The notes: a model not told the origin generated them from the letters alone. A DNA stretch of 64,000 nucleotides from the human T2T-CHM13v2.0 reference genome, Homo sapiens (GCA_009914755.4 CP086569.2:5792001-5856000), one strand, 5' to 3'. Shown: positions 1 to 64,000, numbered from the stretch's first letter. Numbers and translations: made by a program.

Positions 1-1297
1 AGGCTGAGGTGGTCTCAGATAGAAATGAGAAACTTATTGGGAATTGGAACAAAGGTGACTCTTGTTATGTTTTAGCAAAGAGATTGGCAACATTTGCCCC
101 TGCCCTAGAGATGTGTGGGACTCTAAACTTCAGAGACATGATTTAGGGTAACTGGTGGAAGAAATTTCTAAGCAGCAAAGCTTTCAAGAGGTGACTCAGG
201 TGCTGTTAAAGGCATTCAATTTTATAAGGGAAGCAGAGGATAAAAGTTCAGAAAATTTGGAGCCTGACAATGCGATAGAAGAGAAAAACCCATTTTCTGA
301 GGAGAAATTCAAGCGGGCTGCAGAAATTTGCGAAAGTAATGAGGAGCCAAATGTTAATCCCCAAGACAACAGGGAAAATGTCTCCAGGGCATGTCACAGT
401 TCTTCGTGACAGCCTGTCCCATTACAGGCCTGTAGGCCTAGGAGGAAAAAGTGGTTTCATTGGCTGGGCCCAGGGTCCCCATGCTGTGTGCAGCCTATGG
501 ACTTGGTACCCTGCATCCCAGCCACTCCAGCCATGGCTGAAAGGGGCCAACATAGAGCTTGGACTGTGGCTTCAGAAGGTGCAAACCCCAAGCCTTGGCA
601 GCTTCCACCTGGTGTTGAGCCTGTGAGTGCACAGAAGTCAAGAGCTGAGGTTTAGGAACCTCCTTCTAGATTTCAGAAGATGTAAGAAAATGCCTGGATG
701 AACAGGCTGAAGTTTCCTCTAGAGTTGGGGCTCTCATGGAGAACCTCTGCTAAGGCAGTGCAGAAGGGAAATGTGGGGTCAGATTCCCCACACAGGGTCC
801 CTACTGTGGCTCCACCTAGTGGAGCTGTGAGCAAAGGGCCACAGTCCTCCAGAACCCAGAATTGTAGATCCACTGACAGCTTGCACAGTGTGGCTGGAAA
901 AGCTGCATACACTCAACACCAGCCCATGAAAACAGCCAGGAGGGAGGCTGTACCCTGTAAAGCCACAGGGGTGGAGCTGCCCAAGACCATGGGAACCCAC
1001 CTCTTGCATGCAAGACATGGAATCAAAAGAGATAATTTTGGAGCTTTAAGATTTGACTGCCCTGGTGGATTTCAGACTTTTATGGGGCCTGTAGCCCCTT
1101 TGTTTTGGCCAATTTCTCCCGTTTGGAAAGGCTGCATTTACCCAATGCCTGTACCCCCATTGTAGCTAGGAAGTAACTAACCTGGACTGTGGACTTTTGA
1201 GTTAAAGCTGAAATGATTTAAGATTTTGGGAGACTGTTGGGAAGGCATGACTGGTTTTGAAATTTGAGACATGAGATTTGGGAGGCCAGGGGCTGAA
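1..1297 (+). mobile_element. ERVL-MaLR internal region (THE1/MST-like), 5'-truncated by the window edge
   Basis: Co-linear with the internal region of the full-length MaLR at 10065-11647 read on the opposite strand. ORF-track peptides match between the two copies (VEEISKQQS; GKMSPGHV.../GKMSPVHV...). Followed directly by a TGATATGG...-type LTR. Confidence 0.7.
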
Positions 1298-1660
1298 TGA
1301 TATGGTTTGGCTGTGTCTCCACCCAAATCTCATTTTGAATCGTAACTTCCACAATTCCACCTGTTGTTGGAGAAACCCGGTGGGAGGTGATTGAATTATG
1401 GGAGCAGGTCTTTCCTGCACTGTTCTCATGATAGTGAGTGAGTCTCCTGAGATCTGAAAGTTTTAAAAATAAGAGTTTCCCTGCCAAGCTCTCTCTTTGC
1501 CTGCTGCCATCCATGTAAAACATAACTTACTCCTTGACTTCTGCCATGATTGTGAGGGCACCCCAGCTACATGAAACTGTAAGTTCATTAAACTTCTTTC
1601 TTTTGTAAATTGCCCAGTCTCAAGTACGTCTTTATCAGCAGCATGAAAATGGACTGATAT
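1298..1660 (+). mobile_element. MaLR LTR (THE1/MST-type), 3' LTR of the element that starts before the window
   Basis: Starts tgatatggtttggctgtgtctccacccaaatctca. Ends ...aaatggactgatata. About 363 bp. Classic THE1/MST LTR head and tail. Confidence 0.75.
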
Positions 1661-2503
1661 AAGCCTGAAGAACTACCATTAGTATTTCTTGTAGTCTAGA
1701 CTGGCTAGTTGTGGATGTTGTTCACTTTTATCTAAGAATATTTCAATTTCTCCTTTATTTTTTTCAAATCAAAACTTTTGTTTGACAGGCCTTTCTCTTA
1801 GTACTTTGAATATATCATCCCACTAACTTCTGACTTTATGATTTCTGATAAGGCAGTTGTTAATATCATTTAGGATTACTTTTAGATAATATGTTGCCTA
1901 TCTTTTGCTCCTTTCAAAATTTTCTGCTTGTCCTTCAACAGCTTGATTATAATTATGTGTCTAGGTGTGTATCTCTTGGGAGACATTCTGACAATTCCTC
2001 AAAATGTTAAACATAGGTTACTATATGACCCAACAATTTCACACTTTGCTATATACTCAAGAGAATTTCAAACATATATTTACATATTAACTTGTAAACA
2101 AACATTCACAACATCATTATTCATAATAGCTACCATATGGGGAATGACCCAAAAGTCCATCAGATGCTAAAAGGTTAACCAAAATGTGGTATATTCATAA
2201 AATTGAATATTGTTTGGCAATAAAATCTATGAATTACTGTTATATGCTGCAACATTGATGAATCTTAGAAACATGCTAAGTGAAAGCAGTTAGACACAAT
2301 AGGGCATGAATCGCATGAATCTATTTATATAAGTTATCCAGAATAAGTTAATCCATACAGACAGAAAGGGAATTAGTTGTTGCCAGGGCCTTGCAGGAGG
2401 GAAGAACAAGGAGTGATTGCTAATAGATACAGAATGACTAAAATACTCTAAAAATTTATTGTAGTGATGGTTTCACAACCATCACAGTTTATTTGTATAT
2501 ATA

Positions 2504-2587
2504 TTAGGATGGTACAAAAGTAATTGTGGTTTTTCCATTAAAAGTAATGGCAAAAACCACAATTGCTTTTGCATCAACCTAACCTAA
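2504..2587. mobile_element. MADE1 (Hsmar1-derived mariner MITE)
   Basis: 80-bp palindromic unit ttaggatggtacaaaagtaattgtggtttttccattaaaagtaatggcaaaaaccacaattgcttttgcatcaacctaa, flanked by TA. Confidence 0.75.
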
Positions 2588-3600
2588 TACTAAACACCAG
2601 TGAATTGTACAATATAAAAGGGTTAATTTTAGGGTTAATTGTATGTCTTGTTAATTATATCTCAATAAAGCTAGTATAAAAAAAGAAATGGAGTGCTAAT
2701 ACTAAAAATGAATAAATAAGTCAATAATTGACAGTCAAAAATAGTGTGATCTCTTTCAACTTTTATAGCCATCATCATTAGTAGTTGTAATAGTAGTGAT
2801 AGCAGTAGCATTTCACTGTTATTGACTGGAGTATTTGCTCTTGGAGATATAAATTTATTTATATCAGAGTGCAGGAGAGTAAGATTGCAACCATTTCTAA
2901 CAAAGAATAATACTAGATGAAGACGGATGTTACACTAAGCTCAGGGCATACAATGCAAATGCACAGAGCATAATTATTTTTATTTTAGAAAACTTCCAGT
3001 TTAAATTTACTTTCTATATTAATTTGAATATCTATATGACTCTTTAATAAGTACAGTATTAAATTTATTTTTATTCTGATATTATTGTGTTAATAAGACC
3101 CTTTTTGGAAATAAATAATGCATCATTTAGAAGGAAAATCTGTATGTGTTATAGAATTATGAAGCGACAATATCTCCAGGTGAGAAAACTGTGTAGAGAT
3201 AAAGAAGAAAACGTAAGAAATATAAACATGGTAAGTAAACAGAGCTGAGTTTTTCAAAATTAGTCAATCTTTTTAATCTAATCAAAAATATTAAAATATG
3301 TATCACGTGATGATTCAATTTAAAATGCACACTCAGAAGCTATCAACTTTTTGCCTACTTTCTTTATGGCTAGGAATGTTAGAATTGTTATAGTTACCAA
3401 ACAAAAACATTTCTAAAACAAATTCTACAATTACTTTGAAAAAATAATAAAGAAAGCAAATGCTATGTAATTTTATGTGCTTGAATTTGAAAATAAACTG
3501 TATAAAATACCAGACAAAGAGATTTGTGGTAGTAAGCTGACAAGAGTAACTAGTGAGTTTCTGCATTTTTCAAATGCTTGAAGTAAATACATCTATAGGC

Positions 3601-3968
3601 TGAATGTCTGTGTCTCTGCTCCCAAATTTATGTTGAAATCCTAACCCACAATGTGATAGTATTAGGAGTTATGGCCTTTTGTAGGTGATTAGCTTATGAC
3701 ATCAGATCTCTCATGAATTGCATTAGTGTCCTTATAAAAGAAAGCTTAGAGAGCTTCCTTCTCCCTTGCCTCCCCAATTAAGTGAAGTCACACTGAGAAG
3801 ACAGCTGTCTCTGAATCAGGAAGCAGGCCCTAACCAGACATTAAATTTGATAGTGCCTTGATCTTGGACCTCTCAGTCTCCAAAACTGTGAGCAATAAAT
3901 TTCTGTTGTTTCTAAGCCACCAAGTCTATAATATTTTGTAATAGTTGCCCAAATGGAATGAGACAATA
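3601..3968 (+). mobile_element. MLT1-like MaLR solo LTR
   Basis: tgaatgtctgtgtctctgctcccaaatttatgttgaaatcctaacccacaatgtgatagtatt ... ccaaaactgtgagcaataaatttctgttgtttctaagccaccaagtctata... Shares the motifs of the MLT1/MST consensus. Confidence 0.55.
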
Positions 3969-4989
3969 TCATATAGCTAAAAGCTTCCATAAAGAGTTCA
4001 CAGCAAAACGAAAAAGTAACCGTCCCTATGTGATTGATTTAAAAACAAAAAACAAATTTTTGTATAAATTATGAAAGCTAAATTGTTCTATATTAAATAA
4101 TTCTATAAGATGCTATTCTATAAAACTTGTATTTAGTCTAATGATGTCTTTAAGGAAATTAGTCATTATATTACTTGTAGCCTGATTCATGAGGATTTTC
4201 CATATAAATTTCTTCCTAGTCTTAACATCAATAATATTTGTGCATTTTTCTGAGCCAGTCTCCTGTTTTCATCTGATAGGCCCTATTAACTATGTTTTGG
4301 TTTCTCTAGTATGTGTATGGATTTAATGATATGTATTTTTCATACTAGCTTCATTCTCAGATATGTTTTATATTCTACTATTGTTATTTTTTTCTTTGTC
4401 ATATAATTTAAAATATTTCTCTACTTTCAAATTTTCTTGTAAGTAGCCTTACATTCATGTTGGTGCAGGATGAAAAATAAATATTAGGTGTCAATTGACT
4501 ATTAGACACTTGTTAGGTGTCTCAAAATCAACTGAATTCATAATGTCCAAAACTGAACTTATATCAATTTCTTTGCAATGCATATATAGTACAGGAATAT
4601 CTTATTTTATTGCACTTCACTTTATTGTGCCTTGCGGATATCGTGTTTTTTCTTTTTTACAAATGGGAGGTTTGTAACAATGCTGTGTTGAGCAAGTCTA
4701 TTAGTACTATTTGTTCAATAGCAAGTGTTCACATAGTATCTATGTATCATATTTTTGTTATTCTAACAATATCTCAAAGTTCATTATTATTATTATTATA
4801 CCTGTTATGGTGATTTTTAATCAGCAGTCTTTGATGTTACCATTGTAAGTGTATGGGATGATGAATCACTCCCATATAAGAAAGAAAATGTAATTGATCA
4901 ATTTTGTAGATGTTTTGACTGCTCCAACTACCAGCCATTCCACATCTCTCTGCTTCTCCTTGGGTCTCCCCCTTTACTGAGACATAGTG

Positions 4990-6538
4990 CTATTAAAACT
5001 GGGCTAGCTAATAACCCTATAATGGCCTCTAAGTGTTCAAGTGAAATGAAGAGAAACAAATCTCTCACTTTAACTCAAAAGCTAGAAATGATGAAGCTTA
5101 GTGAGGAAGTCATGTCTAAAGCCAAAACAGGTTAAAAGCTAGGCCTCTGTGCCAGTTAGTCAAGTTGTGGAGGCAAAGAAAAATTATTTGAAAAAAATTA
5201 AAAATGCTGTTCCAGTGAACACACAAATGATAAACAAGCAAGACACCCTTTTGCTGATATAGAGAAAATTTTAGTGGTCTGGATATGAGATCAAATCACA
5301 TAGTATTTTCTTAAGCTAAAGCCTAATTCAGAGCAAGGCTCAAACTCTCTTCAATTCTCTGACGGCTGACAGAAGTGAGGGAGCTGCAGACAGAAAATTT
5401 GAATCTAGCTGGGGTTGGTTCATGAGGTTTAAGGAAATAAGCCATCTGCATAATATAGAAGTGCAAGGTGAAGTAAATGCTAATGGAGAAGCTGCAGCAA
5501 TTTATCCAGAAGATCTAGCTAAGATAATTGATGAAGGTGTCTACACTAAATAACAGATTTTTAGTGTAGATTAAAAAACCATATATTGGAAGAAAATGTC
5601 ATCAAGGGCTTTCATAGTTAGAGAGAAGTCAATGGTTGTCTTCAAAGCTTCAAAGGACAAGCTGACTTTCTGTTAGGGACTAATGCATTTGGTGGCTAAC
5701 TTGAAGCCAGTGTTCATTAACTATTCTGAAAATCCAAAGGCCCTTACAAATTATGCAAAATGCACTCTGCCTCTGCTCTATAAATGAAACAACACAGCCT
5801 TGATGAGAGCACATCTGTCTTCAGCATGGTTTACTAAATATTTTAAGCTCACTGTTGAGACCTACTGCTCAGGAAAAAAAAAAAATCCAAAATGTTACTG
5901 CTCATTGAAAATGCAGCTAGTCATTTCAGAGCTCTGATGGAGATGTACATGATCATTAATGTCCTTTTGATACTTGCTAACACAACATCCATTCTATAGC
6001 ACATGGCTAAAAGAGTCATTGGGACTTTCAATTCTTATTATTTGATAAATATATTTTCTAATGCTATAGCTACCATAGATAGTGATTTCTCTGATGCATC
6101 TGGGAAAAGTAAATCGAGAACCTTCGGGAAAAAACTTGCCATTAAAGATGCCCTTAAAAATATTTGTAATTCATGAAAGGAGCTTAAATTATTAATATTT
6201 ACAGGAGTTTGAGAGACATTGGTTCCAATTTTCATGGATAACTTTTAGTGGTTCAAGACTTCAGTGGGGGAAGTAATTGCAGATATTGTAGAAATAGCAA
6301 AAATACTATAATTGGAAGTGGAGCCTGAAGATGTGACTGAATTATTACAATCTCATAATGAAAATTGAAAAGATGAGAAGTCATTTCTCATGAATGAGCA
6401 AAGAACATAGTTTTATAAGATGAAATCTACTCCTGGTGAAGATGTCGAGGACTTTGCTGAAATGACAAGAACGGATTCAGATTATTTCATAAATGAAGTT
6501 GATAAACCAGAGACAAGGTTTGAGAGAATTGACTCCAG
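4990..6538 (+). pseudogene. Tigger1 pogo-like transposase remnant (CENP-B-like HTH and DDE region), with multiple frameshifts and stops
   Basis: Translations in shifting frames resemble the Tigger1 transposase: KRNKSLTLTQKLEMMKLSEE.., ..[20 protein letters not shown].., ..KASKDKLTFLLGTNA... No intact ORF. Confidence 0.6.
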
Positions 6539-7241
6539 TTTTTTTTTTTTTTTTTTTTTTTTTTTAAGGTTAAGAGGTATATGCTTGTTGGCCACATGCA
6601 TGTCTTCTTTTGAAAAGTGTCTATGTTCTTTGCCCACTTTTTAATGGGATTTGTTTTCACTTGTAAATTTGTGTAATTTCCTTATAGATGTTGGATATCA
6701 GACCTTTGTCAGATATCCAACAAATGTTTAGCTTGCAAATGTTTTCCCATTCTATATATTGTCTGTTTACCCTGTTGATAGTTTCTTTTGTTGTGCAGAA
6801 GCTCTGCAGTTTAATTAGATCCCAGTTGTCAATTTTATTTTTGTTGCAATTACTTTTGGCTACTTTGTCATAAAATCTTTTCCAGTCCTTATGTTCAGTA
6901 TGTTACCACCTAGGTTGTTGTCCAGAGTTTTTACAGTTATGGGTTTTACATTTAAGTGTTTAATCCATGTAGAATTGATTTTGTATATGGTGTAAAGAAG
7001 GGGTCCAGTTTCAATTCTCTGCATATGGTTAGCCAGTTATCCCAGCACCATTTACTGAATGAAGAGTCCTTTCCCTACTGCTTGTTTTTTGTCGGTTTTG
7101 TCAAAAATTATACGGTTGTAAGCATGTGGCCTTATTTCTGGGCTATCTATTCTGTTCTATTGGTCCATGTGTCCTTTTTTTTTTTTGCACCAGTACCGTG
7201 TTGATTTTGATTACTGTAACCCTGTAGTATAGTTTTGATAT

Positions 7242-8019
7242 GGACAGGAGGGAGGGAAATGCTGAGAAGAGGGCAGTTCCCTGACAAAGGCCCCACCCTC
7301 AAGCCCAGAAACTGCATTCCTAAATGAGAACAGTTATACCTGTTTTCCCACGTGACTGTTGCTTTTTCCAAAACCACCCTGGCACATCATGCCCCCCATC
7401 GTGTACCCATAAAAAACCCGAATTCCACTGGTAGAAGAGTAGAGCAGTGTGGCAGAGGAGAAGAGAAGAGAAGAAGCAACTGAGAGTCAGAGACTACAGA
7501 CGGACGTGGCTTAACTTCAGACAGCATGTCTTTGGAGAGGAGCTCAGCCAGAGCCAGCCGGGCTTCAGGAAATAATCACCTTCCGCATCTTTCCACTTCC
7601 AGCTCCCCTTCCACTGACAGCCACTTTCACTACTTAATAAAACCTCCACATTCACCATCCTTCAAGTCCATGTGACCTGATTCTTCCTGGATGCTGGACA
7701 AGAAACCCGGTACCAAGATGGCAGGGTGTAAGAGGCTTTCACCCTGACTCTTCACTGAGCTGGTTAACACTTAGCCATCTGCAGATGACTAATATTAAAA
7801 GAGCTTTGTTTGTAACACACACCGTCTGGGGCTCCAGAAGTCATGGGCAACCACTAGATGGCCATGGGCTGGTACAGGGTTTGTTCCTGCCAGCTCCTAA
7901 AGGCACTTGCCCCAGCTCCTGCATCAGCTCATCTATGTGCTCCCCCTTCCACAAGGGTTTTGAGCCCAGCCACATCCTGTTGCAAGTCACTTGAGGGGGT
8001 CAAGGAAATGTCCTTTCTC
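7242..8019 (+). mobile_element. Unclassified solo LTR (TG...CA termini, 4-bp TSD GTTT) nested in the minus-strand L1
   Basis: Interrupts L1 between ...gtagtatagttt and gtttgaagtcaggtagc. Insert begins tgatatggacaggagg and ends ...gtcctttctca. Has an internal aataaaacc polyA signal and several retained CpGs. Family not recognised. Confidence 0.4.
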
Positions 8020-8639
8020 AGTTTGAAGTCAGGTAGCATGACACTTCTTGCTTTGTTCTCTCTCCTTTGGATTGCCTTGGCTATTTGGGCTAGTTTTAGC
8101 TTCATAAAAATTTTAAAATAGCTTTTTCTAGTTCTTTGAAGAATGTCACTGGTAGTTTGACAGCCGTAGCATTGAACCTGTAAATTGTTTTTGACTGTGT
8201 GGCCATATTAATGACACGAATTCTTCATTCACAAACATAAAAGGGTTTTCTATTTGTTTGTGTCATCTCTGATTTCTTCCAGCAGTGTTTTGTAATTCTC
8301 ATTGTACAGGTCTTTCACTTTCCTGGTTAGCTATATTCATAGGTATTTTATTATTTTTGTGGTACTGGAAATGGAATTGTGTTCCTGATTTTGCTTGTGG
8401 CTTGGCTGTTGTTGGTGTACAGGAGTGCTAGTGTTTTTGTATGTTGATTTTGTGTCCTGAATCTTTGCTGAAGTTGCTTATTAGTGTAAAGAGTTCTGGG
8501 ACCAAGACAATAGTTTTTTTTTATAGATATACAATCATGTCATTGACAATTATGGATAGTTCAACTTCCTCTCGTCCAATTTGGACACGCTTTATTTACT
8601 TTGCCTGCTTGGTCTGGCCAGGACTTCCAATGTTATGTT

Positions 8640-9050
8640 TGATATGGTTTGGATCTGTGTCCTTGACCAAATCTCATGTTGAAATGTAATCCCCAATGCT
8701 GGAGATGGAGCCTCATGGGGGCTATTAGTTCATGGTGGTGGTTTCTCATGATTTAACTCCATCCCCCCTTGGTGCTGTCATTGCAATAGTGAGTTCTCAT
8801 GACATCTAGTTGTTTGAAAGTGTGTGGCACCTCCCTCCTCTCTCTCTTGGCCTTGCTCCTTCCATGCAAGATCCTATGCCTGCTTTGCCTTCTGCCTTGA
8901 GTAAAAGCTCTCTGAGGTCACCCCAGAAGCAGATGCTATCATGATTCCTTTGCAGACTGCAGGACTGTGAGCTAATTAAACATTTTTTTTTTTTGTAAAT
9001 TAACCAATCTCAGGTATTTCTTTATAGGAATGTAAGAATGAACTAATACA
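8640..9050 (+). mobile_element. THE1/MST-type MaLR solo LTR nested in the minus-strand L1
   Basis: tgatatggtttggatctgtgtccttgaccaaatctcatgttgaaatgtaatcc ... gaatgaactaataca. Flanked by a 5-bp TSD ATGTT (8635-8639 and 9051-9055), as expected for ERVL-MaLR. Confidence 0.8.
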
Positions 9051-9703
9051 ATGTTGAATAGTAATGATGAGAGAGGACATCATTGTCTTTTGCCAGTTTT
9101 CAAGGGCAATTCTTCCAGCATTTGTCCATTCAGTATAATGTTGGCTGTGGGTTTGAAATAGATGACTCTTATTATTTTAAGATGTGTCCCTTCAATACCA
9201 ATTTATTGGGAATTTTTAACATAAAGAGATGTTAAATTTTGTCAAAAGCTTTTTCTGTATCTGTTGAGTTGACCATGTTTTTTTTGTCTTTAGTTCTTTT
9301 TATGTGTTGAATTATGTTTATTTATTTGCATATGTTGAACCAATCTTGCATCACAGTGATAGCCTACTTGATGATGGTGGCTTAGCTTTTTGATGTGCTT
9401 CTTGATTTGATTTGCTAGTATTTTTTGAGGATTTTAGCATCAACGTTCACCAAGAATATTGGCTACAGTTTTCTTTTTTGTTGTTGTGATTCTGCCAGGT
9501 TTTGGTATCAGGTTGTTTCTGGCCTCATAGAATGAGTTAGGGAGGAATCCTTTTTCCTCAATTTTTGGGAATAGTTTCAGTAGAAATAATATCAGCTCTT
9601 CTATATACATCTGATAGAATTTGACTGTGACTGCATCTGGTCCTGGGCTTTTTATTTTTGGTTGGTTATTTATTACTGATTCAATTTCAGAGCTCTTTAT
9701 TGG

Positions 9704-11998
9704 TGTACTAGTTCATTCTCATGCTGCTATGAAGAAATACCTGAGATGTGTACTTTATAAAGAAAAGTGGCTTAATTGACTCACAGTTCTGCATGGCTGG
9801 GGAGGCCACAGGAAACTTAAAGTCATGGCAAAAGGCACCTCTTCACAGGGTGGCAGGGGAGATAATGAATGAGGGCTGAAAGAAGGGGAAAGCACCTTAT
9901 AAAACTATCAGATCTCATGAGAACTTACTATAATGAGAATAGCATTGGGGAAACCAACCATGTGAATCAATTACCTCTCACCAGGCCCCTCCCACAACAC
10001 ATGGAGATTATGGGAATTATAATTCAACATGAGATTTGGGTGGGGACACAGCTAAACCATATCATTCTACCCTGACCTATCCCAAATCTCATGTCCTCAC
10101 ATTTCAAAACACAATCATGCTCTTCCAACAGTCTCCCAAAGTCTTAATTTATTCCAGCATTAACTCAAAATTCCAAGTCCATAGCCTCATCTGAGGTAAG
10201 GCAAGTCGATTCTGCCTATGAGCCTGTAAAATCAAAAGCAAGTTAGTTACTTCCTAGATACAATGGAAGTTCAGGCATTGGGTAACTACATATGCTTCAA
10301 ATGAGAGAAATTGGCCAAAACAAAGGAGCTACAGTCCCCACTCAAGTCAGAAATCCAATACGGCAGTCATTAAACCTTAAAGTTTGTTTGACCCCATGTC
10401 ACATCCAGGACATGGTGATGCAAGAGGTGGGCTCCCACAACCTTGGGCAGCTTTGCTCTTGTGGCTTTGCAAGTTATAGCCCTCTGTACTGGCTGCATTC
10501 ACAGGCCAGCATTGAGAGTCTGTGGCTTTTCCAGGTGTATGGCAGAAGCTGTCAGTGGATCTACCATTCTAGGGTGTATAGGATGCTGGCCTTCTTCTCA
10601 CAGCTCTTCTAAGCAGTGCCCCAGTGGGGACTGTGTGTAGGGTCTCTGACCCAACATTTGCCTTCTGCATCACCCTAGCAGAGGTTCTCCATGAGGGCTG
10701 TGCCCCTGCAGTGGATTTCTTCCTGGACATCCAAGCATTTCCATACATCCTCTGAAATCTAGGTGGAGGTTCCCAAAGCTCAATCCTTGTCTTCTGTGCA
10801 CTTGCAGGATAAATACCAAATGGAAGTTGACAAGGCTTATGGCTTACACCCTGTAAAGCAATGGCCTGAGATGAACCTTGGCCCCTTTTAGCCATGTCTG
10901 GAGCTGAAGCAACTGGGACACAAGGCACCATGTATCAAGGCAGTATGGAGCAGGTGGGCCCTGGGCCCAGCCCAGGAAACCATTTTTTCCTCCTAGGACT
11001 CTGGGCCTGTGATGGGAGAGCCTGCTGCAAAGGTCTCTGACATGCACTGGAGACATTTTCCCCATTGTTTGGGGATTAACATTTGGCTCCTTGTTACTTA
11101 TGCAAATTTCTGCAGTGAGTTTAAATTTCTCCTGAGAAAATAGGTTTTTCTTTTCTATCACACTATCAGCCTGCAAATTTTCCCAAACTTTTATGCTCTG
11201 TTTCCTCTGGAATGCTTTGCTGCTTAGAAATTTCTTCCACCAGATACCCTAACTCATCTCTCTCAAGTTCAAACTTCCACATATCACTAGGACACAGGCA
11301 AAATGCCATCAGTCTCTTTGCACAGCAAGAGCGACTTTTACTCCAGTTCCTAAGAAGTTCCTCATCTCCATCTGAGACCACCTCAGCCTGAACATCATTG
11401 TTCATATCACTGTCAGCATTTTGGTCAAAGCCGTTCAACAGGTGTCTATGAAGTTCCAAACTTTCACATCTTCCTGTCTTCTGAGTTCTCCAACTCTTTA
11501 GGAAGTTCCAAACTTTACCACATTTTCTTGTCTTCTTCTGAGACCTCCAAACTGTTCCAACCTCTGCCTGTTACCCAGTTCTAATGTTGCTTCCACATTT
11601 TGGGGTATCTTTATAGCAGCACCCCACTGTCTGCAGTACCAATTTACTGTATTATTTCATTCTCATGTTGCTGTGAAGAAATACAGAGACTAAGTGATTT
11701 ATAAAGAAAAGAGGTTTAATTGACTCACAGCTCTGCATGGCTGGGGAGGCCTCAGGAAATTTACAATCATGGTGGAAGGCACCTCTTCACAGGGTGGCAG
11801 GAAAGAGAATGAGCGAGAGCTGAGTGAAGGAGGAAGACCCCTCAGATTTCATGAGAACTTACTATCATGAAAATAGCATGGGGGAAATCACCTACATGAT
11901 TAAATTACCTCCTACCAGGTCCCTCCCATGACACATGGGGATTATGGGAACTACAATTTGACATGAGATTTGGGTGAGGACATAGCCTAACCATATCA
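9704..11998 (-). mobile_element. Full-length THE1-class ERVL-MaLR element (LTR-internal-LTR, about 2.3 kb) nested in the minus-strand L1
   Basis: Plus-strand view: tgtactagttcattctcatgctgc ... gctaaaccatatca (9704-10064, one LTR in reverse complement). About 1.58 kb of internal sequence (10065-11647). Then tgtattatttcattctcatgttgc ... ctaaccatatca (11648-11998, second LTR). Near-matching 5-bp flanks ATTGG/ATTAG. Confidence 0.85.
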
Positions 11999-12386
11999 AT
12001 TAGTATGTTCAGGGATTCAATTTCTTCCTGGTTCAGTCTTCGGAGGGTGTATGTGTCCAGGAATGTATTCACTTCTTCTAGATATTTTAGTTTCTGTGCA
12101 TAGAGGTGTTCATACTAGTCTCTGATAGTTATTTGTATTTCTGTCATGTTACTAGTGGCATCCCCTTTGTTGTTTCTAATTGTTTTTATCTGGATCTTCT
12201 TTCTTTTCTTTTTTATTAGTTTAACTGGTGACCTATCCATCTTATTAATTTTCTTCAAAAAAGCAACTCCTGCATTTGGTTATCTTTTTCATGTCTTAAT
12301 CTTGTTAAGTTCAGCTCTGCTTTTGCTTATTTCTTGTCTTCTGCAAACTTTGGGATTGGTTTGCTCTTGCTTATCTAGTTCTTTTG

Positions 12387-12846
12387 TAGCGGGACGAGAT
12401 GCAGACAAAATCCCTCAGACACCGAGTTAAAGAAGGAAGGGCTTTATTCGGCCAGAAGCGTTGGCAAGACTAACATCTCAAAAACCGAGCTCCCCGAGTG
12501 AGCAATTCCTGTCCCTTTTAAGGGCTTACAACTCTAAGGGGGTCCGCATGAGAGGGTCGTGATTGATTGAGCAAGCAGTGGGTACGTGACTGGGGGCTGC
12601 ATGCACTGGTACTTAGAATGGAACAGAACAGGACAGGGATTTTCACAATGCTTTTCCATCCACTGTCTGAAATCTATAGATAACACAAGCAGTTAGGTCA
12701 GGGGTTGATTTTTAACTATCAGGCCCAGGGTGTGGTGCTGGGCTATCTGCTTGTGGATTCCATTTCTGCATTTTAGTTTTTACTTCTTCTTCCTTTAGAG
12801 GCAGAAATTGGGCATAAGACCATATGAAGGGTGGTCTCCTCCCTTA
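12387..12846 (-). mobile_element. Unclassified LTR-like insertion of about 460 bp with retained CpGs, nested in L1 ORF2
   Basis: L1 antisense sequence is interrupted between cttttg (12381-12386) and ctttttg (12847-12853), a candidate 6-7-bp TSD. The insert carries at least 9 CpGs in its first roughly 230 bp, whereas the flanking L1 has essentially none. An AATAAA lies on the minus strand near one end. Confidence 0.35.
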
Positions 12847-13444
12847 CTTTTTGTTGTGATGCTAGGTTGCTAAATCAAGATCTTTCTAACTTTTGATGTG
12901 AGCATTTAGTGCTATGAATTTCTCTCTGAACACTACCTTAGCTGCATCTTAGAGATTCTGCTTTGTTGTATATTAGCTCTCATTAGTTCCAAAGAACTTC
13001 TTGATTTCTGCCTTAATTTCATTATTTACCAAAAAGTCATTCAGGAGCGGGTTGTTTAGATTCTACTCAATTGCATGATTTTCAGTTATTTTTGTAGTCT
13101 TGGATTCTATTTTTATGATTTTGATTCTTTTGAATTTGCTGAGAATTATTTTATTTTGGATTGTGTGGTCAATTTTAGTGTAGGTACCTTGTGAAGATGA
13201 GAAGAATGTATATTCTACTGTTGTTCAGTGGACAGTTTTGTAGATGTCTATCAGGTTTATTTGGTCCAGTATTGAGGTCAGGTCCTGTATATGTTTGTTA
13301 ATTTTCTGTCATGATGATCTGTCTAATACTGTCAGTGGGGTATTGAAGTCTCTCACTATTCTTGTGTGGGAGGCTAAGTCTCTTTAAAGGTCTCTAAGAA
13401 CTTCCTTTATGAATCTGTGTGCTCCTGGGTTAGGTGCATGTATA

Positions 13445-13741
13445 TTAGGGACAATTAGGTCTTCTTGTTGAATTGAACTCTTTACCATTATGTAATTCCT
13501 TTCTTTGTCCTTTTTGATTTTTGTTGGTTTCAAGTCTGTTTTGTCTGAAATTAGGATTGCAACTCCTGGGTTTTTTTCCATTTGCTTCATAGATTTTTCT
13601 TCGTCCCTTTATTTTGAGCTTATGTTTGTCACTGCATGTGAAATGGGTCTTGTGAAGACAGCATAGTATTGGGTTCTCTTTCTTTATCCAGCTTGACACT
13701 CTGTACCTTTTATTTGGGGCTTTTAGCCCATTTACATTCAA
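13445..13741 (-). pseudogene. L1 ORF2 endonuclease-domain fragment within the minus-strand L1
   Basis: ORF-track peptide MNVNGLKAPNKRYRVSSWIKKENPILCCLHKTHFTCSDKHKLKIKGRRKIY.. matches the L1 ORF2 N-terminus (LNINGLNSPIKRHRLASWIK..CCIQETHLT.. [13 protein letters not shown]). Confidence 0.7.
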
Positions 13742-16452
13742 GATTATTATTGATATATGTTTATTTGATCATGTTACAATGTTATTAGGTGATTGTTATG
13801 CAGACTTGTTTATGTGGTTGCTTTAAATCACTGGTTTGTGTACTTAAGTGTGTATTTCAGTGACTGGTAACAATCTTTCTTTCTCATATTTAGTGTTTCT
13901 TTCAGGAACACTTGTAAGGTCTAGTGGTAACTAATATCCTCAGCATTTGTTTGTCTGAAAATAATCTAATTACTCCTTCACTTATGAATCTTAGTTTGGC
14001 CAGATATAAAATTCTTGGTAGGAATTTCTTTTCTATAAGAATGTTGAATATAGGACTCTAAGCTCTTCTGGCTTGTAGGTTTTCTGCTTTGAGGTCTGCT
14101 GTTAGTCTAATGGGCTTCCCTTGGTAGGTGACTTGCCCTTTTCTCTAGCTGCCTGTAACATTATTTTTTATTTTTGACCCTGAAGAATATGATGGTTATG
14201 TATCTTAGGGACAATCTTCGTGTGAAGTATCTTACAGGGGTTCTCTGCATTTCTTGAATTTAACTATTTACCTTACTAGCTAATCTGGGGAAGTACTCAT
14301 GGATGATATTCTGAAATATGTTTTACTAGTTACTTTCATTCTCCCCTTCTCTTTCAGGGATGCCAATGGGTCATAAATTCAATCTCTTAATTCCATGTTT
14401 CTTGGAGATTTTGTTTGTTTCTTGTCATTTTTTAAATTCTTGTCTGACTGTCTTATTTCACAAAGCCAATCCTCAGGTTTGGAGATTCTTTTCAAAGCTT
14501 GGTCTATTTTTCTATTAATATGTGTGATTGCATTATGAAATTCTTGTAGTGTGTTTTTCAGCTTGATCAGTTCAGTTACTTTTCTATACCAGCTACTTTG
14601 TTTGTCAGCTGCTGTATCATTTTACTGTGATTCTTAGCTTCCTTAGGTTGGGTTTCAACATATTCCTAGATCTTGATCTTCATTCCTATGCACATTCTGA
14701 ATGCTATTTCTGTCATATCAGCCAACTCAGCCTGGTTAAGAATTCTTGCTGGAGAAATAGTATGGACATTTAAAGGAAAGAATGCATTCTGGCTTTTTGA
14801 GTTGTCAGAGTTCTTGTGCTTGTTCTTTCTCATCTGTGTGGGCTGGTATTCCTTCAATCTTTGAGGTTATTGTCTTTGGGAATTTTTTCCTTTTATCCTA
14901 TTTGATATCCTTTAGGGTTTGATTATGATATAACGTAGGTTTAGTCTCCTGGCTTCATTTCTTGAAGGTTTTAGGGGAGCAAGGCTCAGCTCAGGACTCC
15001 TTGACTGCATCCTCTAACTCTGGGAGAATGGCATCAAGCCCTGGCTTTGTTCTCTGTCTTCTCTAGGTTAGGAACCTGAGTGCTAGAGAGGCCAATGTGC
15101 TTTCAGACTGATGGTCATGACAGTCCAATGTGTGGTGCCAGCCAAAGTACTTTATATGGCAGTGGTAGTGGGATCCATCCTTGTCACACATGCCAGCAGT
15201 AGCAGCAGTGGGAACATGGTGGGGTGCATATTCGTTGGCTGTGGCAGGGTGTTAGCAGGTGTTTAGGTGCCAACCTCCAAGCAGATGTTCACAGCAGCAG
15301 TGGTGGCAGCACAGCTAGAGTGAATGCCAGGCTAGTGTCATGGGCAAGGCCAGCAGACTTAGGGGTGCTCAGGTTGGATGGGCTTCTTCTCATGGGCAAG
15401 ACTGGCATGCAGAGTTTAGGTTCCACAGTTCCCCTAGGACTAACATCTCCTATGGAGTCAAGTTGAGCCTAGGGAGATGGCCATCCCTGACCATGCTTCT
15501 CTACAGACACTCACACCAAACCCTCTGGACTCTACACTGGCTGGAATTCTGCCCCTACCATAACTCTTAGCAGCTCTCTCTGTCAACTCAAGTGTCCATG
15601 GTGGTTGAGGAGTCTCCTTCTGCCAGTATTCCAGAGACCCGTGGTGAGAACAGGTTGTTGATTGCTTGTTCAACTCACCCTTTTCCTCAGGGTTCTTAGG
15701 GGCTAGGAACAAGCCCTGATGCACAGTAGACCCGTGCAAGGTTCCTAGCTTCCTCCCCTTTCAGCCCAGCATCTGTGTTTTTGCTCCATCCACTGTCAAT
15801 GCCTTCTCTGTGAAGATCTACTGAGAGTGTGCCAGTCTTCCTGAAGTCCCATTTTTTTGGTGGGAGATGTTTATCCTGGCTGCATCTAATCAGCCATCTT
15901 ACCTCCTTCTCTGATTCCAGTTTTAAATGAAATTCTACTACGGGTAAAATTCAGTGAAAAAGCATCACTTGTTATGGAGAAAACTTTTATGAAAGGGAGA
16001 GTCAATTGATGCAGCAAATTTTAGTGTTGTTTTAAGAAATTGCCATGGCCAACCCCAACTTTCAGTAATCACAACCCAGATCAGTCAGCAGCCAACAATA
16101 TCAAGGCAAGACCCTCAATCGGCAAAAAGATTCTGACTCACTGATGGCTCCAATGATTGTTAGCATTTTTCAGCAATAAAATATTTTTAATAAAGGTATA
16201 TGCATTTTTTTGGACATAATGCTATTTCACACTTAATATAGTATAGTGCGAACAGAACTTTTATATTACTACCAAAATTTGAATGACTTGTTTTATGGAG
16301 GTGCTCTGGACCCAAACTATTTCTGAGGTATACCTGTTTTTCTTATCTCAATGCACTGCACCTTCCATGGGAAAAATTATAAACTATGAGATCATCCTTG
16401 ACCACCTCCCACTTCCTCTTTCTTCCTCTCCAATATACCACTAATTCTGTAG

Positions 16453-16864
<412 letters not shown>

Positions 16865-19306
16865 TTACTACATTATTCTTATGAGTGATGTAATGCATCT
16901 AAGCATCTACCCTTTTCCCTTATCAATCTATGCTCTCCTCTGCATCCAGAAAGAGTGTTACAAATACAAATGTTATCAAGTCACTCAGTTGTTTGAAAAC
17001 TTGGAATGACTTCCCAATTCTCTTAGGAAAACAAAAGAGCTCGACATTAGTCTGTAGATACTATAAGTTTTAGCCCTTACATCTCCTTGTACGACTCTCT
17101 CTTTTGTTCTCTGTGCTCCTGTCATGCTGGGTTTCTTTCAGTTTTTTTTTTTTTTTAAATATATGCCCCAGGGCCTTCACATTTGCTTTTTTCCCTACCT
17201 ATAAATCTCCTAAGCAGTCCCTCTCTCACTACCATACAACCCTACCCTACCTAATCATTAATTCCTCATTGAAATCTTTCTTAACTTTTCTGACTAGATT
17301 AGATCCCTTTATTGTACAATTTCATATTAATATGTACTTCTCCTTCATGGCACATAACACAGATTATGTTAGTTTTCTTTGTGTAATTATTTGGTTAATA
17401 TTTATCTCCCCAACTATCTGCTATGGGTCATGAAACCAGAGGCAGCGACTATTTTTCCCACTATTTCTACCCAATTACCTACTTCAGTGACTGGCATGTA
17501 GTACATCTTCAGTAAATCTAAATAAATTAATAAAAGAAACAAAGAGAGTGAAAGAAGTAATACACACACACACATAAAAAGAGAAAGAGAATTCTGTACG
17601 TGTTCTTGTATTTGTGTAACATATTTAATATTGATTGTCCCTGTCCTAGGATTTATGTGATAACTTATTTGAAAAAGACAAGATTTTAGAGTTTTTCCAG
17701 AGACACAATGCTGAGAGCAATGCTGTCCAGTGGAACATCCTGCAATGATGGCACTGTTCTTTATTGGTACTGACAATAGAGTAGCTACTACTTACATGTG
17801 GTTGTTAAGCAACTGAAATGCAGCCAGTGTGACTGAGAAAGTAAATTTTTAATCTTATTTTATTTTGACTATTTTCTATTTAAGTAAATACATGTGTCTG
17901 TGTTGCATGGAGCGGATATAGAGATCAATTTTAAGCAGGATAAATTCATAAAGAAGCCTAGTATGTCCCTGGTAGAAGTTAAATTATCTTCCAAGCCCTC
18001 AGATTTTTCACCTTCCACTAATTAAACAAAATATTATGAAATCCTAAAGTTTCCCAGAGTTGGCCATTGGATTTCAGAGGAAGGGTAAGGTGAAAGCCAA
18101 GTGATTGAGGATAGGTACTTTCCACTGCTTTCTACTCCTACACTTTCAAAAAAGAGCAGAATTTTGTGTATTTGGTAAATTAATTTTTCACTTAACTTAT
18201 TTGCATAAAGATCTGTACCACTTGAAAATTTTGAAAACCACTACCTTGTATAACAGATTGTACCCATATTCAGAAAGCAGTACACGATATGTTTCCAGTA
18301 TGTGGCTGTACATATTTATAGGAAGGGAAAGTTGCTATTCATGCAGAATGATAGGAGAGGCACAAGATGGTCTCTCTACCTCTGTTTTTTCTCTCTCACC
18401 CACCTACCATAGTACAAATGAATATATGTACATAGAATATGAAAGATGTACAAAACAGGTCTAGAAATTATCTTGTCAAAACTTGTCCCATAACAATGAA
18501 TTCCTAACAGAATACCTGACAAAAGCAAATTAACTGTTTTAGAGCAGAGACTGGAATAGAGAAGTCAGTGTAGTTGAGTAACCCAATTTTCCTAAGAGAA
18601 AGATAAGAAGTTATTTTAAAATTATTATTATTATTTTGTTTCTCTTTCCTTCATTCCTCTTGTTCTCGGCTTTCCACTTAGCTCTTTAGAAACACAATTA
18701 TAATCTTTACCTTCCCTTTACCAGACACTCCCTATACAGCAAGCTTATTTATATGCTTATTTAGAAGCTCCAGAGCCAGAACTCTCTCCCAGCAGGAGAT
18801 TTCCTTGAGACAACAGTCAATTTACAACCTAAATTATGCTCACGATGAAACTCTCTCTCACCTGGAAAGCATCTTGCGACATCAGCCACTTTACAACCTC
18901 ACTCTGCCCATAATGGCACCAGCTCAACCACCTGGTAGATAACTCCAAGTCATGTAACTCCCACACCTGCTCACTCTCTTCTCTGCATGCCTTTTAGTGA
19001 AAGCTGCCCTTTAAAACTCCTTTTTTCTGCCCCTAAAGTAAAGCAATTCCCTTAAAGGCAGGAGCCTGTACCTCTTCCCCTGTGCTAAGCTTTGAAACAG
19101 TCACTTCCTTTATACCAGACCTTGCTCTTGTTAATTGAACTCTGCAAGTGGTGAGTGACTGAACTTGCATTTCAGTTACAGCAGTAATGACTGTAATGTT
19201 TTATAAATACATACCAATAGTGGACCAAGTTGCCAGAGACAATTGGAGTTAAGGAGCTAAGGCAGAATAAGTTGGTTGTGGCAGATAGAGGCCAAACATT
19301 CAAAGC

Positions 19307-19326
19307 AAAAAAAAAAAAAAAAAAAA
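19307..19326 (+). repeat. poly(A) tract, 20 nt
   Basis: caaagc(a)20 ctaaagc. No recognisable SINE or LINE body upstream. Confidence 0.8.
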
Positions 19327-22300
19327 CTAAAGCAGTAACTGCAGTAACTCATGCTGAAACACAGAGGAGCAATTAGAAAGGCCACAGCTGACAACCAGGC
19401 AAACAAATTAGTGGTTAGCAGGTAGTCAGGAAGCTGAGATTCATTACAATAAAGACTAAAAGATCAGATAACAGTCAGTTTTACTAGAGAGGTGAGTGCT
19501 TCTGAAAATCATGCTGGCTATTGCCCTACTGTTAAAGAATGTAACTAATGTAACTGACCTCCTTTTATAACCTTCTTAGTAGTGGTTCTCATTTTTTAAG
19601 AAGTCTGTGTTTTCCCTATGGCCTTGAGTATGCTTGCTGTCTTAACAGTCATTCAACTTTTTCCTGAGCATTTACAGTAAATGGAAAAGGAAATGAAGAA
19701 GATTGAACACCTGTTACTTGCCTGAAAGTGTAGCAGAAGAGAGCTAACCAGATAGCTAAATAAACACTCTCATGGGATATTAATCAACAATTTGATATAT
19801 AAATAAGTACCCTTACTAATAAGATTTTACAAGTAGGAAGCTCAAAAAAGTGAGGTAAAGAATCCAAGTTTACATAGCTAGTTTGAAGTGGTGAAATGTA
19901 TCAACTCAAGACTTTTATTATCCCCTATGCCCTTTTTTATGTATTTTATGGACTACTAAGACTCCTCTCAGTATGTGAGGCTGAAAACTAATCTCTGATT
20001 AGTCCAGATTTTGACAAAAATATGGCCAGTACTCTAGAACTAAGTTATTATTTTCAGAGGATCTCTTTTAGAATGTATGATTCCTGGGAGGAATTAATTA
20101 AACCGTACAACACACTGCAATACAATTTTTTTTAATCAGATAAGTCGTGGGAGGCCAAGACTCCAGGGAATCAGAACAAAGGGTAGGATCATAATGGGGG
20201 CAATGGGGGTTATAGTGAGAAGTATTGGAAGGCATAGGGGGTAAAGAAGTAAAAACATTAATAGAGGCCAATTTTTAGAGAAAACAGGATAAATCGACTT
20301 TTTAATAGGCAATCTTTATTATACTGTTTGATTTTTTTTAACAGCCAGGAGAAAGTTCCAGCTAAAATATTTCACCTGTGGCCATATTGATTATTTTGCA
20401 ATAGCCTATCATTTCTTACCATATTTTTAAAAGCTATGCCTTGTGGTTATTAAGAGGTGATTCTACAATACTTTTCTGAGTGATAGCTTTCATCTGACAA
20501 TGCATCATATTTAATGAGTAGTAAAACTGTAATTCAGTCTTTGATCACTGTCAACAAACAACTTGGGTTGGCAAGGAGCTATTAAGTGTATGCTGCATTG
20601 ACAATTTATTTTCTTTTAGGCTATTTTATAGTAAAAAAAAATCACCTGGTATAAAGTGTTGTGTTAATTGTTTATAACTAACTAGTAGAATTTGACTGCA
20701 GAGTTAATCTTAGGCAATAATTTCTTCAACTACCAGTGGAATTTTGCACTCAAAGTTGTTAAAGATTTCTTTCATTCAAATCCCTGAAGTGTGGTGCAGT
20801 TCTAGTCATTGTAAAGATTTTTTCAGGAGATGGGAGAAAGATCTAATAAGGTCATTTTTCACAGTGTTATACTGAGAGTTGTCTTGGATGGAATGGCTCT
20901 GCAGTTCATCAGTTTTGATATTTATATTCAGTACCTCTGAGTAGTTAAAGATCAATGACACCATAAAATGCATTTATCTCATACATACTTTAAAACATCT
21001 CACAACAAAGCATTTAGAGAACTGTGTCAAAAACATGACTAGATCTTGTAACTTACAAAAAGGGACACATTTTGCCTTTTTATATTTTCCATTTTTAAAA
21101 TTTTTTTAAAGAGTGTGTTTATTACAAAGATATTTTAGGAGCAAAGATAAAAAAATGTATTCCAAAAATGAGCCTGTACATTCTAGGACTTCTGATATTG
21201 TGACTAAAGTGAGATATATTCTATTAACCTTTTCCAAATAGGATTGTACTTGTTTATAAATGATGTCCAGCATTTGGTCCCAAATGCAAATTTTAACTTC
21301 ATAATCATATAAAAAACTTGAACTGATATATCAAACCCACATACTATCTAACTTTTAAATGTATATCTATTTTTATTTCATAATCACAATAACAGTAAAA
21401 TGCAATATTTCTCTGACTTCTTATAATAATTTCCCCCTATCCTTCTACAAGAATTCAGGGAGTTTCCAGACCCTTTCTCTTGTGGGCTTATGCGTAGGAG
21501 ATTCTTATGTTATCTTCTCTCAGTGTCAGCATCAGTATGTCACATGCTCCTTAAATCTGGGTTTCTGTAGTGACATGTTCTGCTACTTCACTGTGCCTGA
21601 GAAATGATGTGCTATGATCCAATGATAATTATATTGCATCGGCTCAGTTGTCCTGCACACTTTATGATAAGCTTGTGAAACAGAGCTGTCTTCTGTTTTT
21701 TGTTTCTTTTGTATATTTCCATGATGATGATCTATGTTAGTTACTCACTTCTAAATGAGTAAAAATAAAAGGCAGTACAACACAGTGGTTAACAATATGG
21801 ACTCTGACACTTCAGTACTTGGGTTTGATTGTCAACTCTACTACTACTAGCTATGTAGCATTCAAAAAACTACTTGATTCCCCTTTGCCACCATAGCCTT
21901 ATTTACTAAATGTGGGTAATGACAATCAGATCTGCCGCATAGGATGGTTTATGAAAATTAAAAGATTTAATGTGCATAAACTACTTAATGCATGACACAT
22001 AATAAACATTATATCAATGTATTATTATTATTATTGCTGATTCCTCTCTTTAAGGTACCATTATGAGTACAGGGTGACTAAGCCCTATGTGACACCTAAA
22101 ACTTAAGAGTTTGGTTGATACAATTAAGCAAAAACTATTAGGCAGAAAGTCTCAGCAACAAGGACTATCCAATCTGTTGTATAGAATTCCGAATTCCAAC
22201 AACCATTTTTGTTTTAAAGATATGTGTCATTATTATTTGACATGGAGATAAAATAGACTTCTACCCAAGATGATGAATTATGAAGAATATGTCAAATCAA

Positions 22301-25300
22301 TAAAAATGCAGAATAAATAATTGTTAGATATAGTTATGACAACTGTCAGTATGAAGGATTAAAAAAGGAGCACATCAGGAATTAGGATGTCAAATAACAT
22401 TAATGATGTAGCTTAAATAGAAAATCCTGTTTTTAAGACATTACTCTGTAAGAAGCACCAAGATGGCTGAGTAGAAGCAGATGGTGTGTGCTGTTCTCAT
22501 GGGGAAAAGACAGAGTGGTGAGTAAACACTACCTCTTCAAGTGATAATCCAGGAAGCCTCATTGGGATTCATAAAAAAAGCAATGGTGCCACATGAACAC
22601 CAGTAAAAACTGAGGCAGGACAGCTGCCTACCTGGGATTGGTGCAGAGCCAGGGGAGGCTCCCTACCATGAGAAAAGGGTGAGTGAGGGAGAACCCTTGG
22701 GGACTCAAATTTATGCCACAAACCTTTGAGGTTATGGGCACTGAAGATCCCCATTGGCACCCCCAGGCTTATAGTCCAACACAGAGAGCTTCCTGGTGTC
22801 TCGGCAGAGCCACAGCTCAAGCTCATGTTCAGCCCCATTAGTGTGGTTTCCTTGTGCCAGCTTTCATAGCCCTGCCAACAAGGGAGGCCAGGCTCTCTCA
22901 CACATCCCTAAGATAGGGGCCATATTCATGATGGTGAGGAGCAGAGAGACCACAAACCCCACCTCTGCTGTATCTCATCAGGCAAGGTCCATTGGCTGGG
23001 GTCCACAGAACAACCACCCGACCCCTGTCTGAGCACTCCAGCTGGTTGTGGCCCTGCATTTCTCTGAAATACAGCTACCGGAAGTAACTTACAGGTCTGC
23101 TGCAATTGCTATGGTTGTGGACCCCACCCCTGCTGCTCTCAGGCTGGGGAGGCAGCAAAGAATCCAAGAAATATAGTGGGCCTCCAGCAAGCCACAGCTG
23201 CCCTATGAAAAGGTATCCAGATTGTTTTCCACATCTGACCCTGCTTCTGCTGCTCCTCACTGGGCAGAGCCTCCTGGCTTTGGCCCACAGTGCAGCCACC
23301 TCACACCTGCTTAATCACATCGGTCCATGGCAGCTCTGTATTTCTCCAGGATGGAGCTCCCAGAGACAACTGACAGACCCTCTGCCATTGCTGCCACCAT
23401 TGCTCCCCCCAGGCTAGGAGGAAACAAAGAGCCTGATTGTTTTCACATGCCTACAGTATGCCACAGCCATTTTATGTAGAAGAGTTTAGATTGCCTTTAA
23501 TGTGAACTGAGCACCCTGTTCTTTGTCAGGCAGTCCTCCACTCCCCACCCTCAGCTTGGGTCTGCAGTACAGCAGCCCCACTCCTGGCTGATCATCACAA
23601 TCAGCAATGGCTCTGCATTTCTCTGGGGTGGAGTTCCCAGAGGCAACTAACAGCCCCTCTTCCACTGCTGCCACTGTATACCCTGCCTTGCTGCCCTAGT
23701 GATGGAAAGGGAACAATTCACCTGATTGCTGTGTTTATATCTCCAGCATGCCATAGCCGCCCTACAGAGGGAAGGCCAGACTGTCTTCCCTGTTAGTCCC
23801 TGCCCCCACTGCTCTTTACAAGGCAGGGCTCCCTAGCATGGGTCATAGCACACCTGCCACATCCCCAGCTGTTTACTAATCAGCCATGGTTTTTCATTTA
23901 GCTGAGGTGGAATACCCAGAGTCAACTGACAGGCCCTCTGCCATTGCTGCTGCCATGGTCCCCACCCCTGCTGCCTCCAAGCTGAGGAGGGAAGAAAAAA
24001 CTTCACCACACTCCAGGGTGGCAGTGCACAGCTTGGGAGTGGTGAACGGAGATCTGTGACCAGCACTCTGAAAGGAGAGGAGTTTACACTCCCAGAGCAC
24101 TGAGAGGGGTAAGTTGCATGGGCTCATGGGCTGTCACAGGTGGGGAGAATGCCTGCCTCCACAAAGCCAGCCCAGAAAATGTGAGGCCTGTTTCCCTCCT
24201 GCCTGCTGCCTCTGCCTGAGGAAGCCCCATGAACCAAAAGAGCTAAGAAAAGAGAAACTGACACAGTGCCAGTGATATGAGGAAGCTCCCCTAAGGTCCA
24301 GATGTATAGCTAATGAGGTCATCTCTCTCTCTGTTGCAACACAGAGCACAGCTACAAACGCCAGGAAACACAAAGAAGCCAGTGGCTTAGTAAGAGCCTA
24401 CCTACTGCCAGTACTCTTAAGAACCATCTACTGCATCTCAGCCCAATGTAAAACACCAAAACTACTAAGCTAATATACCCCCCTATGGAACCAAGGGCAG
24501 TAATTCAGTCACAAAAAAAGAAAGACTCTACACAGAGCATTGGCTTTCTGAAACCATCTACAAACAAAGCTAACTGACTATATTCAACTTATAACCACAA
24601 TTAAAAGAACATCAACCCTTCCAGATGAGAAATAATTAGCACAAGAACCCTGGCAATTCAAAAACCGAAGTGTCTATGTACCTCCAAGGGAGTCCACTAG
24701 TCTCCAACAATGAATCTTAAGTTGGAAATAATAGATATAGAATTCAGAATCTTTATGGCAAGGAAGTGCATTGAGTTGCAAGAGAAAGTTGAAACTCAAT
24801 CCAAGGAATCCAGTAAGATGATCCAAGAGCTGAAATACAATATAGCTATTTTTAGAAATAACCAAACTAAACTTTTAGAGCTGAAAAACTCACTACAAGA
24901 ATTTCATACTTCTATGTAAAGTATTAACAGCAGAATAGACCATGCTGAGCATAGAATTTCAGAACATGAAAAATGGTTCTGTAAATCAACTCAGTCAGAC
25001 AAAAATGAAGAAAAAAAATTGTTAAAAAATGAACAAAACGTCCAATAAATAATGGGGTTATGTAAAGAGACCAAGTGTTTGACTTATTGGCATTCCTAGG
25101 AGAGAGAAGAAGGGGGAAAATAACTTGGAAAATATATTTGAGGATATAGTCCATGAACATTTCTCTACTCTCACTAGAGAGATGGACATTCAAATCCAAG
25201 AAATAGAAAGAATTTCAGCTAGATATTTTACAAGATGACCAACCACTAAGGCACATAGTCATCAGATTCAACAAGCTCAACGCAAAATAAAAAAGGCTTA

Positions 25301-26093
25301 AAGGAAGCTAGAGAGAAGGATAAAGTCATATACACAGCAAACTCATTCAGCTAGCAGCAGACATCTCAGCAGAAACATTATAAACATAAGTGATTGCAGA
25401 CCTATTTTCAGGATCCTTAAAGAAAAGAAATTCCAAGCAAGAATTCATATTCTTCAAAACTAAGATTCATAAGTAAAGGAGGAATAAATTCTTCTCAGAC
25501 AGACAAATACTAAGGGAATTTATTCCAACCAGACCAGCCTTACAAGAGGTTCTTGAGAGAGTGCTACACATGGAACCAAAGGGGGAATAAAAGGCTAGCA
25601 CAAAAACATACCTAAGTACAAAGATCACAGACACTATAAAATAATCACACAAACAAGTCTACAGAATAACCAGCTTACAACATGATGACAGAATCAAAAT
25701 CTTACATATCAATACTAACCCTGAATGTAAATGGGCTAAATGCCCCCACATAAAAGACATGGAGTAGCAAACTGGAAAAAAAGATAAGACCTAACTATCT
25801 ACAGTCTACAAGAGACCCAGCTCACATGCAGTGAAACACACAAGCTCAAAGTAAAGAGACGAAGAAAGATCTATCATGCAAGTGGAAAACAACAACAAAA
25901 AGTAGGAGTTGATATTCTTGAAGAAGGGCATACATAATAATACAGAGTACCAACAAGAAAACTTAACTATTCTAAATATGTAGGCACCTAAATAAATATG
26001 CACTCACATTTATAAAACAAGTTCTTCTTGGCCTATGAGAAGACTTAGAAAACCACACAATAATAGTGGGAGATTTCAAAACCCCAAAGAGAA

Positions 26094-26447
26094 TTGAGGG
26101 AGAAAACTGTCAAAGAAACATTAGAGTTAAACAGTACACTTGACCAAATGGACATGATACACGTCTACAGAACACTACATCAAACAACCACAGAGTATAC
26201 ATTATTTTCACCTGCACACGGAACAAATTCTAAGACAACCACATGCTTGATCATAAAGCATGTCTCAACAAATTCGAAACAGTTGAAATCATACCAGTTA
26301 ACAACCTCAGGCAACAATGCAATAAAAATACAAATGAATATCAAGAAAATCTCTCAAAACCACACAAATAATTTGGAAATTGAACAACTTGCTCCTAAAT
26401 TACTCCTGGGTGGACATCAAATTTACGTCAGAAATAAAAATAATTGA
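26094..26447 (+). pseudogene. L1 ORF2 endonuclease-region fragment of the old plus-strand L1
   Basis: Peptide ...[46 protein letters not shown] matches L1 ORF2 ([33 protein letters not shown]). Confidence 0.6.
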
Positions 26448-27473
26448 AATTAATGAAAATAGGGACACAACTTACCAAAAATGGAAACATTTTTCTTGAA
26501 AAGTTGAACAAGGCAAGGATGTCCACTCTCACTCCTCCTATTTAACATAGTACTGAAAGCCCCAGCTTTCTCTTAGGCAAGAGAAAGAAATAAAAAAAAT
26601 CTAAATAGGAAAAGAATAAGTCAAGCTATTTTTCCTGACATTATGATTCCATACCTAGAAAATACTAAAGACTCCACAGAAAGGCAACCAAATCTGGAAA
26701 ATAATTTTGATAATGTTTCAGAGTACAAAAAAGTCACTGTACAAAAATCAGTGGCATTTTTATAGACCAAAATGTCTAGGGTGTGACCCAAATCAAGAAC
26801 ACAATCCCACTTACAATAGCTACAAAGAAAATGAAATATCTAGGTATACAACTAACCAAGAAAGTGAAAGATCTCTCCCAGGAGAACTAAAAAACGTTGC
26901 TGAAAGAAATCAGAGACATCACAAATAAATTAAAAAAAAATTCTGTGCTCATGGATTGGAAGAATCAATATAATAAAAATGGCCATACTGCCCAAAGCAA
27001 TTTACAAATTCACTGCTAGTCCTATCAAACTACCAATGTCATTCTTCACAGAATTAGAAAAAAAACTATTCTAAACATTATATGGAACTTAAAAAAGAAC
27101 CCAAGTAGCCTAAGCAAAAAGAACACAGCCAGACACATCATACAAACTGAGTTCAAACTATATTATAAGGCTACAGTAAAACAAAACACCATGATATTTG
27201 TCAGGCCTCTGAGCCTAAGCTAAGCCATCATAACTCCTGTGACCTGCACTTACACATCCAGATGGCCGGTTCCTGCCTTAACTGATGACATTCCACCACA
27301 AAAGAAGTGAAAATGTCCTGTTCCTGTCTTAACTGATGACATTGTCTTGTGAAATTCCTTCTCCTGGCTCATTCTGGCTCAAAAGCTCCACTACTGAGCA
27401 CCTTGTGACCCCCACTCTGCCTGCCAGAGAACAACCCCGTTTGACTGTAATTTTCCTTTACCTACCCAAATCC

Positions 27474-27480
27474 TATAAAA
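27474..27480 (+). promoter_or_regulatory. TATA box (tataaaa) of the HERV-H 5' LTR. A matching tataaa lies in the 3' LTR at 32745-32750.
   Basis: aaatcctataaaacaacccc in the U3 region. This is the canonical position of the LTR7 TATA. Activity cannot be judged from sequence. Confidence 0.4.
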
Positions 27481-27610
27481 CAACCCCACCCCTATCTTCC
27501 TTCGCTGACTCTCTTTTCGGACTCAGCCCACCTGCACCCAGGTGAAATAGACAGCTTTATTGGTCACACAAAGCCTGTTTGGTGGTCTCTTCACATGGAC
27601 GTGCATGAAA

Positions 27611-27631
27611 TTTAGTGCTATGACTCAGATC
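27611..27631 (+). other. HERV-H primer-binding site (tRNA-His type), CpG-decayed
   Basis: tttagtgctatgactcagatc immediately 3' of the LTR end. Compare TTGGTGCCGTGACTCGGATC. Confidence 0.6.
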
Positions 27632-30090
27632 AGAGGACCTCCCTTGGGAGATCAATCCCCTGTCCTCCTGTTCTTTGCTCCATGAAAAACATCCACCTAC
27701 GACCTCAGGTCCTCAGACCCACCAGCCCAAGGAACATCTCACCAATTTTAAATCAGGTAAGCGGCCTCTTTTTACTCTCTTCTCCAGCCCCCTTCACTAT
27801 CCCTCAACCTCGTTCTCCTTTCAATCTTGGTGCCACACTTCAATCTCTCCATTCTCTTAATTTCAATTCCTTTCATTTTCTGGTAGAGACAAAGGAGACA
27901 TGTTTTATCTGTGGACCCAAAACTCCAGTGCCGGTCACAGACTAGGGAAGGCAGCCTTCCCTTGGTGTTTACTAATTGCAGGGATGCCTCTCTGATTATT
28001 CACCCAGGTTTCAGAGGTGTCAGACCATGCAGGGACGCCTGCCTTGATCCTTCAACCTTAGCGACAAGTCCCACTTTTCTGGGGAAGGGGCAAGTACCCC
28101 AACCCCTTCTCTCTGTGTCTCTACCCCTTCTCCACCTTTCTGGGGGGCAAGAGACCCCCAACCCCTTCTCCTTCACCCTTAGTGGCAAGTCCCGCTTTTC
28201 TAGGGGAGGGGCAAGTACCCCAACCCCTTATATCTCTGCACCCCGATCCCTTATTTCCACACCCCAACCTCTTATATCTCTGTGCCCCAATCCCTTATTT
28301 CCATGCCCTGACATCGTATCTCTGTGTCCCAACCCCTTTCCCACTTTTCTGGAGGGTAAGAACTCCCAAACCCCTTCCCTCTGTGTCTCTACTCTCTCTT
28401 TTCTCTGGGCTTGCCTCCTTCACTATTTGCAACCTTCCACCCTCCATTCCTCCTTCTTCTCCCTTAGCCTGTGTTCTTAAGAACTTAAAACCTCTTCAAC
28501 TCTCACCTGATCTAAAATCTAAGCATGTTATTGTCTTCTGCAATGCCACTTGACCCCAATACAAACTTGACAGTAGTTCCAAATAGCCAGAAAATGGCAC
28601 TTTCAATTTTTCCACCCTGCAAGTTCTAAATAATTATTGTCATAAAATAGGCAAATGGTCTGAGGTGCCTGATGTCCAGGAATTATTTTACACATCGGTC
28701 CCTTCCTAGTTTCTGTGCCCAGTGCAACTCATCCCAAAACTTCCTTCTTTCCCTCCCACCTGTCCCCTCCATCCCAACCCCCAGCATCGCTGAGTCTTTC
28801 TAATCTCCCTTTTCTACAGACCCATCTGACCTCTCCCCTCCTCCCCAGACTGCTCCTCACCAGGCCGAGCTAGGTCCCAATTCTTCCTCAGCCTCCGCTC
28901 CTCCACCCAATAATCCTTTTATCACCTCCCCTCCTCACACCTGGTCCAGCTTACAGTTTCATTCTGTGACTAGCCATCCCCCACCTGCCCAGCAATTTAC
29001 TCTTAAAAAGGTGGCTGGAGCTAAAGCCATAGTCAAGGTTAATGCTCCCTTTTCTTTATTCCAAATCAGATAGCATTTAGGCTCTTTTTCATCAAATATA
29101 AAAATCCAGCCCAGTTCATGACTCATTTGGCAGCAACGCTGAGATACTTTATAGCCCTAGACCCTAAAAGGTCAAAAGGCCATCTTATTCTCAAAATACA
29201 TTTTATTACCCAATCTGCTCCTGACATTAAATAAAACTCAAAAAATTAAATTCTGGCCCTCAAACCCCACAACAGGATTTAATTAACCTCGCCTTCAAGG
29301 TGTACAATAATAGAAAAAAGTTGCAATTCCTTGCTTCCACTGTGAGACAAACCCCAGCCACATCTCCAGCAAACAAGAACTTCCAAACGCCTGAATCGCA
29401 GCAGCCAGGCATTCCTCCAGAACCTCCTCCCTGAGGAGCTTGCTACAAGTGCCAGAAATCTGGCCACCAGGCCAAGGAATGCCTGCAGCCCAGGATTCCT
29501 CCTAAGCCACATCCCATCTGTGCAGGACCCCACTGGAAATCATACTGTCCAACTCACCTGGCAGCCACTCCCAGAGCCCCTGGAACTCTGGCCCAAGGCT
29601 CTCTGACTCCTTCCCAGATCTTCTTGGCTTAACGGCTGAAGACTGACACTGCCTGATCACCTCGGAAGCCCCCTAGACCGTCACAGATGCTGAGCTTTGG
29701 ATAACTGTCACAGTGGAAGGTAAGTCTGTCCCCTTCTTAATCATTACGGAGGCTACCCACTCCACATTACCTTCTTTTCAAGGGCCTGTTTCCCTTGCCT
29801 CCCTAACTGTTGTGGGTATTGACAGCCAGGCTTCTAAACCTCTTAAAACTCCCCCACTCTTGGTGCCAACCTAGACAACACTCATTTAAGCACTCCTTTT
29901 AGTTATCCCCACCTGCCCAGTTCCCTTATTAGGCTGAGACACTTTAACTAAATTATCTGCTTCCTTGACTATTCCTGGATTATAGCTACATCTCATTGCT
30001 GCCCTTCTTCCCAATCCAAAGCCTCCTTTGCATCCTCCTCTTGTATTCCCCCACCTTAACCCACAAGTATAAGATACCTCTACTCCCTCC

Positions 30091-30483
30091 TTGGTGACTG
30101 ATCATGCACCCCTTACCATCTCATTAAAATCTAATCACCCTTACCCCACTGCACACCAATATCCCATCCCACAGCACGCTTTAAAAGGATTAAAACCTGT
30201 TATCATTCGCCTGCTACAGCATGGGCTTCTAAAACCTATAAACTCTCCTTACAATTCCCCCATTTTACCTGTCCAAAAACTGGACAAGTCTTACAGATTC
30301 GTTCAGGATCTGCGCCTTATCAACCAAATTGTTTTGCCTATCCACACTGTGGTGCCCAACCCATACACTCTTTTGTCCTCATTACCTTCCTCCACAACTC
30401 ACTATTCTGTTCTTGATCTTAAAGATGGTTTTTTCACTATTCGCCTGCACCCCTTGTCCCAGCCTCTCTTTGCTTTCACTTAG
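30091..30483 (+). pseudogene. HERV-H pol fragment, reverse-transcriptase N-terminal region, gammaretrovirus-like
   Basis: Peptide ..LKGLKPVIIRLLQHGLLKPINSPYNSPILPVQKLDKSYRFVQDLRLINQIVLPIHTVVPNPYTLLSSLP..YSVLDLKDGFFTIRLHPLSQPLFAFT matches the MLV-type RT motif pattern (GI.P.I..LL..GIL.PC.SPWNTPLLPVKK...YRPVQDLR.VN......HPTVPNPYNLLS.LPP....YTVLDLKDAFFCL.LHP.SQPLFAF). Confidence 0.75.
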
Positions 30484-31439
30484 ACTGACCCTGACACCCA
30501 TTAGGCTCAGCAAATTACCTGGGCTGTACTGCCGCAAGGCTTCACAGACAGCCCCCATTACTTCAGTCAAGCCCAAATTTCATCCTCATCTGTTACCTAT
30601 CTTGGCATAATTCTCATAAAAACACACGTGCTTTCCCTGCTGATCATGTCCGATTAATCTCCCAAACCTCAATCCCTTACAAAACAACATTCCTTTCCTT
30701 CCTAGCCATGATTAGTGTGGTCAGAATTCTTACACAAGAGCCAGGACCGCACCCTGTAGCCTTTCTGTCCAAACAATTTGACCTTACTGTTTTAGCCTAG
30801 CCATCATGTCTCCGTGCAGTGGCTGCTGCCACCCTAATACTTCTAGAGGCCCTCAAAATCAGAAACTATGCTCAACTTACTCTCTACATTTCTCATAACT
30901 TCCAAAATTGATTTTCTTCCTCATACCTGATGCATATACTTTCTGCTCCCTGGCTCCTTCAGCTGTACTCACTCTTTGTTAAGTCCCACAGTTACCATTG
31001 TTCCTGGCCCAGACTTCATTCCGGCCTCCCACATTATTCCTGATACCACACCTGACCCACATGACTGTATCTCTCTGATCCACCTGACATTCACCCCATT
31101 TCCCCATATTTCCTTCTTTCCTGTTCCTCACCCTGATCACGCTTGATTTATTGATGGCAGTTCCACCAGGCCTAATCACCACACACCAGCAAAGGCAGGC
31201 TATGCTATAGTACAAGCAACTAGCCCGCCTCTTAGAACCTCTCATTTTCTTTCCATTGTGGAAATCTATCCTCAAGGAAATAACTTCTCAGTGTTCCATC
31301 TGCTACTCTACTACTCCTCAGGGATTATTCAGGCCCCCTCCCTTCCCTACACATCAAGCTCGAGGATTTGCCCCCACCCAGGACTGGCAAATTAGCTTTA
31401 CTCAACATGACCCAAGTCACAAAAACTAAAATACCTCTT

Positions 31440-31900
31440 AGTCTAAGTAGACACTTTCACTAGATAGGTAGAGGCCTTTCCTACAGGGCCTCAGAAGGCC
31501 ACCGCAGTCATATCTTCCCTCCTGTCAGACATAATTCCTCAGTTTAGCCTTCCCACCTCTATACAGTCTGATAACAGACCAGCCTTTATTAGTCAAATAA
31601 GACAAGCATTTTTTCAGGCTCTTAGTATTCAGTGAAACCTTTATATCCCTTACAGTCCTCAGTCTTCAGGAAAAGTAGAACAGACTAATGGTCTTTTAAA
31701 AACACACCTCACCAAGCTCAGCCACCAACTTAAAAAGGACTGGACAATACTTTTACCACTTTCCCTTCTCAGAATTCAGGCCTGTCCTCAGAATGCTACA
31801 GGGTATAGCCCATTTGAGCTCCTGTATAGACACTCCTTTTTATTAGGCCCCAGTCTCATTCCAGACACCAGACCAACCTGGACCGTGCCCCCAAAAAACT
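31440..31900 (+). pseudogene. HERV-H pol fragment, integrase catalytic-core region, disrupted by stops
   Basis: Translation ..QSDNRPAFISQIRQAFFQALSIQ*NLYIPYSPQSSGKVEQTNGLLKTHLTKL..DWTILLPLSLLRIQACPQNATGYSPFELLY.. parallels the MLV IN core (GTDNGPAF.S......LGI...LH.AYRPQSSGQVER.N...K..L.KL....DW..LLPLAL.R.R..P...GLTPYE.LYG). Confidence 0.55.
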
Positions 31901-32814
31901 TGTCATCCCTACTATCTTCTGTCTAGTCATACTCCTATTCACTGTTCTCACCTACTCATACATGCCCTACTCTTGTTTACACTGCCGGTTTACACTGTTT
32001 CTCCAAGCCATCACAGCTGATATCTCCTGGTGCTATCCCCCAAACTGCCACTCTTAACTCTTGAAGTAAATAAATAATCTTTGCTGACAGGACTATGGTG
32101 AATTTCCTCAGGCACTCTAATTAGATGTCCTAGGTCCTCCCAATTCTTAGACCTTTAATACCTGTTTTTCTCCTTCTCTTATTCCGTTTAGTTTTTCAAT
32201 TCATACAAAACCATATCCAGGCCATCACCAATAATTCTAAATGACAAATGTTTCTTCTAACAGTCCCACAATATCACCCCTTACCACAAAATCTTCCTTC
32301 AGCTTAATCTCTCCCACTCTAGGTTCCCACGCCACCCCTAATGCTGCTCGAAGCAGCCCTGAGAAACATTGCCCATTATCTCTCCATACCACCCCCAAAA
32401 ATTTTCACCATCCCAACACTTTACCACTATTTCATTTTGTTTTTCTTATTAATATAAGAAGACAGGAATGTCAGGCCTCTGAGCCCAAGCTAAGCCATCA
32501 TATCCCTTGTGACCTACAAGTACACATCCAGATGGCTGGTTCCTGCCTTAACTGATGACATTCCACCACAAAAGAAGTGAAAATGGCCTGTTCCTGCCTT
32601 AACTGATGACATTGTCTTGTGAAATTCCTTCTCCTGGCTCATCCTGGCTCAAAAGCTCCCCTACTGAGCACCTTGTGACCCCCACTCTGCCTGCCAGAGA
32701 ACAACCCCCCTTTGACTGTAATTTTCCTTTACCTACTCAAATCCTATAAAACTGCCCCACTCCCATCTCCCTTCACTGACCCTTTTCAGACTCAGCCCAC
32801 CTGCATCCAGGTGA

Positions 32815-32820
32815 AATAAA
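32815..32820 (+). promoter_or_regulatory. AATAAA polyadenylation signal in the 3' LTR R region. The homologous site in the 5' LTR is mutated to AATAGA.
   Basis: gtgaaataaacagctttattgctcac in the 3' LTR versus gtgaaatagacagctttattggtcac in the 5' LTR. Confidence 0.45.
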
Positions 32821-34743
32821 CAGCTTTATTGCTCACACAAAGCCTATTTGGTGGTCTCTTCACACGGAAGCGAATGAAAATATTAATATAAAAACAGACA
32901 CATAGATTAATGGAAAAGAGTAGTAAACTCAGAAGTAAAACCACACACTTACAATTATCTGATCATCAACAAGGCCGACAAAACCAAGCAATGGGAAAAG
33001 CACTACCTATTCAATATATACTGCTGGGATAACTGGCTAGTTATAAATGCAGAAGAATGAAACTGTACTCTTGCCTTTCATCATCTACAAAAATTACTCC
33101 AAGATGAATTAATTAAATTTAAGATATCAGTCTATAAAAAACTTAGAAGAAAACCTAGGAAATATCCTCCTCAACACGGGCCTTGGCAAATAATTTTTGG
33201 CTGAGTTCTCAAAAGCAATTGCAAATATATGCCAAAAATTGGCAACTGGTACATAATTAAAATCTTCCACACAGCTAAAGAAACTATTAATAGAGTAAAC
33301 AGACTACCTACACAATGGGAGAAAATATTTGCAAACTACACATCTGAAAAGGTCTAATATCCAGAAACTACAAGGAACTTAAGCAATTCAATAGTTTAAA
33401 AAACAAATAAAAACATTAAAAAATGGGCATAATATAATCATAGACAAAAGACATACATGCAGTCAAAAATTACATATAAAAATACTAATCATTAGAGAAA
33501 TGTAAATCAAAACCACAATGAGATACCATCTTACACTGGTCAGAATGCCTGTTCTTTTTTTTTTTTTCCTATGTTTCTTTCATTTTTTTTTTTATTATTA
33601 TACTTTAAGTTTTAGGGTACATGTGCACAATGTGCAGGTTAGTTACATATGTATACATGTGCCATGCTGGTGTGCTGCACCCATTAACTCAACATTTAGC
33701 ATTAGGTATATCTCCTAATGCTATCCCTTGCCCCTTCCCCAACCCACAACAGTCCCCAGAGTGTGATGTTCCCCTTCCTGTGTCCATGTGTTCTCATTGT
33801 TCAATTCCCATCTATGAGTGAGAACATGTGGTGTTTGGTTTTTTGTCCTTGCGATAGTTTACTGAGAATGATGATTTCCAATTTCATCCATGTCCCTACA
33901 AAGGACATGAACTCATCATTCTTTATGGCTGCATAGTATTCCATGGTGTATACGTGCCACATTTTCTTAATCCAGTCTATCATTGTTGGACATTTGGGTT
34001 GGTTCCAAGTCTTTGCTATTGTGAATAGTGCCGCAATAAACATACCTGTGCATGTGTCTTTATAGCAGCATGATTTATAATCCTTTGGGTATATACCCAG
34101 TAATGGGATGGCTGGGTCAAATGGTATTTCTAGTTCTAGATCCCTGAGGAATCTAGGGATTTCTAACATAACACACTGACTTCCACAATGGTTGAACTAG
34201 TTTACAGTCCCACCAACAGTGTAAAAGTGTTCCTATTTCTCCACATCCTCTCCAGCACCTGTTGTTTCCTGACTTTTTAATGATTGCCATTCTAACTGGT
34301 GTGAGATGGTGTCTCATTGTGGTTTTGATTTGCAATTCTCTGATGGCCAGTGATGATGAGCATTTTTTTCATGTGTCTTTTGGCTGCACAAATGTCTTCT
34401 TTTGAGAAGTGTCTGTTTATATCCTTTGCCCACTTTTTGATGGGGTTGTTTGTTTTTTTCCTGTAAATTTGTTTGAGTTCGTTGTAGATTCTGGATATTA
34501 GCCCTTTGTCAGATGAGTAGGTTGTGAAAATTTTCTCCCATTTTGTAGGTTGCCTGTTCACTCTGATGGTAGTTTCTTTTGCTGTACAGAAGCTCTTTAG
34601 TTTAATGAGATCCCATTTGTCAATTTTGACTTTTGTTGCCATTGCTTTTGGTGTTTTAGACATGAAGTTCTTGCCCATGACTATGTCCTGAATGGTAATG
34701 CCTAGGTTTTCTTCTAGGGTTTTTATGATTTTAGGTCTAACAT

Positions 34744-35994
<1,251 letters not shown>

Positions 35995-36055
35995 TCAGTT
36001 TGCCAGTATTTTATTGAGGATTTTTGCATCAATATTCATCAAGGATATTGGTCTA

Positions 36056-38838
<2,783 letters not shown>

Positions 38839-40622
38839 ATGCCTGTTCTTAAAAAATAAAAAACAGCAGATATTGGTGAGGTTGTGGAAGAAAAGAAATG
38901 CTTATACACTGTTGATGGGAATGTAAATTAGTTCAGACACTACGGAAAGTAGTTGAGAGCTTTCTTAAATAACTTAGCTATTTCTTAAATAACACAGAGC
39001 TACCATTTGACCCATTAATACTGCTACTGAATATATACACAAAGGAAAATAGATCATTAAATCAAAAGACACATGCACTCATATGTTCATTGCTAGGCTC
39101 TTCACAATAGCAAAGACATGCAATTAACCTAGTGCCCATCAGTGGTAGGTTGAATGAAAAAAATGTCATACATATACACCATAGAATACTATGCAGCCAT
39201 AAAAAAAATTAAATTATGTCTTTTGCAGCAACATGGATAAAGCTGGAGGCCATAATTCTAAGTGAACTAACACAAAAACCAAAAATCAAATACTGCATGT
39301 TCTCACTTGTAAGTGGGAGCTCAACATTGTGTACACATGGACATAAACATGGGAATAATAGATACTAGAGACTACTAGTCAGGAGAGAGTGTGGGGCTTG
39401 GGTTGAAAAACTACTTATTAGATACTAGGCCCAATATCCTGCATGCAATACACCCCTGTAACAAACCTGCACAAGTACCCCCTATACCTAAAGTAAAAGT
39501 TGAAATAAAAAAACTCAGGATAAAAAATCCTTTATATTTTTAAAAAATTAATAAGTAAGCTTGAAAGCAAGAAGACACAGTCTTCAGGTAACATACATAA
39601 TCTAATAAGAAACTTATAGCCATTAATTAGAGGGATGTAATCCTTTATGAAACTCTGAGATAATTGACATATTCCCCAGGATAGTTATTTTTTTTTTTGG
39701 CCAAAATATCTCATACATTTCAGGATATTTGGCTTTTCTGGACCCATTCACACTAAATGCCAATAAGATCCAATAGTCATTGCAACAAGTAATAATGCAT
39801 CAACTAGAAGAAAATTTATTACGAGGTTAATGAAGCTCAAATTTAAGGGTCTGCCATTAAATGAACTCCTCCCAGATCCCTGTACCTAATTTTGTATTTG
39901 TAAATTTGTATTATTCTTTAAAAGACATTAAGAGTTGTATAAAACTTCAGACCCCCCAGTTCTAGATTTTACCCTGACTCAAACATTGTCAAACTCCGTC
40001 AGCCTAGGGAAGGAGGGACAGATACATTCTCAATTGAGAAACAGTGTTTTCAGGAAAAGGGATATTTACACACAAGTGAGGATTGGAACTGAGCCTATAG
40101 TCTATTTGTGTGTTGGATTCCTGAAAGTCCTCCCCTCTATATATCCAGAAGTGTGAAAATGATTGTGACATGTGTGACCCTAAATGTGGATAAGGAAGAC
40201 TCTTTTTCCCGGCCTCAAAAAATGGATTACTAGTGAATTTTTTGTCCTGAAATATGAGTCTAAGGAATTCATCTGCAATAAACCAACATCACTATGTGTT
40301 TCAACCATGTGTGTTTGAGGGCTGAAATTACCAACTTATGTAACAATTTTCAGCCAAAAAATTAAGACAATAAATCCTATGAGGATGATCTTACTAATAA
40401 AAATTACAAAATACCTCCCAAATCTCACCACTACAAGGCAAAGTTAGCATATGTAACAAATAGAAGAATTCACACTGGAGAAAATAAAAATAATAACACG
40501 AGCATATGTTATGTCACAGGAATTTAAGGTGCCACATTCCTGTGACAATCTGGAAAAGCCAAAAAAAAAAGTCCTACAGCTTGAAGATCTTTATAATCTG
40601 TCTTTCGGCATAAAATTAAAGG

Positions 40623-40654
40623 TTTTTTTTGTTTTTTTTTTTTTTTTTTTTTTT
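40623..40654 (+). repeat. poly(T) tract of about 32 nt, with one G interruption just upstream
   Basis: ggttttttttgtttttttttttttttttttttttaaatc. Confidence 0.9.
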
Positions 40655-43158
40655 AAATCAGACCTATGAAACCAGTTCAGACTAAGAACCTCAAGAATGC
40701 TCTGGATTCCAGCTTGAGATGATCTTTGGGTTTGACTGTTGACTCTATCCTATTCTGACAACAAAATCAACTTCTAGGAGTTTCAGAACTTTTAGAAATG
40801 TGATGTAAGCTATTGTTCATTTTCTTATAAACATGATCACATATGTATATAACAAATTTTGTATACAACATCAAGATCATCACAAATTACCCAACATTTA
40901 TTACTGTACCCCAAAGCAGTCATAAACCCTGGTTAACAACACCTATTATAGATAATAATATCTATGTATAGAAGCAACTGTTGAAATCCTTTAGATTTTA
41001 TGTATCGCAAAAAATTGGGGTTCTATGAAGAGGCTTATATCTCAGCCCTTGTTTATTTCCTCTATGTTGTACTTCCATTTGGTACAGATATAATATAACC
41101 TGTATATATTATTTAGCTACAGAAAGCATCAAGTAATTTGAGCAAATTCATACTTTTTCATAGATCATTAAATTTCACAATGCTCTTAATCCATACCCTT
41201 TCAGAGGTGGAGAGTAGGAGATCCAAGCTAAAATGTTAAAAGTATATAACAAATAAATATGTTAAGATAAAATAAAACTTGAAATTAGTATATAATTGAA
41301 ATAGTGATAGAAGATAAATAAGATAAGGTCAGAAGTGACAATGGCTTAAAGATGCATGTTAAAATTACGTAGTATATTTTCCATACCAGGATGCAAATGT
41401 GACTTAAGCTTTCAAGTAGAAAATGTGAACCCCAAAAATCTGAGACAGGTCTCAGTTAATTTAAAAAGTTTATTTTGCCAAGGTAGAGGATGCAGGCCTG
41501 TGACACAGCCTCATGAGATCCTGACAATATGTTCCCAAAGTGGTCAGAGCACTGTTTGATTTTATGGATTCCAGGGAGACATGAGACATCAATCAACATT
41601 TCCAAGATGAGCATTGGTTTGGTCTGGAAAGGGACAACTCAAAGCAAAGGTGGGAAGACTGAAAGCAGGGAGAGGACTTCCAGGTCATAGGTAGGTAAGA
41701 GACAAATAGCTGCATTCTTTTGAATTTCTGATTAGCCTCTCCCAAGGAGGGAATCAGATATGCATTTATCTCAGTGAGCAGAGGAGTGACTTTGAAAAGC
41801 ATGGGAGGCAGGTTGGCCCTAAGCAGTTTCTAGCTTGACTTTTCCCCTTTCACAAAAATGTAAAGCATTATTTTCTGATATTGCTTAATCCAAGAATATA
41901 TTTAAAAGCATATAAATCTGGGATCAGAAAACACTTTCTTTAAATAGTGAATAGTTTAAATATTGCGAGCCATATGGTCTCAAACTCATATTCTTTGCTT
42001 TTTTTGTTTTCTGTTTATTTTATATTAGTTTGTTTTACAGCCCTTAAAAACTGTAAAAGACTTTCTTAGCTCCCAGGCCATACAAAAACAGATCCATAAG
42101 TTTGCCAACCTCTGATATGGAAATTTGATTGACTAAGGATTCTTTAAACAATTTTGCATAGATATTGCCTCTTTCTACTGAAATTTGCTAAGACAGCAAT
42201 GCTAAATTTCAAGTCGTGCTTACTAATAAGTACCTGATTTATAACCCTTCTTATTTACCAGTTAATTATGAAAGCTATATTATTTCCCAGCAAGTCAAGT
42301 TAGGGATATAATTGCTATTGTCTTGAAAAAGTTTAGAAACCTGACTGTTATTTTGGTTTTCTTGAGAGCAGATGCCAATATGAGATTAGATATTCAAGAC
42401 ATATGTTTAAAGTAATGTTTATGGAAGATAAACAGAAAAAGCAGAGATAATCTTCATACAGTAATACCGAAACCTGTGAAAGAACAAACCATAGGGAGGT
42501 GGATTGAATATGAAAAGATCCAGACTGTAGCACAGCTTTGAAAAAGATTTGGTCAGGCCATAAAATAGTGCTATGTCCCACAGAGAATACTCATAGTCTG
42601 TTATTGACTGAGGTATTCCAGAAGAAATGTGGACTCAGCACAAAGCAGAGATATATCTAGAGGAACAGTGGCTAGGATTTTCAGCCAACTACACTTCCCA
42701 GAGCAAAAGATCTGAGTGACACATTTCCCTGTCTGCCTACACTGACAAAAAAACACAGTTTTTAAAGAATGGCAAATTTGTCAAATAATTATGTACAAAA
42801 AAGCATCAGTAATTTAAAAGAGAATTATTTCAGCCTTTTTTACATTTTATTTTTTAAGTGGAAGATTTTTATTATTTTATTTTTATAGATTTTTAATTTT
42901 TAATTTTTATGAGCACATAGTGGGTGTGTATATTTATGGGGTATATAAAATGTTTTGATAGAGGCATGCAATATGAAATAATTAATCACTTCACAGAAAA
43001 TGGGGTATCCATTTCTTCAAGCATTTATCCTTTGAGTTACAAACAATCCAATTACACCCTTTAAGTTATTTTAAAATGTACAATTAAGTTATTGTTGATT
43101 TTAGTCACCTTGTTGTGCTATCAAATAGTAGGTCTTATTCATTCGATAATAGAATTGA

Positions 43159-46700
<3,542 letters not shown>

Positions 46701-47341
46701 CAGTAATACCAATAATTTGTAAATTAATCAATTTATTTAGTCCCAGATGTCTCAAAGACTTTTTAAAATCAACTTTTAGATTTTGTTATCAAATACTCCT
46801 GAATGCAGGAACAGCATAATAGGACATACTCAGTGCCCTGGATTACCACACTTAATTGAAGTAAACCATGATGTAAATAAAATAAATGTTGAGATGGATT
46901 GTTTATCCAGTGAAATAATGAGTTTACTTCTTCTTGCTGATGGAGTAGCAGTTAATACTAACAAAAAAGACGAAATTTCAGATGCTGTGGTAAGAAGGAA
47001 ACTAAACTTTTCAATTACACCTCAGAATGTTTTAATGAGTAGCTCTGAAAAAATTATGCCATCACAAAATGACATCTCACAAACTAACATTTCTCAGTCA
47101 GTTCTATTTGATAATAAAAATCTCATTACTGAATGCCACCGTGTTAATTCAACCTAAACTGTCATAGTCCATCCATTTAGCTGGAGAGACATCAAGAACA
47201 TGCCAGACACATTTTATTTGGTGGTAAGCTGATTGCTTTTTCACCTTTAAGCCTCTCTGTGTAGAACAATCAGAAGAATTTTAAATTTAAAAGTAAAACA
47301 AAATACTTCCTTCTGTATTTTTAATGCTGTAATATATTCTT

Positions 47342-47612
47342 TCTTTTTTGGACAGGATCTCATTCTGTGTGTAGACTGGAGTACGGTGACATGACCACAG
47401 TGTGCTGTAGCCTCAACCTCCTGGGCTCAAGCTATCCAAAGGAGCTGGGACTACAGGCACACACAGCTATGGGTGGCTATTTTTTTTTTAATTTTGTAGA
47501 TACAGGGTCTCACTAAGTTGCCCAGGCTGGTCTCAATCTCCCGACCTCAAGGAATCCTCCTGCCTTTGCCTCCCAAAGTGCTGAAATTACAGGCATGAGC
47601 CTCTATGCCTAG
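47342..47612 (-). mobile_element. Alu SINE (older, AluJ/S-like), minus orientation
   Basis: gacaggatctcattctgtgtgtagactggagtacggtgacatgaccacagtgtgctgtagcctcaacctcctgggctcaagctatcc ... ttgcctcccaaagtgctgaaattacaggcatgagcctctatgcc. Diverged. A-rich linker retained. Confidence 0.85.
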
Positions 47613-47639
47613 TCTGTAATATATTCTTTAGACTATTAA

Positions 47640-49763
47640 AAATTTGGGTAATATATATGTATATTCACGTCTATTGAATCTACTTGTGTAATATTATCTG
47701 TTTAAATGTTAATTGTTAAGTGAACTGTATGTTTTCAGCTATATATCTCAGCAATATATTCCAATTTAGATACAATACTGTTTTTCAAGGGAGGTGGAAA
47801 TATTTTGTACATTAACCATGCAAAATAAAATTGTACTTTAAAATACATTGATTTTTAGATGTTAAAACAACTTTGCATTCTTGGGACAAATCTGAGATAA
47901 TCGTTTATGATCCATTTAACATGCTGCTGTATTCAGTTGGCTAGCATTTTGTTGAGCATTTTTACATCTGTTATAAGAGATATCAGACTGTGTGTTTTTT
48001 TATTTTGTTTTCTTTGGTTTTCATATCCAGATATTATTGGACTAAAATAAAGAGTTGGGAAGTATTTCTTTCTGTTCTGTTTTTGGAAGCATTTATGAGT
48101 AATTGGTATCAGTTATTTAAGTGCTTGTTAGAATACAGTAGCAAAATCTTTTTTTCTGGGTCTTTGTGAATATATTTTTGGTTAGTAATTTAATCTCTGT
48201 GCATGTACTTCTTTTCAGGGTTTTCCTTTTTTTTAAGTCACTTTCAGCATTTTGTGTTTCTCTAGGAACTTTTCTATTTTATGTAAGCTATTCAATTTGT
48301 TGGCATACAATTGGTTATAGTATTCCTTTATAATATTTGAGAAATTTCTGAATAGTTGGTAGTAATGTCACCTAATACTTTAGCTGTGGAATCAGGTCTC
48401 CCTTCCTTCATTCTTGGTTAATTGAACTAAAAGTTTTTCAAGTTTGTTGAATTCTTGAAGCACCAATTTTTGGTTTTGTTGCACTTCTGTATTCTTTTCT
48501 ATTTTAGATTTTACTAATTTCCAGTATAAACTTTATTCTTTTTTCAATATACTTACTTTTAGTTTTCTCTTTTTTCCATTTTCCTAAGGCAGTCAGTTAG
48601 ATTATTGATTTGAGAACTTTCTTCTATCTGAATATAGACATTTTTACCTATATATTTCTCTCTATGCACTATTTAGCTACATCTCATAAGTTTTTGCATG
48701 TGTTTTATATTTTTATTTATTTCAAATTATTTTCTAATTTTCCTTGTGATTATTTATTTGACCCATTTGTTGTATAGAAGTGTATTGTTTAATTTTCACA
48801 TATTTGTGAGTTTCCAAATTTTCTTTATTATTGGTTCCTAGTTCCATTCCATTATAACTGAACCAAAATAATTTGTATTATTTCAATCCTTATAACCTTA
48901 TTTGTCATTTTTTGTTCTCTTTATTTGTTCCTTAATTTCTGTTACCATTTGCTGTAATTACTACAGACTTATACAGCCTTGGTCTCACCTACATCCTTCA
49001 TGATATTATTCACACTAATATCACATATTTGTTTGCTATATAAGCCAGATACAATTATATACATGTTGTCTTATACAATTGTTTTTAAATTTGTTAAGAG
49101 AAGAAATAAGAAATATCTGCTTCTGTGTTAATTTTTCAATTGCATAATTACCTTTGCTGTTGCTCTTTGTTTTTGTATGTGTACGTAAATTATTTTCTGC
49201 AGTCACTTGCTTTTATCCTAAAGAACTTCCTTTGCTATTTATTATAAAGCAGGTTTGCTAACAACACATTCTCTTAATTTTTAAATATTTTTGAAATGTC
49301 TTTATTTTGTCTTCATTGTTGAAAGATATTTTTTCTAAATATAAGATTTTTGATTGCCTTTTTTTTTCTCAAAGCACTTCAAATATGTATCTCACTGCTT
49401 TATGGTCTCCTTTGTTTCTGATAAAAAGGCACTTTTTAATCTTATTGGAGTTTCATTGTAAGTTATAAATAAGTTTGCTCTTGCTGATTGCAAAATTTTC
49501 CTCTTGTCTTTGATTTTCAGCATTTACATTATAAAGTTTCTTTGCCTATTTTTCTGTTTTGCTTACATAGCATTTGTTGAGTTTCTAGAATGTGTTGATT
49601 AAAATTTTTCATCAAATTTAGCAAATTTTGAGCATTATTTTTTGAAGTATTATTTCTGCTTTTTTTACTCCTCTCTGTTACTTTCTTTACTGGTAAGTTT
49701 GTGTGCTTAATGTTCCACATTTCTGTGAGAATATGTTCATTTTTATTTATTCTAATTTTCTTT
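47640..49763 (-). mobile_element. Old L1M fragment (ORF2 RT-region antisense)
   Basis: gatccatttaacatgctgctgtattcagttggctagcattttgttgagcatttttacatctgttataagagatatcagactgtg.. parallels the L1 antisense gatcatgttggataagctttttgatgtgctgctggattcggtttgctagtattttgttgaggatttttgcatcaatgttcatcagggatattggcct. Continues with gttggtagtaatgtcacc.. tctatttt.. motifs. Confidence 0.55.
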
Positions 49764-49987
49764 ATTTTATTTTATTTTATTATTATTATACTTTAAGTTT
49801 TAGGGTACATGTGCACAATGTGCAGGTTAGTTACATATGTATACATGTGCCATGCTGGTGTGCTGCACCCATTAACTCGTCATTTAGCATTAGGTGTTTC
49901 TCCTAATGCTATCCCTCCATTGCGGCACTATTCACAATAGCAAAGACTTGGAACCAACTGAAATGTCCAACAATGATAGACTGGATT
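49764..49987 (-). mobile_element. L1PA 3'-end micro-insertion (about 224 bp) with its own 5' inversion and 14-bp target-site duplications
   Basis: 49764-49790 is the (TTTTA)n/T-rich tail. 49791-49915 is the antisense L1 3'UTR end, ctttaagttttagggtacatgtgcacaatgtgcaggttagttacatatgtatacatgtgccatgctggtgtgctgcacccattaactcgtcatttagcattaggtgtttctcctaatgctatccc. It differs at only a few positions from 33603-33727. 49916-49987 is sense-orientation L1 ORF2, ttgcggcactattcacaatagcaaagacttggaaccaactgaaatgtccaacaatgatagactggatta, from about 270 nt upstream. TSD ttctaattttcttt at 49750-49763 and 49988-50001. Confidence 0.8.
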
Positions 49988-50182
49988 ATTCTAATTTTCT
50001 TTTAATTTTTGATTTATATAATTTCTATCAATTTATCTTCAAGTCTGCTAATTCTTATACCATGAAGCATCTTTAGTAAATTGTTCATTTTTCATTATTG
50101 TATCTATCAATTCCATAGTTTTCATTTTAATAACTTATCTCTTTATTAATATTCTCTGATGAAACATTGTCAATTACCTGTT

Positions 50183-50601
50183 TGATACAGTTTGGATCTG
50201 TGTACCCACTAAATCTCATGTCGAATTGTAATCCTCAATGTTGAAGGTGGGACCTGGTGGAAGGTGATTGGATTATGGGGGCAAATATTTCATAAATGGT
50301 ATAGCATCATCTCTCTTGGTGATGTCCTCATGATAGCAAGTTCTCATGAGATCTGGTTGCTTAAAAGTGTTTCGCAGCTCTCCCCTCTCACTTTTGCTCC
50401 TGCTCTGGCCATGTGACATATCTGCTCCCCTTTTACTTTCTGCCATAATTACAAGTTTTATGAGGCCTCTCCAGAGCCCAATCATATGCCGCTATATTTC
50501 CTGCACAGTCTGCTGAACCATGAGACAAGTAAACCTCTTTTCTTTATAAAGTACCCAATCCCAGGTATTTCTTTATAGCAATATGAGAAAAGACTAATAC
50601 A
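50183..50601 (+). mobile_element. MaLR LTR (MST/THE1-type), 5' LTR of the element at 50183-52200
   Basis: tgatacagtttggatctgtgtacccactaaatctcatgtcgaattgtaatcctcaatgttgaaggtgggacctggtggaaggtgattggattatggggg ... gagaaaagactaataca. Confidence 0.75.
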
Positions 50602-51775
50602 GAAAATTGGTACCAAGGCTTAAAGCATTGTTATCAAGATACCAAAAAATGTGAAAGCAGTTTTGGAATTGGGTAAGAGGCAGATGTTGGAAGTGTGTTG
50701 AGGGCTCAGAGGAAGACAGAAAGATGAGGGAATGTTTGGAAATTCCTAGAGATTGGTTAAATGGTTGTGACTAAAACACCAATAGTGATATGAACAATGA
50801 AGGCCAGGCTATAGAGGTCTCAGACAGATAAGAGAAACTTATTGGGAACTGGAAAAAAGGTCATTTTTGTTATGCTTGAGCAAAGAATTTGGCTGCATTG
50901 TACATCTGCCCTAAAGATCTGTGAAACTTTAATGTTCAGAATGATAATTTAGGGTAGCTGGTGGCTGGTGAAAGACATTTCTAAGCAGCAAAGCATCCAA
51001 GAAGTGTCCTGGCTGCTTCTAACAGCCTATGCTTATATGATATGCATGAGCAAATAAATGACTTAAGGCTGGAACTTGTATTTAAAGGGTAAGTAGAGTA
51101 TAGAAGTTTTGAAAATTTACAGCTTGGCCTTGTGGTAAAAATGAAAAGCTTATTTGCAGGGGAAGAAATCAGGCAAGCAGCAGAAATTTTCATAAGTAAA
51201 AAGGAGCCAAGTTTTAACAGCCAAGAAAATGGGGAAAAAGCCTCAAAGGCATTTCAGAAATCACCGTGGCAGCCACTCCTATCATGGACCCTGAGGCATA
51301 GGGGGACCAAATAGTTTGTGGGCCAGCATAAGGACCCCAATGCCCTGCATAACATGGTTACAATGCAACCTGCATTCCAGCCATTCCAGCTCCAGCCATA
51401 CCTCAAATGTGCCTAAGTACAGCTTGAGCTGCTGCTTCAGAGGGTGAAAGTGGAAAGTCTTTGTGGTTTTCAAATGGTGTTAAGTCTGTGGGTGCACAGA
51501 ATGTAAGAGTAAAAGGCATGGGAACCTTGACCTAGATTTTAGGGGATGTATTGAAAACCCTGCATGTCCAGAAAGAAGCCTGCTGCAAGGGTGGAACCTT
51601 CATGGAGAACCTCTACTAGGACAGTGTGAAGAAAAAAATGTGGGTATGGAGCCACCACACAAAGTCCCCACTGGGACATTGCCTAGTGGAGGTGTGAGAA
51701 TAGGTCTATTATCCTCCAGACCCAGAAAAATTAGATCCACTGACAACTTGTACCCTGCTTGGCTTCTGGAGAGGC
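50602..51775 (+). mobile_element. MaLR internal region, 5' two-thirds, plus orientation
   Basis: Co-linear with 1-900 of this window (..gaaacttattgggaactggaaaaaaggtcatttttgttatg.. ; ..agcaaagcatccaagaagtgtcctggctgc.. ; ..gaaccttcatggagaacctctactagg..). Confidence 0.7.
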
Positions 51776-52200
51776 CTCATAAAACTGACAATCATGATGG
51801 AATGTAAAGGAAGAACAGACATATTACATGACCAGAGAAGGAGCAAGAGAGAGAGGGAGGAGGTCATACATACTTTTAAACCATCAAATCTCATGAGAAC
51901 TCACTATCATGATGACAGCACCACCATGGATCATGCTAAACCATTCATGAGAAATCTGCCTCAATGATCCAATCACCCACCACCAGGCCCCATCTTCAAC
52001 ACTGAGGATTACAATTCCACATGAGATTTGGTGAGGACACAGATCCAAACCATATAATTCCACTCCTGGCATCTGCAAATCTTATGTCCTCACATTGCAA
52101 AATACAATCATGCTTTGCCAACAGTCTCCTAAAGTCTTAACACATTCCAGCATTAACTGAAATTCCAAGGTCCAAAGTCACATCTCATTTATAAGTTGGA
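51776..52200 (-). mobile_element. MaLR 3' LTR plus about 140 bp of adjacent internal sequence, in inverted (minus) orientation. Abuts the plus-orientation internal region.
   Basis: ..catcaaatctcatgagaactcactatcatgatgacagc...caatcacccaccaccaggccccatcttcaacactgaggattacaattccacatgagatttggtgaggacacagatccaaaccatataa. This is the reverse complement of a TGATATGG... LTR. It is followed by tcctcacattgcaaaatacaatcatgctttgccaacagtctcctaaagtcttaacacattccagcattaactgaaattccaagg, the same segment as 10085-10180 next to the minus-strand THE1 LTR. Confidence 0.65.
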
Positions 52201-52204
52201 GCTA

Positions 52205-52440
52205 AATTATGAGAACACATGAACACAAAGAGGAAAACAACACACACTGGGGCCTATTGGAGAGTAAAGGGTGGGAAGAGGGAGAGGATCAGGAAAAATA
52301 ACTAACAAATATTTTGCTTAATTCCTGGGTGATGAAATAATCAGTACAAGAAACCCCCATGAAACAAGTTTACTTATGTAACAAAGCTACACATGTACCC
52401 CTAAACTTAAAATAAGAATTGAACATAGAATAATGTTTGA
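52205..52440 (+). mobile_element. L1 3'-terminal fragment (3'UTR end), plus orientation
   Basis: atgagaacacatgaacacaaagaggaaaacaacacacactggggcctattggagagtaaagggtgggaagagggagagg...atgtaacaaagctacacatgtacccctaaacttaaaataag. Compare the L1 3' end AATGAGAACACATGGACACAGGGAGGGGAACATCACACACCGGGGCCTGTC...GTAACAAACCTGCACGTTCTGCACATGTATCCCAGAACTTAAAGTA. Confidence 0.55.
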
Positions 52441-55400
52441 GGACAGTGTTTGAGATTAGTTCTGACCCTGTAATGTCACTTAGTGGTGTCTTTCCTTGGT
52501 TCTCTTTGGTAAACTAGCTGGGCTAAAATTTAGCCTTTATCTCTGATGAATTCACTTCCACTGTTTTTGAGCACACCCTTAGGCTTGAACTTCTTCATGC
52601 TCTGTTGAAAATAAATGTCAGTTCCTTTGAGAAGAACTTCAGAGCTCTCTGTTTTATGGTCCTTTTCCTTGGGCAAATTCTATTAACAACGACTAGGGGC
52701 AGGGACAGTTATGTCCTTCACTCTGAGTGACACCTCTGTTATTGGAAATCAGCACACAGCAGAGAGAGATAGTACATCCTGTTCTGTGTGGCTTGTCTTT
52801 CCAGTTTTAGAATCTTTGCTTTATAAATAAGCTGGGAAATTATAATTAAAAATGTGCCAGTATTATCAGTGCACTGTGGCCAATTTAGAGCTTCTTTCCT
52901 ATATGAGTGGGACTGGGTGAAAGAAAAAAGCCTCTCTTTTTAGTTGCAATAACCAAAAACACAGCTTCAGTAACAGGTAACTGGGGAGAAAAATGATAAA
53001 AGGTGATGTTGTGCCCCTCCTGGAAGATACCATAGCTCTCCAACTGGGAGCTAAGGGGAAGACAAGTTTTGGTATGGCTGTATTTCTGTAGAGTTTTACT
53101 CATGCTGAGTTAGGAGGGGAGTGGTAGAAAATGTAGTATGGTTCAAATAAAACAGATTTTTATATTCTTTAATTAGGTTTTATATAGTAATGGTTTTTCA
53201 TTTGCTGTCTGTATCTAGGAACACTTTCCAAGACTTTAAATGTTTTTTTAAATATAATTTATCCCAGTTTAACTGCGGAGTCGGCCTATACTACTAGGAG
53301 GGAAATCTTACCAGGTTGCTTCTTAATCATAGAAGAGGCAGTAGCTCCCTTGGTGGTTTAGTTCTGCAATATGACTGCAAATTTTTCCTGAAAGTATAAC
53401 CTAGAGTTTATTTCTTCAGTAGTTTGAATTAGTTGGCAAGCCATTCCCTTTAATAAATTCATTTCTGCTTAAATTAGGTAAAATTGATTTCATTTTCTGC
53501 AACTGAACATTTACCAATAGACTTCAAGGTACTCAGAGCATGCTGATTATACAGTGATCTAAACAGCTTGTTTCAGGTCTTAATTTCACATTGACAAACA
53601 TAAATCTTGGCCTTTCGCACCTATGTGATTTTGCATTTATATATTGTCTCTTTTCAAGCCAGGTGACCCTAGAGAAATTATTCTTGTTTCCAGAATCATA
53701 GATACAGGTAAGTTTTTTGTCCGAAATTTACTCTCTTGCTAGCTAATTTTTCTATGCGTATCTCTTTAATGTCTATATTATATCTCTCATAATTATTCTG
53801 GATAAGGTGAGTTTAAACTGTTTCTGAATTGTGCTTGGTTTTAACTTCTGATTTCACTTTATTTCCAACTAATGGCTGATTATGCTACACCTTATACCTT
53901 GCTAACAATTAGAAGCAGATTCTTCACCAGCCAGTTAACTTCAATGACCATTTTGAATAGGAGATTTTACTGTTGTCTGAACTGTAATCATGGAAATATA
54001 ATTATCTTAGAGTCATATCATAGAAGTACTTAGCATTCAAGTACCCCTCATTAGCTGGGCTTCAATCTCTGATCCTTTCATGGGCCAAGTCTTAAAGAAT
54101 AGTTCATAATTCTGCAAGTTTGTGGATATATAATGTCAAGGCTAGCTGACAAGCAAGGTCTTTATTACAGTACGCTCTTGTTAATTAATAACATTACTTA
54201 GTAGAGAAGTTATAGGTTCTTAGCAAAACTGAGTAAAAAGTTAAAAGAGTTTCCATCTGCCTCTGGTCTCACACGAGGACAACCTCTCTCACTATCAACA
54301 TCCTGACTCAGAGTGTTACAGTTGTTACAATCAATGAACCTACATTAGCAATTTATTATCAAACAAAGTCCACAGTTTACATTGAGGCTCACTCTGGGTG
54401 TTGTACCTTCTGTGGATTTTGACAAAGGTATAATAACATGTATTTACAATTATGGTGTTTTACAGAATGGTTTTCCTGTCCTAAAATTTTTTTGTGCTCT
54501 TCCTATTCATATTTCCCTCCCGACAACCACTAATCTTTTTACTATCTCTATAGTTTTTCCTTTTCCAGAATGTCATATAATTGGAATCATACAGTATGTA
54601 GCCTCTTTAGATTGGGTTCTTTCACTTGGTAACATGCATTTAGAGTACCTTCATGCCTTTTCATAAATCAATAGCTAATTTATTTTTAGTGCTCAGTAAT
54701 ACTCCATTGTCTGGCTGCATCACAGCTTATGTATTCAATACCTACTTAAGGACATCTTGGTTGCTTCCAAATGCTGGCAATTATAAACAAAGGTGGTCTA
54801 AACAATTTTATTCAGGTTTTATGTGGAAATAAGTCTTTAATAATTTTGGGTAAATATTAAGGAGTGTGATTATAAGAACTTATGGTAAAAGTATGTTAAA
54901 TTTTCTAAGAAACTACCTAACTACCCACCAAAGTGGTTGTACCATTTTGCAATCCCAGCAGTAATGAATGAAAGATCCTGCTTTTCTACATCCTCACCAG
55001 CATTTGATGTTGTTAGTGTTTAGATGTCATCCATTTTAATAGGTGTGTAGTAGTAGCTCGTTGTTGTTTTAATTTGCAGTTCCCTACGAAAATATGATGC
55101 TGAGCATATAATATTTTCATGTGCTTACTTGCCATCTACATATATACTTTGATAAAGTATCTGTTCAAGTCTTTTGCTCATTTTTAAAAACTGAATTGCT
55201 CCATATATTACTATTGAGTTTTATAAGTGTTTGAAATGCTTTTTTCTCAGTGCCGTAAAGAAATAGCACTTGAAGATAAATTTAATTTCCTCAGCAAGGC
55301 CATTTTAACTTTCTGCAGAAAGCATACACTTGCCAGCAGTTTTGCCATGAGAGTACACCGAACAAAGGAGACAGGGTCATTTATAACCTGACGCATCCAC

Positions 55401-55999
55401 CCTATTGCTGTGTCCGGTTTCCATTGGCTGGAATGGGACCTCACATTCTGTATTTGTGCTGATTGGCTAGCAACTTAGAAATTTTTAAAAGAAGCAAAGG
55501 CAGAGGAGAAAAAAGAAGGAGGAAGTAAACTTGTGGAATGTTGAGAAAGGTAAAAACACCTTCAAATAAGGAAGAGGAAAAGGCTATGACTTAATGCTTG
55601 CTTAGACCAGTATAAGCATGCCAGGGCAAATATTTAGGCTAAATTGTGGGAGCTAAGAATATAAAGTACATTGATTTCTTTATTACAGCTAGCAGATATT
55701 TAAGAATGTTAGAACAGCTCTTTGAATAAATTTTGCTTCTAAGAGAAGTTGCTATTTATTCCTAATTAGATGGGGAGGAAAGTCTTTGAAGAGGAACCTC
55801 TACTTTACTTTTTACATAAGTTTTTAAATATATATTTAGATAATAGTCATTTATAAAATGTGTCTTTTGGAAATACTTTTTTTCCAGTTTTGGCTTGCCT
55901 TCTCATTTTCTCAAAAGTGACTTTTTTAAGAGCAGAAGTTTGTAATTTCAATGAAGTCCAGCTTATCGATTATTTATTTCATAGATCATGCCTTTAGTC

Positions 56000-58900
56000 T
56001 TGTAAAAATTATCACCATACTCAAAATAATCCGGTTTCTCTTTTCTGTTATCTTCTACAAGTTTTATAGTTTTGTGTTTTATTCTGATGTCCATGATTTG
56101 TTTTCAGTTAATTTTCTTGAAAGATATTAAGTTCTGTGTCAACATTCTTTTATTTTAATAGATATGTCCATATATTTCAACACATTTGTTGAAAATACTA
56201 TGTTTGCTCAATTTTATTGCCTTTGCTTCTTTGGTCAAAGATTAATGAACTACATTATGTGGGTTTATTTCTGGTCTCTGTATTTAGTTACACTGATCCA
56301 TTTGTTCTTTCACAAATAGAAAACTGTCATTATTACTTTAGCTTTACAGTAAGTCTTGAAGTCAGGTACTATCAGTACTCCATATTTGCTCTTCTTTAAT
56401 ATTGAATCGGCAATCATGAGTTCTTTACCTCTTCATATAAGCATTAGAATCAATTTTTCACTATTCACACTACTTGCTGGGATTTTGATTGGGATTGGTT
56501 GTATATATAGATAGATCAAGTTAAAAAGCTCTAGCATATTAAAAACATTGAGGCTTTCTATCTATAAACATGGAATATATCTCCATTTATTTAATTATTG
56601 ATTTCTTTATTAGTTTTATAGTTTTAAAAAATATAGCTCTTGCACATGTGTTGTTAAATTTATACCTATGTATTTTATTTCTGTGGGTGCTAATGTAAGT
56701 GGTAATGTGTTTTTAATTTAAAATTCTACTGTGTCTTTTTTTGCTAATATATAAAAAGTCAATTGACTTCAGTAAATTAAACTTATATTCTGCAACCTTG
56801 CTACAATTGTTTATTAGTTCTAGGAGGTTTTTGTTGATTCTTTTGGATTTTCTACATAGATATTAATGTCTTCTGTGAACAAAGACAGTTTCGTTACTTC
56901 CTTTTCAGTCTGCATAACTTTTATTTCCTTTTATTGTCTTATGAAGTTACAAAGAAATTCCAGGATGATGTTTAAAAGCAGTGGTAAGATGGTATGTCCT
57001 TGCCTTGTTCCTGATCTTAGTAGATAAGCATCAGGTTTTTCACTATTAAGGTGGTGTTACCTATACTATTTTTTGTAAATGTTACTAATCAAGTTGAAAA
57101 AGTCCCCCTCTGTTACTAGTTTTTTTAGAGTTCTAATTATAAAATGATATTAAGTTTTGTCAGATGCTTTTTCTGCATCACTTTATATGATCAAGTGGTT
57201 TTTCATCTTTAGTCTGCTGACATTAGGGAGTTTTAAGTATTCTTGAAATATTGACTACCTTATCCTTATTTAACGCCCCCCTTTAATAACTTTCTTGATT
57301 CTAAAGTCTTCTCTGAGATTAATACAGTTGCTTCTGCTATCTTTTCATTAGTGTTATTATGGTATATCTCTATCCATCCTTTTACTTTTAATCTATATGT
57401 GTTTTTATATTTACAGTGGGTTCTTTTTTCTGGTCAAATTATAGTTGAGTTTTGTTTTTAATACCCACTCTGACTGTTTCTGCCTTTAAATCAGTGTATC
57501 TAAACCATTGACATTCAAGGTAATTATTGATACAGTTGGATTAATATCTACTACAATTGTTACTATTTAGTCTAGTTGTTGCCCGTGTTCTTTGTTTCTA
57601 TTTTTGTTTTTCATACTTTTTCTATCTTTTGTAATTTTAATTGAGAATTTTATGTGCTTTCTTTTTCTCTCTTTTTTTAGCATATCGATTATATTTATTT
57701 AAAAAATTTTTTCTAGTGGTTGTTCTAGAGTTTGCAATATACATGTACAACTAATCCAAGATTACTTTCAAATAACACTATACTATTTCATAGGTAGTGT
57801 GAGTACCTTATAATAACAATGTATTTCTAATTTCTCCCTCTTATTTCTTGTGTAATTTATGTTATCCATTTTATTTACATGTAAGCATTTCACATGAGTT
57901 GGTGTTATTATTTTGAAAAAATTATTATTTTTAGATCAATTAAAAATAAGAAAATAAAAGTTTTTATACTACCTTCACTTATTCTCTAAGGTTCTTTATG
58001 TAGATATGCATTTCTCACTTATATTGTGTTAGTTCATTTTTTGTGTTGCTATATAGAATTAACTGAGGCTGAATAATTTATTTAAAAAATAGTTTACATT
58101 GACTGATAATTTTTCAGGCTGTACTGAAATCATGGCACCAGCATCTGCCCCTAGCAAGGGCCTCAGGAAGATTTCAGTCATGGCAAAATGTGAAAGGGGA
58201 GCAAGTAAGTCACATGGTGAAAGAGAGAGCATGAGAGAGAAGAAGGAGGTCTAAGACCTTTCCAAATGACCAGATTTAATTTAAATTAACTGAGCGAGAA
58301 CTCTATCACCAAGCAGATAGCACTAAGCAATTTATGAGAGAACCACAACTGTGATTCAATACCTGCCAACAGGCCATATCTACAACATTGGGGATCACAT
58401 TTTAACATGAGATTTGGAGGGGACTCTCATCCCAATGATATAAAATATTATTCCTCTTCTCTCTGAATAACTTCTTTTAATCTTCCTTGCAAGGCATGGC
58501 TAGTGGCAGCAAAAATTCTCAATTTTTGTTAGATAGAGTCTTCATTTATCTTTCACTTTTGAAGGGTAATTTTATAGAATTTAGAATTCTAGGTTGTTGA
58601 TACTTTCCTCTTAACTGTAAATATTTTACTCCACTCTCTTAATGCTTGTGTGATTTCTGAGGGGCTGTTGGTTTTAATTGTTATTTGTTTTTCCGTAGGT
58701 AAGATGTTTCCTACCCCCATCCCCGGCTTCTTTCAAGATTTCTTAAGTTTTCTGCAGTTTGAACATTATATGCCTAGGTATGATTCTTTTTTGTATTTAT
58801 CCCACACGGTATTCTCTGCTTCCTGGATTTGTGCTTTTGTGTATGACATTAACGTGCAGAAATTCTCAGTCGATACTGCCTGAAATATGTCTTTTTTTAT

Positions 58901-59190
58901 GTTCTCTTCTTTCTTCTCCTTCTGGCATTCCAATTAGGCATATGTTTCACCTTTTGTCATTGAACAACAGTTCTTGAATATTTTGAATTTTTTCCATCTT
59001 TTTTCTTTGAATTTTAATTTTGGAAGTGTCTATTGTCATATTCTCAAGCACAGAGATTGTTTCCTCAATTATTTCTGGTCTACTATTGAGCCTTTCAAAG
59101 GCATGCTTCATTTCTGTTACAGTGTTTTTTATCTCTAGCATTTCTCTTTGATTATTTCTTATAATTTCCATCTCTTGTACATTAGCTATA
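56000..59190 (-). mobile_element. Old L1M fragment (ORF2 antisense), with a nested MaLR solo LTR
   Basis: ..cactgatccatttgttctttcacaaatagaaaactgtcattattactttagctttacagtaagtcttgaagtcaggtactatcagtactcc.. parallels the L1 antisense ..ccattgatctatgtgtctgtttttatgccagtaccatgctgttttgattactgtagctttgtaataagtcttgaaatcaggtagtgtgat... Downstream motifs ..tctgtgaacaaagacagtttc.., ..ggtggtgttacctatac.., ..gatgctttttctgcatc.. correspond to the L1 ORF2 antisense. Confidence 0.55.
58045..58445 (-). mobile_element. MaLR-type (MST/THE1-like) solo LTR, minus orientation
   Basis: ..ctgaggctgaataatttatttaaaaaatagtttacattgactgataatttttcaggctgtactgaaatcatggcaccagc...cacatggtgaaagagagagcatgag...gggatcacattttaacatgagatttggaggggactctcatcccaatgatataa. 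Same architecture as the reverse-complement LTRs at 9704-10064 and 11648-11998. Confidence 0.6.
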
Positions 59191-60729
59191 TTTTTGTGTG
59201 TTATCTACTTTTCCATTAATGCCCATAACATATTAATCATAGTGATTTTTAAAAATCCCTACTCTGACAATTCCAACATCATTGCCATATATAACTTTGG
59301 TTCTTGTGCTTGCTTATTTTCTTCAAACTGTACTTTTTGTCTTCAAATATGCCTTGTATTTTTTAAATTAAAATATGGGCATGATGCACTTGATAAAGTA
59401 ACTGAGGTAAATAGGCCTTTAATAATGTAGTGATAAATTATGGAAAGTGAAAATAGCATTGTACAGTAACATAATTAGATCTCAGTCTTTTGATGAGTTG
59501 TGGTCCTGGATTGTAACCTCCACTAGTGCTTCTTGTGTTTTTTCTCCCTTTTTAGGTGGAATAGAATGGCTAGGGGGGCTGGAGTTGTATATTTCCCTTT
59601 TCCTATGTGCAAAGCTAGAGTTGGCTAGAGTCAGATATTTACCTTTCCCCAGTTAGATTAGGCTCTGGTAAAATGCCAGCAGGTTAGATTCTGATAACAT
59701 AGTTTCCTTGAAGGCAGACATTATTTAGAAGTACAGCATGCTCTAGTGTATTACAAAATGATTCATTTTCCCATCCTCCCTGCTGGAAGCACAAGGAGAT
59801 TATTTTTTCCTGATATTTACTGTGAGGACCTGGTGTAGCTTCTGGAGGTAAAATTTACAAAAGTATAGGGGATCCCCACATCCCTGACCACCATGGAGTT
59901 TTCAACTTTTTAGATTTGTCCAAATTGAGACTCCACCAAGTCATCAATTACAATTTATGTTTTCCTCTCCAAGCATTGGTTCTGATAGAGGTTTCTGCTA
60001 GTGATCCACCCCTGCGCCCCCCAACCCTGTGGTTACATTGTAGTCTCTGTATTTTCATGAATGTCTCTCCAGTTTTGAAGGTATTAGCTTTTCTTGTGAC
60101 CTTACTTATTTGATAGATCTAAGAAGAACTGTTGATATGTAAGTTTGTTTAGCATTTTACTTTGGTTTTAGGGCAGAGTGGTAATTTCTAAATTTCTTAC
60201 ATACCAAATCAGAGACATGTCTTTGAGAACTTTAAAGAATGGGAAGTTTATCCAAATGACCAAAAATGAATCAGAAATAGTCTGTTGAATAAAAACATTT
60301 CAGAAAGCAACAGACCAGGACATTATTTTTTTGGAACCTGAAACAAACTGACGAAAGTAAATGAGATCTTATTTACGTAGAAATTGCAATTTAAGGTGTT
60401 TAGAATATATTTATGCTAAAGACATTTACAGGACATAATTATAATTGTTAAAAACCCTCTTTATATCTGTAAAGCATATATTTACTCTTCTTGTTATATC
60501 TATCAGTTACCATATAAATACAGAAATCAGATTTTTTTTTGCTCAAGCAAAAAAAAAATAATTATAATGTGAATTAAACAACTTAGTATATTGACCATTT
60601 GGGGATTTAAAAATAATAAAAGGAACATGAATAAAGTTCTCTACACTAAACCATTTAGAATACCAGTAATAAAAGATTTAAAATAAATATTTATGCAATG
60701 GAATATAACCTTCAGCAATTATTCTATGC

Positions 60730-60751
60730 AAAAAAAAAAAAAAAAAAAAAA
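60730..60751 (+). repeat. poly(A) tract of about 22 nt
   Basis: tatgc(a)22cagggc. Confidence 0.85.
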
Positions 60752-61659
60752 CAGGGCAAAATTAGAGCTTTTTCCAAAAAGTAAAGACAAACAGGCAACA
60801 AGCCTGAAAAAAACTATAATATTTTGTGTGGTTGGCTTGAATAAGAAATTGCATTTATTCCCCAGGACAAAAAAAAAAATCAATTACCAACCCTTAGCAT
60901 TCCCTCCCTGAGTTATCATACCTCATCCAATAAGTAAAAAAGATAAACCTTAGTCAGCATAATAAACTACTAGAGTCTCTCCTACTTTCATTGAAATTGG
61001 GACAAAAAAATAACCAGCAGATAATTTTTTGTTTTAAAGTTGATGTATTGCTATATTCTTGTTTTAATTTTTTAATGGTAACAATTTAACTTTTTACTGG
61101 TAAAATCTAATTTGAAAAGATATTTTTAACTGAAAAGCAAGGAAGGTAAATATATTCTGAAAAAATACACTAAGGCAAGAAAAAGTACATTTATATTAAT
61201 GAATAACCAACTTTTCTTCCCCCCAAAAAATGTATAATAAACACCAGTTCAGAATCTTGATTACCCCTGGTGTTAGATGGAGGGTAAGTATGAGGAATAG
61301 GAGAAGAAAGTGATTGCAATTGTGTAGGAGAATAGCAGCTTTCAACTGTTATTATGGAATTTTATTTTCTAAGCTAGTTACTGAGGTGTCATTTAATCAG
61401 TCTTTATAATTTTTAATGTCTTAAATATTTTAGAACAAATCTTTTACATTACATCTAAAGCAGTAGGGCCACAAATAACTTAAAAAGATTGTTTCCCTTT
61501 TCTCTTTCTACCTCTAAGGAAGGTTATGTCAAAACCACAATGCAAAAGCCAATGCATTTCTTATACGTATTGTTTGTAAAAATCACACACAGAATATACT
61601 TTGTCATTTCAGTGGCTATCAATTTATATGCTCAGCGTAGGTTATAAAAAATTAAATCA

Positions 61660-61964
61660 GGCTAGGCGCAGTGGCTCAGGCCTGTAATCCCAGCACTTTG
61701 GGAGGCTGAGGCAGGTGGATCACCTGAGATCAGGAGTTCGAGATCGGCCTAGTCAACATGGCTAAACCCCGTCTCTACTAAAAGTACAAAACTTAGCCGG
61801 GCATGGTGGCAGGTGCCTGTAATCCCAGCTACTCAGGAGGCTGAGGCAGGAGAATCACTTGAACTTGGGGGGTGGAGGTTGTAGTGAGCCAAGATTGCAC
61901 CACTGCACTCCAGCCTAGGTGATAAGAGTGAGACTTCATCTCAATTAAAAAAAAAAAAAAAAAA
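61660..61964 (+). mobile_element. Alu SINE (AluS-like), plus orientation, with intact TSDs
   Basis: ggctaggcgcagtggctcaggcctgtaatcccagcactttgggaggctgaggcaggtggatcacctgagatcaggagttcgagatcggcc ... gtgagacttcatctcaattaaaaaaaaaaaaaaaaa. Direct repeats aaaattaaatca immediately before and after the element. Confidence 0.9.
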
Positions 61965-63907
61965 TTAAATCAATCCTCTTTAGCCTGAAAGTTATTGCTC
62001 TTTTTACTAATGGTTTCAGAGCCTTATATTTCTATGACATTTCCTCTTTTGAGATGAGAAAATTTTAAAATACAAAGATTTTCTGAGAGAACTGTATTAA
62101 AATATGAGAAAGTTTTAATTGAACAGATGTTAAAATTATGGAAGGAATTGCCATCTGCTAGTATGTTTCACGCTCTTGTGAACATGTGAGAAATGCCTGC
62201 CTAACCCATATCTCATTCTTTTAGAAGTAGTTTCTATACCTCCAGCTGAATAAATTGTTCTTACTAGCTTATGCCCATCCTGCCCTTACGCCCCATAATA
62301 TAGTCAGGCCATCAGGATTCTTTTTCTACAACTTAAACTAATCAATTTAGAGATTGACAATCAGAAAATCTTTAAAACAACAAAAATGCAAATACTTAAA
62401 CCATATCCATTGATAGGCAGAAGGGAGATTTACATAGGGAAACAGGAGAAATGAGCAGATGTCAATAATAAACTGAGATAAAAGATCAAGTGGTCCAAAA
62501 AAGGGACAATAGCTAGGTTCCTTACGTATAAATATTCAGATAATACAAAGGCCTATTTTAAAGACATTGGCTAATGTTTTAAGTGATATTGGAAGCAAAT
62601 GAATGAGTTTTAGCAAGGATTTATATATGTAGACTTAGATTTAAAAAAATCACTTCAGCTTATAATGCAAGATGGCTGACTAGACATATTGGATGACAGA
62701 CCTCCCCAGAAAGAAGGTCAAAGTTATTGGTAAATGAACATTTTTCTAATGGAAAACTAAAGGAAGACAGCCAGGACCTGTTACAGTGCCCATGCAAAGA
62801 AGTTAAGGTGCAGAAAAGAAAAGCAGCAAGAGTCTGGTAGAGATAAACCACTGAGGAACTTGGAACTCTGTGGAAAGTGTAGGTAAGAGTGCTCTGCTCC
62901 CATCACTCTGGCAACAATCTGCTATCCAACTGTTGGAAAGCCCCTATGCCCTTCCAACCCCGGGAAATGCTTTCAGTGGTGACTTAGAAACTGCCAGGGG
63001 ACAAAGAATTGGTTAAACAGCTTATGTACATAAGCCTGCACTTCCTGCAGATCTGAACTGAGATGTCAGGTGCCATACTGGTTATGCATCTGTTGTGAGA
63101 CACTATCCAGTCCAGAGAATTTCTTCCTTTAAGTCATCAAACTACTAGATCCCCTGAAAACATACTCCAAAACCTGCTCTGACTTTGGCAAGCACAGGGA
63201 ACCAGTGGATGCCCAGGGAGCTGTGGAACCCCTGGTGATCTAACCTTTGGCATGAGATGCTCCTAAAGAAGTGAGGAGCACAGCCTGTCAAAGCCCCTAT
63301 GAGACAAAAGAAATGTAGGTATGGTGCCAATCACTGAAGCCTGCAGCACTGACAGCTGAGGATTGTTGTGGAGAAGGGGTTATCTCCCACCCCCCACCCA
63401 TCAACTGTTGTGGATGCAGCAGTGTTTCTCCCCAGTGGGGCCAGAGGTTGAGCACCTGGAAAAAGTGCTTATTGTGCTTTTCACAGTTCCTTGCATTTAA
63501 AAGTGAGCCCATGCTGCTTGGGCTTGCATAGAGTGTGGGGCCAAACTCCCCATCCCTGCACAGAGTGCCAGTGGACCAGTAATAGATGACTGACAAACCA
63601 CCCAGTTATCTTCTCTGGAATGGGAAAGAGATTCTGCCTTGAGCACATTTTGATTATAGCTATAAATAATCTATCCACAACCCAGGAACCCATACAAAGT
63701 TTTGGCTCCCTGAAAGGACCCATAAATGAAGCCAAATGGTAATAAACAATGTAAATCACAGTCATAATCTCAAGGGAAAAAATAAAATGTCCTATTCAAG
63801 CAATATCAATTCAAAAATAAAAGTTGACACCTTTAGATGACATTCAGGCAAGAACTCTGGCAGTAAAAAAATCCAGAGTGTCTTAACAACTCCAGAGGGT
63901 TGTGCTA

Positions 63908-64000
63908 TCTTTTTTTTTTTTTTTTTTTTTTGAGACAGAGTTTCACTTTTGTTGCCCAGGCTGGAGTGGAATGGTGCAATGGTGTGATCTCGGCTCACAA
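63908..64000 (-). mobile_element. Alu SINE, minus orientation, truncated by the window end
   Basis: (t)24 gagacagagtttcacttttgttgcccaggctggagtggaatggtgcaatggtgtgatctcggctcac. Confidence 0.85.

What the first reader, a model, noticed from the sequence alone, without database searches (positions are those of the whole stretch)
27199..32879. Structurally complete HERV-H/LTR7 provirus nested inside an old L1
Both LTRs (about 411 bp, LTR7-like) are present and differ by roughly 5-8 percent by eye. The PBS is a CpG-decayed His-tRNA type. The leader keeps the ttttaaatcag|gtaagc splice-donor context. A polypurine tract and a 5-bp TSD (ATATT) are present. The internal region has the common 4.9-kb deleted layout: gag leader with proline/serine-rich tandem repeats at about 28050-28400, RT and IN fragments, and no env. 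The 5' LTR keeps its TATA (27474-27480). The 3' LTR keeps AATAAA (32815-32820). HERV-H/LTR7 loci of this structure are established to act as promoters of lncRNAs in primate pluripotent cells (established knowledge). Whether this copy is transcribed cannot be read from sequence. This is the most biologically interesting object in the window.
Basis: partly seen in the sequence, partly recalled or inferred. Interest (0 to 1): 0.55.

Follow-up and report, generated by a model that had tools for sequence, protein, structure and literature searches.

The report
Known silent HERV-H provirus, human Y
This is an ordinary, already catalogued fossil retrovirus (HERV-H with LTR7d2 repeats) sitting inside an old L1 element on the human Y chromosome, and published stem-cell data list this copy as untranscribed, so it is correctly identified but not remarkable.

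Summary
Window 27199-32879 is a 5,681-bp provirus with two LTRs (412 and 411 bp). The LTRs differ at 30 of 410 aligned sites (7.3%) plus two small indels. A 5-bp target-site duplication (ATATT), a decayed tRNA-His primer-binding site, the family's leader splice donor and a polypurine tract are all present. The 4,858-bp interior carries gag (zinc knuckle), protease, the N-terminal half of RT and the integrase core. RNase H is deleted, and only a probable Env membrane-anchor remnant is left.

Removing the provirus and one ATATT restores a continuous L1 ORF2 reading frame, so it is nested in an old L1.

New here:
- Both LTRs match the published LTR7d2 ("7down") consensus at 95%, against about 90% with a missing block for LTR7up, the pluripotency-active subfamily.
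- The 5' LTR is 409/409 identical to hg38 chrY:6139215-6139624 in Carter et al. 2022 (eLife). The chrX:93022959 paralog differs at 10 of 409 sites.
- That paper lists this locus as 7d2, with no RNA, GRO-seq or chimeric-transcript call in H1 cells, and positive for KAP1, H3K9me3 and H3K4me3.

Verdict: the annotation is correct, the element is already known, and it is probably silent. Interest is low.

The parts
27194..27198 (+). 5' copy of the target-site duplication, ATATT
   Evidence: Direct reading. The same 5-mer follows the 3' LTR.
27199..27610 (+). 5' LTR, 412 bp, subfamily LTR7d2
   Evidence: 95.1% identity to the LTR7d2 consensus with 2 gap events. Positions 27200-27608 are 409/409 identical to hg38 chrY:6139215-6139624 in Carter 2022 Supplementary file 6.
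27474..27480 (+). TATAAAA box in U3 of the 5' LTR
   Evidence: It is conserved in all LTR7 consensus sequences except 7b.
27546..27551 (+). Poly(A) signal position in the 5' LTR, mutated to AATAGA
   Evidence: The X paralog carries the same AATAGA.
27613..27630 (+). Primer-binding site TAGTGCTATGACTCAGAT, a decayed tRNA-His type
   Evidence: 14 of 18 positions match the family consensus TGGTGCCGTGACTCGGAT from 62 related loci. Complementarity of that consensus to the tRNA-His 3' end is established knowledge, not tested here.
27754..27762 (+). Leader 5' splice donor CAG|GTAAGC, with GT at 27757-27758
   Evidence: GTAAG is kept at this position in 54 of 57 related HERV-H copies.
28048..28377 (+). 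C-rich repeats in the leader / pre-gag region
   Evidence: Direct repeats D4-D6. TRF finds a 44-bp unit in 2.8 copies at 28217-28338.
29100..29237 (+). gag capsid (p30) remnant, weak
   Evidence: Pfam Gag_p30 E=0.27, below the family cut-off.
29438..29482 (+). gag nucleocapsid CCHC zinc knuckle
   Evidence: Pfam zf-CCHC E=8.9e-5, 22.8 bits against a cut-off of 20.8.
29701..29967 (+). Retroviral aspartyl protease remnant
   Evidence: Pfam RVP E=2.7e-4, 21.6 bits against a cut-off of 20.7.
30274..30570 (+). Reverse transcriptase, N-terminal part only (profile positions 2-132 of 205)
   Evidence: Pfam RVT_1 E=3.2e-12.
31211..31212 (+). Breakpoint of a ~555-bp deletion that removes RNase H and the integrase zinc-binding region
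   Evidence: Seven related contigs break here and carry about 555 extra bp, while 8 are collinear with the window. The extra segment in L045 is Pfam RNase_H (E=1.7e-22) plus a weak Integrase_H2C2 match; the window translation lacks both.
31417..31659 (+). Integrase catalytic core remnant
   Evidence: Pfam rve E=4.1e-9 and 4.4e-10.
32122..32229 (+). Probable Env TM membrane anchor and start of the cytoplasmic tail; the rest of env is absent
   Evidence: Weak phmmer hit to syncytin-2 residues 479-519 (E=0.53). No TLV_coat hit in Pfam.
32456..32468 (+). Polypurine tract AAGAAGACAGGAA abutting the 3' LTR
32469..32879 (+). 3' LTR, 411 bp, LTR7d2, with TATAAAA at 32745-32751 and AATAAA at 32815-32820
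   Evidence: 95.3% identity to the LTR7d2 consensus. Alignment to the 5' LTR; motifs.
32880..32884 (+). 3' copy of the target-site duplication, ATATT
24737..27198 (+). Host L1, 5' side: decayed ORF1-like sequence from about 24737 and ORF2 from 25685
   Evidence: Translation. phmmer to human L1 ORF2p 8sxt gives E=9.6e-35, with the endonuclease and RT-to-C-terminal regions aligned.
32885..33545 (+). Host L1, 3' side: ORF2 continues in the same frame until a minus-strand L1 interrupts it at about 33553
   Evidence: The ORF2p alignment runs uninterrupted across the reconstructed empty site, [21 protein letters not shown]. End point.

Best explanation
Window 27199-32879 is a fossil HERV-H provirus of the RTVL-H2-like deleted form, flanked by LTR7d2 ('7down') LTRs. 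It is the catalogued locus hg38 chrY:6,139,215-6,144,893.

Shown: a retroviral integration into the ORF2 of an older plus-strand L1 created a 5-bp ATATT duplication. The element had lost RNase H, part of RT and almost all of env. Both LTRs and the interior have since decayed: 7.3% LTR-LTR divergence, 56-65 stops per frame, and a PBS and CpGs eroded by deamination.

Inferred: because it could not make its own proteins, the element was probably copied in trans by intact relatives. The integration took place on the ancestral X chromosome in a hominoid ancestor; published orthology data place the main 7d1/7d2 expansion at about 14-20 million years ago. The copy reached the Y with the human-specific Xq21.3-to-Yp11.2 transposition. 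This explains the near-identical paralog at chrX:93,022,959-93,028,634.

Functionally it is most likely a silenced relic. It lacks the second SOX2/3-motif block that LTR7up needs for promoter activity in pluripotent cells. In H1 ESC data it is called KAP1-bound and H3K9me3-marked, with no RNA, GRO-seq or chimeric transcript.
For: - LTR pair, TSD, PBS, PPT and splice donor.
- Retroviral domains in the order zf-CCHC, RVP, RVT_1, rve.
- RNase H deletion shown by comparison with related copy L045.
- Interior is 91-95% identical and collinear over up to 5.2 kb with other HERV-H copies recovered from human-contaminated metagenome contigs.
- Subfamily: 95.1% and 95.3% identity to the LTR7d2 consensus with 2 gap events. 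Against 7up1/7up2 it is 89-90% with 41-44 gapped bases, against 7b 83%, and against 7c and 7y 87%.
- Each LTR has one ACAAAAGAAG copy, as in 7d. 7up and 7u1 have two.
- Exact 409/409 match to the chrY record, with 10 differences from the chrX paralog.
- Published locus calls: subfamily 7d2, RNA 0, top-septile GRO 0, chimeric transcript 0, KAP1 1, no call for NANOG, OCT4, MED1, KLF4, FOXA1, FOXP1, SMAD1, SOX2 or TCF4, H3K9me3 1, H3K27ac 0.
- Published family behaviour: strong ESC promoter activity is restricted to 7up. The 7d consensus drives 7.8-fold less luciferase than 7up1. Only 5 of 550 7d1/7d2 elements are shared with macaque, about 30% with gibbon and about 75% with orangutan.
- Host L1: ORF2p homology is continuous across the empty site.
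- XTR origin: PMC3752934.
Against: - The same table gives H3K4me3 = 1 for this locus. That sits oddly with a purely silent state, although it coincides with H3K9me3 and KAP1.
- Short reads cannot easily separate the X and Y copies, which are about 97.6% identical in the 5' LTR. 'RNA = 0' may therefore partly reflect mappability.
- The 7d consensus is weak but not dead in iPSC reporters: from the paper's ratios, roughly 13-fold above empty vector.
- I assigned the X and Y coordinates to the X-transposed region from memory of its boundaries plus the paralog pair. I did not align the flanks.
- The LTR-divergence age is 17.6 My at 2.2e-9 per site per year and about 31 My at 1.25e-9. It brackets the orthology-based 14-20 My without confirming it. 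At least 6 of the 30 LTR differences arose on the Y lineage after the transposition.
- Copying in trans is inferred from the defective structure and the literature, not shown for this copy.
Confidence: 0.9

Rival explanations
1. The provirus is an active LTR7-driven promoter that produces a spliced lncRNA in pluripotent cells.
For: The TATA box and leader splice donor are intact. An H3K4me3 call is recorded at the locus. About 2% of non-7up HERVH loci are highly expressed in H1 cells.
Against: The subfamily is 7d2, not 7up. The element lacks the second SOX2/3-motif block, and deleting that 8-bp motif abolishes 7up1 activity. The locus calls are RNA 0, GRO-seq 0, chimeric transcript 0, KLF4 0, NANOG 0 and SOX2 0, with KAP1 1 and H3K9me3 1.
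Confidence: 0.04
2. The element is not a promoter in pluripotent cells but has a weak or context-specific regulatory role, for example as an enhancer or as a promoter in another tissue or in cancer.
For: H3K4me3 = 1 at the locus. The 7d consensus has low but non-zero reporter activity. Enhancer-type marks are spread across LTR7 subfamilies. HERVH LTRs are reported to be onco-exapted in tumours (PMC10348765, title and abstract only).
Against: H3K4me1 and H3K27ac are both 0 at this locus. No evidence specific to this copy was found. By my recollection it lies in a gene-poor stretch between PCDH11Y and TSPY2; this was not tested.
Confidence: 0.08
3. The Y copy is an independent HERV-H integration on the Y chromosome, or the window is really the X copy, rather than a passenger of the X-to-Y transposition.
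For: None beyond the 2.4% X-Y difference in the 5' LTR. That exceeds the roughly 1.2% I recall for the region (Poisson P about 0.03 under that rate).
Against: The window matches the chrY record 409/409 and differs from chrX at 10 sites. The X and Y copies share private variants absent from the 7d2 consensus, namely GCTCCACTACTGAG, TTATTGGTCACAC and AATAGA. Both are on the plus strand and have nearly the same length (5,678 and 5,675 bp in the table). Two independent integrations would not share these.
Confidence: 0.01
4. The repeats belong to a different ERV family or are a chance or segmental duplication, not an HERV-H provirus.
For: None found.
Against: See: consensus match, exact catalogue match, retroviral domain order, family-consensus PBS, and collinearity with many HERV-H copies.
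Confidence: 0.005

Closest known systems
LTR7d2-HERVH ('7down') proviruses as defined by Carter et al. 2022 (eLife 11:e76257). This very locus is listed there as chrY:6139215-6144893.
   Same: It is the same object. The 5' LTR is 409/409 identical to the listed record. Both LTRs are 95% identical to, and collinear with, the 7d2 consensus. It is a full-length element, not a solo LTR.
   Different: Nothing of substance. Near the poly(A) signal the LTRs read AAATAAACAG as in 7d2 but then CTTTATTG as in 7d1 and 7u2, so they are slightly mosaic.
X-linked paralog chrX:93,022,959-93,028,634 (hg38), also LTR7d2
   Same: Same subfamily, strand and length. It shares private LTR variants, and both copies are called KAP1-positive with no RNA or GRO-seq signal.
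   Different: There are 10 differences in the 409-bp 5' LTR. Six are derived on the Y and 4 on the X. The X copy is also called ZNF534-positive and lacks the H3K4me3 and H3K9me3 calls.
LTR7up-HERVH loci, the pluripotency-active subfamily behind the HERVH lncRNAs of hESC and iPSC
   Same: Same overall provirus architecture, PBS, leader splice donor and deleted interior.
   Different: 7up carries a duplicated block 2b with an 8-bp AAAAGAAG SOX2/3 motif, is 4-10 My old, and is bound by KLF4, NANOG and SOX2. This copy has one such motif, about 90% identity with a 41-44 base gap, and none of those factor calls.
RTVL-H2-like deleted HERV-H versus RGH2-like intact HERV-H (Jern et al., as summarised in PMC6629862)
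   Same: It has the fragmented pol and near-absent env typical of the 705 RTVL-H2-like elements. The RNase H deletion at 31212 is shared with 8 of 15 long related contigs.
   Different: RGH2-like copies keep a fairly intact pol and often env. Related contig L045 still has RNase H and the integrase zinc finger.

Membership tests
HERV-H (LTR7 / HERVH-int) provirus | LTRs homologous to the LTR7-group consensus | tested here: met
   95.1% and 95.3% identity to LTR7d2, collinear with it. The next best are 7d1 at 95% and 7u1, 7up and 7o at 90-91% with large gaps.
HERV-H (LTR7 / HERVH-int) provirus | Primer-binding site complementary to the 3' end of tRNA-His | tested here: met
   14 of 18 positions match the family PBS consensus TGGTGCCGTGACTCGGAT derived from 62 loci, and 3 of the 4 changes are in CpGs. 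That this consensus pairs with tRNA-His is established knowledge; no human tRNA-His sequence was available to test it directly.
HERV-H (LTR7 / HERVH-int) provirus | Interior homologous to and collinear with HERVH-int | tested here: met
   blastn finds 91-95% identity over 4.2-5.2 kb to contigs L039, L011, L025, L026, L038, L006, L036 and L030, which were retrieved by a leader 25-mer. The locus is listed as non-solo HERVH in Carter 2022.
HERV-H (LTR7 / HERVH-int) provirus | Retroviral gene order gag-pro-pol between the LTRs | tested here: met
   Pfam zf-CCHC, RVP, RVT_1 and rve appear in that order, with a weak Gag_p30 match upstream.
HERV-H (LTR7 / HERVH-int) provirus | Short target-site duplication flanking the LTRs, proving integration | tested here: met
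   ATATT lies on both sides. Removing the provirus and one copy restores the L1 ORF2 frame.
LTR7up (pluripotency-active HERVH subfamily) | Duplicated block 2b carrying the 8-bp AAAAGAAG SOX2/3 motif | tested here: not met
   Each window LTR has one ACAAAAGAAG copy, as in the 7d1 and 7d2 consensus. 7up1, 7up2 and 7u1 have two. Alignment to 7up leaves 41-44 gapped bases.
LTR7up (pluripotency-active HERVH subfamily) | Transcription and KLF4/NANOG/SOX2 occupancy in human ESC | tested here: not met
   From published binary calls for this exact locus: RNA 0, GRO 0, chimeric transcript 0, KLF4 0, NANOG 0, SOX2 0. Caveat: X/Y cross-mapping. I did not analyse raw reads.
LTR7d2 subfamily | Extra CCGGTT.../TTAACTGATGACATTCCACC segment after CAGATGG, absence of block 2b, and GTCTTGTG and CCCTAC variants | tested here: met
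   Two TTAACTGATGACATT copies sit at LTR positions 80 and 131, as in 7d. GTCTTGTGAAAT is present in both LTRs. CCCTAC is present in the 3' LTR, and the 5' LTR reads CCACTAC at that position. The authors' phylogeny labels the locus 7d2.
Human X-transposed region (Xq21.3 to Yp11.2) passenger | Located on Yp11.2 with a highly similar X paralog that shares the same insertion | tested here: inconclusive
   The chrY match is exact, and the chrX paralog shares private variants at 97.6% identity. Region boundaries come from memory and from PMC3752934. The flanks of the X copy were not available.
LINE-1 (host element) | ORF2 encoding endonuclease and reverse transcriptase homologous to L1 ORF2p | tested here: met
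   phmmer to human L1 ORF2p (8sxt) gives E=9.6e-35 over two stretches. The sequence has many stops, so it is an old copy. The L1 subfamily was not determined.

The most novel reading that the evidence does not exclude
Since the human-specific X-to-Y transposition, the Y copy has picked up 6 derived substitutions in its 5' LTR. Unlike its X paralog, it carries an H3K4me3 call in primed pluripotent cells. It could therefore be a male-specific, Y-linked weak promoter or regulatory element that differs functionally from the X copy.
Probability: 0.03. Interest if true: 0.35.

Novelty: already known. Interest (0 to 1): 0.1.

Why it matters
It matters little beyond correct annotation. The case shows that 'HERV-H/LTR7' alone does not predict pluripotency-promoter activity. 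Subfamily decides that: 7up is active and 7d is not, and this copy is on the inactive side. It is also one half of a human-specific X/Y paralog pair. That pair could serve as a small natural experiment on the divergence of a silenced LTR on the X versus the Y. It also means short-read expression or ChIP signal at either copy needs variant-aware mapping.

Tried and rejected
I translated the three frames myself, masked stops as X and rescanned.
- Exact-protein look-ups of two ATG ORFs in the provirus found nothing on record, so they gave no independent locus identification.
- An Rfam scan of the whole window at gathering thresholds found nothing.
- A PDB sequence search with the pre-3'-LTR translation gave only a marginal syncytin-2 hit (E=0.53). 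I report the Env remnant as probable, not shown.
- The first attempt to tabulate the splice donor used too strict an anchor (AATTTTAAAT) and missed most copies, which read AATTTCAAAT. It was redone on GTAAG.
- None of the 62 retrieved contigs is this locus or its X paralog; the best identity is about 95%. They serve only as family comparators.
- I did not use the large protein-database searches or structure prediction. The identity of the element was already settled, and the reading frames are too decayed for those to add anything.
- The bacterial promoter and terminator scan was not used because it does not apply to a human sequence.


Full report
**Observation.** Reading 27000-33100 and the repeat search show two direct repeats 5,270 bp apart. 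Aligned, they are 412 bp (27199-27610) and 411 bp (32469-32879). They have 30 mismatches in 410 shared columns and two small indels. That is p = 7.3% and K2P = 0.0775, with 20 transitions, 10 transversions and 7 CpG-associated differences. A 33-nt LTR7 start motif occurs only at these two positions in the 64-kb window; none is expected by chance. The 5-mer ATATT directly precedes the 5' LTR and directly follows the 3' LTR. The 5' LTR's own poly(A) hexamer has decayed to AATAGA, and the polypurine tract AAGAAGACAGGAA abuts the 3' LTR. The splice-donor context is CAG|GTAAGC with GT at 27757-27758. The leader repeats at 28048-28377 are real.

**Interior.** The 4,858-bp interior has 56-65 stop codons in each forward frame, and its longest ORF is 189 codons. 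A Pfam scan of the three stop-masked frames finds:
- a CCHC zinc knuckle (29438-29482);
- a weak capsid p30 trace (about 29100-29237);
- retroviral protease (29701-29967);
- the N-terminal two-thirds of the RT profile (30274-30570);
- the integrase core (31417-31659).

No Env (TLV_coat) match appears. The translation of 32122-32229 aligns weakly (E = 0.53) to the membrane anchor and start of the cytoplasmic tail of syncytin-2. So 'no env' should read 'almost no env'. The plus strand of the provirus is strongly C-rich, with GC skew of -0.38 to -0.42.

**Related copies.** A 25-mer from the leader retrieved 60 metagenome contigs and 2 'bacterial genome' contigs. All are evidently human contamination. 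They serve as a family sample.
- Their consensus downstream of the LTR is TT-TGGTGCCGTGACTCGGAT. This is the PBS that gives HERV-H its name; pairing with tRNA-His is established knowledge. The window copy differs at 4 of 18 positions, 3 of them in CpGs.
- GTAAG is kept at the leader donor in 54 of 57 copies.
- The window's interior is 91-95% identical and collinear over 4.2-5.2 kb with eight contigs. Seven others break at window position 31212 and carry about 555 extra bp.
- In contig L045 that extra segment encodes RNase H (Pfam E = 1.7e-22) and a weak integrase zinc-binding domain. The window's frame jumps from '...AKAGYAIV' straight into the integrase region.

The copy therefore has a deleted layout that is common in the family. 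This fits the RTVL-H2-like class described in the literature (PMC6629862).

**Host element.** Joining the flanks with the provirus and one ATATT removed gives a continuous, stop-riddled L1 reading frame on the plus strand. It aligns to human L1 ORF2p (PDB 8sxt, E = 9.6e-35), and the alignment passes uninterrupted through the junction at 'FKLYYKATV...'. The L1 carries ORF1-like sequence from about 24737 and ORF2 from 25685. It is itself cut at about 33545-33553 by a younger minus-strand L1. 'Nested in an old L1' is correct. The restored frame is independent proof that the ATATT pair is a true target-site duplication.

**Subfamily.** Supplementary file 7 of Carter et al. 2022 (eLife 11:e76257, PMC8912925) gives consensus sequences for eleven LTR7-group subfamilies. 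Global alignment puts both window LTRs closest to LTR7d2 (95.1% and 95.3%, two gap events), with 7d1 about equal. By comparison:
- 7up1 and 7up2 reach 89-90% with 41-44 gapped bases;
- 7b reaches 83%;
- 7c and 7y reach 87%.

Each window LTR has a single ACAAAAGAAG, as in 7d. 7up and 7u1 have two, and the second lies in block 2b. The paper shows that deleting this 8-bp SOX2/3 motif abolishes 7up1 promoter activity in iPSC. It also shows that the 7d consensus drives 7.8-fold less reporter than 7up1. It reports that 33% of 7up loci, but only 2% of all other loci, are highly expressed in H1 cells, and concludes that strong ESC promoter activity is restricted to 7up.

**Locus identity.** Searching the paper's LTR alignment for private variants of the window's 5' LTR found the record chrY_6139215_6144893 ... 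KAP1_7down_+. Window 27200-27608 is identical to it at all 409 positions. Window base 1 therefore corresponds to hg38 chrY:6,112,017.

The neighbouring record, chrX_93022959_93028634, shares the same private variants but differs at 10 of 409 sites. Polarised on the 7d2 consensus and the 3' LTR, 6 of these changes are Y-derived and 4 are X-derived. This X/Y pair is what the human-specific Xq21.3-to-Yp11.2 transposition would produce (PMC3752934). Placing these coordinates inside that block rests on my recollection of its boundaries, so I mark it as inference.

**Published state of this copy.** Supplementary file 1 of the same paper lists the locus as 7d2, full-length, plus strand. The calls are:
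- RNA 0, top-septile GRO-seq 0, chimeric transcript 0;
- KAP1 1;
- NANOG, OCT4, MED1, KLF4, FOXA1, FOXP1, SMAD1, SOX2 and TCF4 all 0;
- ZNF534 0, ZNF90 0;
- H3K4me1 0, H3K4me3 1, H3K9me3 1, H3K27ac 0.

The lone H3K4me3 call is the only hint of activity. Cross-mapping with the X copy limits how much weight any of these calls can bear.

**Age.** With K2P = 0.0775, T = K/2r gives 17.6 My at 2.2e-9 per site per year and about 31 My at 1.25e-9. Both rates come from general knowledge. The paper's orthology data are more reliable. Five of 550 7d1/7d2 elements are shared with macaque, about 30% with gibbon and about 75% with orangutan. The main 7d amplification is placed at 14-20 My, within an intermediate wave at 9-20 My. 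At least 6 of the 30 LTR differences are recent Y-lineage changes, so the raw LTR divergence overstates the age.

**Mechanism and verdict.** The sequence shows an integration event, through the TSD and the restored host frame. It also shows a defective internal structure and neutral decay. From the defective structure and the literature, I infer that the element was copied in trans. From the X paralog, I infer that it integrated on the X and rode to the Y. From sequence and published data, I infer that it is a KAP1/H3K9me3-silenced relic rather than a pluripotency promoter.

Its suggestion of biological interest is not borne out. The element is already annotated, already classified and already assayed in the literature, and it falls in the inactive subfamily. 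Novelty: already known. Interest: low.

Noticed in passing
L061 585-609 (Campylobacter concisus CABPVN010000073.1, 1,056 bp) and L062 32-56 (Actinomadura cremea BMRF01000220.1, 692 bp): Two short contigs in bacterial 'species representative' genome assemblies carry an exact HERV-H leader 25-mer with the LTR end and PBS upstream of it. They are almost certainly human DNA contamination in those assemblies. Sixty metagenome contigs do the same.
   Followed up: partly
window 27200-27608 versus hg38 chrX:93022959-93023368: The X and Y copies of the 5' LTR differ at 10 of 409 sites (2.4%), 6 Y-derived and 4 X-derived. This is about twice the roughly 1.2% I recall for the X-transposed region (Poisson P about 0.03). 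It could be noise, CpG decay or locally faster change.
   Followed up: partly
window 33553 to about 37350, minus strand: A younger L1 lies in reverse orientation. A poly-T run at 33553-33566 is followed by the reverse complement of an L1 3' end. It interrupts the host L1 only about 670 bp downstream of the provirus. It keeps ORF fragments of 403 and 337 codons and is not intact.
   Followed up: partly
window about 37600-38700, plus strand: Well-preserved L1 5'UTR-end and ORF1 sequence (MEDEMNEMKREGKFREKRIKRNEQSLQEIW...) sits on the plus strand directly after the minus-strand L1. The region from 33.5 to 39 kb is therefore a pile-up of L1 pieces in both orientations.
   Followed up: no
window 31211-31212, and loci L045, L014, L055, L047, L034, L008, L009: HERV-H copies fall into two structural classes at this point, with or without about 555 bp encoding RNase H and the integrase zinc finger. 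The sampled long contigs split about evenly, 8 without and 7 with.
   Followed up: yes
window 28000-32000: The provirus has a strongly negative GC skew (-0.38 to -0.42, C-rich sense strand). This sets it apart from all flanking sequence in the window.
   Followed up: no
whole window: The window has 37.4% G+C, a CpG observed/expected ratio of 0.13 and no Rfam family hit at gathering thresholds. This fits a gene-poor, repeat-dominated stretch of human Yp11.2.
   Followed up: no
window 44413-44991, both strands: Overlapping ORFs of 157-192 codons lie on both strands within the same ~580 bp. This suggests low-complexity or repeat sequence. I did not examine it.
   Followed up: no
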